A DNA stretch of 64,000 bases from an uncultured delta proteobacterium (GTDB lineage: Bacteria > Desulfobacterota > Binatia > Binatales > Binataceae), in assembly GCA_963724765.1 (NCBI GenBank), contig CAVRVY010000001.1, positions 704,001 to 768,000 on the forward strand, written 5' to 3'. The translations under genes were made by a program, and so were the position numbers. The notes beneath the pieces were generated by a model, which saw only the letters and a list, made by a program, of their open reading frames with translations, was not told the DNA's origin and made no database searches. Positions 1 through 64,000 of the stretch are shown piece by piece. Each line of letters begins with the position of its first letter. The stretch's first letter is position 1.

Positions 1-1550
1 GGCTGCGGCGTGTCGCCCTTGTCACGCAGCTCCTTGCGAAGGATTTTGCCGAGCGGATTCTTGGGCAGCGCCTCGATGAACTCGATCGCCTCGGGCCGCT
101 TGAAGCTCGCCAGACGCGTGCGACAGAACTCGCTGATGTCGGCCGCGGTGACGTTCTGCCCCGGCCGCGGGACGACGAAGGCCTTGACCGTCTGTCCCCA
201 TTCGACCGACGGCACGCCGATCACCGCAGCCTCGTCGATCGCCGGATGGCTCATCAGGACGGCTTCGATCTCGGCGGGCGCGATATTTTCGCCGCCGCGG
301 ATGATCATGTCGTCCTTGCGTCCGGCGAAGAACACGTAGCCCTCTTCGTCGATCCATCCAAGGTCGCCGGTCGCGCGCCATCCCTCGGGCAGACGGGAAT
401 CGTCCTCGCGTCCGGCGTAGCCCTTCATGATGCGCGGGGTGCGGATGAGGATTTCGCCGATCTGGCTCGGCGCCAGCAGGTTGCCCTCGTCGTCGCGCAC
501 GGCGACCTCGACGTCGGGCAGCGGGCGGCCGATCGAGTTGAGCCGCTTGAGCTTCAGCTCGACGGTTTTGCTGTCGCCGTCAATACGATGGTCGTCGGGA
601 CCGAGCACGGTCAACGAGGAGGTGGTTTCGGTCTGGCCGTAGGCGTTGACGAAGCCGACGGTTTTGGGGAACGCCTCGATCGCGCGGCGGATGGTCTGAA
701 TCGGCATCGCCGCGCCGCCATACGCGAGATTGGTAAGGCTCGAGAGATCGGTGTTGGCGAACGACGGCTCGTCGAGCAACTGCTTCATCATCGTCGGCAC
801 GACGAAGGCGTGCGTGACCTTCTCGCGCGCGACCAGTTGCAGCCAAGTCTTCGGATCGAACTGCGGCATCACCACCATCCGCCGCCCGGTCCACAGGTTG
901 GTCATCATCGCGGTGGTTCCAGCGATGTGGTAAAACGGCACGCACACTAACGCGACGCCGCGATCGCTGCCGTCGGCCATCTCAACGTTGGCCGTGACGT
1001 AGGCGGCGAAATCGCGAAAACGCAACATCACGCCCTTGGGCAGCGAAGTCGTGCCGCTGGTGTACATCAGCACCGAGACATCCTCGTCGTCGACCTCGAC
1101 TTCGCCCTCATCGACCTCGGCTGCCTTGGCCAGGTCCGCGAGCCGCGGCACCCCGGCCTTGCCCTCGCCCCAGGCCACCACCTTGGCGGTATTGAGCTTG
1201 GGCGACACGCGCGCCATGAGGTCGAGGTAGCGGTCGCCGGCCAGGAGCACCTTGGCCCCGGCGGTGTTGATCATGTACTCGAGCTCGGCGTCCTTGGCGC
1301 GGTAGTTGAGCGGCAGCCAGGTGAGTCCGGCCTTGGCAGCGGCGTAGTAGCCGGCGATGTAGTTGTCGGAGTTGGTGTCGAGCGCGGCGATTATGTCGCG
1401 AGGTTTGAGCCCGAGCGTCTTGAAGGACGAGCTCAGACGCCCGACCAGTTCGTTGAGTTGCGCGTAGTTGAGCCTGCGATCGCCGAAGACCAGGATTTCC
1501 TGATCGGGAGCGATCGAGCCCGGGATGCTGATGAAACTGACGGTGTTCAC
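1..1550 (-). CDS. Acyl-CoA synthetase / AMP-dependent ligase (ANL superfamily); 3' end runs off the window edge
   Basis: Translated by hand because it is absent from the ORF track (no stop in window). GTG start at 1550 overlaps the upstream TGA. Motifs: MYTSGTTSLPKG (P-loop), NAYGQTET, TGDLG, GGENI and LPKNPLGKILR (A10 Lys). Confidence 0.93.
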   Translation of the reverse strand, partial: MNTVSFISIPGSIAPDQEILVFGDRRLNYAQLNELVGRLSSSFKTLGLKPRDIIAALDTNSDNYIAGYYAAAKAGLTWLPLNYRAKDAELEYMINTAGAKVLLAGDRYLDLMARVSPKLNTAKVVAWGEGKAGVPRLADLAKAAEVDEGEVEVDDEDVSVLMYTSGTTSLPKGVMLRFRDFAAYVTANVEMADGSDRGVALVCVPFYHIAGTTAMMTNLWTGRRMVVMPQFDPKTWLQLVAREKVTHAFVVPTMMKQLLDEPSFANTDLSSLTNLAYGGAAMPIQTIRRAIEAFPKTVGFVNAYGQTETTSSLTVLGPDDHRIDGDSKTVELKLKRLNSIGRPLPDVEVAVRDDEGNLLAPSQIGEILIRTPRIMKGYAGREDDSRLPEGWRATGDLGWIDEEGYVFFAGRKDDMIIRGGENIAPAEIEAVLMSHPAIDEAAVIGVPSVEWGQTVKAFVVPRPGQNVTAADISEFCRTRLASFKRPEAIEFIEALPKNPLGKILRKELRDKGDTPQ

Positions 1551-2380
1551 AGTACTCCGTTTCCTCCAGGGCGGCGCGCCCTCTTGGGGGCGGACATGGC
1601 CGCCGGTGCTCGCTCTTCGAGCCTTAGATTTTCGAGCCTGCGTGCGAGCCGACGCTCCATCGCCAGCCCTTCATTGAGCGGCAGGTCCAGGCCGTCCCAG
1701 ACCGCCAGCTTCGCCATCGCAACCCGCTCGCGCGGCAAGCGGGCCAGGCGGCGTGCCAGCACTCCGGCCGCGCGCATCAGCGCCGCGCCAGGCACGACTT
1801 CGGCGACCAAACCTATTGCTAAAGCCTCCTTTGCGTCAATCCAACGGCCCGTCAGGCAAAGATCGAGCGCCCACCCGGGTCCCAGGCGGCGCGAGGCGGT
1901 CTGCGTGCCGGCCACTCCGGGAATCATTCCCAGCCCCGTTTCGGGCAGGCAGAACGACGCATCATCGGTTGCGATTGCGATATCGCACAGCAGCATCATC
2001 TCGAGGCCGCCGCCCACCGCGTAGCCGTGAACCGCGGCGACGGTCGGGATTGTCAGCGCGCGCAGCCGGCCCCATACGTCACGCCGAAAGCGGACCCATC
2101 GCGCGACCGTCGGCGAGGGCGCAGTGCCGAACTCGCTCACGTCGCCGCCGGTGGAGAACGCCGGACCTGCGCCGGAAAGCACCATCGCGCGGACTTCGGG
2201 ATCGTCGTGGATAGCACTGAGCGCGCCGAACAGATCGTCGCGCATTGCCACGTTGTAGGCATTGAGCTGGCGCGGCCGGTTGAGCGTTATCCATGCGATC
2301 CGGTCGCGCTTTTCGAAACGAATCGTGCTGAAGCCCGGCGACGGGGGCGATGGGCGGATGGCATGCGATGATTGCGCCAT
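1547..2380 (-). CDS. Enoyl-CoA hydratase/isomerase (crotonase) family protein
   Basis: Motifs ITLNRP, FSTGGD, AVGGGLE and LPETGLGMIPG. Confidence 0.92.
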   Translation of the reverse strand: MAQSSHAIRPSPPSPGFSTIRFEKRDRIAWITLNRPRQLNAYNVAMRDDLFGALSAIHDDPEVRAMVLSGAGPAFSTGGDVSEFGTAPSPTVARWVRFRRDVWGRLRALTIPTVAAVHGYAVGGGLEMMLLCDIAIATDDASFCLPETGLGMIPGVAGTQTASRRLGPGWALDLCLTGRWIDAKEALAIGLVAEVVPGAALMRAAGVLARRLARLPRERVAMAKLAVWDGLDLPLNEGLAMERRLARRLENLRLEERAPAAMSAPKRARRPGGNGVL

Positions 2381-2413
2381 GGGAGCGATGACCGCGCGAG
2401 CGGACCGGCGGAC

Positions 2414-3967
2414 TCAGGCGGAGAACAAGTCTGCGCCGGGGCTGGCCGCGACCTCGGGGCGCCCGCGCTCGAAGATAACGCGTCCGCCGACGATCGTGAT
2501 ATCGACCGGCAGGTTCATCAGCTCGGCGGGCTTGAGTGCCATCGGACCGCGCGGCAGCACCATAAGGTCGGCAAGGCGCCCGAGCGCGATCTCGCCCGCT
2601 TCAAGCCGGGCCAGGCGGGCCGCCTGCGTGGTGAAGAGCCTGAAGCCCTGCTCGATCGAAATCCGTTCGCTAAGGGAGATTTCGTAGCCCTCGATCGAAA
2701 CGCGCATCGCGGCGGCGGCGATCGCGGCCAGCGGCCGCGCCGGCGTGACCGGCGCGTCGGTGGCGCCGGCGATCTCGAGGCCGGCCTCCAGCAGGCTTCG
2801 CGCCCGATACAGGTAGGGCAGCAGGCCCGGCTCGGTGACGTACTTGGCGCCGCGATAGTAGGAGAAGCCCGGGTTGGTCACCACCCACGCGCCCAAGGCT
2901 TTGAGGCGCTCGAGATGCTCCGGCGTGATCACACCGCCATGCTCGATACGAAAAAACGGACCGCCGTCGAGCGCGGGCGACATCCCACGCGCGGCGGTCT
3001 CCAGCGAGTTGAGCGCGAGTTCGAGTTCTTCGACCTCGGTGCAATGGAAGGCCGAATCGAGTCCGGCCTGGCGCGCCCGCGCGACCCATCGCGCGATCGG
3101 GCGATAGTCGGTCTGGGGACTCTCGACGAACTTGACCGCGGCGAGCGTGATCCCGGCCGGCTGCGCGGCCCGCGCCGCCTCGGCAAGGGCGTCCAGGTAG
3201 GGCGCGCCAAGCATCATCGCCACCCGCTGCGTCACGGCGCGCCCGCTCACCAGCCGCGCCATCAGCGCGACTTCCTCGGGGCCGTTGCGCACGGTCGCGT
3301 CGGTGAACGCGGTGACGCCTGCGGCGGCCAGTTCGCGACTGAACAGACGCGCGCGAGATTCCAGCTCGGCCGGTGTGACGCGCGGCAACCGCCGCGAAAT
3401 ATAGCTTTCCATCCCGGCCACCAGACCGCTTAGCCGGCCCGTGGCGTCGCGCATCAGGACGGCGCCTTCGGGCGGCTTGAAGTCGGGCGCCTCGAGACCG
3501 AGTGCGGCGATCGCGCGCGAGTTGAGCCACGAGGCATGAAGTGTCTGATGGCGCAGACGGAGCGGATTCTTGGGCACCGCCGCGTCGAGTTCCGCGCGGG
3601 TGGGTCCGCGCCGCCCGGCGAGCAGCGCCTCGTCGCATCCGAACGCGCGCAGCCAGTTGCCCGGCGGCGTCTTGCCCGCGGCCACGCGCAACTCCGCCAT
3701 CAGGTCGTCGAGCTGGCGGCATCGCCACAGACTAAGCCCGGCCGCCGCCGACGCGGCCTCGAGGAAATGGAGATGCGAATCGATCAGGCCGGGCGCGACG
3801 ACGCGTCCGGCGAGCCGAATCAGATGCGTGCGCGGGCCGACCAGCGGCTTGAGTTCGCTATACGGCCCGAGGGCGAGGATGGTGCCCCCGGCGACCGCAA
3901 TCGAATCGCCGCCGGGATAGCCCAGGATCACTCCTTCATGCAGAACCAGGTCAGCCTTGAGGGCCAT
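2414..3967 (-). CDS. Metal-dependent amidohydrolase (YtcJ-like, Amidohydro_3)
   Basis: Motifs PGLIDSHLH, FRIEH, GATDAP and GRLADL. Confidence 0.88.
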   Translation of the reverse strand: MALKADLVLHEGVILGYPGGDSIAVAGGTILALGPYSELKPLVGPRTHLIRLAGRVVAPGLIDSHLHFLEAASAAAGLSLWRCRQLDDLMAELRVAAGKTPPGNWLRAFGCDEALLAGRRGPTRAELDAAVPKNPLRLRHQTLHASWLNSRAIAALGLEAPDFKPPEGAVLMRDATGRLSGLVAGMESYISRRLPRVTPAELESRARLFSRELAAAGVTAFTDATVRNGPEEVALMARLVSGRAVTQRVAMMLGAPYLDALAEAARAAQPAGITLAAVKFVESPQTDYRPIARWVARARQAGLDSAFHCTEVEELELALNSLETAARGMSPALDGGPFFRIEHGGVITPEHLERLKALGAWVVTNPGFSYYRGAKYVTEPGLLPYLYRARSLLEAGLEIAGATDAPVTPARPLAAIAAAAMRVSIEGYEISLSERISIEQGFRLFTTQAARLARLEAGEIALGRLADLMVLPRGPMALKPAELMNLPVDITIVGGRVIFERGRPEVAASPGADLFSA

Positions 3968-4061
3968 CAGGGTATTAATCGCCGGAGCATCGAGGGCGAA
4001 GAGAGCAACCGCGAAGCATCCTCGCTTGTAGCCCGGACTCTAGCCAGACCTTGACCGGACT

Positions 4062-4205
4062 CTAGTCCGAGGACGGAAGCGCCTTGGCTTCCTTAATTTT
4101 CATTTCCGCCTCGCAACACTCGATCGCGCCGGTGCCCGGCTTGTTGCACAGCACCTCGGTGCCGCACTTCTCGCACAGGTAACGCTTGCCCAATTGGTTA
4201 GCCAT
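4062..4205 (-). CDS. 47-aa desulforedoxin-like CxxC...CC metal-binding microprotein (MANQLGKRYLCEKCGTEVLCNKPGTGAIECCEAEMKIKEAKALPSSD)
   Basis: Hand translation; below the ORF-track length cut-off. ATG at 4205 with GGGAG about 10 nt upstream, TAG at 4062-4064. GC3-rich codons and a desulforedoxin-type Y-x-C-x2-C-G...CC...M pattern. Confidence 0.85.
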   Translation of the reverse strand: MANQLGKRYLCEKCGTEVLCNKPGTGAIECCEAEMKIKEAKALPSSD

Positions 4206-4340
4206 CGTTGAATACTCCCATGATCGTCGCCAGCCGTTGCCGGTCCGGTGGTGAAATTCGTCTGAGGACCGCTGGCTGAAAATTCAAGCCGTATGGTCCC
4301 CGGCACTTCTTTAGAGCATCGGACGCATTTCTTCAATCAG

Positions 4341-5468
4341 TTACTTCATCAATTGCACCGGTTGTGCGTCGCTTGCAAACGGCAGCTCGCTCACTGCCGC
4401 CGCGAGTTCGCCGTCCGCGTCATCGATACGCACCACCGCGCCCGGCGTCCATGCGCTGTGATGCAGGATCGCGAGGGCGAGCACGCCGAGCCGTGGCGAG
4501 CGGAGCGGGCTCGTGAGACGGCCGACCTCTTTGCCCGCGAGCATCACGCGCGCGTCGGCGGCCGGAACGCGGTCGCCTTCAATCCTGAGCCCCATCAGCC
4601 GCCGCTTCAACGCGCCGCGCGCGGTCGCCCGCTCGACGGTTTCCTGCCCGATGTAGCATCCCTTGTTGAACGAGATCGCCGGTTCCATCCGTGCTTCGAG
4701 CGCGATCGTTTTGTCGTTGGTGTCGACCCCGACCCGTGCAGTGCCGCTCTCGACCCGCAGGATCTCGGCCGCTTCGATACTGATCTCTCTGACTTCGCAC
4801 CGGTCTTCGCGGCGAATTTCGCCGTGCTCGCCGCCCGCCGCGACCAGCCGCGCAACGATTTCTGGCGCGCTCTCATGCCGGGCGAGAATGGTGAAAGCCG
4901 GCGCGTCCCATCGCGTCACCTGCGCGACCAGCGCGCCTCCCTCGGCCTCGCCAAATCGCCACGCGCCGGTGAGCGCCGCCGGCTCGCCCAAAACCGCGGC
5001 TACCGCTAGCGCCGCGTGCGGCCCGTCTATTTGAATCACGTCTATTTGAATCACGTCCTGCTGAATCACGTCCTGGACCACGCCGTCGTCAACAGCGCCG
5101 CCGCTTTCTTCCAACTCGACGTCGTCGGCGACCAGGAAGCGCTCGAGGTGGGCGCGCACGGCCGGCCACAGCGAGCGTTCCATTTCGAGCAGCAGTGCGT
5201 CGGCGGTGGCCCACACGTTCGCCTCGGCAATCAGATGGGCGCGCTCGGTCAGGAACAGCGCCGCGACGAGGTCGCCCGGCTTGAGTCCTTTGATGTCGTT
5301 GCTGCACATCCCGTGAAGGAATGACGCGCGGTCGTCCCCGCGCATTCGGATAATGACGCGCTCGGCGCACAGCCGCACGCCCGCGCCTTCCGTGAGCGCG
5401 CGGTAATCGGCCTCAAGGCCGCCGGTGGCGTGGCGCTCTGGCGCCATCGTGGAACTGATGTAGTCCAA
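4341..5468 (-). CDS. ygfZ: Folate-binding Fe-S repair protein YgfZ/GcvT family
   Basis: KGCYIGQE signature; GDDRASFLHGMCSNDI. Confidence 0.9.
   Translation of the reverse strand: MDYISSTMAPERHATGGLEADYRALTEGAGVRLCAERVIIRMRGDDRASFLHGMCSNDIKGLKPGDLVAALFLTERAHLIAEANVWATADALLLEMERSLWPAVRAHLERFLVADDVELEESGGAVDDGVVQDVIQQDVIQIDVIQIDGPHAALAVAAVLGEPAALTGAWRFGEAEGGALVAQVTRWDAPAFTILARHESAPEIVARLVAAGGEHGEIRREDRCEVREISIEAAEILRVESGTARVGVDTNDKTIALEARMEPAISFNKGCYIGQETVERATARGALKRRLMGLRIEGDRVPAADARVMLAGKEVGRLTSPLRSPRLGVLALAILHHSAWTPGAVVRIDDADGELAAAVSELPFASDAQPVQLMK
5026..5080. repeat. In-frame 15-bp tandem repeat inside ygfZ (DVVQ-DVIQQ-DVIQI-DVIQI-type units)
   Basis: GTCTATTTGAATCAC twice, followed by GTCCTGCTGAATCAC and a degenerate copy. 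Confidence 0.8.
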
Positions 5469-5574
5469 TTTCTGATTCGACTCCCTGCCAATTCGGCCGT
5501 CGCCGGCCCTGACGATTCCAATTCTATCATCGCCGGGGATTGCGTATACTGTTCCCGGAGGCGCGAAACGTCCT

Positions 5575-5718
5575 ATGGGTACATTTGTTTTCGGACTTGT
5601 AGTGGGGTTCGGCGCGGCGCTTGCGTTCTTCGTCTACGACGAGGGCGAAGTCTTTCTCAACCTGTCGCGGCAAATCAAGCTGGTCGCCGGCAAGTACAAG
5701 CAGGAGCATCGCGCGTAA
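5575..5718 (+). CDS. 47-aa small single-pass membrane protein (MGTFVFGLVVGFGAALAFFVYDEGEVFLNLSRQIKLVAGKYKQEHRA)
   Basis: Hand translation; GGAGG at about 5557-5561 and a TATACT -10-like box at about 5545. N-terminal G-x3-G hydrophobic helix followed by an amphipathic basic tail. Confidence 0.7.
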   Translation: MGTFVFGLVVGFGAALAFFVYDEGEVFLNLSRQIKLVAGKYKQEHRA

Positions 5719-5747
5719 CCGGGCACCGTCGCACGGGGGACTTTTTG

Positions 5748-7430
5748 ATGTTCCGGCGGACGAGAGAGCCGGCTGCTGGCGCGCCGGTGCGAGGGCGTCG
5801 CCGCTGGCAGCGAGCGCAAAAGGGCGCCCTGCTCGGCGCTCTTTTGTGTGGGATGGCGTGTGCGATTATTCCCGCGGCGCGCGCCGCCGATGATCCCGGG
5901 GGCGCCTCTGCCGCACTCAGCAACCAGGCCTTCGCGCTGCTGAACTCGCTGAATGCGCCGGACGCCGACGGTAACGCGAACCCGGGCGCCAAGGCGCTTT
6001 TGGGACCGGTCGCGAGCTTCGCCGGTGATGCGCAGACGCTCAGCCAGGCGCTTGGCGCCGGTGACAATGCCGGCGCGCGGCGCGCCACGGCCTCGCTTGA
6101 CGCCGACGCCGCGTCGGTTGACGCTGCGCTGAAAACGCATGGCGGGGCGATTAAGGCGGATCGATGGGACGCGCTCAAGCAACAGCTCGCCGCGATCGAA
6201 AAGAGCGTTCCACCTGCGCCTGCATCCGCCGCGCCTGCATCTGCCGCGCCGCCCGCATCAGGCGAGCCCGCAAACGCGAGCGCGGCGGCCGCTCCAGGAG
6301 CGGCTCCGGTACCGGCGCCGGCAGCGGACAGCGCCGCGGCGCCGAGCGCGCCCGCGCCTGGGGCTGCGGATAGCGGCGGACCCACGATCAAGATTGAGTC
6401 GCGCAGCGTGGTCGGCGACGTTACATATCTGAAGGGATACTTCGAAGGTTCCGCGCTCCAGTCGGCCGGCATCTACGAAGGCGCGCAGAGCGTCAAGCCG
6501 ATCAAGGTGGACGACGTGATCGGGCGCCAGAAGGTTGAATTCCAACTTTCGCTGCGCGACGCCGATATTGCGACCAACCTTCGCGTCATCGACCAGGCCG
6601 GGCGCGTAGCGACGGCCTCCGTCTTCGCTGAGGACTCGACGGCGATGGCAAGCACTGGCACGGAATCGGGAGTCGAGGTCGACCGCGGCGCCGGCTCAAC
6701 CTCCGGCAGCAACACCGCCGAGATTCCGAGCGCGAGCGCGTCATCTCCTGGCATGGGTGAGGGTGGACCGGAGGAGTCGGCGCCGGGCGCGGATGAAGGC
6801 CTGGGCAGCGCCGGCATAGGCGGCGGACTCGTTGGCGGCGGGCTGGGCGGAGGAATCGGCGCTCCGATCGGTAACGTCCAGATCAACATCGAGGCGGTAA
6901 ACCCGGTGAACCCGCTCTCGCACGTCTACCAGGTGGTCGGTCAGATAATCGGACACGGCGTGCATGCCGCGGGAATCTATGTCGACGGCCGGCTGGTCAA
7001 GCGACTACCCGTCAGCCGCGGCGCCAACGTGAGTAACTTCCACACGACCTTCATGATGAACGGCGGCACGGCGACGATTCGCGCGTTTAGCGAGGGCAAT
7101 CAGTACGTCGAGACGTCGATCGCGATGCCGCCGGCGGTGGCGTCGGCGCCGCCGATCGTGGTCGCGCCCTATGGGATGAACCCCTACAGCCCGTACCCGA
7201 TGGATCCTTACGGAGGTCTTTACGGCAGTCCTTATGGCGTCCCGTATGGAACTCCTTACGGCGCGAGCCCTTCCTACGGCTACAACATCAGCCCCTACGG
7301 AATCACGCGCTACCCGATCAGTCCGTACGGCGCGAGTCCGTATGGTGCGGTTCCGTTCGGCGTCAACCCGTATGTCACGCCGATCAATCCCTACCGCAAC
7401 GCGCTGCCGATGGTCCCCTTGGGCCGCTAA
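5748..7430 (+). CDS. Secreted Ala/Pro/Gly-rich protein with duplicated beta-sandwich-like domains and a C-terminal (S/P)PYG-repeat tail
   Basis: Signal-like segment ending in ARA-ADD. Two related segments (GYFEGSALQSAGIY and GQIIGHGVHAAGIY) and many PYG/PYS repeats. Start placed at ATG 5748; the ORF track extends to 5430. Confidence 0.7.
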   Translation: MFRRTREPAAGAPVRGRRRWQRAQKGALLGALLCGMACAIIPAARAADDPGGASAALSNQAFALLNSLNAPDADGNANPGAKALLGPVASFAGDAQTLSQALGAGDNAGARRATASLDADAASVDAALKTHGGAIKADRWDALKQQLAAIEKSVPPAPASAAPASAAPPASGEPANASAAAAPGAAPVPAPAADSAAAPSAPAPGAADSGGPTIKIESRSVVGDVTYLKGYFEGSALQSAGIYEGAQSVKPIKVDDVIGRQKVEFQLSLRDADIATNLRVIDQAGRVATASVFAEDSTAMASTGTESGVEVDRGAGSTSGSNTAEIPSASASSPGMGEGGPEESAPGADEGLGSAGIGGGLVGGGLGGGIGAPIGNVQINIEAVNPVNPLSHVYQVVGQIIGHGVHAAGIYVDGRLVKRLPVSRGANVSNFHTTFMMNGGTATIRAFSEGNQYVETSIAMPPAVASAPPIVVAPYGMNPYSPYPMDPYGGLYGSPYGVPYGTPYGASPSYGYNISPYGITRYPISPYGASPYGAVPFGVNPYVTPINPYRNALPMVPLGR

Positions 7431-7724
7431 CGTCGGGCCAATTCGAATGTCACGGAGGAACAAGAACAAGCGGCTTGCGGAAGGTGGCGACAAACTTCCA
7501 GCGCCGCTGCATGTGGCCTCGAGCATACCGTGGTATCAGTCACCATCAACCTCGGCGACAGACGCTCTGTTCAAAATCTTAAGGCGCTTGTTCGGCCGAC
7601 GGCGCAAACCACTTTTCGAAGACTGCCCGCTTGAGTGACTTATATCACCACGAAACCGCCGAACTCGACCGAATTCCCGTTCATCGAAAGTCCTCTGCGG
7701 CCTGAGCGCGTAACACCCCCTTAC

Positions 7725-7754
7725 TTGCCGCGCCCTCTCCGAGTCCGTTAGAGT
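7725..7754 (+). promoter_or_regulatory. Possible sigma70 promoter for efp
   Basis: TTGCCG-18 nt-TAGAGT, about 55 nt upstream of the ATG. Confidence 0.3.
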
Positions 7755-7809
7755 TAAAAGTTCAACCGAGAATTTCCAAGCCAACCGATACTTCGCGAGT
7801 GCACCGACG

Positions 7810-8373
7810 ATGCTGATTCAGGCGACGCAATTACGCCCCGGGATGATCCTGGAGTACAACAACGGGCTGTGGCGGGTGATGGCGATAAGCCATATCACGC
7901 CCGGCAACTGGCGCGGGATGGTCCAGACCAAACTGCGCAACGTCAAGACCGGCACCCAGACCGAAAACCGCTTCCGCTCTGAAGATCGCGTCGAGCGCAT
8001 CATCCTGAGCCAGATCGAGATGGAATTCCTCTACCAGGAAGGCGACGACTTCCATTTCATGAACACCGAGACCTACGACCAGATCACGATTCCCAAGGAA
8101 CTGATCGAGGACGTGGTCGGGTTTCTCACACCCAATCTTAAAGTGGAAGTTGAATTTCACGAAACCACGCCGCTCAACGTCTCACTGCCCAAGACGGTCA
8201 ATCTCAAGGTCGTGCAGACGGACCCCGGGATGAGATCCGCGGCGGTTACCAACACGCTCAAGCCGGCCACGATGGAGACCGGACTGACGGTGCAGGTGCC
8301 GCACTTCGTCCAGGAAGGGGAGACAATCACGATCAACACCGAGACGCGCGAGTACATGGCGCGCGCCAAGTAG
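7810..8373 (+). CDS. efp: Translation elongation factor P
   Basis: Loop HITPGNWRGMVQTKL; KPATMETG...VPHFV; 187 aa. Confidence 0.96.
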   Translation: MLIQATQLRPGMILEYNNGLWRVMAISHITPGNWRGMVQTKLRNVKTGTQTENRFRSEDRVERIILSQIEMEFLYQEGDDFHFMNTETYDQITIPKELIEDVVGFLTPNLKVEVEFHETTPLNVSLPKTVNLKVVQTDPGMRSAAVTNTLKPATMETGLTVQVPHFVQEGETITINTETREYMARAK

Positions 8374-17614: not shown

Positions 17615-18760
17615 TCATGCCAGTTCTTCGATCAGCGCGAAGTTGTCGCGATGGATGATCTCGTCGGCGACCTTGTAGCCGAGCGTGCGCGAGATATCGT
17701 TGGAGCGCCTGCCCTTCACCTTCAGTATATCGGCGGCGGGATAATTGACCAGCCCGCGTCCGAACTCGACGCCTTCGTGATCGAGCAGGCTCACGCAGTC
17801 GCCGCTTTTGAACTCGCCGGCGACCTCGCGGATGCCCGAGGGCAGCAGGCTGCGGCCTTTTTTTCGCAGCGCCTCGGCGGCGCCGCGGTCGACGGTCAAC
17901 GCGCCGGCCGGGCGTAGCGCAAACGCGATCCAATGTTTGCGGCTCTTGAGCCTGGTCCGCGTGGGCAGCACCAGCGTCCCGCACTCGCGCGCCGGATCGA
18001 GCGCGGTGGCGAGCGCATGCTCGGCGCGGCCCGGCGCGATGATCACCGCGATTCCGGCGCGTGCCGCCTGCTGCGCCGCCTTGAGCTTGGTCGCCATCCC
18101 GCCGCTTCCGAGCGGCCCCGCGCTGTCGGCCACCAGCCCGCGCATCCCGGCCTCAGGGTCGGTGATGAGCGGGATCAGTTGCGCGTCGGGCCGCTTGCGC
18201 GGATCGCCGGTGAGCACGCCGGCCACGTCGCTCAGGATCACCAGGAGCTGCGCCTGCGCCATCCCGGCCACCAGTGAGGAGAGCACGTCGTTGTCGCCCA
18301 TGCGAATTTCTTCGACCGCGACGGTGTCGTTCTCGTTGACGATCGGCACCACGCCGGCTTCGAGCAGGGTCTGGATGGTGTGAATCGCGTTGTTGCGCCG
18401 CGCGCGCTCGGCCAGGTCCTGATGGGTGAGCAGGAGTTGCGCGACCGTGCGTCCGACGGCGCCGAACGCGCGCGCCCATTCGCCCATCAGCTCGATCTGT
18501 CCGGTTGCCGCCGCCGCCTGGCGCGCCGACACGCCTGCGCCGCCAAGCTTTTCCAGCCGCGCGCGCCCGGCCACGATCGCGCCCGAGGTCACCACCACGA
18601 CTTCGCGTCCCGCGCGCACGATCGCGTCGATCTCGGCGGCCAGGCGCGCGATAACCTCGGGCCGCAAACCGTCGGCATCCGAGAGCACGGCGCTCCCGAC
18701 CTTGACCACGACCCGGCGCGCGTACGCGACGTGCTCCTGCTTGTAGCTCACCTGAGACAT
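17615..18760 (-). CDS. proB: Glutamate 5-kinase with PUA domain
   Basis: Motifs VVKVGS, VNENDTV, GDND and GGMATKL; C-terminal PUA domain. Confidence 0.97.
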   Translation of the reverse strand: MSQVSYKQEHVAYARRVVVKVGSAVLSDADGLRPEVIARLAAEIDAIVRAGREVVVVTSGAIVAGRARLEKLGGAGVSARQAAAATGQIELMGEWARAFGAVGRTVAQLLLTHQDLAERARRNNAIHTIQTLLEAGVVPIVNENDTVAVEEIRMGDNDVLSSLVAGMAQAQLLVILSDVAGVLTGDPRKRPDAQLIPLITDPEAGMRGLVADSAGPLGSGGMATKLKAAQQAARAGIAVIIAPGRAEHALATALDPARECGTLVLPTRTRLKSRKHWIAFALRPAGALTVDRGAAEALRKKGRSLLPSGIREVAGEFKSGDCVSLLDHEGVEFGRGLVNYPAADILKVKGRRSNDISRTLGYKVADEIIHRDNFALIEELA

Positions 18761-18762
18761 TG

Positions 18763-19773
18763 CTACTTAGTCCCGCCGAGATCGAGCAGCCGCGCTATCG
18801 CCGCCACCAGGGGTTCAAGTCCCACGCGCTGCTCGGCCGAGATGACGAAGACGGAGTCGATCGCGTGTTCGGCCGCGAGCGGCGCGATCGCACGCGTTGT
18901 CTCATCCGCGCGCTCGGCGCCGACAAGATCGAGCTTGTTGAGCACGATCAGCGCCGGGCGCGCCGAGAGCATCGGGTCGAACGCCGCGAGTTCGCCGCGC
19001 ACCGTGAGGAAATCGCGCTTCGGATCGGCGCTCAGGTCGAGCACGTAGACCAGCACGCGCGTGCGCGCGAGATGGCGCAGAAAGCGGATACCCAGGCCGT
19101 GGCCGAGATGAGCGCCTTCGATAAGGCCCGGGATATCGGCGACGCTGAAACCGGAACCGTCGGCAAGCTGGACGCGGCCCAAATTGGGCGTGAGCGTGGT
19201 GAAGGGGTAGGGCGCGATCTTCGGGTGCGCCGCGCTGATGGCCGCGAGCAGCGTCGACTTGCCGGCGTTGGGCAGGCCGACCAGCCCGGCGTCGGCCACC
19301 AGCCGCAATTCGATTTTGACCCAGCGCTGCTCGGCCGGCCCGCCCGGCGTCGCGATTCGCGGCGCGCGGCGCGTCGAGGTAGTGAAGTGCATGTTGCCCT
19401 TGCCGCCCATCCCGCCGTGCGCGACGATTGCTCGCGCGCCCGGCATCACGAGGTCGGCGAGCATCTCGCCGCTTTCCTCGTCGAAGACCATCGTGCCGGG
19501 CGGGACTCGCACCACGAGGTCGCCACCGGCGTGGCCGTATTGCTGTTTGCCGCGGCCGGCTTCTCCGTCGCGCGCGATCAGGCGCGGGTTGTATTTGAAA
19601 TCGAGCAGCGTCGCGAGGCCCTCGTTGACCTCGAAGATCACGTCGCCGCCGCGGCCGCCGTCGCCGCCGGCCGGTCCACCGAAGGGGCGATACTTCTCGC
19701 GTAAAAACGCGATCGCGCCGTCGCCGCCCTTGCCGGCGGCCACGAAAACCCGTGCTTCATCGACGAACTTCAT
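18763..19773 (-). CDS. obgE: GTPase ObgE/CgtA
   Basis: Motifs MKFVDE, GGDGGRGG, GLPNAGKST, YPFTT, DIPG and NKLD. Confidence 0.97.
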   Translation of the reverse strand: MKFVDEARVFVAAGKGGDGAIAFLREKYRPFGGPAGGDGGRGGDVIFEVNEGLATLLDFKYNPRLIARDGEAGRGKQQYGHAGGDLVVRVPPGTMVFDEESGEMLADLVMPGARAIVAHGGMGGKGNMHFTTSTRRAPRIATPGGPAEQRWVKIELRLVADAGLVGLPNAGKSTLLAAISAAHPKIAPYPFTTLTPNLGRVQLADGSGFSVADIPGLIEGAHLGHGLGIRFLRHLARTRVLVYVLDLSADPKRDFLTVRGELAAFDPMLSARPALIVLNKLDLVGAERADETTRAIAPLAAEHAIDSVFVISAEQRVGLEPLVAAIARLLDLGGTK

Positions 19774-19807
19774 CGCTCAACGCGGCGCTTGCGATTGCGC
19801 GCGGCGG

Positions 19808-20830
19808 CTACAGGAGCAGCTCGGCCAGCACGCGGACGGCTTCGACCTGGCGCGTCCCGATAAGCATCGTTCTGACCGGCGAGGCCTTCCAGGCGGCGAC
19901 GCGCTCGGCGATCCGCTCGCGTGGTCCGACGAGGGCGACCTCGTCGACCAGCTTGTCAGGCACCGCGGCGACGGCCTCGTCGCGCTTGCCGGAGAGAAAC
20001 AGGTCCTGAATTTTTCTCGCCGCTTCATCGTAGCCTGCGCGCCGCGCGTAGTCGTTGTAGAAGTTTTTGTCGCGCGCGCCCATCCCGCCGATATAGAGCG
20101 CCAGGGTTTGTTTGATCGGCTCGCGGCATTTTGCCACGTCGGGGCCCATCACGCAGGTTACGAACGGTGCGAGGTCGAATTTCGCCGGATTGCGCGCGGC
20201 GCCGGCCTTTTTGAATCCGCGCTCGAGGCTCGGCTTGAACAGGTCCCATCGCTCCGGATTCATCCAGACCGGAATTACGCCGTCGGCGATTTCGGCCGCG
20301 AGCGCCACACCGCTCGGCGTGATCGACGCCATGTAGATTTCCATGTCGCGCCGGCCGTGCAGGATCGAACGCAGCGGCTTGCCAAGCCCGGTCGAACCGG
20401 GGCCGCGGTATGGGATCTGGTATTCGGAGCCTTGGAACTCAAGCGGCGCCTCGCGCGCGAAAATTTTGCGCAGGATCGCGATGTACTCGCGATAACGCAC
20501 CAGCGGCTTGCCGTACGGCACCCCGTGCCATCCCTCGACTACCTGCGGCCCCGACGGTCCGACCCCGAGGATGAAGCGTCCGCCCGACATCGCATCCAGC
20601 GTCATCGCAGTCATCGCCGTCATCGCGGGCGTGCGCGCCGGCATCTGCATGATTGCCGTGCCGAGGCGGATGTTTTTGGTCAGTGCGCCAACCCAGGCGA
20701 GCGGAACGATGGTGTCCGAGCCCCAGGCCTCGCCCGTCCACACCGAGTCGTAGCCCAACCGTTCGGCTTCGAGCACCAGTTCGAGCGAGTCATGGGAATG
20801 GGAAAAGCCGTATAGCAGTCCTAGTCGCAT
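19808..20830 (-). CDS. LLM-class (probably F420-dependent) oxidoreductase
   Basis: Motifs [39 protein letters not shown] and YIGGMG. Start placed at MRLGLL. Confidence 0.9.
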
Positions 20831-20888
20831 CGCGAGGTCCCTCCGAGAGTTCTCCAGCCGATTGCGCGAAGGCCACACCCATCGCCGT

Positions 20889-20926
20889 AAACAAACAAAA
20901 AGCCCCGCGGCGAGGCCGCGGGGCTT
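20889..20926 (-). terminator. Intrinsic terminator after rpmA
   Basis: Minus strand reads AAGCCCCGCGG-cctcg-CCGCGGGGCTT followed by TTTGTTTGTTT. Confidence 0.8.
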
Positions 20927-20955
20927 GGAAGTCAAAACTCTAAGCCGTGCCGGCC

Positions 20956-21273
20956 CTAGGCTTGCGCTTCGGCCGGCGGCTCGTTTGCCGCTTCGGCCCG
21001 CTGTTCGCTCGCAGGCGCCTCCGCCGGTTCGATCCGCACGCGCCGCTTGTCGGTGCGGTAGGTCTCGTATTTGGCCACCCCGTCGACCAGTGCGTAAAGA
21101 GTGAAGTCTCGGCCCATCCCGACGTTGCGCCCCGGATGAACCCGCGTGCCGACCTGGCGGACCAGGATATTGCCGGCGCGAACGGTCTCACCGGCGTAGA
21201 TCTTGATGCCGCGGCGCTGTCCCGGACTGTCGCGGCCGTTGCGCGTCGAGCCTTGTCCTTTCTTATGCGCCAC
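20956..21273 (-). CDS. rpmA: 50S ribosomal protein L27
   Basis: [16 protein letters not shown]...GNILVRQ; short acidic C-terminal extension. Confidence 0.98.
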
Positions 21274-21335
21274 TAACCTGTCTCCCTGTGATAGTGCCGG
21301 CGCGATAAGCCGGCGGCAAAAGCAGGATGCGAGCG

Positions 21336-21656
21336 CTACGCCGCGCCCCGCTTGATCTCCTCGATCTTGAGCACGGTCAGTTCCTGACGATGGCCGCGCT
21401 TGCGCCGGTAATTCTTGCGCTTTTTCTTTTTGAACACGATGACCTTGGTGCCGCGCGGCTGCTGCACGATTCGCGCGCGCACGGCCGCGTCGGGCACGGT
21501 GGGGGTGCCGATCACAGGCGTTTCGTCGCCGCCGATCGCGAGCACGTCGGCCAGTTCGATCTCGGCGCCGACGTCGCCCTCGATGCGCTCGACGGTTATC
21601 TGGTCGCCGACCCCGATCCGGTACTGTTTTCCGCCTGTTCTTACGATTGCAAACAT
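21336..21656 (-). CDS. rplU: 50S ribosomal protein L21
   Basis: [12 protein letters not shown]...GHRQ. Confidence 0.98.
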
Positions 21657-21801
21657 GCCTTTAATCCGAACCTTCTTACCTACCGGACGCGGGCGGCCAT
21701 GTCAAATATGATCCGAATCAAATATGACCTGTGTCGATCGAAGCGATGCCCAATCGAGGCCGCGCTTCGTCACAAACGCCGCGATGAAACCGCTTTTGCG
21801 C

Positions 21802-22338
21802 TCAGTCGAGGCCCAGACGCTCGCGGCCTTCGGGAGAGATCATCTGCGGCGTCCACGGCGGATCCCAGACCAGGTCGACGTTGGCCTCCGCGACGCCGGG
21901 GAGCGACAGCAGCTTCTGGCGCGCGTCAATTGCGATCGACGCGCCCATCCCGCAGCCCTGCGCGGTGAGCGTCATCTTGACCTCGACCCGCTTGGCGCCC
22001 CCATCCGTCGGCGCAACTTCCATCGCGTAGACCAATCCGAGGTCGACGATGTTGACCGGAATCTCGGGGTCGTAACAGGTCTTGAGCTGCTCCCAGACCA
22101 TCGCCTCGAGATCGCCAGACGCGGCGGCCGGCGAAGCGGCGTCTTCGGAGCTTTTGCCGAGTGCGTCGGCGTCCTTGCCGGTTATGCGGTACAGCCCACC
22201 GTAGGCCGGCACCTGCACGGTGAAGCTGCCGCCGAGCGACTGGGTGATAAAAACCTCGAGGCCCTTCTCCAACGTGATCGGACTGCCGAGCGGCACCTGG
22301 ACCGCTTCACATTCGCGGGTGAGTTCAACTCGTTCCAT
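21802..22338 (-). CDS. sufT: Fe-S cluster assembly protein SufT (DUF59)
   Basis: Motifs ITQSLGGSFTV, DPEIPVNIVDLGL, TLTAQGCGMG and WDPPW. Confidence 0.92.
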   Translation of the reverse strand: MERVELTRECEAVQVPLGSPITLEKGLEVFITQSLGGSFTVQVPAYGGLYRITGKDADALGKSSEDAASPAAASGDLEAMVWEQLKTCYDPEIPVNIVDLGLVYAMEVAPTDGGAKRVEVKMTLTAQGCGMGASIAIDARQKLLSLPGVAEANVDLVWDPPWTPQMISPEGRERLGLD

Positions 22339-22472
22339 CGATAATTATCCTGTTCGTTATTCGCCCTTCGTTGAATTTGATTCTAGGCGCTCGGAGGCCC
22401 GAGCGCCAGTTGCCTGCTTTGGCTCCTGGCTGGGGTTCGGCGGGCGCACCCGTCGTGATAGAGAAAGGCCCT

Positions 22473-23180
22473 ATGGCGAAGATTCAGCTTTACCAGTTTG
22501 GTCCGCTGGGCGATCTGGAATCGGCGTCGCCCTTTTGCGTCAAGGTTCGCGACGCGATGCGTTACAAGCGCGTCCCGTTCGATACCGTCAACGCCACTTC
22601 CCCGATTCAGGTGCGCAGGCTCAACCCGCGCGGCAAGCTGCCAGTGATGATCGACGACGGAGTAAAGCTCGCCGATTCCACCGACATCATCCGCCATCTC
22701 GAAACGCATCATCCGGAGCCGCGGCTCTATCCGCAGGATCCGCGGACGCGCGCGATGGCTCTGTTGCTCGAAGACTGGGCCGACGAATCGCTCTACTGGC
22801 ACGTCGTCTATGAACGATGGCAAGTGTCCGAGCAGTTCGCGAAATTTGCCGAGGTCGTTTTCAGTCCGGTGCCGGCCGCGGTGAGGCCGATGGTACGGCT
22901 GCTTTTTGCGCGGCAGACGCGCGGGCAGTTGCGAGGGCAGGGGCTGGGACGGCTGGGAGTCGGCGAGCAGCGCGAGAAATTCAGGACCGCGCTGGATTGG
23001 CTGGACTCGATGGTCGACGGGCAATTTCTATGCGGTGCGGAATTGTCGATCGCCGACGTTGCGGTGGCAGCGCAGGTCGGGGCGCTCAATATCCCGTTCA
23101 CGCCGGTGGCCGAGGCGGAAATTCACGCCCACGCCAAGGTGATGCGATGGCTTGAGCGGACGGTCGAGGCTCTCGGCTGA
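22473..23180 (+). CDS. Glutathione S-transferase family protein
   Basis: Motifs SPFC.KV, NPRGKLPV, DSTDI and SIADV. Confidence 0.88.
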   Translation: MAKIQLYQFGPLGDLESASPFCVKVRDAMRYKRVPFDTVNATSPIQVRRLNPRGKLPVMIDDGVKLADSTDIIRHLETHHPEPRLYPQDPRTRAMALLLEDWADESLYWHVVYERWQVSEQFAKFAEVVFSPVPAAVRPMVRLLFARQTRGQLRGQGLGRLGVGEQREKFRTALDWLDSMVDGQFLCGAELSIADVAVAAQVGALNIPFTPVAEAEIHAHAKVMRWLERTVEALG

Positions 23181-23203
23181 GGGCTTCTTCCACTTCGCGA
23201 AAT

Positions 23204-23815
23204 CTACTTTGCAAAATCCTGCGTTATGTAGGCCGTGCCGTCGGCGGCGCGCGCGATTCCGACGCCGGTCGTCGCGAAATCGGGCGAGAGCATATTGGCG
23301 CGATGCTCGGGGCTGTTGAGCCATCCCTTTACCGCGCGCTCGGCCAGCTTCGCGCGGTCGGTGTCGCGGTCCATGTAGATATTTTCGCCCAGTGCCGCGG
23401 AGTCGACGCCAACGCCGCGCACGCGCTCGGCAGGCGTGTCGCCGGCGGGGCCGTTGTGCCCGAGGTAGTTGCGCAACGCCATGTCGTAGCTGTGACCGCG
23501 CGAGGCCAGCACCAGGCGCTGCGAGGATTTAAGCGCCGGCGCGCCCCCGCGCTTGCGCTCGTCGTTGACCAGCCGCAGAATTTCCGCCTCCTGCGCGCTC
23601 ATCCCGGCCGTCAGATCCGGCGCGAGCCCGATGAGCGGCACGAGGTAGAGCCAAACTAGGGCGGCGCCCGTCATCGCCATCCCCAGCGACGCCATTCCTA
23701 CGCCGACCATGCGCCGATAACGCCGGCGCCGCTGGCCGACCGGCAATGGAATCACCTTGGCGGGACCCTTGGGAATCCGCACCGATTTGCGCCCGCTTGC
23801 CGAATGGACACTCAT
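23204..23815 (-). CDS. Membrane-anchored CAP (SCP/PR-1) domain protein
   Basis: TM helix followed by LVNDER, HSYDM, GENI, WLNSPEHRANML and TQDF. Confidence 0.9.
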   Translation of the reverse strand: MSVHSASGRKSVRIPKGPAKVIPLPVGQRRRRYRRMVGVGMASLGMAMTGAALVWLYLVPLIGLAPDLTAGMSAQEAEILRLVNDERKRGGAPALKSSQRLVLASRGHSYDMALRNYLGHNGPAGDTPAERVRGVGVDSAALGENIYMDRDTDRAKLAERAVKGWLNSPEHRANMLSPDFATTGVGIARAADGTAYITQDFAK

Positions 23816-23872
23816 CGCTTTACTTAATGAGCCTCCCGGAGTCTCCCTGCGCCGCGCTTGCGCCGGTTTTAC

Positions 23873-24619
23873 TTAGAATTTCTCCTTGAACGGGCGCACG
23901 TCCAACTCCTGAGTCCATGCGCTCGGATCCTGATTAGCGAGGTACCAGTAGGCTTCGGCGATCGCGGCCGGCTTGAGCACGTCCTCGTCCTTGAGCGACC
24001 GCATCTGGGTCCGGATGTGCGGAATGTCGATGATACCGTCGACGTTGACGTAGACGACGTGGATTCCGCGCGGACCGAGGTCGCGCGCGAGCGATTGCGC
24101 GAGTCCCCGCACCGCGAACTTGGCTGGTCCAAACGCAGCCGACATCGTCCCGGCCTTGATACCCGCCGTCGCGCCGGTGAACAGAATCACGCCGCGTCGC
24201 TTAGCGATCATGTCGGGCACGGCCTGTTTGGCGCACAGAAATGCGCCGTAGGCGTTGACCCGCCATGAGTCCTCATATTGCTCGGGTGTGATTTCGGTGA
24301 TCGTGCCCCATTTGCCGCCGCCGGCGTTGTACAGCAGCATCTCGGGCGCGCCGAGCTTCGAGCGCACGGCGTCGAAAGCGTGGCTGATCTGCTCCGCGTC
24401 GCCGACGTTCGCAATGACCGACAGGGTACGGCCGCCGGCCGCCTTGACCTCGGCGGCGAGCCCGTCCATGAACTCGCGCGAGCGCGCGACCATTGCGATT
24501 GCGTGTCCTCCTTGAGCGAAACGGCGCACCAGCGCGGCGCCGAGACCGGGCCCCACGCCGACGACGATCGCGACTCCAGCCTGCGCGACTCCGGGCTGAT
24601 TTGCTTGCGCGGCCATCAA
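23873..24619 (-). CDS. Short-chain dehydrogenase/reductase
   Basis: Motifs GVGPGLG, YNAG, FTGATA and SAWTQELDVRP. Confidence 0.9.
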   Translation of the reverse strand: MMAAQANQPGVAQAGVAIVVGVGPGLGAALVRRFAQGGHAIAMVARSREFMDGLAAEVKAAGGRTLSVIANVGDAEQISHAFDAVRSKLGAPEMLLYNAGGGKWGTITEITPEQYEDSWRVNAYGAFLCAKQAVPDMIAKRRGVILFTGATAGIKAGTMSAAFGPAKFAVRGLAQSLARDLGPRGIHVVYVNVDGIIDIPHIRTQMRSLKDEDVLKPAAIAEAYWYLANQDPSAWTQELDVRPFKEKF

Positions 24620-24656
24620 ATCTCCAACGGCCGCCGAGGCAGCCGATGTTCTGGCG

Positions 24657-25625
24657 CTAGGGTACCAATATCAGTTTACCGACTGATTTGCGCGATTGCA
24701 GCAGGCGATGCGCCTCGGCGGCCTGGGCGAGCGGAAAGCTTTTGCCGATCACCAGCTTGAGCTTCTTCTCGCGCATGAGCGCGAACGATTTCTCAATTCC
24801 CTCGCGCATCACGCCGGGCATCCCGACCACCACCGGCAGCACGAAGCCGCTCACCTTGACCGACTTCTGGAACAGCCGCAACACGTTGAGCGGGTCGGGC
24901 GATCCGCCGGCGCGTCCGTACAGCAGCAGATGGCCAAACGGGGCGAGGCACTTCAGGCCCGGCTCGAAGGTTGGCTTCCCCACCGCGTCGAGGATCAGGT
25001 CGGCGCCGCGCCCGTCCGTCAGGCGCATCGTTTCGGCGGCGAAGTCGGAACTTTCATAATTGATTACTTCGTCGGCGCCGTATTCCTTGACCAGCGCGGT
25101 CTTGGAATCGCTCGACACCGTGCCGATCACACGCGCGCCGGCCGCCTTGGCGATCTGCACTGCGACGATCCCGACGCCGCCGGCCGCCGAGTGCACCACC
25201 ACGGTCTGGCCGGGCTCCGTCTTATGCGCAGTATGCAGGATGTGCCAGGCGGTCAACACCTGGATCGGGAAGGCGGCGCCTTCCTCGAAGCTGACGAAGT
25301 CAGGCAGCGGGATCGCCTGCGCCGGATGGATGAGGCAGTACTCGGCGTATGCTTTGAGCGTGATCGAAGTCACGCGCATCCCGGGCTTCAGGTCCTTGAC
25401 GTCGGGCGCGACCGCCTCGATCACTCCGGCGGCTTCCATCCCCGGCGTATCGGGCAGCCGCGGTTTGATCATGTACTCGCCGCGGATGAAGAAGGTGTCG
25501 GCGAAATTGATTCCGGCGGCGTGCACCTTGACCAGCGCGGTGCCGGGCGTGAGTTCGGGCTTGGGCGTCTCGACGTACTTGAGCACGCTGGGGTCGCCGG
25601 TCTTTTCAAAGACGATCGCTTTCAC
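24657..25625 (-). CDS. NADPH:quinone oxidoreductase (MDR/zeta-crystallin family)
   Basis: Motifs GINFAD, PGMEAAG, HSAAGGVG and GKLILVP. Confidence 0.92.
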   Translation of the reverse strand: MKAIVFEKTGDPSVLKYVETPKPELTPGTALVKVHAAGINFADTFFIRGEYMIKPRLPDTPGMEAAGVIEAVAPDVKDLKPGMRVTSITLKAYAEYCLIHPAQAIPLPDFVSFEEGAAFPIQVLTAWHILHTAHKTEPGQTVVVHSAAGGVGIVAVQIAKAAGARVIGTVSSDSKTALVKEYGADEVINYESSDFAAETMRLTDGRGADLILDAVGKPTFEPGLKCLAPFGHLLLYGRAGGSPDPLNVLRLFQKSVKVSGFVLPVVVGMPGVMREGIEKSFALMREKKLKLVIGKSFPLAQAAEAHRLLQSRKSVGKLILVP

Positions 25626-25656
25626 CTGATGCGCTCCTTGCGCGATGGCTATCGCG

Positions 25657-25697
25657 AATCATTATCGGTTAATTCCGCAATCATTATCGGTTAATTC
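25657..25697. repeat. Perfect 19-bp AT-rich direct repeat with 22-bp period in a divergent intergenic region
   Basis: AATCATTATCGGTTAATTC at 25657-25675 and 25679-25697. Confidence 0.85.
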
Positions 25698-25819
25698 AAT
25701 TGGAGGTTCCATCTTGCAGCCGCTACTCGGTTCCCGCGTGCGATATGCCTGCGATATGATTGTGCGCCCATCCGATGGGCTTACGAGAGACACGATACGC
25801 GAGGACGACGGAACTGGCG

Positions 25820-26446
25820 ATGCTTGAACTGGTTATCTTCGACGCCGACGGCGTGCTGTTCGAGTCGGCGGAGTCCAATGCAGCCTACTACAACGCGATT
25901 TTCGCCGAGATCGGCGAGCCGCCGCTCAATCCCGATGAGGAGCGCGCCGTCATTTTCATGGCCACGGCGCAGGTCTTCGAGTTGCGCGCGCGCGACGACG
26001 CGGCCAAGCTCGCGCGGATGCGCGAGATTGCGCGGACAATCGACTTCGCCCCGTTCTTTGCGCTGCTGCGCCCACCCTTCGAGCTGCGGCCGTTCCTGCT
26101 CGAATTGAAGCGCCGCTACCGCGTGGCGCTCGCGACCAACCGCTCGGCCACGACTCACGGACTGATCGAACACCTCGGCCTCGGCGGCGTGTTCGACGCG
26201 GTGGCGAGTGCACGCGACAAGGTCCGCCCCAAGCCCGCACCCGACATCGTGCGCCTGTGTCTGGAGCGCGCGGCCGTGGTCCCCGAGCGCGCGGTGTACG
26301 TCGGCGACAGTCAGATCGACGTCGAGGCGGCGAGCGGTGCGGGAGCGCATTTCCTCGGTGTCGGCGCGCGCGTCCTGCATCCGCATCGCGTGGCGAGTTT
26401 GGGTGAAGTGCCGGCCGCGCTGGAGCGGATGTTCAAGCGGCCGTAG
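25820..26446 (+). CDS. HAD-superfamily hydrolase (phosphoglycolate phosphatase-like)
   Basis: Motifs IFDADGVL, ATN, KPAPD and VGDSQID. Confidence 0.9.
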   Translation: MLELVIFDADGVLFESAESNAAYYNAIFAEIGEPPLNPDEERAVIFMATAQVFELRARDDAAKLARMREIARTIDFAPFFALLRPPFELRPFLLELKRRYRVALATNRSATTHGLIEHLGLGGVFDAVASARDKVRPKPAPDIVRLCLERAAVVPERAVYVGDSQIDVEAASGAGAHFLGVGARVLHPHRVASLGEVPAALERMFKRP

Positions 26447-26463
26447 CTGCTCGCGCGACTCCG

Positions 26464-26499
26464 CTCACCTACCCTCTCCCCCTGAAAGGGGGCGAGGGT
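26464..26499. repeat. REP-like palindrome between convergent genes
   Basis: CTCACCTACCCTCTCCCCC-tgaaa-GGGGGCGAGGGT. Confidence 0.5.
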
Positions 26500-26560
26500 A
26501 TCGCGGAAACTCAGCGAGAAAACGTCTGCAACGAACGCCGGCGCAGAGGCTGCGCTGCAA

Positions 26561-27298
26561 CTAGATAGGCCGTGCCGGTCGGGCCGCCTCGGCCTCTGGC
26601 GATTCCGCCATCAGCGTTCGATAAAGCGATCCGCCCAGGATTGCGCCCGCGATGGGCGCTACCCAGAACAGCCACAGTTGCTGAACCGCCCATCCCCCCA
26701 CGAACAGCGCCGGCCCCGTGCTGCGCGCGGGATTAACCGAAGTGTTGGTCACCGGGATGCTGATCAGATGAATCAGCGTCAGCACCAATCCGATCGGAAT
26801 CGGTGCGAAGCCGGCCGGAACGCGCGGGTCGGTCGCTCCCATGATCACGAACAGGAACATCAGGGTCATCACGACCTCGCACACGAGCGCCGAGGGAAGG
26901 CTGTAGCCGCCCGGTGAGTGGGCGCCATAGCCGTTGGACGCGAAACCGCCGGCCAGGCTGAAGCCGGGTGCGCCGCTCGCGATGACGTAGAGCACGGCGG
27001 CGGCGAAGATTCCACCAAGCACCTGCGCGATCACGTAGGGCGCGAGTTCGCTACCCGGAAAGCGGCCGCCGGCCCACAATCCGAAGCTCACGGCGGGATT
27101 GATGTGGCATCCGGAGATGTGCCCGATAGCGTAAGCCATCGTTAGCAGCGTGAGACCGAAGGCCAGCGCCACTCCGGCGAAGCCGATTCCGAGATGAGGA
27201 AAGCCGGCGGCCAGCACCGCACTGCCGCATCCGCCCAAGACCAGCCAAAACGTTCCGATGAATTCTGCTCCAGCGCGCCGCGAGAGGCTCATGGCCAT
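26561..27298 (-). CDS. aqpZ: Aquaporin Z
   Basis: Motifs [27 protein letters not shown] and NTSVNPARS. Confidence 0.96.
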
Positions 27299-27461
27299 AA
27301 GTGGTTCTCCTGCGATCTGACTTCAAGACGCAGCCTAGTTTCTTGGCAGGGTTATGTCTGCCGCTTATTTTTATCGGGCGGTTAACGCTTTAACCGACCT
27401 GATCGCCACTAAACACCGTGAAACTCAATGCGGCGTTTCATAACTGCGGACACTATTATGG

Positions 27462-29033
27462 CTATTGGATGATCATCTCGATCATTTTGGGGCCGGGCTC
27501 TTTGAGCGCGCGCTCCAGTTCTTGCGAAAGCGCCTCGGCCGTTTCGACGCGCACTCCCGGCACGCCCATTCCCTTGGCCAGCGCGACCCAGTCGAGATTC
27601 GGATTGCCCAGGCTGGTCAGCGAGCGTGCCTTGGGGCCGGGCTCCGTAACGCCGGCGCGCGCAAGCTCGACCTGCAAAATACGGTAGCGGCGGTTGTTGC
27701 ACAGAAGCGTCGTGACGTTCAGCCCCTCGCGCGCCTGCGTCCACAGCGCCTGCACGGTGTACATCGCACTGCCGTCGGCCTGGAACGAGATCACGCGGCG
27801 CTCTGGGCAGGCGACCGCTGCGCCGGTCGCGCATGGCAGGCCCTGGCCGATCGCGCCGCCTGTCAGCGCGAGGTAGGTATGCGCCGGCGCACTCGATGAA
27901 GCGCCGAAGAACGGCAATCCGGTGGTCGCCGCTTCGTCCATCACGATCGCGTGCTCGGGCATCAGGGCAGCGATCGCCGCGCCGATGGTCGTCGCATCGA
28001 GGGCGCCCGTCGGCCGCGCCGCCGCTTCCTTCGCAGCGGGCGCAGGCGTGCGCACTGGCACGGCTTTGGGCGCGCCGATAAGGTCGGCCAGCGCTTCGAG
28101 CGCGAGTGCGACGTCCTGTTCGAGCGTCGCCAGCGTGGTCACGGTTCGGCCCTCGGGAATCAGCACGCTCGGCGTATTGGGATAGCCGAAAAATGCGACC
28201 GGCGCGCGCGCGCCCGCCAGGATGACCGAACTGGATTTCGCGAACGCCTCGAGCGCCATCTCGGGAAAGTAGGGTAGCTTCTCCACCGGCGGCATCGCGC
28301 CGCCGCGCTCGACCCGCGCGGGAAACGTCTCGCACATCAGGCGGCATCCGCTCGCCGCGGCGATTCGCGCCGCAGCTTTGAGCCCGCGCTCGCGCACCGC
28401 CGGGCCGCCCATGAAGAGCACGACGCTGGCACCGTCGCGCCGCAGCATCTCGGCCGCCGCGCGCACGGCGCTATCCGGCGCTGCAGGCGGCGACACGGCG
28501 GGACGCGGCTGGGCTGGCGCGCCGGCCTCGCTCCATTGGCAATCGGAGGGAACGATAAGCGTGGAGGTATGGCCCGGCACACGCATCGCTTCGGCGATCG
28601 CCTCGGCCGTGTCGGCGGCGACCGCGCCCGCGCTCGCCGAGTGACGGACCCACGCGGAGACCGGGCGGGCGAGCGATTCGATATCGGACGTGAGCGGGGC
28701 GTCGGCCTTCAAATGCCAGGTCGCATGGTCGCCGATCACGTTGACGATCGGCGAGTGCGCGCGCCGCGCGTTGTGCAAGTTGGCGATCCCGTTGGCGAAA
28801 CCAGGTCCCAGATGGGTCAGCGTAAGCGCCGGCCGATCGGCCATCCGCGCGTAACCGTCGGCGGCGCCGGTGACGACGCCCTCGAACAGCGCCAGCACCG
28901 CGCGCATCCGATTGGCGCCGTCGAGCGCCGCGACCAGTGGCATTTCGGTCGTGCCCGGGTTGGCGAAGCAGACGTCGACTCCGCAATTAAGTGCGGTCAG
29001 GATCAGGCTCTCGGCTCCATTCATCTCCATCAA
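27462..29033 (-). CDS. ThDP-dependent enzyme (acetolactate synthase large subunit / benzoylformate decarboxylase-like)
   Basis: Motifs [17 protein letters not shown] and the ThDP motif ADGSAMY...NNRRY. Confidence 0.9.
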
Positions 29034-29076
29034 CTCCGCTTCGCTGTTACGTTTGGTCGCGGCCCGATGAATACCG

Positions 29077-30789
29077 TCAATGGCTGTTTTGCGAAACCGT
29101 GCGCATCACTTTGCCCGGCAGGCCGCCCTGGTATTCGTCATGCGCGAACAGAAGCTCGCCGCCGACGATCGTGTACTCGATTCCCTCGGAGCGCTCGATC
29201 AGCCGCGGCTCGCCGCCCGGCAGATCGTTGACCCACTCGGGCGCCAGCGGCTTTATCGTGGCCGGATCGAAGATCACGAGGTCCGCATCCATCCCCGGCG
29301 CGAGCCGCCCCTTGGTCCGCAGTTCGAGGAAGTCGGCCAGCTCCGAGGTCAGCCGCCGCACAGCTTCCTGCAGTGTCAGCACGCCGCGCCGATGCACCCA
29401 TTCGTGCAGCAGATAGGAGGTCAGGCCGGCATCGCAGTGCTGCGCGACGTGCGCCCCCGCGTCGCTAAGCCCGATCAGCGTGTTGGGCAGCTTGAGGATG
29501 CGGCTTACGATGTCGGGATTGACGTTGATCACCGAGAGCGTCACGCCCAGCTCCATTCGCTCATCGAGCGCGAGGTCGAGCAGCGCGTCGACGGGGTCCT
29601 TGCCGGTCGCGGCAGCTAGGTCGGCGACGCTCAGGTTGAGCGAGCGGCGGTTGTGCTGGTTTTCCACGCGCGCGATATGCACGCGATCCCATCGGCCGCG
29701 AAAAATCGCCTTGCCGCCGCCGTCTTTGATCTCGTTGCGAAACGCGGCGCGGAAATCCGCCGAGCCCACGAGCGCCATCTGCTCATCGGCGCCGCGGTTG
29801 AAAATTCCTTTCCACGAATCGAGCGCGGCAAAGATGAACGGCTCGCGCATCGTGTAGTACTGCTGGATCGGACGCGGCGTGACCTGCGGCAGAATCTTGA
29901 GCCCGCTTTGGACGAGCGGGGCAAGGCGCTCGACCGTGCGCTGATGCGCATCGGGCGGCGTGCCGGGCAGGTCGAGCAGCGCGAGCCAGGTCACCGGCCG
30001 CGTGCTCTCGCGCGCGAGCATGGTCAGCAAGTCGAGACCGCCCTCGTTGGGCACGCTGGTCGAGCCGCGGTTAGGCAGAATCTCGATAATGCCGCGGCCC
30101 AGCTCGCGCATCGCGCGGCAGAGCGCGCCGAGTTCCTCGTCGCTCGCCATCCGGCTCGCCAGCGGACGGGCCTGGAAGCCGATATGCTGCGGCGCGAGGC
30201 TCATCGAGAAGCCGGCCGCGCCGGCGCAGAGCGCCTCGCGATACAGACGCGCCATCTCGGCCGTCTCGGCCGCGGTCGCGGCGCGCTCGGCCGCCTCCTC
30301 ACCGATCACGTAAAAGCGCAACGCCGAGAGCGGCACCAGGAAGCCGACGTTGAGCGCGACGCCGCGCCGCTCGGTCGCCGCCATGTACTGCGGAAAGCTT
30401 TCCCAGTCCCACGCCACGCCGCGCATCAGCACGTCGTGCGGCAGCGCCTCGACGTTGACTAGGTCCCACGCCATCGTGGATTGCTGTCCGGGGCGGCACG
30501 GTGCGACGCCCACACCGCAATTGCCCATCAGCAGCGTGGTGACGCCGTGCCAGCACGAGCAGGTGAGCAGCGGGTCCCACGAAATCTGCGCGTCGTAATG
30601 CGTATGGATATCGATGAAGCCGGGCGCCAGCACCGCGCCGCCGGCGTCGATCTCGCGCCGCGCGGCGCCGCCGGTCTGCTCGCCGACCGCGGCGATTTTG
30701 CCATCCTTCACTGCGAGCGCGCCGTGGCGCACGGGCGCGCCGGTGCCGTCGCAGATGGTGGCGTTGCGGATCAGCAGGTCGTGGGCCAT
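29077..30789 (-). CDS. N-acyl-D-amino-acid deacylase family amidohydrolase
   Basis: Motifs [29 protein letters not shown] and ADLVIFDP. Start placed at MAHDLL. Confidence 0.9.
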
Positions 30790-30981
30790 CGCGAGATCCT
30801 CCGGAGCGCGGAGGCGCACGAAAAACTCGGACGTGGGCGCGCGCGATTTTATCGATGCGCCCCGCGCCGCCCAAGCCATCGCGGGCCGCCGCGAACTCAG
30901 GTGAGCTTCGCGCCGGCTCTATGGAGTGTCAAGGCGCGTCTGGCGAACGAATTACCCGGGAATCAGAGGCGAGGTCGGGCG

Positions 30982-31016
30982 AGGAAGCGCCGGAGGTCTT
31001 TTCTCCGGCGCTTCCT
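30982..31016. terminator. Perfect 14-bp hairpin just downstream of the NHL gene
   Basis: AGGAAGCGCCGGAG-gtctttt-CTCCGGCGCTTCCT. Confidence 0.6.
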
Positions 31017-31030
31017 TCCTTTAGTTTCTG

Positions 31031-32101
31031 TTAATGGGTTGGGCCAAAGATCATTTCAGCCGCGTACAGGGGCAGTCCAGTCAGGGTGATACGCGGCGTT
31101 GGAGAGCCGCTCGCGGTTAGCTGGACCGGGGCGTATTTGACCACATCACCAGACGTGTAATCGGATACCCATAGCCTGTTCGTCTCGTCAAATTGCAGTC
31201 CCCAGGGAGTGGGGCTGACCGAACCATCGTCTACAGTGATAACTACCGTCGCCGTAGGAGTACCTGAGGACGCAAGCTGAGTAGGAGTGAAATCGACCAC
31301 TGTTGAATTACCGGCATTCGCTACCCACAGATTGCCCGTATGGTCAAATGCTATTTGTCCCGGCGCATGGACGCTGGGACTGGTAATGATGACGTTGGGA
31401 ACCGGCGTCCCACCAGTAGTAAGCTGGCTGGCTGCGAATTCCACGATGTTGTTATTGCCTTCGCTCGAAATCCAGAGGTCGCCAGCTTTATCGAAAGTGG
31501 CAAAAGCGGGCGAGGCTAAATCAGTGCCGTCGGTGATTGTCACTGCGGGAGTGATGTCAGCGGTCCCAGCGGCCAACTGGGCAGGGGAAATCTCATGTAC
31601 AGCATTGTTCAGCGGATCAACGATCCAGAGATTTTTGTGCGCATCGAACACGCAACTGAGAATAAATCCAAAGGCAGAGCTCGTGATCGTCACAACTGGC
31701 TTCGGGTGGGGTTGTGCGACCAGATTATTCAGTTGTGCGGGGGTGAATTTCAGGAGGGTATTGTTAAGTGTGGTCACCCACAGGTCCCCAAAGGGATTGA
31801 ACGCGACGCCGGCCGCATTGGCTAAAGGCTCGGCACCCTCGACAATCTTCACCTGTTTAGCCGCGTGGCTCGTCAGCAACTGAGCGGGGCGCACCTCAAT
31901 TATCCCACCGACCGATCCAGTGACCCCGCTCTGTTGCGGGCTGGCCATCCAGATCGACGGACCTGTGGCGTGGACTGGTGACCACGCTCCGCCAATTGTA
32001 AGCAACAGCAACGCTAATGAGGCGGTTAAGAGCAACCGGAACGCCGTTGAACGACGAGTGCCACTGATAAGAGCCTTAGACCAGAACGTGGAACCCTCCA
32101 T
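31031..32101 (-). CDS. Secreted NHL/Vgb-like beta-propeller repeat protein
   Basis: Signal peptide ending VHA. About five repeats of FD..G(N/D)LW(V/I)....N.....F...QL...G...P.V.IT. Visibly lower GC than the flanks. Confidence 0.8.
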   Translation of the reverse strand: MEGSTFWSKALISGTRRSTAFRLLLTASLALLLLTIGGAWSPVHATGPSIWMASPQQSGVTGSVGGIIEVRPAQLLTSHAAKQVKIVEGAEPLANAAGVAFNPFGDLWVTTLNNTLLKFTPAQLNNLVAQPHPKPVVTITSSAFGFILSCVFDAHKNLWIVDPLNNAVHEISPAQLAAGTADITPAVTITDGTDLASPAFATFDKAGDLWISSEGNNNIVEFAASQLTTGGTPVPNVIITSPSVHAPGQIAFDHTGNLWVANAGNSTVVDFTPTQLASSGTPTATVVITVDDGSVSPTPWGLQFDETNRLWVSDYTSGDVVKYAPVQLTASGSPTPRITLTGLPLYAAEMIFGPTH

Positions 32102-32589
32102 GATAATCCTCCATCGTGCGACTCTATTAGTCTTGGTTAGTCGTGCTGCACATCACGACAAGTTGGAAATCCGTGTTTGTTCGTGTCGCGGTTAACGAGA
32201 GCAATATCTATTCCGCACATGGTGAGTTGGATAACGCTTGAATTCATCTGAAAGCTCGCGAGCAAAAGAACTTTCTTTCAATTTTCTCGGGAATTATTAC
32301 ACACCTGAATTGTTTCTCGCTCCGGAACCTTCGACTGCGAAGAGGGCAAATCCTATGAGTATCTTATCTATTGACTGCGTACCTAGGGGAAGATCCCGCC
32401 GCAGGACTGCGGCAGGCGCTGCCATGTAAATCGGTCCGGCGGCAGAATTTCTCAACCGCTTCAGAGCGATGGAATCAGACGCGAGACGAGGCGTTGATGC
32501 GCGTCGGGCCGGATACCGGCGGCCACGCAAATATGTGAGCTTCGGTCAGCCCTATGTGAGAATCCAGGCGGACGGCTGGCGTGCCCGCC

Positions 32590-32892
32590 CTAGAGTTCGC
32601 TTGCGAGCCTCAGCGCGTCGCTCCAATCGACGATCGGTTCGAGCCGGCGCCTCAGCACGATTCCCGCCGCGAGCGCCTTGGCGAACGGGTTGAAAGTCAG
32701 CGAATGGTCCTTGATATCGAGCACGAGCACCACCTTGGCCTCTTCGTTCGACATCCACGGCCCGGCCTTCAGCGTCACGCCGGGCGGGAAGCCGCCCTCG
32801 AAAACCTCGGCAAAAAATTTGAGCGCGCGTTTGGCGTTCTCGGGGCTGGAGGCGTTGAGATAAATTTCATCGAGATAGAGCGGCATCGTCAT
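32590..32892 (-). CDS. Small hypothetical protein, DUF3303-like dimeric alpha/beta barrel (tentative)
   Basis: Good codon bias and AGGAG RBS. The PPGVTLKAGPW...EPIVD pattern resembles DUF3303. It lies 7 nt downstream of the LLM gene. Confidence 0.6.
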   Translation of the reverse strand: MTMPLYLDEIYLNASSPENAKRALKFFAEVFEGGFPPGVTLKAGPWMSNEEAKVVLVLDIKDHSLTFNPFAKALAAGIVLRRRLEPIVDWSDALRLASEL

Positions 32893-32899
32893 TCTCCTG

Positions 32900-33823
32900 T
32901 TATGCGAACGCCGGCATCACTTCGCGCGCGAACAACTCGACCGTCTGCGGTGGCGCCAGGTCGGCGAACATCATCGTGAACATCGTGATGCCCCACCCGA
33001 CGCGTTCGCGCAACTGCTTAATCACCTCGTCCGGAGTGCCCTTCACTGCGGTGAATGAGAAAGGCTTGCGCCGCTTGGCCATCTCCCACTTCCGATCGAC
33101 CTCGGCCTGGTTCGCGCCGATACAAACCATCAGTTGCTCCGAGACGGTGATTTCACCGGGGTCGCGGCCCACCGCGCGGCAATGCTCGTGCAGCACGCCG
33201 AGGGTTTTTTTGAAGTCGCGATAGCCCGCCGGGCAGTTCCAGCGATCGGCGTATTGGGCGACCAGCCGCAGCATCACTTTTTCGCCGGCGCCGCCGATCA
33301 TGATCGGCGGATGCGGCTTCTGGACGGGCTTGGGATTGTTGGGCGCGTCGGTGACCGTGTAGTAGCGGCCTTTGAAGCTCGCGCGGTTCTCGGTGAACAT
33401 CGCCTTGAGGATCTGCAGGCCCTCCTCGAGCTGGCGCAGCCGGGTGCCGACCGACGGAAACTCGTAGCCGTTGGCGCGGTACTCCTGCTCCATCCAGCCC
33501 GCGCCCAGACCGACTTCGAGCCGGCCGTTGGAGATATGGTCGATGGTCGTGAGCGACTTGGCCAGCAGCGCTGGATTGCGAAATGAGTTGCACAACACCA
33601 GCGTGCCGATACGTACGCGCTCGGTGCGTGCGGCGATCGCGCTCATCATCGTGATCGCTTCGAGCAGGTCAACGTCGGGCATGCCGATCGTCCAGAAATG
33701 ATCGACCAGCCAGAAGGAGTGATAGCCCAGGCGCTCGGCCATCTCGGCGCGGTCGAGCAGGGTCTTGACGGTCGCGCCGGCTTGCGGCGACCAGAACGCG
33801 AATTCAACTTTTCCGCTCATCAT
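32900..33823 (-). CDS. LLM-class (probably F420-dependent) oxidoreductase
   Basis: Motifs WLVDHF, GTLV....FRNPALLAK, SNGRLEVGLGAGW and PKPVQKPHPPI.IGG.GEK. Confidence 0.92.
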   Translation of the reverse strand: MMSGKVEFAFWSPQAGATVKTLLDRAEMAERLGYHSFWLVDHFWTIGMPDVDLLEAITMMSAIAARTERVRIGTLVLCNSFRNPALLAKSLTTIDHISNGRLEVGLGAGWMEQEYRANGYEFPSVGTRLRQLEEGLQILKAMFTENRASFKGRYYTVTDAPNNPKPVQKPHPPIMIGGAGEKVMLRLVAQYADRWNCPAGYRDFKKTLGVLHEHCRAVGRDPGEITVSEQLMVCIGANQAEVDRKWEMAKRRKPFSFTAVKGTPDEVIKQLRERVGWGITMFTMMFADLAPPQTVELFAREVMPAFA

Positions 33824-33935
33824 GTGCTCCTTGGTCAAGGCTCCTTCGTTAACCCTTCCGGACTCCGCGCGATGGTTATGTGAGACGATTCCTTTTACTG
33901 TTTCACTGTTTCTCTTTTACTGTTTTACTGCGCGG

Positions 33936-35108
33936 ATGCACAACGCAATGAGACGGCGAATCGCGATCGCATTTTGCGGCGCGCTGATGCTCGCGATCGC
34001 GATGGCCCTCGGCGATTCGCGCTGCGCGTTCGCGTCGCCGCCGCCGCAGGGATTCTCACAACTCGGCGCGCCGCGCGCGCTCAAGGGCGCGCCGGGTACT
34101 TACGAATGGCATTTCGTCGCGGAGCGCGGGCCCTCGCCATTCGACCGTATCGGGCTCCATCGGATCGCGAGCGGCCCGGCCGCGCCGGCGCATCCGGGAA
34201 TCGTGATGCTCTATCTTGCGGGCACCAACATGAATGGCGAAATCGCAATCGACGATCAGCGCTACTCGATGCCGCTTTACCTGGCGGCGCACGGCGTCGA
34301 CGTGTGGGCGATGGACTACCGCACCCACTTCGTCCCGCCCGATACGCCGGCGGAGAAGCTCGCGGTGATGACCGGATGGACGAAGCGCGTGTTCGAGGGC
34401 GATATCGAGGCTGCGGCCGCGTTCGTGAGCGCCCGGACGCATAGTGAAAAGCTCTTCATCGCCGGGTTCAGCCGCGGCGCGACCTTCGCCTACCTCTTCG
34501 CGGCGCTGCATCCGCAAGAGGTGGCGGGACTCGTGATCCTCGACGGCTTCATCCCGCACCGTTATGTCTCGTCGATGCCCGCGGGGCGCGTCGCCGACGA
34601 TATCGGCGGACGCCATCTGACCTACGACAAGCGCCAGGCGCTGATGGCGGCGGTGATTCGCGATCCCGGCGGTCCGGCGCCTCTACCTGAATACAAAACC
34701 GCGGCGGAAAATCTCGAGCATGTGGTCTATGACGCGGACGGCCTGTTCGGAGCACATGGCGGGCTTGCGAATCCGCAGGGCGGGTTTTCGGATCCCTCCG
34801 TGCTGGCGCGGGTGTTGATTGGTTACGACCGTTGGTGGCCCGCCGTGCAGGATTACGACAACCCGTTCGACGCGAGTACGCTGGCGCGGCTCAAGGCTTC
34901 AAAGATTCCGGTGATCGCGTTCAGCAGCACCAACATTTCCGCGCAATGGCCCGCGATGGTGGCCGGCTCGGCGGCGGCGACCGGTAGCACCAGCGTAACC
35001 GTCAAACAGCTCGTCGGATGGGGCCATCTCGACGTCATCTGCGGCACGCACGCGGAGAGCGAAGTCTACGCGCCGCTGCTCGCATGGCTCAGGCGGCATC
35101 AGAAGTAG
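33936..35108 (+). CDS. Secreted alpha/beta-fold hydrolase
   Basis: Signal peptide ending AFA, GFSRGA nucleophile elbow, DVWAMDYR and GWGHLD. Confidence 0.8.
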   Translation: MHNAMRRRIAIAFCGALMLAIAMALGDSRCAFASPPPQGFSQLGAPRALKGAPGTYEWHFVAERGPSPFDRIGLHRIASGPAAPAHPGIVMLYLAGTNMNGEIAIDDQRYSMPLYLAAHGVDVWAMDYRTHFVPPDTPAEKLAVMTGWTKRVFEGDIEAAAAFVSARTHSEKLFIAGFSRGATFAYLFAALHPQEVAGLVILDGFIPHRYVSSMPAGRVADDIGGRHLTYDKRQALMAAVIRDPGGPAPLPEYKTAAENLEHVVYDADGLFGAHGGLANPQGGFSDPSVLARVLIGYDRWWPAVQDYDNPFDASTLARLKASKIPVIAFSSTNISAQWPAMVAGSAAATGSTSVTVKQLVGWGHLDVICGTHAESEVYAPLLAWLRRHQK

Positions 35109-35355
35109 TCGGCGGCCCAGCTTGCGCGCGCGGACGCAGCAGCAGCGTCGCCGCCAGCGCCCACATCCCGAGCGCGAAGCCGAGCAGCGCCCACACCAGC
35201 GGCGAGCGGCCGCGGCGCGAGGCGATAGTCGCGGTGAGCGGCGCCAGCGCCGCGTCGATAATCAGCGAAGTCGCGATTATCTCCGCCGGGCCCCCACGAT
35301 AACGCATCAGGGCGAAGCCGGAGGTCACGTTGAGGATGGTCGCGATCGTCCACAT
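35089..35355 (-). CDS. Small membrane protein
   Basis: Hydrophobic; IASRRGRSPLVWALLG (A..KGR...W-type motif). Confidence 0.6.
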   Translation of the reverse strand: MWTIATILNVTSGFALMRYRGGPAEIIATSLIIDAALAPLTATIASRRGRSPLVWALLGFALGMWALAATLLLRPRAQAGPPTTSDAA

Positions 35356-35485
35356 CGGGTTACGCGCAGGTCATCAGTTGCGCGCGAGATTGCGCGAGCT
35401 AGCACGGAGCTTATTGCGCACACAAGCCGTCGATTGGTTGCACTTTGGCTTGCGGCGCTCCCGCGCGGGACTATAGTTGTTAGTT

Positions 35486-35923
35486 ATGGCACGCCGCGAC
35501 GCCGAAAGCATCGTTTCAAAGCTGCGCCAGATGAGCGAGGAAGGGCTGGGTAGCGTGATGGGCGAGTTGATGGCCAACGAACGGATGCGTAAGGGGCTGG
35601 GACGCGCGGGAGAACGATTGATGGCCAACAAGCACGTCTTCGATCGCAACGTCGAGACCGTTCTCGACTTCGTCAACATCCCGTCCAAACGCGACATCCG
35701 CGAATTGAAGTCCCGACTCGACACACTGTCCAGCCAGCTGGTCAACCTTAGCATGAAGATAGACCGGATGCTGGCGGTGGGCGAAATGCCCGCGCCGCGT
35801 CAGGCCCGCGCCGCCTCAGACCAGCCCGAACCAGTCGAACCCGTGCGGCCGGTGCGGCCAGTCCGGCCGGCGCCTGGCCCACGTCCGGTTCCGCGCCGGC
35901 GCAAGGGCCGCGGCAACCCCTAA
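35486..35923 (+). CDS. Phasin (PhaF/PhaI)-like coiled-coil protein with a basic Pro/Arg tail
   Basis: VETVLDFVNIPSKRDIRELKSRLDTL matches the PhaF/PhaI-type L.IPS..D...L..RL pattern; C-terminal PVRPVRP...RRRK tail. Confidence 0.6.
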   Translation: MARRDAESIVSKLRQMSEEGLGSVMGELMANERMRKGLGRAGERLMANKHVFDRNVETVLDFVNIPSKRDIRELKSRLDTLSSQLVNLSMKIDRMLAVGEMPAPRQARAASDQPEPVEPVRPVRPVRPAPGPRPVPRRRKGRGNP

Positions 35924-36009
35924 AAGCAGTTCCGCAAGCACTCCTTAGGCCGCGCAAGCGCCTCGAAGGCTGCCGCGCAGGATTGCGACCGCGACGGCTT
36001 CAGCCACCT

Positions 36010-37131
36010 TCACAGGATCGCGAGACTCTGCTCCAGCCGGGCGAGGTCGGCAAGTTCGGCCGGCTCGCGCCCGAGGTCGGGCATCGCGAGCAGCTCTAAT
36101 CCCGCGGCCCCGCCTGCGCGCAACGATGCGATCGCGGCGGCTTCGCGCTGATGCAGCGCCGCGAACTCCTCGGCCGCGCGCGCGAGCTTGCGCCTAAGCG
36201 CGGGCGCAAGCGGCGCGCGCGCGATCTGCTCAGCCGACGGAATTGCGGGCAGTGTGCGGTTGACGATGACCGCGCGCGGCTCGATCCTGGCCGTGCGCAG
36301 TGCGGCGAGGAACTCGTGCGCCTGTGCGGTGCGCTCCGGCTCGGCGGTGGTGACCAAGACCACCGTGGTGTCGGCGGCGACGAGGAGTTGCTGCGCGCGC
36401 GCGGCGCGCTCGGCAAATCCGGCATACATGCCGTCGAAGCCGCGCACGAAGGCCTGCACGTCGCCGAGCAGATGGAGTCCCGTCAGACGATCGAAGGCGG
36501 AGAGCACGGCACGCGCGGCGAGGTCGACGACGCTGAATCCGCGGCGCATCCCGCCGCCCAGCAGAGTGACGGCGCGCGAGTTGAGCAGATCGAGCAGGCG
36601 TCGCGGCGCGTCGAGAAAGTCCAGCGCTTCGCGCGCGGGCGGCGTGTCGAGCACCACCAGGTCGGTCGCCGGCTCCTCGGCAAGCTCGAGCAGTCGCTCC
36701 ATCGCCATGTAATCTCCCACCCCGGCCAGGGCCTGCGACAGATTGCGGTAGATACGGTTTTGCATGATCGCGTCGGCGGCGGCGGGCGAGAGCGCGTGGC
36801 GCGCGACAATCGCGTCGAAGGTGCGCTTGGGATCCATGCGGAGTGCGCGCAGGCGTCCGGCGCGTAGCGCCGGACGCCTGCGCGCACTCGCCTCATCAGC
36901 CAGATCGCCAAGCGGCACCTCGCGTGGCTCGGCAGCGTCGACGCCGCCGAGGCCGAGCGCGTCGAGCAGGCGCGGCGCCGGGTCGACGGTCATCACGTCG
37001 ACCCGCCGCCCGGCGACCGCGGCGCCGAGCGCGAGCGCCGCGCTGACCGTGGTCTTGCCTACGCCGCCGGGGCCAAGGCATACGAGGAGGCGGCCGGCGA
37101 GCAGGCCGTGCGATGGATGCGCGGCGGTCAT
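36010..37131 (-). CDS. ArsA/Get3-family ATPase
   Basis: Motifs GPGGVGKTT, TVDPA, DTPP and ALDFLDAP. Confidence 0.88.
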   Translation of the reverse strand: MTAAHPSHGLLAGRLLVCLGPGGVGKTTVSAALALGAAVAGRRVDVMTVDPAPRLLDALGLGGVDAAEPREVPLGDLADEASARRRPALRAGRLRALRMDPKRTFDAIVARHALSPAAADAIMQNRIYRNLSQALAGVGDYMAMERLLELAEEPATDLVVLDTPPAREALDFLDAPRRLLDLLNSRAVTLLGGGMRRGFSVVDLAARAVLSAFDRLTGLHLLGDVQAFVRGFDGMYAGFAERAARAQQLLVAADTTVVLVTTAEPERTAQAHEFLAALRTARIEPRAVIVNRTLPAIPSAEQIARAPLAPALRRKLARAAEEFAALHQREAAAIASLRAGGAAGLELLAMPDLGREPAELADLARLEQSLAIL

Positions 37132-38159
37132 GCGGGCCGCGCCGGCTTCGCAGGCCGCGCCGGTTTGGCTGACCGCGCGGCTTTCGCCGCCGGCGCCGGC
37201 TTTCCCGCTCGACGCGGGGCTGCTCCCGGCGCAGCCGGGAACAGCCCCGCGTCGAGCGCGCGGCTCAGCTCCTCGAGTTCAGCCCGGCCCATCGCCGGGC
37301 TGAATAGCATCGGCAACTCGACCACGCTGAGCCCGGCGCGGGACGCTTCGCGGCGCGCCCGCGCCGCGAAGCGTCCCGCGCCGTCGCGCCATTGCGCGAG
37401 GCGCGCGTATCCGGGATGCGCCCCGACAGCGTTGAGCGCGTCGAGTTCGTCGATCTCGCGCGCGCTGAACAACGGATGCGGCACGCAGTTGAGCACCGCC
37501 GCGGCGACGCTCACGCCGAGCCGCCCACGCAGGACATCCGAGGCCTCCAGCGCCTCGCGCAGCGCCAGCTCCTGCGGCGTCAGCGTCAGCATCACGGCAA
37601 AGCGCGTCGCGTCGGCGAGAAAACTCTCGACGTTGGCGGCCAGCCGGTTGAGCGTTCCGAGCGGCGCGATTTGCTTGAGCGCCGCCGGCACCGAGAGCAA
37701 CTCCAGCGCGCTACCGGTGGCCGGCGCGTCGACCACCGTATAGCGGTCCTCCAGCGCGGCGCGCCCGGCGATGATTCGCAGGCGCTCGAGCATCAGGAAC
37801 GCCTCCAGCCCCGGCAGCGCGGCACTGACGTAGCCGAAGGTGCGGCTCTGGAGCATTCGGCGCGCGATCGCTCTGATCGGCACGATACGTTCGATGAACA
37901 CTTCGAGCTCGGTGCTTGCGCTTAGCGAGATCGTTTCCAGATTGGCGATCGCGGCCGCGCCCCTGTTATGCGGCCCGTCGTCGTCCTGATTATTGCCCGA
38001 CTCGAGGCCGAGCATCCGCGCCGCCCACATCCGCTGGTCGAGGTCGACCAGCAGGGTCGGGCGCCGTCGCGCCAGACACAGCGCAAGCGCCGCGGCCACC
38101 GCGCTCTTGCCCGTGCCGCCCTTGCCGGTGATCAGGATTAGCCGCGCGAGCGCCATCAC
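37128..38159 (-). CDS. ArsA/Get3-family ATPase (partner)
   Basis: Motifs TGKGGTGKS, ALPGL and VDAPATG; 4-nt overlap with its partner. Confidence 0.88.
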   Translation of the reverse strand: MMALARLILITGKGGTGKSAVAAALALCLARRRPTLLVDLDQRMWAARMLGLESGNNQDDDGPHNRGAAAIANLETISLSASTELEVFIERIVPIRAIARRMLQSRTFGYVSAALPGLEAFLMLERLRIIAGRAALEDRYTVVDAPATGSALELLSVPAALKQIAPLGTLNRLAANVESFLADATRFAVMLTLTPQELALREALEASDVLRGRLGVSVAAAVLNCVPHPLFSAREIDELDALNAVGAHPGYARLAQWRDGAGRFAARARREASRAGLSVVELPMLFSPAMGRAELEELSRALDAGLFPAAPGAAPRRAGKPAPAAKAARSAKPARPAKPARPA

Positions 38160-38192
38160 GTAGAATGTAAAGCCGCGCGCTGCGGCGGTCTA

Positions 38193-38281
38193 TCCGTTGA
38201 AGACATTGGTCCCGTTGAAGACATTTGCTCCCGTTGAGAAGATTTGCCACTTGGTGGACATTTGCCGCGTTACGGACATTA
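38193..38281. repeat. About five degenerate 18-19-bp tandem repeats in a divergent intergenic region
   Basis: CCGTTGAAGACATTGGT, CCCGTTGAAGACATTTGCT, CCCGTTGAGAAGATTTGCC, ACTTGGTGGACATTTGCC, GCGTTACGGACATT. Confidence 0.75.
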
Positions 38282-38294
38282 ACCCGGGGGTCGC

Positions 38295-38528
38295 ATGCAG
38301 GAATCCGCTGACGAAGGATCATTTCAAAGCGTGCTGCTGGCGATAGTGCCTGCCCGAATCGCGCGCTTCAAGGCGATCGTCGAGTCGTACGACAACCTGG
38401 CGACCCTACGCACCGAGGACCCGCGCCATCATTATTTACGCTTGTTCTTCGACGCCGCGTCGGCCGCCGAGGTCAACGCGCTGCTCGACTCGCTGAGCGC
38501 GGATTTTTCGATTCGCCGTATCGGCTAG
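38295..38528 (+). CDS. DUF4911-like small protein
   Basis: IARFKAIVESYDNLATLRTED motif. Confidence 0.75.
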   Translation: MQESADEGSFQSVLLAIVPARIARFKAIVESYDNLATLRTEDPRHHYLRLFFDAASAAEVNALLDSLSADFSIRRIG

Positions 38529-38554
38529 CGCTTCGGCGTTCGTCAGGGTCGAAG

Positions 38555-39415
38555 GTGGATTTGATTGGAGTCAACAGTCCGATCAACGAAGCGAGCATAA
38601 GACTCGGGGCTTTTTTTGCGGTGCTCACCGCGATGGCGGTTTGGGAAGCCGCGGCGCCACGCCGGCCAAGGTCATATTCGAGGTTCAGGCGCTGGCCGAG
38701 CAATCTCGCGGTCGTGGCGCTGAACACGGCACTCATCCGGATTCTGCTTCCGACCACGGCTATAGCTCTGGCCATGCTCGGGGCGAAGCGAGGCTGGGGA
38801 TTGTTCAACAACCTGCCGCTTCCGTCATGGATGGCAATTGCTGCGTCGATCGTCCTGCTCGATGCCGCCATCTATCTCCAGCACGTGATATTTCACGCGG
38901 TGCCCGCGTTGTGGCGCGTGCATCGAATGCATCACGCCGACCTCGACATCGATGTGACCACGGGCACGCGCTTCCATCCGATCGAGATCGTGCTTTCAAT
39001 GCTGATCAAGTTCGGCGTGGTGGTGGCGCTGGGAGCGCCGGCGCTCGGCGTGCTCATTTTCGAGGTTCTGCTGAACGTCACCTCGATGTTCAATCACGGG
39101 AATGTTCGCATCCCGATCCGCCTCGATCGTTATCTTCGATGGCTGATAGTCACTCCGGACATGCACCGGGTGCATCACTCCGTCGCAGTGCGGGAAACCA
39201 ACAGCAACTTTGGCTTCAACCTGTCCTGGTGGGATCGCCTGCTCGGGACCTATCGCGATCAGCCCGCCGCCGGCCACGACGGGATGATCATCGGTATCGC
39301 GCAATTCCGCGCAGCGCGCGAGTTGTGGCTCGACCGGATGCTGCTGCAGCCGTTGCGCGGCCCTGCGGGCGCGTACGCGTTTGGAGATCGAGGCAGTTGT
39401 ACAAAGCCGCGTTAG
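38555..39415 (+). CDS. Sterol desaturase / fatty acid hydroxylase family membrane protein
   Basis: His boxes YLQHVIFH, HRMHHAD, FNHGN and HRVHH. Confidence 0.92.
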   Translation: MDLIGVNSPINEASIRLGAFFAVLTAMAVWEAAAPRRPRSYSRFRRWPSNLAVVALNTALIRILLPTTAIALAMLGAKRGWGLFNNLPLPSWMAIAASIVLLDAAIYLQHVIFHAVPALWRVHRMHHADLDIDVTTGTRFHPIEIVLSMLIKFGVVVALGAPALGVLIFEVLLNVTSMFNHGNVRIPIRLDRYLRWLIVTPDMHRVHHSVAVRETNSNFGFNLSWWDRLLGTYRDQPAAGHDGMIIGIAQFRAARELWLDRMLLQPLRGPAGAYAFGDRGSCTKPR

Positions 39416-41814
39416 CTCTCGTGCAGCTCGACCGCGTAGTCGCGGCCTTCCCACTGCCCGCGCGACTCCCAATGGAAGGTGAAGCGCACGGGCGCGCGGT
39501 CCGCGGTGGTGACATCGATATCGACGAAGTCGATTCCCACCGCGGTATGGGTCGAGCGGCTGTCGTGGACGTGATGCCATTCGTCCTTGCTCCAGTGGAG
39601 CAGGAAGGGTTCGGGGGACTGGATGCGCAGTTTGCAAGGGAGCGTGACGGACTGGATCCGCCGGGAGCGTTTCCAAATCTCGATTGGGCCGCGCGGCTTG
39701 CCGTCGCGATAGCGCCCCGCAACCTCGGGGATGAGATCGAAGACGACACCGTCGGCGGCCGAGCGCAAAAGTTTCAGGTATTCCGCATGCGCCCACATCA
39801 GGGGCATCGCAGCGCCGGTCGGTTTGCCAAACAACATCAGTGCCGCCGGCAGATCCGGCCCATCCCAGATTTGCTCGGGCAACAGCCGTGTCGAGGTGGA
39901 GAAGTTTTCGATCGAGCGCAGGAACGGGATGACGTCGCGTCCCGCGGCGAGTTCGTAATGGCCGCGCTCGCCGCTCAAAAGCGGCCACGGCCGCCCGATT
40001 CCCCAACCCTCGAATGGTCCGCCGTCGTCGCGCTGGCCGTAGCCGTCGTGAGTGTATCGCTTCCAGCAGGGGCCGGCCGGGAAATTGGTCTTTAGCACCG
40101 CGTCGACCACGCGCAGCGAATCTTCGACTAATGGATCGCCGGGGCGTCGGATGCCGTAACGCACAAGTTCCAGGAAACCTGCGTCGACGATCTCGGCGGC
40201 CGGGAACAGGTAGGGCATGCCGGGAGGGCGGTTGCGGATCGGGACCATCCCCTGGTCGGGTTCGTCATGGGGCGCCGCCAGCGCGGGGTCGGCGGGATTG
40301 ATGCGGACGTAATGGCGCTTGATGCCGGGGACCAGAAAGCCCTGTTTGGTGACGGTCCAGCGCTCGATGTGAGATTCGAGGAAGTCGGCGTAGTCCAGCA
40401 GGAACTGCGCGGTTGCCGCGTCGCCCCGGTCGTGGGCCAACTGCGCTGCGCATACCAGGGCGGCGATATTACTCGCCAGCGTCGAGGGCGAGTAGCCGCT
40501 GTTTTCCTCCCATCGCTCCTGCGGCGTGGCCGGCCCTTCATGAATCAGGTAGCGGGCGGCCGCGAGCACCATCGGATACGGATCGAACGCGCCCATCGTG
40601 GCGCCGGCGTGCACCAGCCGGTACGCCAGCATGATCGGAAAGGCGACCTCGTCGAGTTGGATGCCCTGCCAGTAGGGCGTGCCGTCGATCCAGAAATTTT
40701 GCGGGAAGCCGCCGTCGGGGCGCTGCGAACAGGCGAGGTAGATGAGCGCGCGCAACGGCGTGGCCAGGTCGCCACCCGCCAGCAGACCGGTCGCGCTGTT
40801 GACCATGTCGCGCGTCCACACCAGATGATAGCCGCCGAGGTCCTCGTCGCCTTTGGCCTCGCCCCACGGAATGCTCAACGAGGCGATGAGCGCGCCGGGA
40901 AAGCGTTTGTCCTCGTGCGCCAGCAGCAGTTCGCGGGTTCTGCGGCAGAGCTGGCCGCTGTCGCCGGTCCATCGTTCCAGCGGGTACATGTGCGTGCAGG
41001 CGCGGCTCCATTGCTCGATGAAGCGCGCCGAGTGCTGCGCGAAGGGCACCCCGAGCGACTGATAAAGGCAGGTCACCGCGCGATGGAGCCCATTGCCGAA
41101 GGCCAGGCCGAGCGTGAAGTGGCGGTCCTCGGGCAGTTCGATCTCGGCGGTCAGCGCGACATTGCCCTCAGGCGCCGAGTCGAACTCCCAATCCAGCTTG
41201 AAATTCCGACTGAGATCCTGCCATCCGTCGGTCCTGCCAACATAGCCGCAGGAGCGCCGCACGAACGGCACGTTGGCTCCCAGCGCCAGCCAGCTGTTGT
41301 TCTTATGCGCGGTCAGAAACTCATAACCAGCCATCCGCGCGACGTTGGCGTTGTTGCCCCATCCGCCGACGTCCAGATGCGGCGAGAGCAGCACGAACAG
41401 CCGCAGGCGGCGTAGCAGGTCGGGGTCGCCCTCCAGGCGGGTGTCGATCAGCACACACGGTTGATGCGGGTCGGTGATGACCTCCATCACCACGCGATAG
41501 CGTCCGGCGCGGTCGGCGTTGGTGATGCGCACGCCCAGGCCGCGATCGCCGAGATACTCGGTGGAAGTGTCCTGGTTGCGATGGACGTCGTGGAAAAAGG
41601 TTTCGCCGTCGGTCACCAGGTACTGCAGGTCGCGAATCTGGGGCCGATCGATCGTTGGATAATAGATTTCGTTGAGCACGCCGCCCGAGGCGGTGAACCA
41701 GATCGGGCTCGCGGTCGAGTAGGCGGTGCCGACGACATCCTTGGCGCTATGGGTCCAGCGTGGTTCGATACCGGGTGCGCCCGAGGCGCGCTGGGAGTCT
41801 TCGATGATGGCCAT
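39412..41814 (-). CDS. Glucan 1,4-alpha-glucosidase / glucodextranase (GH15)
   Basis: Motifs APGIEPRWT, GGYHLVWTRD, QERWEE, RYTHDGYG, WPLLSGERG and AMPLMWAHAEY. Confidence 0.93.
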   Translation of the reverse strand: MAIIEDSQRASGAPGIEPRWTHSAKDVVGTAYSTASPIWFTASGGVLNEIYYPTIDRPQIRDLQYLVTDGETFFHDVHRNQDTSTEYLGDRGLGVRITNADRAGRYRVVMEVITDPHQPCVLIDTRLEGDPDLLRRLRLFVLLSPHLDVGGWGNNANVARMAGYEFLTAHKNNSWLALGANVPFVRRSCGYVGRTDGWQDLSRNFKLDWEFDSAPEGNVALTAEIELPEDRHFTLGLAFGNGLHRAVTCLYQSLGVPFAQHSARFIEQWSRACTHMYPLERWTGDSGQLCRRTRELLLAHEDKRFPGALIASLSIPWGEAKGDEDLGGYHLVWTRDMVNSATGLLAGGDLATPLRALIYLACSQRPDGGFPQNFWIDGTPYWQGIQLDEVAFPIMLAYRLVHAGATMGAFDPYPMVLAAARYLIHEGPATPQERWEENSGYSPSTLASNIAALVCAAQLAHDRGDAATAQFLLDYADFLESHIERWTVTKQGFLVPGIKRHYVRINPADPALAAPHDEPDQGMVPIRNRPPGMPYLFPAAEIVDAGFLELVRYGIRRPGDPLVEDSLRVVDAVLKTNFPAGPCWKRYTHDGYGQRDDGGPFEGWGIGRPWPLLSGERGHYELAAGRDVIPFLRSIENFSTSTRLLPEQIWDGPDLPAALMLFGKPTGAAMPLMWAHAEYLKLLRSAADGVVFDLIPEVAGRYRDGKPRGPIEIWKRSRRIQSVTLPCKLRIQSPEPFLLHWSKDEWHHVHDSRSTHTAVGIDFVDIDVTTADRAPVRFTFHWESRGQWEGRDYAVELHES

Positions 41815-41853
41815 CAGGTCGCTTTCCTTTCCATGGATACGCCGTCGGGATGC

Positions 41854-42654
41854 TCAGAGAGTGGCGGGAGGCTCGGCTGCCGGTTCGGTAAGCTCCGTTT
41901 GCGCCCGGAACATGTAGGAGACGCCCACGCTCAGCACGTAAAGCAGTAGCAGCGGAATCGCGAGCAGGAAAATCGAAACCATGTCAGGCGGAGTCAGCGC
42001 CGCCGAAACCACAAAGATGCCCAGGACCGCGTAGCGGAAATAACGCAGCATCATGCGGTAATCGATGAGTCCAAGCCGGGTCAGGAAAACCGCGAAAATC
42101 GGCATCTCGAAGGTCAGTCCGAAGGCCAGCAGCAGTTTGGCCGAGAAGGCCAGGTATTCGCTGATGCGAATCGTCGGCGTAACCCCAATGGAGCTGTACT
42201 CGGAGATGAAAAAGGCGTAGCCGACCTTGAACACCACCGCCCAGCAGAAGTAACCGCCCAGCGCGAAGAACAGGCTCGAACTGAGGACGAATGGCAACGC
42301 CATCCGCCGTTCCGACTCGTACAGACCGGGCGCGATGAATTTCCACACCTCGTAGAATATCGCCGGGCTGGAGATGAACACGCCGGCCACCAGCGCGACC
42401 TTGATCTTGGTGAAGAAGGCTTCGCCGACGCCGGTGCCGATCAGCAGCAGTTTGCCGCCTCCGACCTGGCGCAGCGGCAGGGTCAGCCAGGCGAACAGAT
42501 GGTCGGCGAAAACGTACGACAGCGCGCATCCGATCGCCACCGCGATCACCGCCCGCACCAGCCGCCCGCGCAGCTCGCGCAGGTGCTCGAGCAGCGGCAT
42601 GCGGACCTCCTCCGTCGCGGCGGGAGGATTAACGGGGGGCTCCTGGCTGGCCAC
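41854..42654 (-). CDS. tatC: Twin-arginine translocase subunit TatC
   Basis: Motifs MPLLEHLRELR, FIAPGLY..ER, FGLTFEMP and LTPPD. Confidence 0.96.
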   Translation of the reverse strand: MASQEPPVNPPAATEEVRMPLLEHLRELRGRLVRAVIAVAIGCALSYVFADHLFAWLTLPLRQVGGGKLLLIGTGVGEAFFTKIKVALVAGVFISSPAIFYEVWKFIAPGLYESERRMALPFVLSSSLFFALGGYFCWAVVFKVGYAFFISEYSSIGVTPTIRISEYLAFSAKLLLAFGLTFEMPIFAVFLTRLGLIDYRMMLRYFRYAVLGIFVVSAALTPPDMVSIFLLAIPLLLLYVLSVGVSYMFRAQTELTEPAAEPPATL

Positions 42655-42669
42655 GGGGAGCGGTGCGGG

Positions 42670-43146
42670 CTATGGTTTGTCGGCCGGCGGCACCGAGCCC
42701 TCGGGGAGGCTTGGCTGCTTTGGGTTGCGAGAGCGGCCCGGCCGGCGTGGCGGCTGATCTTCCGCCAAAGTCTGATGATCCGTCAGGGTCAACTCGCCCG
42801 TAGCCCTGGGATCGGAGGCCAATGCTTGCGGCGCAGGCGCGGCCTCGGCAGGCGGCGCGCTTTCGGCTGGCGGCGGCGATTGGGGTTCCGGCGCAAGAAA
42901 AGCCGGCGGCGCTGGCGCGGGCGCTGCGGGCTCCGCAGTTGGATGCGGATCGTCGAAGCGGGGCGGCAGGAGATTGAAGGGCAAATCATCGCCGATCGCG
43001 CCCGAGATCTCGCGCATCACGGTGTTGCTGGCCAGGCGCAACTCGCGCATCACCTTGCCGACGGCGCGCATGACCTGGGGCAAATCGTCGGGTGGAATGA
43101 CGATCAGCGCGATTACCAGGAACAGGAGTATCTCGAAAATGCCCAA
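42670..43146 (-). CDS. tatB: Twin-arginine translocase subunit TatB
   Basis: GIFEILLFLVIALIVIPPDDLP plus amphipathic helix and Pro-rich tail; upstream of tatC. Confidence 0.82.
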   Translation of the reverse strand: MGIFEILLFLVIALIVIPPDDLPQVMRAVGKVMRELRLASNTVMREISGAIGDDLPFNLLPPRFDDPHPTAEPAAPAPAPPAFLAPEPQSPPPAESAPPAEAAPAPQALASDPRATGELTLTDHQTLAEDQPPRRPGRSRNPKQPSLPEGSVPPADKP

Positions 43147-43219
43147 GTATCTTCCATCCGCCCCGGCCCATAGCGCTCGGCCGCGCGGTCTGAATTAATG
43201 ATCGTTATCGAAGTTCGGA

Positions 43220-44260
43220 GTGTCAACGATGCTCAGGACCGCACTGATTAGCGACCGCCGTTTTTTGAAGCATTTCGCCGGCCGAAGCCATCCCGAACGC
43301 CCCGAGCGCGCCGCGGTGATGATCGAGATGGCCGAACGGCTTCAGCGCGACGCGATACTCGCGCTCAGCCCGCGCGAGGCGAGCACCGCGGAGCTCGAAC
43401 TATGTCACGAGCCGGCCTACGTGCAAGAAGTCCAACGCAGCGCCTCGATGCCGCGTTACGATTTCGATCACGATACCCATGCCTCGCCCGACTCCTATCA
43501 GACCGCATTGCTGGCGGTGGGCGGCGTGCTGACGGCAGTCGAGGCAGTGATGGACGGGGCGGCCGACAACGCCTTTGCGATCGTCCGTCCGCCGGGCCAT
43601 CACGCGCTCGCGTCGCGCGCGATGGGGTTCTGCCTGTTCAACAACGTGGCGATCGCGGCGCGCTATCTTACGCGGCGCCGCGGGCTCCAACGCGTGCTGG
43701 TGGTCGATTGGGACGTCCATCACGGCAACGGCATCCAGGACATCTTTTACGACTCGCCCGAAGTGCTTTACTTCTCGACCCATCAGTTCCCGTTTTACCC
43801 GGGCACCGGCGCGCTCGACGAAGTCGGCTACGGCGCCGGAGCCGGATACACCGTCAACGCGCCGATGCCGGCGACGTTCGGCGACAACGAGTACCTGCGC
43901 GTTTTTGACGACGTACTGGCGCCGGTGGTCCGGCAATATCGCCCGGACTTCATCCTCGTATCTTCGGGCTTCGACGCGCACTTTCGCGACCCGCTCGGCG
44001 GGATGCGGGTGACCGAGGCCGGATTCGCCGCGCTCGCGCGGCGGGTCAAGCGGATGGCGGCCGAGTGCTGCGGGGGCCGGATGGTGGCGGCGCTGGAGGG
44101 CGGCTACGATCTCCAGGCGCTCGTGGATTCCGGGCACAGCGTGATCGATGAATTGGGCCGCGAGGCCGACGAGCCGCTCGCGCTCGCCGACAACGGCGCT
44201 AGAGTGATCCCTATAATAGAGCGCGCGCACTATTTCCTGTCGCGCTATTGGAAGTTCTAG
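43220..44260 (+). CDS. Histone deacetylase family (Zn-dependent) protein
   Basis: Motifs HPERPER, RPPGHHA, GFCLFNNVA, DWDVHHGNG, SGFDAH and LEGGY. Confidence 0.95.
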   Translation: MSTMLRTALISDRRFLKHFAGRSHPERPERAAVMIEMAERLQRDAILALSPREASTAELELCHEPAYVQEVQRSASMPRYDFDHDTHASPDSYQTALLAVGGVLTAVEAVMDGAADNAFAIVRPPGHHALASRAMGFCLFNNVAIAARYLTRRRGLQRVLVVDWDVHHGNGIQDIFYDSPEVLYFSTHQFPFYPGTGALDEVGYGAGAGYTVNAPMPATFGDNEYLRVFDDVLAPVVRQYRPDFILVSSGFDAHFRDPLGGMRVTEAGFAALARRVKRMAAECCGGRMVAALEGGYDLQALVDSGHSVIDELGREADEPLALADNGARVIPIIERAHYFLSRYWKF

Positions 44261-44306
44261 AGGAACGCGCTGAGACCACGTGGCTTCTGGTCTAATTGAG
44301 GCAACA

Positions 44307-44636
44307 ATGAAGGTCCGAGATCTAACATACGAAGGGCTGAGTGCGTGGCCGCCGCAACCAGCAGGAGGCGCTTTCGACCCGCACAATCCTGCCCCTATGC
44401 CGCTCGATCTGGAAGACGGGATTTTGAAGGATGTTGCAATTGCTCCCCCTGATGTAAGGTCTCCGACGCTCGTGGAAATTAAGGTCGAGCGTCACGACGG
44501 GAAATTGGAGACGAGAGACCTGTGGGTCGATGGGAGCGACGCCGCTATGATTCTAAGGCTCTATAGCGTTCTCAAGGGCTGCAAGGGCCGATCCTTGCGC
44601 GAAGTCGGCGATCTCGATCTGAATGGAGTGATTTGA
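44307..44636 (+). CDS. Hypothetical protein (atypical codon usage)
   Basis: GAGG RBS before ATG 44307; no family recognised. Confidence 0.55.
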   Translation: MKVRDLTYEGLSAWPPQPAGGAFDPHNPAPMPLDLEDGILKDVAIAPPDVRSPTLVEIKVERHDGKLETRDLWVDGSDAAMILRLYSVLKGCKGRSLREVGDLDLNGVI

Positions 44637-44694
44637 ACGCAACGAATTAACCCCCGCCGTTTGACTCATAATCAGCCGAAGGTGCCAACAGACT

Positions 44695-44898
44695 ATGAAG
44701 CTAGAAGTCGTCATTCACGAAGCAGAGGAGGGCGGCTATTGGGCCGAGGTCCCCGCAATTCCAGGATGTGCTACCCAAGGAGATACCTTGGAGGATCTTC
44801 TCAAGAACCTCCGCGAGGCAGTTGACGCTTGCCTTTCGGTTGATGTGGAAATATCCGAAGAGACCGATAAGGACCGGGTGATCGAGATCGTAGTATGA
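44695..44898 (+). CDS. hicB: HicB-family antitoxin (short, no DNA-binding domain)
   Basis: EEGGYWAEVPAIPGCATQGDT.E....N.REA. Confidence 0.92.
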   Translation: MKLEVVIHEAEEGGYWAEVPAIPGCATQGDTLEDLLKNLREAVDACLSVDVEISEETDKDRVIEIVV

Positions 44899-45104
44899 AA
44901 CAACTTTCCGGCAAGGCGTTCGCTAAAATCATCGAACGCCACGGCTGGAAGTTGATGCGTGTCCATGGGAGTCATCACGTGTACGGAAAGCCTGGAAGCG
45001 TCGTCCGGCTTACTATTCCCATTCATGGCAACAAACCCCTCAAGCGGGGGCTGTCGGCGCATCTTCTGAAGATGGCAGGGCTGAGCGAGGCCGATCTGAG
45101 ATGA
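44895..45104 (+). CDS. hicA: HicA-family mRNA interferase toxin
   Basis: GW...RVHGSHH...IPIHGNKPLK.G; ATGA overlap with hicB. Confidence 0.92.
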   Translation: MKQLSGKAFAKIIERHGWKLMRVHGSHHVYGKPGSVVRLTIPIHGNKPLKRGLSAHLLKMAGLSEADLR

Positions 45105-45122
45105 TCGGTTTCGCGTTCGCTC

Positions 45123-46718
45123 GTGACTTTGTGGGGGTCCGCGAAATCGGGAAAACTCGCCAGCGTGTCCGAGCCTAATTCTCCCAGCCAATCCGATACG
45201 CTGCGCCTGGTCGCGCTGGGAGCGGCCACGCCGCAGATTCACGAGCTGCGCGCCTCCCGCGTCACGATCGGCACCGGCGCCGGCAACGACCTGCTCCTGG
45301 ACGAGCCGACCGCCTCGCGCCGCCATGCCGCGCTCGAGCGGCGCGTGGACCGATGGTACGTGGTCGATCTCGGCTCGACCAACGGTACTTACCTCAACGG
45401 TCGGCGTATCACCGCGCCGTCGCCGCTCGAGCGCGGCGACGAGCTTCGCTTCGCCAACGCGCGCTTCGGTTTCGTCGCGCCCGGCGACGACCTGTCCCAG
45501 GTCGGCGTCGCGCGCGCGAAGGCGCCCGCACGAAGGCGCCGGCGCGCCCCGCGCCTGGCGAGCGTCGTAGTGGCCGCTGCCGTGTTCGCGGTCGGCGGCT
45601 TTGCGCTGACCGCGTACCTGCTGAAGTTCGAGCGCGTTGACCGGGCGGGCGGGATGGCGGCGCGAAGCGCCGCCATCCCGTCCGCCGCGCCGCCCGCCGC
45701 CGGCATTGCCGGCGGCGCTGCCGGCAATTCCACGCCGGCAAATTCTGGCGCGGAGGCGGGCGCGGAGCGTCCGCCTCCGGCCGCCAGCGCCCCCGCGGCA
45801 GAGGCGGGCGCGCCTGGCGCGCCCGCCTCTGCCGCGGGGGCCCAGTGGCTCGCGCGGCTCAACTACTACCGCTCGATGGTGCGATTGCCGCCGGTGCTCG
45901 AAGACCCCGAACTTAGCGAGGGCGACGCCTTGCACGCCCGCTACCTGGTGAAGAGCTACGCCGAGGCCATCAAGAACAACACCATCGGGGCCGAAGCCCA
46001 CGAGGAAGACAGCGCGAGTCCCTGGTACACCGAAAAGGGTATGCACGCGGCAAAGTCCAGCGACATCTCATACTGGCAGGCGCCTGGAGCGCCGATCAGC
46101 CGGCCGGTCGAAGACCACGCTTCGTCGTCGGGCGAGATGCCCTGGGGGTCTCCCGGTTGGAGTATTGACGGATGGATCGGTATTCCATTTCATCGGCTTA
46201 GCCTTATCAGCCGCTATCTGCGACGGAGCGGCTTTGGGCGATACTGCGAAGGGTCAGCGTGTGCGGCAGGATTGGACACTTTGAGTGACCTCAAACAGTT
46301 TCCGGTGCATCCGGTCCCGTTCGCTCAGCCGCTGGAGTTTCCTCCCTCGGGAGCAACCATCGGAATGCGTTCGCTAGACGCGGAATGGCCTGACCCGCTA
46401 ACCGCATGTCCGGGTTATGCGCGTCCGGCGGGCTTTCCCGTCACGCTCGAGGTCGGAGCCAACGTCGAGGCTCGGCTCGGCACCTACCGGATCACCCGCG
46501 ACGGCCCATCCCCGGTAAATCTGGAGGCCTGCGGCTTCGACGCTTCGAGCTACAGCAACCCCGACGCAACCGCGCAGCAGCGCGCGCGCGACATATTGCA
46601 CGGCTTCGGTGCGGTGGTGATCATCCCGCGCGTCCCGCTGGACAAGGGCGCCGGCTACACGATTTCAATGACGGTCAACGGGTGGGAATACAAATGGTCC
46701 TTTTCGACCGCCCCGTAG
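45123..46718 (+). CDS. FHA domain-TM-CAP-like domain fusion protein
   Basis: FHA: IG...NDL....SRRHA, DLGSTNGTYLNG. One TM helix and an Ala/Pro linker. CAP-like: LARLNYYR, HARYL, W...PFHRL.L. Confidence 0.82.
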   Translation: MTLWGSAKSGKLASVSEPNSPSQSDTLRLVALGAATPQIHELRASRVTIGTGAGNDLLLDEPTASRRHAALERRVDRWYVVDLGSTNGTYLNGRRITAPSPLERGDELRFANARFGFVAPGDDLSQVGVARAKAPARRRRRAPRLASVVVAAAVFAVGGFALTAYLLKFERVDRAGGMAARSAAIPSAAPPAAGIAGGAAGNSTPANSGAEAGAERPPPAASAPAAEAGAPGAPASAAGAQWLARLNYYRSMVRLPPVLEDPELSEGDALHARYLVKSYAEAIKNNTIGAEAHEEDSASPWYTEKGMHAAKSSDISYWQAPGAPISRPVEDHASSSGEMPWGSPGWSIDGWIGIPFHRLSLISRYLRRSGFGRYCEGSACAAGLDTLSDLKQFPVHPVPFAQPLEFPPSGATIGMRSLDAEWPDPLTACPGYARPAGFPVTLEVGANVEARLGTYRITRDGPSPVNLEACGFDASSYSNPDATAQQRARDILHGFGAVVIIPRVPLDKGAGYTISMTVNGWEYKWSFSTAP

Positions 46719-46889
46719 CCGGTCGTGGGCCGGCGGCGAGGTGCAGCGCCGCTTGCGAGGTTGCGTCGCGCAGGCATAGCAACTAATAGTCAGAAGAGCA
46801 GGCCGCCCGCGATATGCCGGCGTCGGTAGGCGCGAAATCGGCAATCTCGATCGGCAATCGGGGGCCGTAAGGAGGCTGACGAGAGCACG

Positions 46890-48170
46890 ATGAAAATCTC
46901 GATGTTTCATCTGATGCCGTACCGCGATTTGCCCGCGGATTTCGAAAAGCGCTTTCACTCGGTGTGGGTCGATCCGCCGTACCACGAACTTGCCGATACC
47001 GAGAAGATTGCCAAGTATTACAACTGGACGCTCGACGAGTTGACATACGCCGCCAAGGCCGGGATGGACGGCATCTGCGTAAACGAGCACCATCAGAACG
47101 CCTACGGCTTCATGCCGTCACCCAACCTGATGGGCTCGGCGCTGGCGCGCGCGACCAACGGGCTCAACGTCGCGCTGGTGCAGATGGGCGCGACGCTGCC
47201 CACCACGATTCCGCCCATCCGCGTGGCCGAGGAATACGGGATGCTCGACTGCATCAGCGGCGGCCGCTTGGTGGCCGGGATGCCGTTGGGAACCGCGATG
47301 GATGCGAACCTGTGTTACGGGATCACGCCGATGGAGCATCGCGAGCGCTACTACGAGGCGCACGATCTGATCATGAAGGCGTGGCAGTCCAAAGAGATTT
47401 TCGCCTGGAACGGCAAGTACTTCAAATTGCCGATGGTCAACCTGTGGCCGCGCCCGCTGCAGAAGCCGCATCCGCCGGTATGGATTCCGGGCAGCGGCAG
47501 CCTCAGCACCTGGGATTTCACCGCCAAGCATGACCACTGCTATTGCTTCCTGAGCTACTACGGGAACAACCTCGGCAAGCGCGTGATGGACGGCTTCTGG
47601 GAGTTCGTGGCCAAGAGCAACCTCGACGCCAATCCATATCGCGCCGGCTTCCTGCAGCTCGTGGTGGTCGCCGAGAGCGATGCCAAGGCCGAGGAGCTGT
47701 ACTACCCGCACATCCGTTACTTCTACGACAAATGCCTGCACATCCTGTGGGACTATCAGGCGGTGCCGGGCAACCAGGACCATCGCAGCCTGGTCAACAC
47801 CGTCAAGAATCTGTACCCGATGCAGCTCGACCTGATGTCGAAGGTGCCGAACTGGAAATACAAGGATTTCGTTGAGAACCAGTTCGTGATCGGCGGCAGC
47901 CCCAAGTCGGTAACCGACCAGCTCAAGGCGGCGGTGAAGAAGCTGCGCGTGGGTAATCTGATGGTGCTGCTGCACATCGGCTCGATGCCGCACGAGCTGA
48001 CGCTGAAGAATATCGACATGTTCGCGCGCGAGGTCCAGCCGCATTTCCGCGACATGTGGGACGACGAGTGGGAGAACCGCTGGTGGCCGGAGGGGCTCAA
48101 GCAGAAGAAGCCGGCGGCCGCGCGTCCGGGCGCCGCCGCGCATCCCGCGATGGAACGTGCCGCGAAATAG
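46890..48170 (+). CDS. LLM-class flavin-dependent monooxygenase
   Basis: Motifs FHLMPY, NEHHQNAYG.MPSPN, SGGRLVAG and WPRPLQKPHPP.WIPG.GS. Confidence 0.92.
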   Translation: MKISMFHLMPYRDLPADFEKRFHSVWVDPPYHELADTEKIAKYYNWTLDELTYAAKAGMDGICVNEHHQNAYGFMPSPNLMGSALARATNGLNVALVQMGATLPTTIPPIRVAEEYGMLDCISGGRLVAGMPLGTAMDANLCYGITPMEHRERYYEAHDLIMKAWQSKEIFAWNGKYFKLPMVNLWPRPLQKPHPPVWIPGSGSLSTWDFTAKHDHCYCFLSYYGNNLGKRVMDGFWEFVAKSNLDANPYRAGFLQLVVVAESDAKAEELYYPHIRYFYDKCLHILWDYQAVPGNQDHRSLVNTVKNLYPMQLDLMSKVPNWKYKDFVENQFVIGGSPKSVTDQLKAAVKKLRVGNLMVLLHIGSMPHELTLKNIDMFAREVQPHFRDMWDDEWENRWWPEGLKQKKPAAARPGAAAHPAMERAAK

Positions 48171-48200
48171 TTCGCGCGCGCGCCGCACTCACAGCATAAG

Positions 48201-48231
48201 TCCGGCGCCGGCTCGCAGAACCGGCGCCGGA
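48201..48231. terminator. Intergenic hairpin
   Basis: TCCGGCGCCGG-N9-CCGGCGCCGGA. Confidence 0.4.
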
Positions 48232-48273
48232 TTCTAATACCCCGTCAAATTCAAAAAGAGGGTATAAAGAGCC

Positions 48274-49059
48274 ATGGCCGGAGTTCAGGAACGTACCGTC
48301 AATGTCTGGGATGACAAGATAAAGGCGCGCGTAAAGGTCGCGGGCTCGGGGCCCGCGATAGTCTTTCTGCACGGCGGATGGGGTCCGCGGTGGACCGAGT
48401 TCCATGACACGCTGGCGCGCGAGTTTACCGTGTACGCCCCCGACCATCCGGGCACCAGCGAGGGCGATCCCGAATCGCATCGCTCGCTCGATGATATGTG
48501 GGACCTCGCGCTGTTCTACGACGAGTTATTCGACAAACTCGGCCTCGATCAGCCGGCGGTGGTGGGACATTCGTTCGGCGGGATGGTGGCGGGCGATATC
48601 GCGGCCAATTTTCCCAGGCGCGTCGGCAAGCTGGTGCTCATCGACGCGCTGGGCATCTGGCTCGACGAATGGCCGATTCGCAACTACATGGTGACGCCGA
48701 TCGCCGAGCTCATCCCGATGATCTTCGCCGATCCCAACCATTCGTCGGTTGGAACTTTCGTTCCCAACCCGGCCGACACCGAGGCGATGATCCGCACCCA
48801 CTGGGCGCTCGGATGCACCGGCAAGTTCTGTTGGCCGCTGCCCGACAAGGGCCTGCGCAAGCGCATCCATCGCGTGAGCGCGCCGACCCTGGTGCTGTGG
48901 GGCAAGCAGGACCATCTCATGCCGGCCGCTTATGCCCACGAATTCGTCAAGCTGATCAAGGGAGCGAAGGTGGAGCTTATCGACAAGGCCTCGCACATGC
49001 TGCCGGTAGAGCAGCCGGCGGCGGCGGCCAAGGCGGTGGCGGATTTCGTCAAGCGTTAG
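48274..49059 (+). CDS. Alpha/beta hydrolase
   Basis: Motifs FLHG, GHSFGG, LWGKQD and ASHML. Confidence 0.9.
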   Translation: MAGVQERTVNVWDDKIKARVKVAGSGPAIVFLHGGWGPRWTEFHDTLAREFTVYAPDHPGTSEGDPESHRSLDDMWDLALFYDELFDKLGLDQPAVVGHSFGGMVAGDIAANFPRRVGKLVLIDALGIWLDEWPIRNYMVTPIAELIPMIFADPNHSSVGTFVPNPADTEAMIRTHWALGCTGKFCWPLPDKGLRKRIHRVSAPTLVLWGKQDHLMPAAYAHEFVKLIKGAKVELIDKASHMLPVEQPAAAAKAVADFVKR

Positions 49060-49107
49060 GCGCAAGCGCTGACAGGTGTGGTGGAGAAAGAGGATGAGAC
49101 AGGGGAG

Positions 49108-49695
49108 ATGGCAGTAAAGATGAGAAGAGATATGCTCGGACGGATTATCAAATCAACGTGCCTTGTGCTCGCAGTGGCGTTTTTGGCCGCGGCTACGTGC
49201 ATGGCCGCAAACCTCGACGGAGTACCCGTGCGCAACACCGGCCACTACGCGATTATCGACAGCGATCGCGGCATCATTGTGATCGAGTTATACCCTGCCG
49301 TCGCACCCAAGACGGTCGAAAACTTCGAGACCCTCACCAAGAAGGGTTTCTACAACGGCCTCACCTTCCATCGCGTGGTGCCAGGCTTCGTGGTCCAAGG
49401 CGGCGACCCTAAGGGTGACGGCAGCGGCGGCCCCGGCTACGACCTGCCCGCCGAGATCAGCCCGGCCGAAAAACACCTGCGCGGCTCGGTGGCGACGGCG
49501 CGTCTGGGCGACGCGGTCAATCCGGAACGCAAGTCCAGCGGCAGCCAGTTCTATATCTGCCTCGAGCCGCAGCCCGGCCTCGACGGCCAGTACACGGTCT
49601 TCGGTGGCGTAATCGAGGGGATGGACGTGGTCGACAAAATCCAGGTTGGCGATCACATGAAGAAGGTTACGCTGGCCTCCCAGCCGCCAAAATAA
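49108..49695 (+). CDS. Periplasmic cyclophilin-type peptidyl-prolyl isomerase
   Basis: Motifs APKTVENF, FYNGLTFHRVVPGFVVQGGDP, SGSQFYI and YTVFG; signal-like N-terminus. Confidence 0.94.
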   Translation: MAVKMRRDMLGRIIKSTCLVLAVAFLAAATCMAANLDGVPVRNTGHYAIIDSDRGIIVIELYPAVAPKTVENFETLTKKGFYNGLTFHRVVPGFVVQGGDPKGDGSGGPGYDLPAEISPAEKHLRGSVATARLGDAVNPERKSSGSQFYICLEPQPGLDGQYTVFGGVIEGMDVVDKIQVGDHMKKVTLASQPPK

Positions 49696-49768
49696 ATCCG
49701 TGAGGATCGCAATAGTGGACCGGGCCCTTTCGGTTCGTAAGACGGATCGGAAATAGGTCGGCGGCTAC

Positions 49769-50497
49769 ATGAGCATCGCGGCACGCGGGCCTCAGGCCGG
49801 GCCCTACTTCACCGTCGACCTCCATCTGCACACCAATCGCGGGAGCGCGGATTCCAATCTGTCGCCGCGCGACCTGGTCGAGCGCGCCGGCGCTATCGGC
49901 ATCGGAGCGGTGTGCATCACCGAGCACGACACAATGTGGCCCCTGGCCGAGTTGGGCGAAGCGGCGCGCGAGGCCGGCGTGCTGCTGCTGCGCGGGATGG
50001 AAGTGACGACCGACATGGGCCATATCGGCGTCTTCGGCCTGGACACCTACCTCGGCGGAATCCACAAGCTCGCCGAGTTGCGGCGCATCGCCGACCAGAG
50101 CGGCGCCATCCTGATTGCCAACCATCCCTTCCGCTACAAGCTCGACGCGCGGATGTCGTTTATGAACTCCGACCATGAACCGATCGACCAGGCGCATCCC
50201 GACCGCGCGGCCGGGCTCGAGATTTTCCGCATGGTCGACGCGATCGAGGCGCTCAACGGCGCCTGCTCGGAAGAGGAAAACCTCTTCGCGCTCAAGGTCG
50301 CCGAGGGTCTAGGGTTGGCCGTGGTAGCGGGCAGCGATTCGCATTCGGCAAGTTCGATCGGATGCGTAACGACGCTTTTTCCGGAGCCGGTCCGCAGCGA
50401 GCGCGAGCTGATCGACGCGATTCGCGCCCGCCGATCGCGCGCCGGCCGCGGACTGCTCAAGAACGCGGTCGCGCCATTCGAGCTTCCCACCGCGTAG
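49769..50497 (+). CDS. PHP-domain metallophosphoesterase
   Basis: Motifs DLHLHT, ITEHD, GMEVTT..GH, NHPFR and GSDSH. Confidence 0.9.
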   Translation: MSIAARGPQAGPYFTVDLHLHTNRGSADSNLSPRDLVERAGAIGIGAVCITEHDTMWPLAELGEAAREAGVLLLRGMEVTTDMGHIGVFGLDTYLGGIHKLAELRRIADQSGAILIANHPFRYKLDARMSFMNSDHEPIDQAHPDRAAGLEIFRMVDAIEALNGACSEEENLFALKVAEGLGLAVVAGSDSHSASSIGCVTTLFPEPVRSERELIDAIRARRSRAGRGLLKNAVAPFELPTA

Positions 50498-50557
50498 ATC
50501 GCATCGACTTAGGGAAATTTTGGAGTGAAAGATCGGGGTCGAATCAGCGAGGCCTCC

Positions 50558-53500
50558 TTACGGCAGGCTGCAATCGAGGACGATAGCTGTGACTTGGCGC
50601 CTATTTCCTGAAAGCGTGTCGGCTTCCCCATCAAGAATTGTTGTGCTTCCTCGCGCGTCGCGAACGGGACCGTCGACGTAGATAGTCAGATTTGTTCCAG
50701 TGCTCGCGTTCTAACCACGCGACAACGTAGAGGCCGTGTCTGCAATCGGAATGAGCAAAGTAGTCATCGACGAGTTGGGCCTTCATTGCGGTCTTCAAAT
50801 CTTTGTTCCAACAGCCCTTTACTTCGATGATTGCTTTAACGCGGTCGAGATGTTCATCGCGTCGCCGAGCGATCGCATCAACGTGTATGTCAACCGACGC
50901 CCCTCGACCGCGCTCGCTCGGATAAATTTCGAGTTCCCGCCCCGCGACGACTCCGCGCGCCTTCAAGTCGTCGTCTAAACGCGCCCTTGATGTAGTCCGA
51001 TAGCGCACTCTCATCCTTCGGCTTGCGACTAGACTCATCCCAGAGGAACCTTGCGCGAGGTGTTTCTGACCTCAGCCTTTCCTGAAGGCGACTCAATGCT
51101 TCTCCGACGACCGACAACAACTCGTCACCGTTCCTAACAAGGCGTTTTTCGCCACTACCGACAAGCTCAGAGAGCATAGCGGGATCGGGAGGACTCCACT
51201 CTTGGCGCCGCGAACTTTCTTTGGTTCGATCAGTAGTACTTGCAGCCAATCGAGTTCTGGACATGCGTCAATAATTCTCTCGATCGCGGTACATGCGCGC
51301 TTCGACGCCTTCGCCTTTAATCGTTGAAGCAAGTTGTCGCGCAAGAAAACGATCGAATCGCGGGGACTGACGCGTGGACCCATCGTGGCGCGCGACCTAT
51401 TTCCGGGAAGCGGCTTCGCCAATTGAATAATCGGCAAGCTCGTCCTTATCGAGTTCGTCGAGAACCGCAGGTTGATCGATGATTCCGTTAGCGCACACCG
51501 CTAGCATGACGTCTCTGCCGAAATCCTCGTCGGTCTTGATAGCGCGCCAAACCTGAAGCCAAGCCTCATGATCGCCGTGTATAAGTAGTTCTCTTGCTGC
51601 GACCAATGACCGTTGCCTTTGCTGCCCTTCGGTTGGCGGCGGAACTGTTACAAACCGTAGGGCATGATCGCGCGCTTGCGCCGCTTCTGTTCCAAGAAGC
51701 ATAGACAAGAGGTAACCTTCCTGCTCGGGTGTGAGCTTCCCGCCTTCGAGGATTTTTAAGAGGGCTGACCAGAGCAACTCTCCCGCCACACCGCGCAGTA
51801 AGTCGAAGACGAACGCGATTTGGGCCAACCTGTTCTGTTTATCACCCTCGATTAGTCGAATCGCCGTGTCTACGACGCGTTCGGCCGCTTGGACATAGGC
51901 TATCTTTCCGAGCTCGCGCTGAACTTCCTGTTCGTCCTCGCCGAAAGACGGCCAGGAAAAGATAGCCGGCGTCCAACGTGCCCATACCTCAGGCGGAAGG
52001 CGTTCAAATACGTCGGCTGTCTCAAGCTTGAGCAGGCGCAGAGCACGGTATCCGGATACGGGTTCGTAACGAAGGTTGCCCGTCCCTAGCCACACAGAAG
52101 TTCGTGGATCGCCAGATTCCAAGTAAGCTGGAGCCGTCGCGACAATCCTCACCCTCGTAGCATCGTCAAGGACGCTCCAACCGGGTAACGCGCGGAGATC
52201 GCTTTGGATAGTGTCTGGAGCTGCATTGGGCTTATATGCCAACGCCTTATTGATTCGCCACCACGCATCGAAGTCTCCTGCGGCGAAGAGATTTAGCTGT
52301 TGAGAGACGTAGGCCTGAACATCGAATTTTTTCGCGGTTTGAGCGTCGCTGCGGTTCGACAGTCGTTGAATTTCTAAATGACGGGAGAATTGCTCTGTGA
52401 GAGCTGTCGCCTCGGGCGACATCAGCGCCACTCGCCTCCGAAATACATTTACTTCCTTTTGAGATTGTCGATCCGCTGTTCCTCTTCGTAATTTATCTCG
52501 AACTGAGTGGGATCACACGGATCAAATGCGAACTTTATCACTCTCGCTAGTATAGACTGATTCGCTGGCGCTGCTGACCGCAATTCCTTCAAAAGCCAGG
52601 GGACATCCGGGGTGCGAACAAGATGGCTGAACAATAAAGTAACAGCGCTGTCATCGTCATCAGAGATACGAGAAAGAGAGGCCAGCGCGAGTGCGCGCCG
52701 TCGCTCGTGGTCGTTATTAAACAACTGCTTCAGGCGTTCGCTCTCATTGTCGAATCCCACGAGCGAAATCAAGGAATGGCGAGCCTTCAGCCTCGGAATC
52801 GCGGCCAGTGCGAATGCGTCAGCGATTGATTTATCGCCAAGGTGGCTCCATGCCTTCACAAAAATCATGACGATGAAACGTTCAACACGAAACGCAGCAT
52901 CCGGCGTTGCCGGATGCCGCGCGGCCCATTCTAGGGCGATCGGCAAGTTCGCTGCTTCTAAAGCCGGCATAATCTGGGTACTAAGAAAGAACTGGTAACT
53001 GCCGATGTGGTTCTCTTCCTTGGGCGCGGACAGCGCTGAAAACAACTCAGTGGCAGTCATTCGCTGGGGCCAAAGGAGTCGTAACGCTTCGCCTCGAAGA
53101 TCATCCCCCGCCGCGAACCCCGGAGGGCTCAAGAGCCATGATTTGATCGAATCCAGCGAAGCTGAATCGCCGCAGTCGGCGAGAGCGGAAATGGCGCGCG
53201 AACGAAGTTCGTCGCGTTCCAACTCGTCAATCGCCAATCACGCCAGATTCGGGCCGAGTTCGCGCAGTTTGCATTGTTCCGCCATTTCGATCGCGACCCG
53301 TCGTGCCATGAAAATTCTTGACCGATCCCTTATGAGCGGCCTCAGTTGGTCGGCCAGTTGTGGGTGCAACAGTTTGTGATAGTGCCGGCGGAAATCCCGC
53401 CATACGTCATGTTCGAGCCCTCCCTCGATTGCCGCAATCAGCGAGGCGACGAGCTTCGCGCGCCTATGGGTGCCATGCACTCCAACGTCACTGGCGAGCA

Positions 53501-56135
53501 AGGCACCCGGGTCATCTTCTACCAGCGCGTCGAACAAATCCGTTCTCATCGTGGCTAGCCAAGTCATCGCCTCTCGCAGCTGAGGAACGACCACCCGCTT
53601 CCCGCTTTCGATCTGGGTGACCAAGGCAAGAAGCTGCACAAGCGGGGTATGTCGGACGACCAGGTAGTGGGCTGCCAAGAACTCGCCGTAGGTCTGGTGC
53701 GCAAATCCGAGACGGTCTGGTCCTCGCCGGCTGAACAGCCCGGTTCGAAGTGACTCTTCAATCTCAGGTTTCCCGACGTCAAACTCGCGACCATTGTCTC
53801 CCTCTCGTCCGCCGACCAGGTCCTCTATGCACAGGTCGCGCGCTTCGCGCAAAGCTGAGTCGGAGGCGGTCAGAATGGTAGGTCGATTTACAAAAGAAGC
53901 TTGTCGCTGCAATGCGCGCGGCCACCAGCAACCGCTGACCCGCAGTGAAGTGTCCTTCAAACCCCGCCATCCAGCGACTCCGGCTCGACTCCTGCGCCAA
54001 GAGCTCGCAGCCACGCAAGTACAGGTCTCTCTTGCTAGATGGAAGTTTTCCGTCGCGTGCAAATTGCTCTAGCAGGAACTTGAGGGTCAGAGGCTTAATC
54101 GCTTGAGGAATTACGTCGGCTCTAGCAGGCCGTTGAGGAAGGGGTTTGATTAGTCAGGGTGATCGCCGTGGTAGTGATAGAAGCGCTGGATTTAGTAATC
54201 GGGTTCGACGGTATTTCGCTGGCCGAGGCGAGCGCGGCGGTATGGTGGAGTCGTGCTTCATGCGGGGGCCGGGTCGAGTCTGGCGATTCGGAGCAGGTTG
54301 TAGGCGGCGGCCATCAGGTAGGCGTGGAGTTGGGTGCGGTCGAGGCCGCAATAGCGCGTTTTGCGCAGGCCGCCCACGGTCTTCATCCAGCCGAAGATCT
54401 CTTCGACCCGCTTGCGTACCCTTTGGCTCACCGCGTAGCCGGCATGACGGGCAGTGCGGCGGTCGAGTGCGGAGCCGCCGGCGCGACTCTCATTGCGCGC
54501 GAGGTGCGGGGTGACCTTGAGTGCGCGGCACGCGGCGACGAACTCGGCAGTGTCGTAGCCCTTGTCGGCACCCAGTGTAATCCGCCGGCTGCCCGGCAAC
54601 GCGGTCTCCAGCATCGCACGGGCACTTTTGCGCTCGGCGTAGCCGTCGGCTGGTTCGACCGCGAACTCGATCAGAAGACCGTTGCGGTTCTCCATCAGCG
54701 CGTTGGCCGAGTAACACAACTTCGCTTCCTTGCCCGCGCCCTTCTTCGCCAGCTTCGCCTCGGGGTCGGTGGTCGACTGATGAGTCGCGTTGCGGCGGCG
54801 CTCGCCGTGGAAGTTAATCGTCGGGTTGCCGGGGTCGTCGGGCGGCTGGCTCGGTTCCCGCTCCTTGCGCTTGAATCTCTGTGAGCACCGCCTAGGTCTG
54901 GATCAGCGTGCCATCCACGGCGAAGGCTCGTCCGAAAGCAACTGCATGGTCCGGGCCTGCGCGACCACGCGGGTAAAAAATTCGCGCGCCACGTCGTGCT
55001 CCAAAAGCCGCGCCCGGTTGCGCGAGAAGGTCGAATGGTCGAAGCTCGGCTCGGCCGCATCCAGATCGAGGAACCACGGAAAAACAGGTTGTAGTCGAGC
55101 TGCTCGCACAACATCCGTTCGCTGCGCACCGTATAGAGCGCCATCAGCAACGAGCCCTTCAGCAGTCGCTCGGGCGGGATCGACGGCCGTCCGATCGCGC
55201 TGTACATCTCATCGAACAGCGGCGAAAGGTGCGACCAAAGCCGCATCGGCGAGTTCCTTGACCCGCCGCAGCGGATGCTCCTTCGGCACCCGATCGCCAG
55301 GCTCCATGATCATCAATATCGCCCGCTGCCGCCGCTCTTCTCCCCGCATCTGCCGCTTCCTCCACCAATCCGATTGCTCACTCTGACGAATTATATCGAA
55401 GTGAAATTGAGGCTTTTTTATCAACGGCCTGACGAGAGATTGCCGTCAGGAATCATCGGACTCAGAGCGATTTGCTTAGCCGATAGGTAAACGTCGCGTC
55501 GTCGGAGCGGAGCCAATTCGAAGATGCCGGTCTGGTCCTTCGGCCAAAGTGCTGAAAGCTCGTCGCTCAATTCCGTGGGCCATTCCGCAGCCCGGCAAGC
55601 GATCCGAAGCAGCAACCGCTCGACCGGATATTGTTTGCGTTTGAATTTCGTGATCAGAAACGGCGCGAGGTTTCGGATAAGGAGCCGGCACTCGTCGAAG
55701 CTGTCGAGAAAGAGATGCAGCTGCCTATTGGAGGCCAGCCACGTCCGAAACGTGTTTCCTCGAACACGTCTCGGTCCAACTGCTCTATACTGCTGTATGC
55801 TGAAGCTCGATCCATTCGATAAGGTTTCCAGAGTGCACAGCATCTTCTTCGATTGCCTTGCGCTCTGAGTTCAGCGTGTCTGTTTTCCCGATGCCCGGTT
55901 CGCCCAGAAACACTAAGAAGCGCTTCGTACTGATGTCCGAGAAACGTACGAGATTGGGACTAATGGGTGCAGCGTGAACACTATCTGGATCGGGCGGATA
56001 GCCATTGAAGTCGAGGTTAATTGCACTTCCGCTCGGGCACCAGAATCGGGTCCAAGGAAAATACGGCGATTCCCTTACGGTAGCGGGCCGTGTGGGCTCG
56101 TCCCGCTCGCCGCTGTCGCGCGAGTTAGCAAGCAT
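50558..56135 (-). pseudogene. Fragmented NACHT/STAND-type NTPase with a helical-repeat region and C-terminal PD-(D/E)XK-like nuclease; split by an IS
   Basis: Pieces in order: Walker A LGEPGIGKT, Walker B LFLDSFDEC, RIACR, FELAPL, AIKPLTL, FAHQTYGEFLAA, a helical region, then DIHVD...IIEVKGCWN and VTAIVLDCSLP*. It carries an in-frame TGA at 53238-53240 and many frameshifts. Confidence 0.8.
54126..55431 (-). mobile_element. IS5-family insertion sequence (~1.3 kb) with a frameshifted transposase
   Basis: Terminal inverted repeats CAGGCCGTTGA (54126-54136) and TCAACGGCCTG (55421-55431), with CTAG on the left flank. Transposase motifs: HPLR, GRPSIPPERLL, RSER, VDGTLI, ADKGYD, RKRVEEIFGW.K and AAYNL.R. 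Confidence 0.9.
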
Positions 56136-56514
56136 GGCTCGTTAGTTTAGCACAAGCGTTGCCGCCGAGGGCTTCCCTCCGACCTCGGCTGGGGGGCGAA
56201 TTGCTGCGAGCACTGAGGATTGGCCGTGTTGCCAGCCGCGAGCCGCTCCGGTAGCGAATCTGCCCGACAGCAGTCTCACTACAATTGCCGCGAACCTCAA
56301 GCGCAGTGCCCTTATCGCGCGAGGGAGACGGCCCGCGCATAGCGAAAAGATCAGAACGAGGAAGCGCCGCAGAAAACGGACATCCGGCGCTTCTTCGCTC
56401 GATCCCCACTTAATCCTCCCAAAACACGGGGGAGAAGTCAGAAACAGACTATCACGCTCTCAGCGCACCGATCTTCGTTGGTCGCGGCGTCCATAGCGTG
56501 ACGATTGCTCTACC

Positions 56515-58944
56515 ATGGTTGTGGAACAAACAGCGCGCGGGATAAAATTGATCGGACCCACACGTATCATGGCAGTCAACCGCGATCGGCTCGCACTCAT
56601 CGAGGACATCTCCGCCATCGGCGGCGATGCCGCCAATAGCCTGCGCGAGACCTTGGACAAGACCGTCGCCGCGATCGCCGCCGGCATGGAGGTCGAGGTC
56701 TGTTCGCTCTATCTCTTCGACGCGCAGCGCGAGCGCCTGGTGCTGCGCGCCACGGTCGGGCTGGAGGAGGAATCGGTCGGCAAGGTCTCGCTGCGGGTCA
56801 ACGAGGGACTGGTCGGACTGGTGGTCGAGCACGGCCAGCCGGTAACGGTGGCCGACGCGATCAGCCATCCGCGCTACAAATATTTTCCGGAAACCGGCGA
56901 AGAGCGCTACCACGCCTTTTTGGGCGTGCCGGTGCAGGATGGGCGGCAAAAGCCGATCGGCGTGATGGTGGTGCAGACCTTTCGCAGCCGCAAATTTGGC
57001 CCGGGCGAAGTGCGCCTGCTCAAGACCGCGGCCAACCAGGTGGCGCAAATCCTCTCGCACTTCCGCCTGCGCGAGACCCTCGCGACCAAGGAAAAGGAAC
57101 GCGACGAGTACCGCCGGCGGATGATCGAAGCCAATCGCCAGCTCAAGGGCTACGAGAAAATCGGCGGTGAGACCCGCGTCGCCGCGCCGGTCAAGGTGCG
57201 CCGCCCGCGCCTGGTCGGACTGGCCGCGGCGCCTGGCTTCGGCCACGGCGTGGCGCATGTGGTCGGGACTTTTTTGAGCACCATCGACCGCAACCTGCGC
57301 GCACGCGACATCCGGGGCGAGCACAAGCGGCTGGAAGAGGCGCTGGTGCGTTCGCTCGCCGAACTCGACGCGGTCAGGCATCGGATGACGCCGCTGATGC
57401 CGGAGTCCGAGCTCAAGATTTTCGACGCCCACAAGATGATCCTACAGGACGACGAATTCGTCGGCCGCATCCGCGACATCGTCGCCACCGGCTACGCGGC
57501 CGAGAGCGCGCTGTTCCGGGTGATCGACGAGCTGAGTGCGCAACTACTCGCCGTGGCTGACGGCTACCTGCGCGAGCGCGCCACCGACTTCCGCGACGTC
57601 GGCCATCGTTTGTTGCGCCACATGCGCCAGGACGAACGGCGCAATCAGTTCACCAAGGCCACCATTCTTGTGGCCGAGGAGCTGACGCTCTCGCAACTGA
57701 CGTTGGTGTCGCACGAGAACCTGGTCGGCATCGCCCTGGAGTCGGGCGGAACGACCTCGCACGCCGCGCTGCTCGCGCGCGCCTTCGAGATTCCGACCGT
57801 GGTCGGCGTCGACCATCTGATGGAATCGGTGGCCGAGGGCGACAACCTGGTGCTCGACGGCAACTCGGGCATCGTTTATGTCAATCCCGCGCCCGAGGTC
57901 GAACGCGAATACCAGGTGCTGCACCGGCGTTACGACGCGTTTCGGCGCGACCTGATGGAGGACGGCGGCGAGCCCGCCGCCACGCGCGACGGCAACCGGG
58001 TCCATCTCCTGGCCAACATCGCGCTCTATTACGACATCCCGCTCGCGCTGAAGTACGGCGCCGAGGGCGTGGGCCTGATGCGCTCGGAGTTCTCGTTTCT
58101 GACCTACGAGGATTTCCCCGACGAGAATCAGCAGATTGCGCTGTACACGCGGATGCTCGAGGCGGTAGGCAAGCGCCCGGTGACGATTCGCACGCTCGAC
58201 ATCGGCGCCGACAAGTATCCGCCCTACATGCGGGTGCCGCGCGAGGACAATCCGTTCCTGGGCTGGCGCTCGATTCGCATCTCGCTCGAAATGCCGAGCC
58301 TGTTCAAGGTCCAGCTCCGCGCCATCCTGCGCGCCGCCGTGCGCCACGACGTAAAGATCCTGTTTCCGATGATCTCGAGCCTCGAGGAGCTGCGCCGCGC
58401 GCGCGAGCTGCTCGCCGAGTCGCAGGGCGAGCTGTTCCGCGAAGGGCTCGAGCACAATCCCGCCGTCAAGGTCGGAATCATGGTCGAGGTGCCCTCGGCG
58501 GTGTGGCTGGCGCCGCGGCTCATCCGCGAGGTCGACTTCTTCTCCATCGGCACCAATGATCTCATCCAGTACCTGCTTGCTGCCGACCGCAACAACCCGC
58601 GCGTGGCGCACCTGTATGAAGCGCTCCATCCCGCCGTGCTCTCAGCAATCGCCGAAGTCGTCAACGTGGCGCGCGCCGCGGGCAAGGAGGTCTGCATCTG
58701 CGGCGAGATGGCCTCGGACCCGCTGGCCACGCTGCTGCTGATCGGGATGGGCCTCGACCAGCTCAGCCTGAGTCCGCTGTTTATCCCGGTGATTCGCAAA
58801 ATCGTGCGCGAGACCAACTATCGCACCGCGCGGCTTATCGCGCACGACACGCTCGAGATGGCCAGCGTGCAGGAGATCAAGGGTTATCTTATCGAGCGCT
58901 ATCGCGACCTGGGGCTGATCAAGCTTGTGGAAATGTTCCGCTAG
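56515..58944 (+). CDS. ptsP: GAF-domain phosphoenolpyruvate-protein phosphotransferase (EI-Ntr)
   Basis: N-terminal GAF (CSLYL, EGLVGLV, ETGEERY); TSHAALLAR (phospho-His), RTLDIGADK, FSIGTNDL and ICGEMA. Confidence 0.94.
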   Translation: MVVEQTARGIKLIGPTRIMAVNRDRLALIEDISAIGGDAANSLRETLDKTVAAIAAGMEVEVCSLYLFDAQRERLVLRATVGLEEESVGKVSLRVNEGLVGLVVEHGQPVTVADAISHPRYKYFPETGEERYHAFLGVPVQDGRQKPIGVMVVQTFRSRKFGPGEVRLLKTAANQVAQILSHFRLRETLATKEKERDEYRRRMIEANRQLKGYEKIGGETRVAAPVKVRRPRLVGLAAAPGFGHGVAHVVGTFLSTIDRNLRARDIRGEHKRLEEALVRSLAELDAVRHRMTPLMPESELKIFDAHKMILQDDEFVGRIRDIVATGYAAESALFRVIDELSAQLLAVADGYLRERATDFRDVGHRLLRHMRQDERRNQFTKATILVAEELTLSQLTLVSHENLVGIALESGGTTSHAALLARAFEIPTVVGVDHLMESVAEGDNLVLDGNSGIVYVNPAPEVEREYQVLHRRYDAFRRDLMEDGGEPAATRDGNRVHLLANIALYYDIPLALKYGAEGVGLMRSEFSFLTYEDFPDENQQIALYTRMLEAVGKRPVTIRTLDIGADKYPPYMRVPREDNPFLGWRSIRISLEMPSLFKVQLRAILRAAVRHDVKILFPMISSLEELRRARELLAESQGELFREGLEHNPAVKVGIMVEVPSAVWLAPRLIREVDFFSIGTNDLIQYLLAADRNNPRVAHLYEALHPAVLSAIAEVVNVARAAGKEVCICGEMASDPLATLLLIGMGLDQLSLSPLFIPVIRKIVRETNYRTARLIAHDTLEMASVQEIKGYLIERYRDLGLIKLVEMFR

Positions 58945-59118
58945 ATGTGAAAATGTTCCTTAAATAACGGACCTTTTGCGTGGGGAGGGTTGTGGATGTG
59001 CGGCGGGTCTGCAATGTTGACTTTATAGGTCGGGATTAGTTTACTCTGACCGTTCGGTTAGAAAGCGTTTCGCCCAACAGTTCGGACATTACTTTGGCGT
59101 GGCGGAAAAAGGATCTGA

Positions 59119-60990
59119 ATGATGTTGCTACTGGTCTGCCTGGGATGCGTGGCGCTGATTGCCGGCATCAGCGGCTACCTGGTTATTGGACGTAACCGCT
59201 ACGGCGGCAAGCGTTCCGGACGTCCGCTGGAGCTCGGCGCCTCGCAAAGTGCACTTAGCCAGGGATCGATGCGGCCCGAGCCGTGCCGCACGATAAGGGT
59301 GTATTTCATCAAGCCGTCGCGCTATGACGAGAACGGCTACGTCCAGTTTTTCCGCTATGGCGTCCAACCAAATAACACGCTGACCGTGCTCGCGGCGCTC
59401 AACGATACCTTCAACAAACGCTATTCGGCCGAACGCAACGTCTACTTGCAGACCGTGCTGTGGGACGAGATTTGTGACGGCGCGGTCTCGCCCGAAACCA
59501 TCGTGGCAATCAAGGAAAAGGCGCGCGAGGACGGCGTCGAACTGCTCATCGGGCTCTCCGGAGTGCAGTCCAACCAGTACCCGCGCAGCCGCGACCTCGG
59601 GCTGCAGTTCATCGCGCAGGGCCTGCCCACGATGATGGGCGGCTTCCACGTCAGCGGCTATCCGGAGTCGGTCAAGTTCCTCAACGGCTGCGGCATCACC
59701 ACTATTGTGGGCGAGGCCGAGAACCTGTGGGGCGAGATTATCGAGGATTTTCTGCGCGGCGAGCTCCAGCTCAACTACTCGGTGCGCGAAGGCATCCGCG
59801 CCAAGACCGGCCAGGAAGACATTATCGTGCCGCTCATCACCGACGCGCAGTTGCCGGTGATCGACGACCGTTATCTGACGCGCTTCTTTAACGAGGCGAT
59901 GACCACGATCGACACCTCGCGCGGATGCCCCTTCACCTGCTCGTACTGCAGCGTGAAGAACGTGATGGGGCGCACGATGCGCTCGCGCGAGCCCGAGGCG
60001 GTGGTGCACTGGGTGCGCGACGCGATCCGTTTCCACGGGATCGAATCCTTATTCCTGGTTGACGACGATTTCTTCCGCAGCCCGCGATGGGAGGAAATCC
60101 TGACCGGGCTGGTCGAGGTCAAGAAGGAGTACCCGCGCCTCAGCTTCATGATGCAGGTCGACGTCGACGCTTCGTGCTATGCCGACGTCGCTCCGGGCGA
60201 GACCGAGGGCGCCAAGCATCGGCGCAGCAAACGCTTCGTCGAACTGGCGGCGCGCGCCGGATGCTACCAGGCCTTCGTCGGTATCGAGTCGCTCAATCCC
60301 GACAACCTCAACTTCGCCACCAAGTACCAGAACACCGACGACCGCCAGCATCGGATGAAGATCGAGGAGTCGCGCGCGCGCGTGCTCGAGAAGTACCGCC
60401 GCGTGGTCGACAACTGGCATCGCGCCGGTATCTCAGTGCACGCCGGATACATGCTGGGCTTTCCTTTCGACGGTCCCGACTGCGGACGGATCGCGGCCAA
60501 GACATTGCGCAAGCTCGGCTTCGACATCGTGTCGTTCTTCATCATGACACCGCTGCCCGGCACCGAAGACCAAGTCCGCTACGCCAAGGAAGGCGCGATC
60601 ATCGACTGGGACTTCAACAACCTTGATTCCCAGCACGTCACGCTCAAGCATGATCGGCTGGACACCGACTCCTGGATGCGCGCCTATCGCGAGGCTTTCA
60701 CCGGCTTTTATTCCTTCACCAGCCTGCTCAAGACCATCTTCACCGTGGCCGGCGGGCGCGGACTGGACGCCGAGGCGCGGCGCTCAACGCTGCGGCAGTT
60801 CATGTACTACTTTTTCAGCTACCGCCAAGGGCGTCATCCGATGGTCGGCGGGGTATGGCAGATTCTCCGGCGCGACGTGCGCCGCGCCGCGATAACCGAC
60901 GACGAGGCCTATCGACATTACCTGGGCGGAATGCGCTTCGACGCCATTCTGCGCGGCGACGGCGGCGGTTTCGCCGCGGCGCCGGCCTGA
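59119..60990 (+). CDS. Radical SAM protein with a B12-binding-like N-terminal domain and possible N-terminal membrane anchor
   Basis: SRGCPFTCSYC (CxxxCxxC), IKPSRYD..GY, GGFHVSG, GEAE, LVDDDF, GIES and TPLPGT. Confidence 0.88.
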   Translation: MMLLLVCLGCVALIAGISGYLVIGRNRYGGKRSGRPLELGASQSALSQGSMRPEPCRTIRVYFIKPSRYDENGYVQFFRYGVQPNNTLTVLAALNDTFNKRYSAERNVYLQTVLWDEICDGAVSPETIVAIKEKAREDGVELLIGLSGVQSNQYPRSRDLGLQFIAQGLPTMMGGFHVSGYPESVKFLNGCGITTIVGEAENLWGEIIEDFLRGELQLNYSVREGIRAKTGQEDIIVPLITDAQLPVIDDRYLTRFFNEAMTTIDTSRGCPFTCSYCSVKNVMGRTMRSREPEAVVHWVRDAIRFHGIESLFLVDDDFFRSPRWEEILTGLVEVKKEYPRLSFMMQVDVDASCYADVAPGETEGAKHRRSKRFVELAARAGCYQAFVGIESLNPDNLNFATKYQNTDDRQHRMKIEESRARVLEKYRRVVDNWHRAGISVHAGYMLGFPFDGPDCGRIAAKTLRKLGFDIVSFFIMTPLPGTEDQVRYAKEGAIIDWDFNNLDSQHVTLKHDRLDTDSWMRAYREAFTGFYSFTSLLKTIFTVAGGRGLDAEARRSTLRQFMYYFFSYRQGRHPMVGGVWQILRRDVRRAAITDDEAYRHYLGGMRFDAILRGDGGGFAAAPA

Positions 60991-61156
60991 GCATCGGATA
61001 GCTAACGCTCGTGCGCCCTCTTCGATGAGGAGCGCGCCGGTTTCGATTCCGCGCCTGCTGGCATACGCGCAACGCGTATATCGCCTGTAGGCGCTTTTGC
61101 CTCCCGGGACACCCATATAGCGGCAAGGCGATGCGCGTACTAGGATAGCAGCGCCG

Positions 61157-62032
61157 ATGGAGACCGAATTACAGGCCCAGCTCCAGAGTTTCCTGGTCCC
61201 GGGGCCTCAGCGCTTCGCCGCCGAGATCGTGCTCGGCGCGCTGGTGCTCATCGTGCTGAGCATCTACGTACGCGGTCCGATCGGGACGCTTTGCCGAATC
61301 GCGGTATTTGTCGGCGCGATGGCGATTATCATCGGGGGCTCGGCTATCCTGATGAACAACGTCTCACTGGCCGGACCGCCCAATGCAGCCGTGCGATTGC
61401 ATCGCTACCTGACCGTGAACTGGGCGGCCACCAGTGACAAGGGCGACGGTGCCGCGGCCTGCGCCGACCCGGCCGAACTCGCGGCGCGCCAGCCGGCGGG
61501 CGCCGAGCATCGCGAACGCCGTCATCTGCGGCGCACGTCCGCGGCCACGGACGCCAAGTCTGCCGCGGCGCCTGCTGCCAACCCCTCCGCCGGCGTGAGC
61601 GGCGCGGGTGACGGCGAGGCTCAGCCGGGCTTTCCCGAATTGGTGCGGAACTCGTATCCTGGAATTCCGCCCGCACGGCTGATGCAGGTCGTGGCCTCCA
61701 CCGTGAGCGGCCTTCCGGGATGGCAAATCGTGAAATCGGATCCAAAAACGCTCACGATCAATGCGGTGTATCACACCCGTCTGCTCGGCTTCACTGACGA
61801 CGTGCGGATTATCGTGACCCCGCGCAGCGAGGTCGACCTGTGCTCGCGCTCGCGCGTCGGCGAGCCTGGTTCGCAATCGCCGTTTGGCATGATGCACGGT
61901 GACTTCGGCGCCAATATCGGGCATATCAAGGAATTCTATCTCGCACTCGCGCCGGCCGCCGACGAGGCGTATCGTCAAGTGGAAATCGAGGAGACTGCCC
62001 AGCAGCACGGCGTCAAGGTGGTCAAGCCTTAG
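61157..62032 (+). CDS. DUF1499-domain membrane protein
   Basis: Two N-terminal TM helices; T.LLGFTDDV...SRSRVG...DFGAN..HI motif. Confidence 0.78.
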   Translation: METELQAQLQSFLVPGPQRFAAEIVLGALVLIVLSIYVRGPIGTLCRIAVFVGAMAIIIGGSAILMNNVSLAGPPNAAVRLHRYLTVNWAATSDKGDGAAACADPAELAARQPAGAEHRERRHLRRTSAATDAKSAAAPAANPSAGVSGAGDGEAQPGFPELVRNSYPGIPPARLMQVVASTVSGLPGWQIVKSDPKTLTINAVYHTRLLGFTDDVRIIVTPRSEVDLCSRSRVGEPGSQSPFGMMHGDFGANIGHIKEFYLALAPAADEAYRQVEIEETAQQHGVKVVKP

Positions 62033-62227
62033 CAGGATGTTGATAAACACAAAAATCGCTCCGCGCCGATCCTTCACTTCGGCACGCTGCTAAACGCTCG
62101 CTTTGAGAGCGCGGGACTTGACGCGAGACCCCGCCCGCCGGAACATCATAATTAAGAATATTCAGAAATTTTTTCGTCCAGGAATTTTCGGTACCGAACT
62201 TCATTTTCGGGAAGCGATAGAACTCAT

Positions 62228-62500
62228 ATGCTGCGCGAAGCGCAAATCGACGCACTGGCGACCCATCTTGTGAACGGGCTCGTCACGCGCGGCATCATCA
62301 AGCCGCGCGCCGACGTCAAGGATCTCGTCGCCTGCGTGGTCGAACTGATGTCGGAGAACTTCGAGACCGAAGCCCGTATCGACGACGAGGCGGACAAGAT
62401 GGCTGAGGAGCAGGCGCGGCTGGATCCCAGGCTCGACGTGACCCGGCTGCGCTCGATGATCCGCCAGCGCCTCGCACAGAAGCGGAATTTTACCCTCTAG
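62228..62500 (+). CDS. DUF507-family protein
   Basis: ML.E.QI..LA...; E..IDDEA; ..I...LA....F.L pattern. Confidence 0.7.
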   Translation: MLREAQIDALATHLVNGLVTRGIIKPRADVKDLVACVVELMSENFETEARIDDEADKMAEEQARLDPRLDVTRLRSMIRQRLAQKRNFTL

Positions 62501-62542
62501 CCGGCGAGCGGTGGCGCTGCTCGAGTCAAACCGGATGGCGAT

Positions 62543-62821
62543 GTGATGAAACTCAGCGAGGAACGAATCCTTTACCTGGCGCGCGAGTCTGTCGCGCGGC
62601 TGCGTGACGAAGGACTGGCCGAGATGCCCAACTTCGCCCTGGCGCTGCGCCAGGCCCGCGACCTCATCGCCGGATGGGAAGAGCAGGGCGATGCGGTCGA
62701 CGAGACCGTGAGGCGTAAAATCATCTCGCTCAGACGCGGCGTGGTCGAAGGCAGCAACGAGTGGAACATTCTGTTCCGCCGCTACCGCGACGAGGAATTG
62801 CGCAAGAAGGGTCCGCGCTGA
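62543..62821 (+). CDS. DUF507-family protein
   Basis: MKLSEERI..LA; VRRKI.SL.R.VVEGS.EW.ILF..Y..EEL. Confidence 0.82.
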   Translation: MMKLSEERILYLARESVARLRDEGLAEMPNFALALRQARDLIAGWEEQGDAVDETVRRKIISLRRGVVEGSNEWNILFRRYRDEELRKKGPR

Positions 62822-62849
62822 GCGCGGCTGCGCAGCATAATCGGTCCTC

Positions 62850-63176
62850 ATGGATTCCAGGGAATTTGTCGCCCGCTCGGAGACCTGCCTTTCCCGCGTG
62901 GCCAAGTGGCTCGAAGATTTCGACCCCGATGAGGTCGACTACAGCGTCGGCGACGGCGCGCTGACGATCGAATTTCCCGACGGCGGCCGCTTCGTGTTGA
63001 GCCGCCAGAGCGCGACCTCGCAGATGTGGCTGGCAGCCGGCGCCCATGGATGGCATTTCAACTATGACGCGGCCGCCGATCGCTGGATCGACGACAAGGA
63101 CGGCCACAATCTGTACGCGCGGCTCGCCGAATCGCTGTCCGAAAAGCTGGAGCGCCCGGTCGAGTTCGAAGGCTGA
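62850..63176 (+). CDS. cyaY: Iron donor protein CyaY (frataxin)
   Basis: GALTIEF......VLSRQ....QMWLAA...GWHF. Confidence 0.92.
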   Translation: MDSREFVARSETCLSRVAKWLEDFDPDEVDYSVGDGALTIEFPDGGRFVLSRQSATSQMWLAAGAHGWHFNYDAAADRWIDDKDGHNLYARLAESLSEKLERPVEFEG

Positions 63177-63320
63177 ACCGTTGCGGCCCGCGAAAGCCTA
63201 TCGAGCCGTTTAATTGATTTAATTCACTTTTAACGGTCTTACGCTTTCTAAATAACAGTCCTGCGCTTTCTAGATAAGACCTGACCGTCGAGTCACTCAA
63301 GGCTTCGACGTGCTCCGGCT

Positions 63321-63349
63321 TTGCGTTTCAGTGGCGGTAGAGCTACATT
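63321..63349 (+). promoter_or_regulatory. Sigma70-type promoter of groESL
   Basis: TTGCGT-17 nt-TACATT immediately upstream of CIRCE. Confidence 0.6.
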
Positions 63350-63355
63350 TAGCGA

Positions 63356-63382
63356 TTGGCACTCGGGCTTCGCGAGTGCCAA
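63356..63382. promoter_or_regulatory. CIRCE operator (HrcA binding site)
   Basis: TTGGCACTC-N9-GAGTGCCAA versus consensus TTAGCACTC-N9-GAGTGCTAA. Confidence 0.92.
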
Positions 63383-63477
63383 TTGACAATTGATCACCTG
63401 TGATTAATTTACTGAGCGCGGAAATTGGTTCCGCCTAAATCCACATTAACATCGAGGCAAGGAGGCTGCTGGTCCCC

Positions 63478-63765
63478 ATGAAAATCAGACCGTTGGGCGA
63501 TCGCATTCTGGTCAAGCGCATCAAGGAAGAGGAAAAAACCAAAGGCGGGATCATTATCCCGGACACCGCCAAGGAAAAACCGCAAGAGGGCAAGGTCGTT
63601 GCGGTGGGCAAAGGCAAGATGACCGAGCAAGGCAAGCTGTTGACGCCAGACGTGAAGGCCGGCGACAAGATCCTGTTCGGCAAATATTCCGGCAGCGAGG
63701 TGAAGATCGAAGGCGAGGAACACCTCATCCTGCGCGAAGATGACATCCTGGGTGTGCTCGAATAG
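63478..63765 (+). CDS. groES: Co-chaperonin GroES
   Basis: [12 protein letters not shown]...[14 protein letters not shown]. Confidence 0.98.
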
Positions 63766-63815
63766 ATCTGGCGCGCCGCGCATAACGTTCGGGCACTTAA
63801 GCGAGTATCGGCTAA

Positions 63816-64000
<185 letters not shown>

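Follow-up and report, generated by a model that had tools for sequence, protein, structure and literature searches.

A tail-bearing desulforedoxin-fold mini-protein pair as a candidate partner of one clade of ANL acyl-CoA ligases

Introduction

Few enzymes have been studied and engineered as much as the ANL acyl-CoA ligases, and their stand-alone members are assumed to work alone. What is a 47-residue, cysteine-bearing protein doing in a gene cluster with such a ligase? The gene in question, dx47, lies in a 64,000-nucleotide stretch (the window) of the genome of an uncultured member of the Binatia, G000. A first-pass annotation of the window had proposed that its product is a covalent carrier loaded by the ligase and unloaded by an amidohydrolase, a chaperone of the ligase, or a small electron or metal carrier.

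Results

The gene cluster around dx47

The features of the cluster are as follows, with window positions for all except the last, which lies outside the window.

1..25, minus strand: first codons of a second crotonase (264 aa), the remainder lying before the window; its start overlaps the 3′ end of the ligase gene
1..1550, minus strand: ANL (class I adenylate-forming) acyl-CoA ligase, 517 aa (AMP-binding, 277 bits); last codon and stop lie before the window
1547..2380, minus strand: crotonase/enoyl-CoA hydratase, 277 aa (ECH_1, 178 bits)
2414..3967, minus strand: Amidohydro_3 (YtcJ-like) metal-dependent hydrolase, 517 aa (233.8 bits)
4062..4205, minus strand: dx47, 47 aa, stop included, read from the sequence
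4215-4219, minus strand: Shine-Dalgarno-like GGGAG (CTCCC on the plus strand), 9 nt 5′ of the dx47 ATG
4341..5468, minus strand: YgfZ/GcvT-like folate-binding protein, 135 nt upstream of dx47
G000:C1:703064-703183, minus strand: dx39, a 39-aa desulforedoxin paralog (PF06397, 34.3 bits), about 820-940 bases before window position 1

The dx47 protein carries four cysteines in a CxxC-x15-CC arrangement (C11/C14 and C30/C31, with 15 residues between C14 and C30), an extra cysteine (C20), a GKR motif near the N-terminus, and the C-terminal sequence KEAKALPSSD, after which translation stops. The open reading frame with its ribosome-binding site, cysteine spacing, extra cysteine and LPSSD end had all been described in the first-pass annotation, as had the same-strand amidohydrolase, crotonase and ANL ligase and the GTGA at 1547-1550, where the crotonase stop overlaps the GTG start of the ligase; every one of these elements is present in the sequence. 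The further claim that the microprotein heads the cluster holds for the three enzyme genes downstream, but because the YgfZ/GcvT-like gene precedes it closely on the same strand, dx47 is not necessarily the first gene of its transcript. Neither a promoter-like site nor a minus-strand terminator was detected in a scan of positions 3800-5700. Among read sets matched to window positions 1-5500, none was of RNA and 20 were of DNA, with shares of 0.50 or less.

A homology search among candidates of 25-83 aa returned 106 proteins that all match dx47 at E<=0.01, and 101 of the 106 end in LP[SAT][SA]D, so that the check on a retained PSSD or acidic C-terminus suggested in the first-pass annotation comes out positive. 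Mean pairwise diversity at the three codon positions of dx47 is 0.141/0.093/0.425 across 80 Binatia loci, and for the five tail codons it is 0.14/0.064/0.669 across all loci with a complete 141-base match. Together, the homologue matches, the kept tails and the codon-position diversity place the reading frame beyond chance; by this pattern of substitution, dx47 is a genuine gene, strongly conserved and under purifying selection. Public records label some of its relatives hypothetical protein, desulforedoxin or desulfoferrodoxin, and the matches of the fused relative P0203 in a protein atlas search were all 'hypothetical protein' clusters, mostly of Actinomycetota.

We then compared the neighbourhoods of dx47 in Binatia, in other bacteria, and on nine plasmids of Rhodococcus, Mycobacterium, Streptomyces, Sphingomonas and Sphingobium. 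The YgfZ-like gene is upstream of dx47 in 75/75 evaluable Binatia loci, upstream of the pair in 0/80 non-Binatia loci, and absent from the nine plasmid loci. A link between YgfZ (Fe-S) and dx47 was considered; as a Binatia-only neighbour the gene was treated as lineage synteny, and it probably lies outside the dx47 system. The amidohydrolase gene is directly downstream of dx47 in 56/62 evaluable Binatia loci and absent there in six. Beyond Binatia, Amidohydro_3 occurs within 6 kb in 14/30 evaluable loci and is missing from 16/30, and the nine plasmid loci contain no homologue of it. Within G000, the window amidohydrolase is the sole match to the related non-Binatia amidohydrolases. The Amidohydro_3 gene is a lineage-restricted neighbour of the mini-protein pair, not a universal one.

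CoA-thioester or amidohydrolase genes are more general company, lying within 6 kb in 24/30 evaluable dereplicated non-Binatia loci; a FolE/PALP/UPF0047 context is seen in 3/30, and a further 3/30 have none of these families nearby. Sequence searches of the PDB gave generic names for the enzymes of the window, with FadD13 or feruloyl-CoA synthetase for the ligase, EchA8 for the crotonase, and an uncharacterised metal-dependent hydrolase for the amidohydrolase.

A predicted desulforedoxin fold in two halves

Against the Pfam desulforedoxin family PF06397, dx47 scores 20.1 and 19.1 bits in two scans, below the cut-off of 23, which is exceeded by its relative P0108 (30.7 bits) and by its partner dx39 (34.3 bits). 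The Pfam scan of dx47 at E<=0.1 gave no family besides PF06397, and so no match to the MbtH model, and the NCBIfam scan gave desulfoferrodoxin models only. The metal-binding CxxC...CC tetrad of PF06397 is present in dx47 as C11, C14, C30 and C31. An AF2 model of dx47 (pLDDT 78.7) has as its top PDB match 1dxg_A, with an rmsd of 0.9 over 33 columns, 36% identity, a TM on target of 0.82 and an E of 0.027, while the tail is predicted to be flexible (pLDDT 54). As modelled, dx47 has the desulforedoxin fold.

The dx39 gene lies outside the window and was hence invisible to the first-pass annotation, which saw one half of a pair. In G000, dx39 comes after the ligase and the second crotonase, at the far end of the dx47 cluster. 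Both dx47 and a dx39-type gene are present in 142/160 retrieved loci. In Binatia, dx39 is found at most 8 kb downstream of dx47 in 60/62 evaluable loci, and elsewhere it is directly upstream in 76/80 loci with gaps of 2-57 nt; three of the remaining four are cut by a contig end. Natural fusions in the order dx39-dx47 occur in many lineages, and two-domain forms make up 46 of 118 tail-bearing representatives, a set picked by the terminal Asp.

The model of one fused form, P0127, has a pLDDT of 83.7 and a pTM of 0.73, with low confidence confined to the linker, and its tail domain superimposes on 1cfw_A with an rmsd of 0.4 over 36 residues (Z 4.6). A fold search with this two-domain model matched a single desulforedoxin domain alone, with the remaining rows at Z<=3.6 and no solved two-domain relative. 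We propose that dx47 is the tail-bearing half and dx39 the other half of a two-part desulforedoxin-fold mini-protein, the two most likely forming a predicted heterodimer that imitates the desulforedoxin homodimer; in many lineages the halves are joined in a single polypeptide. One apparent fusion of dx47 to the amidohydrolase, P0121, has just one member, garbled in its C-terminal part, and was taken as read-through or an assembly error.

Conservation of the GKR motif and tail rather than of the cysteines

Among the 118 representatives, G6 is kept in 116, K7 in 110 and R8 in 117, and in the tail P44 is kept in 105, S45 in 100 and S46 in 92, with A, G or T as the other residues at positions 45 and 46. 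The terminal Asp directly precedes the stop codon in 160/160 retrieved loci and D is the last residue of 119/143 newly listed family representatives. The cysteines fare differently: C11 and C14 are each present in 82 of the 118, C20 in 87, C30 in 95 and C31 in 52. In these alignments, the GKR motif and a C-terminus of two small residues and Asp are nearly invariant, while many members have lost metal cysteines or the extra Cys.

Cys20 shows no variation across the first 45 aligned sequences, and it was tried as an acyl- or sulfur-carrying thiol of the whole family. Since the position is Val in 22 of the 118 representatives and Val, Ala or Gly in 6/9 plasmid proteins, a family-wide thiol role was rejected.

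Several observations would suit a simpler reading, in which dx47 is a desulforedoxin-type Fe(Cys)4 (or Zn) protein that carries electrons or metal for a redox step and whose neighbourhood reflects co-regulation only. These are the tetrad and predicted fold of dx47, the Pfam score of dx39 above the cut-off, the desulforedoxin or desulfoferrodoxin annotation of some relatives, the 2-hydroxyglutaryl-CoA dehydratase D-component genes in 10/80 non-Binatia loci, and the ferredoxin that adjoins the ligase in some plasmid loci. However, the tail domain retains all four ligand cysteines in just 49/118 representatives and none in 20/118, and they are missing from the tail domain in 9/9 fused plasmid proteins. 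In the window genome, the stretch from dx47 to dx39 contains no oxidoreductase gene, and such a carrier leaves the most conserved features, the GKR motif and the tail, unexplained. We consider it very unlikely; the third first-pass option is disfavoured as the conserved function because so few tail domains keep their ligands, and dx47 is more likely a small ligase helper than an electron carrier. Where the cysteines are kept, as in dx47, they probably hold a structural metal, and because dx47 has the full Cys4 site together with Cys20, a metal or redox role may exist in the window lineage.

Co-occurrence with one ligase clade

Among evaluable Binatia loci, the ligase is present in 59/62 and crotonase and ligase together in 58/62. 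The ANL ligase is also the immediately adjoining same-strand gene in 8/9 annotated plasmid loci. When compared with G000, the ligases of those eight loci all match the window ligase best, at 285-317 bits versus 90-140 bits for the next protein; a non-Binatia ligase likewise prefers the window ligase (482 versus 204 bits), and a non-Binatia crotonase the window crotonase (226 versus 175 bits). Across 121 sampled genomes of the phylum, dx47 is present in seven, and ligase matches of at least 494 bits are found in exactly these seven, the next best being 393 bits; in all seven, the ligase shares a contig with dx47 and lies within about 3 kb. These seven genomes represent six families but are mutually related and do not count as independent events. 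The ligase clade is further marked by an insertion that follows motif A5, about 12 residues long and conserved, which is absent from four G000 paralogs and from PDB 8WEU. Thus the association of homologues with the same ligase and crotonase clade, which the first-pass annotation had put forward as a check, is borne out, for the ligase in 8/9 plasmid loci and 7/7 genomes, and, as far as gene content tells, the pair travels with one ANL-ligase clade across several bacterial phyla.

Gene neighbourhood is a sign of a common pathway, not of a physical complex. A complex prediction for ligase and dx47, run without controls, scored 0.02 against a mark of 0.32 and speaks neither for nor against binding, and no fusion of the ligase to dx47 was seen in a search for longer proteins. 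Other loci argue against a ligase partner. The ligase is within 6 kb in just 7/30 evaluable non-Binatia loci, and in the ligase-poor loci the pair instead has CoA-transferases of families I and III at its sides. The R. gordoniae plasmid locus (1/9) has a hydrolase and an FAD-oxidoreductase as neighbours, and two Binatia loci (L055 and L062, 2/62) carry dx47 and the amidohydrolase with neither ligase nor dx39 within 10 kb.

These exceptions bring in a scaffold, adaptor or regulator of the entire CoA pathway rather than of the ligase, which might tether the CoA-activating enzyme to the next one, bind CoA via GKR, or use the tail as a pseudo-substrate plug of an active site; its role would then resemble that of the Zn-ribbon/OB-fold (DUF35) proteins found with thiolases. 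Consistent with this, 23/30 evaluable non-Binatia loci have no ligase within 6 kb, and in many ligase-less loci the pair has family I CoA-transferase subunits on one side and two CaiB-type transferases on the other. In Sphingomonas and Sphingobium it is a CoA transferase and the ligase that enclose the pair. Crotonases turn up again in every lineage, and Zn-ribbon OB-fold proteins lie beside thiolases in two of the nine plasmid loci, which indicates that clusters of this kind do employ small adaptors. Yet it is the ligase clade whose distribution matches exactly (7/7 genomes), and on the plasmids the ligase is the direct neighbour in 8/9 loci while the other enzymes vary. We therefore regard a pathway-wide role as unlikely.

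The tail as a possible covalent carrier

The adenylate-forming neighbour also raises the possibility that the ANL ligase adenylates the carboxylate of the C-terminal Asp, so that the tail would carry either a substrate amine or CoA, the latter bound as an aspartyl thioester. The near-universal terminal Asp favours this, as do the small residues before it, which suit a tail entering a narrow tunnel, and the predicted flexibility of the tail. Fused proteins always have the tail domain at the C-terminus, so its end stays free. Small proteins whose C-terminal carboxylate is ATP-activated are familiar from LysW, ubiquitin-like sulfur carriers, Pup and MccA, and family III CoA-transferases act via an aspartyl-CoA thioester. 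On the other hand, activation of a protein C-terminus is not known for any ANL enzyme. The neighbours are crotonases, CaiB-type and family I CoA-transferases, acyl-CoA dehydrogenases and thiolases, which are standard enzymes of free CoA thioesters and which differ between lineages, whereas the LysW system has a pathway adapted throughout to its carrier. The lack of a nearby ligase in most evaluable non-Binatia loci counts against covalent loading as well.

Of the first-pass proposal of a covalent carrier, the unloading step is the weak part, as the amidohydrolase gene is absent from 6/62, 16/30 and 9/9 loci in the three groups, and we judge the proposal quite unlikely. It seems equally improbable that the mini-protein carries CoA or substrate on its Asp and hands it over to CaiB-type transferases and crotonases. 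If true, this would be the first ANL enzyme to adenylate a protein C-terminus, giving a protein-borne activated carboxylate and an analogue of LysW and ubiquitin-like carriers loaded by an acyl-CoA-synthetase-type enzyme.

Discussion

A ligase chaperone or partner is the best supported of the three first-pass options, with binding itself being what we infer. In our preferred reading, the dx47/dx39 pair would be a small non-catalytic partner of the ligase clade and its CoA-activation step, acting via the tail; from sequence comparisons, we place the chances of this at about even. The pair would be functionally tied to FadD13-like ANL acyl-CoA ligases and the surrounding CoA-thioester enzymes, and would dock on the ligase through the N-proximal GKR motif and the flexible tail, with its small-small-Asp end and free carboxylate. 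Physical contact, the part played by the tail and any effect on ligase activity would all follow from this proposal.

Literature on desulforedoxin combined with acyl-CoA or CoA ligase gave, at the level of titles and listings, no description of the mini-protein pair, and listings on MbtH or acyl-CoA synthetase accessory proteins and on small acyl-CoA proteins of Binatia held nothing relevant. Listings for 'desulforedoxin-like' concern oxygen tolerance in C. difficile.

The co-occurrence appears to span Binatia, Dehalococcoidia-like bacteria, Actinomycetota and Alphaproteobacteria, and, if the proposed partnership is true, would introduce a new kind of accessory factor for ANL ligases. It could also account for failed expression or assay of such ligases on their own, and would assign a role to a widespread family whose members now pass as 'hypothetical protein' or, wrongly, as 'desulforedoxin/desulfoferrodoxin'. 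Because Rhodococcus, Streptomyces and sphingomonads in culture carry fused versions, direct bench testing is possible. The family would also be a case of a metal-binding fold that loses its metal ligands and retains its shape and partner.

Comparison with known systems

The closest structural comparison is with desulforedoxin of Desulfovibrio gigas (1DXG/1CFW) and the N-terminal domain of desulfoferrodoxin (PF06397), which have the predicted fold and the CxxC...CC spacing in common with dx47. Desulforedoxin of D. gigas is a homodimer with a redox-active Fe(Cys)4 centre, whereas the two-copy unit of dx39 and dx47 would be a hetero-pair or a fusion. Unlike desulforedoxin, the halves are separate genes of 39 and 47 aa, the 47-aa half extends into a C-terminal tail of 10 residues with Asp at its end and in most cases has an additional Cys, and much of the family can do without the metal ligands. 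The genomic partner differs too, being an ANL acyl-CoA ligase for dx47 rather than the redox genes of sulfate reducers.

The closest functional analogy may be with MbtH-like proteins, which, like the dx47 family, are of about 5-10 kDa and are encoded beside, and co-distributed with, an ANL-superfamily enzyme. For dx47, this co-distribution is seen in 8/9 plasmid loci, 59/62 Binatia loci and the same 7/121 genomes, and the role proposed here, that of a non-catalytic partner, would be alike. MbtH-like proteins are unrelated to dx47 in sequence and fold, and what they bind and activate is an NRPS adenylation domain, whereas dx47 goes with a FadD13-like acyl-CoA ligase, stand-alone and encoded in catabolic clusters. 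Unlike MbtH, the dx47 unit has two parts and a conserved C-terminal tail, and would bind the ligase only by our proposal.

LysW/AmCP proteins likewise combine a small Cys-ribbon globular part with a flexible tail and a conserved terminal acidic residue. Their tail is acid-rich and an ATP-grasp (LysX/ArgX-type) ligase loads the C-terminal residue, joining it to the substrate by an amide, whereas the dx47 tail is not acid-rich and the neighbouring enzymes act on CoA thioesters. No ATP-grasp ligase of this type was found among the window cluster genes (Pfam), ten non-Binatia neighbour families with eight more neighbour families, or the nine plasmid loci, and neither Pfam (E<=0.1) nor NCBIfam revealed a sequence relation of dx47 to LysW. 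Finally, Zn-ribbon/OB-fold (DUF35) proteins are small, partly Cys-ribbon and non-catalytic components of CoA-thioester catabolic clusters, as is proposed for the dx47 family, and those accompanying thiolases have a scaffold function. They differ in fold and partner (thiolase versus ANL ligase), dx47 having no OB domain and DUF35 no tail motif.

A conserved 47-codon gene and its locus

The first-pass annotation proposed a 47-codon gene, here called dx47, and its placement, the upstream GGGAG, the cysteines, the LPSSD end and the three downstream genes on the same strand were all confirmed in the sequence.

Features of the dx47 locus (window coordinates)
4062-4205, minus strand: dx47, 47 codons ending LPSSD and then a stop; cysteines at positions 11, 14, 20, 30 and 31 of the translation
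9 nt before the dx47 ATG, minus strand: GGGAG, read from the sequence
2414-3967, minus strand: Amidohydro_3 hydrolase, 3′ of dx47
1547-2380, minus strand: crotonase, 3′ of dx47
1-1550, minus strand, extending past the window edge: ANL ligase with a GTG start
135 nt upstream of dx47, minus strand: YgfZ/GcvT-like gene

The crotonase stop and the ligase start overlap as GTGA. In the window's own genome, the order along one strand is dx47, amidohydrolase, crotonase, ligase, a second crotonase and a dx47 paralog (dx39), either overlapping or separated by short gaps. The YgfZ/GcvT-like gene contains a 15-nt tandem repeat (5024-5072; 3.3 copies, 88% matches) that codes for a DVIQ-type peptide repeat, and the match to this protein in a Binatia relative (L008) is broken in two near the repeat position.

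dx47 is a genuine gene. All 106 candidates of 25-83 aa retrieved in a protein search match, and almost all of them are exactly 47 aa long. The ending LP[SAT][SA]D is present in 101; the other five comprise one frameshifted, one read-through, one truncated, one desulfoferrodoxin-like and one 39-aa sequence. Mean pairwise diversity by codon position is 0.141/0.093/0.425 across 80 Binatia loci. Computed over every locus whose 141-base match is complete, the five tail codons give 0.14/0.064/0.669, which shows that the tail is translated and evolves under purifying selection. The 80-aa fragment P0095 resembles dx47 at its start (81% identity over the core, extra cysteine included), but where the tail would follow it runs on into a desulfoferrodoxin iron-binding domain (PF01880). 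Its contig measures 576 bases, and the fragment represents either a genuine relative of superoxide reductases or a chimera.

Fold and pairing with dx39

The sole Pfam match of dx47 is the desulfoferrodoxin N-terminal domain (PF06397), at 20.1 bits, under the cut-off of 23; its relative P0108 scores 30.7 bits, above the cut-off. The AlphaFold2 model (pLDDT 78.7; 54 over the final ten residues) best matches desulforedoxin in the PDB (1DXG; RMSD 0.9 over 33 columns, 36% identity). The core of dx47 is thus modeled as a desulforedoxin fold, with the last ten residues predicted to form a flexible tail.

Searching the same genome revealed dx39 as a second copy, ~820-940 bases ahead of the window start (G000:C1:703064-703183). 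It is a 39-aa protein of classical desulforedoxin type, lacking the extra cysteine and the tail, and scores 34.3 bits against PF06397, over the Pfam cut-off. Both genes occur together in 142 of 160 fetched loci. In Binatia, dx39 lies within 8 kb downstream of dx47 (60/62 evaluable loci), and in non-Binatia metagenome loci it sits directly 5′ of dx47 with a gap of 2-57 nt (76/80; a contig end interrupts three of the other four). Natural fusions in the order dx39-dx47 are common, and 46 of 118 tail-bearing representatives contain two desulforedoxin-like stretches. One fused form is modeled with pLDDT 83.7 and pTM 0.73, with low confidence in the linker only. Solved desulforedoxin is a homodimer, which the two proteins probably imitate as a heterodimer. 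A third architecture joins an unrelated N-terminal domain of ~60 residues to a single tailed dx47-like domain (P0180, P0182, P0189, P0190, P0195, P0205, P0219, P0232, P0246 and P0255).

The GKR motif and the tail define the family

A family profile search over 1.84 billion representatives recovered 1173 proteins at E ≤ 0.001 and 329 at E ≤ 1e-10. Among 143 newly listed representatives, 119 have a terminal Asp and 118 end in [SAGT][SAGT]D; those lacking the Asp end mostly look truncated, frameshifted or read-through. Conservation was counted over the 118.

Residues kept among 118 representatives ending [SAGT][SAGT]D (dx47 numbering)
G6: 116
K7: 110
R8: 117
P44: 105
C11: 82
C14: 82
C30: 95
C31: 52
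Extra C20: 87
All four ligand Cys: 49
No ligand Cys: 20

In nine fused proteins borne on plasmids of cultured bacteria, the tail domain lacks the four ligand cysteines in every case and C20 in six, whereas GKRY and the ...PLP[AS]SD end are retained in all nine. Loss of ligand cysteines alongside retention of GKR and the tail means that these two elements, and not the metal site, are what define the family. This widespread ligand loss contradicts a plain electron or metal carrier, one of three roles suggested in the first-pass annotation, and no oxidoreductase lies between dx47 and dx39 in the window's genome; we regard such a carrier as highly improbable.

Association with an acyl-CoA ligase clade

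Synteny around dx47 in Binatia is strong and phylogenetically shallow. A YgfZ-like gene lies 5′ of dx47 in all 75 evaluable loci. Of the 62 loci with sufficient downstream sequence, 56 contain the amidohydrolase, 58 the crotonase and 59 the ligase. Two Binatia loci (L055 and L062) have dx47 and the amidohydrolase, but crotonase, ligase and dx39 are all missing within 10 kb downstream. Distant loci, outside Binatia, are the more informative ones to compare. Of 30 evaluable loci there, dereplicated by dx47 sequence, 24 have genes for CoA-thioester enzymes or an amidohydrolase no more than 6 kb away.

Neighbors within 6 kb of dx47 in 30 non-Binatia loci
CaiB-type transferases: 19
Amidohydro_3: 14
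Crotonase: 14
Family I CoA-transferase subunits: 12-13
ANL ligase: 7
FolE/PALP/UPF0047 context: 3
None of the listed families: 3

At one non-Binatia locus, the ligase (482 vs 204 bits) and one crotonase (226 vs 175 bits) have the window's enzymes as best matches in the window's genome, and the amidohydrolase has the window's as its single match. A conserved ~197-aa protein adjoins the Amidohydro_3 gene in 12 of 80 non-Binatia loci (e.g., L116:12093-12686, minus strand); Pfam gives no match for it or its relatives, and no homolog was found in the window's genome. Ten of the 80 non-Binatia loci combine the pair with a 2-hydroxyglutaryl-CoA dehydratase D-component gene (e.g., L099:30-1205, minus strand) close to genes for family I CoA-transferase subunits. 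Such a setting belongs to an anaerobic 2-hydroxyacyl-CoA pathway and is unlike that of the window.

Plasmid tblastn with the fused form yielded 19 records in Rhodococcus, Streptomyces, Sphingobium, Sphingomonas and Mycobacterium, the gene being labeled "hypothetical protein" in every annotated record. An ANL ligase immediately adjoins it on the same strand, 2-59 nt away, in eight of nine regions read, and for all eight the window's ligase is the best match in its genome (285-317 bits vs 90-140). Further neighbors are CaiB-type transferases, crotonases, SDRs, thiolases and acyl-CoA dehydrogenases; none of the nine loci holds a homolog of the window's amidohydrolase. In two of these loci the neighbors point to aromatic-acid or phenylpropionate-type acids as candidate substrates.

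Of 121 evenly sampled genomes from the phylum to which the window belongs, seven carry dx47. Exactly these seven have ligase matches of at least 494 bits (47-57% identity), on the same contig and ~3 kb or less from dx47; the next best match anywhere in the sample is 393 bits. The co-occurrence is exact, but the seven genomes are related (six families) and do not represent seven independent events. dx47 is tied to one ANL-ligase clade, FadD13-like acyl-CoA ligases, and to CoA-thioester clusters. The clade shares a conserved ~12-residue insertion after motif A5 and before A6 (LGP-D/E-DH-R ... RL; window ligase residues ~316-337), present in 13/13 aligned members from four lineages and missing from four paralogs in the window's genome and from the closest solved structure (PDB 8WEU). 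This insertion is a candidate docking site.

From the gene, fold, pairing, conservation pattern and ligase link, we infer, with about even confidence, that the dx39-dx47 pair serves CoA activation as a non-catalytic partner, in an MbtH-like role on another fold. The GKR motif and the C-terminal tail with its free Asp would provide the docking contacts; any metal site still present would be structural. This favors the ligase chaperone among the roles first suggested. The covalent carrier, loaded at the terminal Asp, appears very unlikely: it agrees with the strictly terminal placement of that Asp and with the small residues ahead of it, but poorly with the ordinary free-CoA enzymes around the pair, which vary between lineages, and with an amidohydrolase that is absent from some loci. 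A pathway-level scaffold, CoA-binding or pseudo-substrate role would suit loci where CoA-transferases rather than a ligase flank the pair, and we consider it unlikely overall.

Comparison with known systems

By sequence (Pfam and NCBIfam), dx47 is neither an MbtH-like protein nor a LysW-type carrier, and no ATP-grasp ligase occurs among the scanned or annotated neighbors (window cluster, non-Binatia families and plasmid loci). An index-level literature search found nothing tying desulforedoxin-type proteins to acyl-CoA enzymes. The family resembles desulforedoxin and the desulfoferrodoxin N-terminal domain in fold; it differs from them in being a hetero-pair or fusion, carrying a tail, dispensing with the metal ligands and having another genomic partner. 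The dx47 family is a widespread, undescribed version of a known fold, associated with a specific enzyme, and is testable in cultured bacteria.
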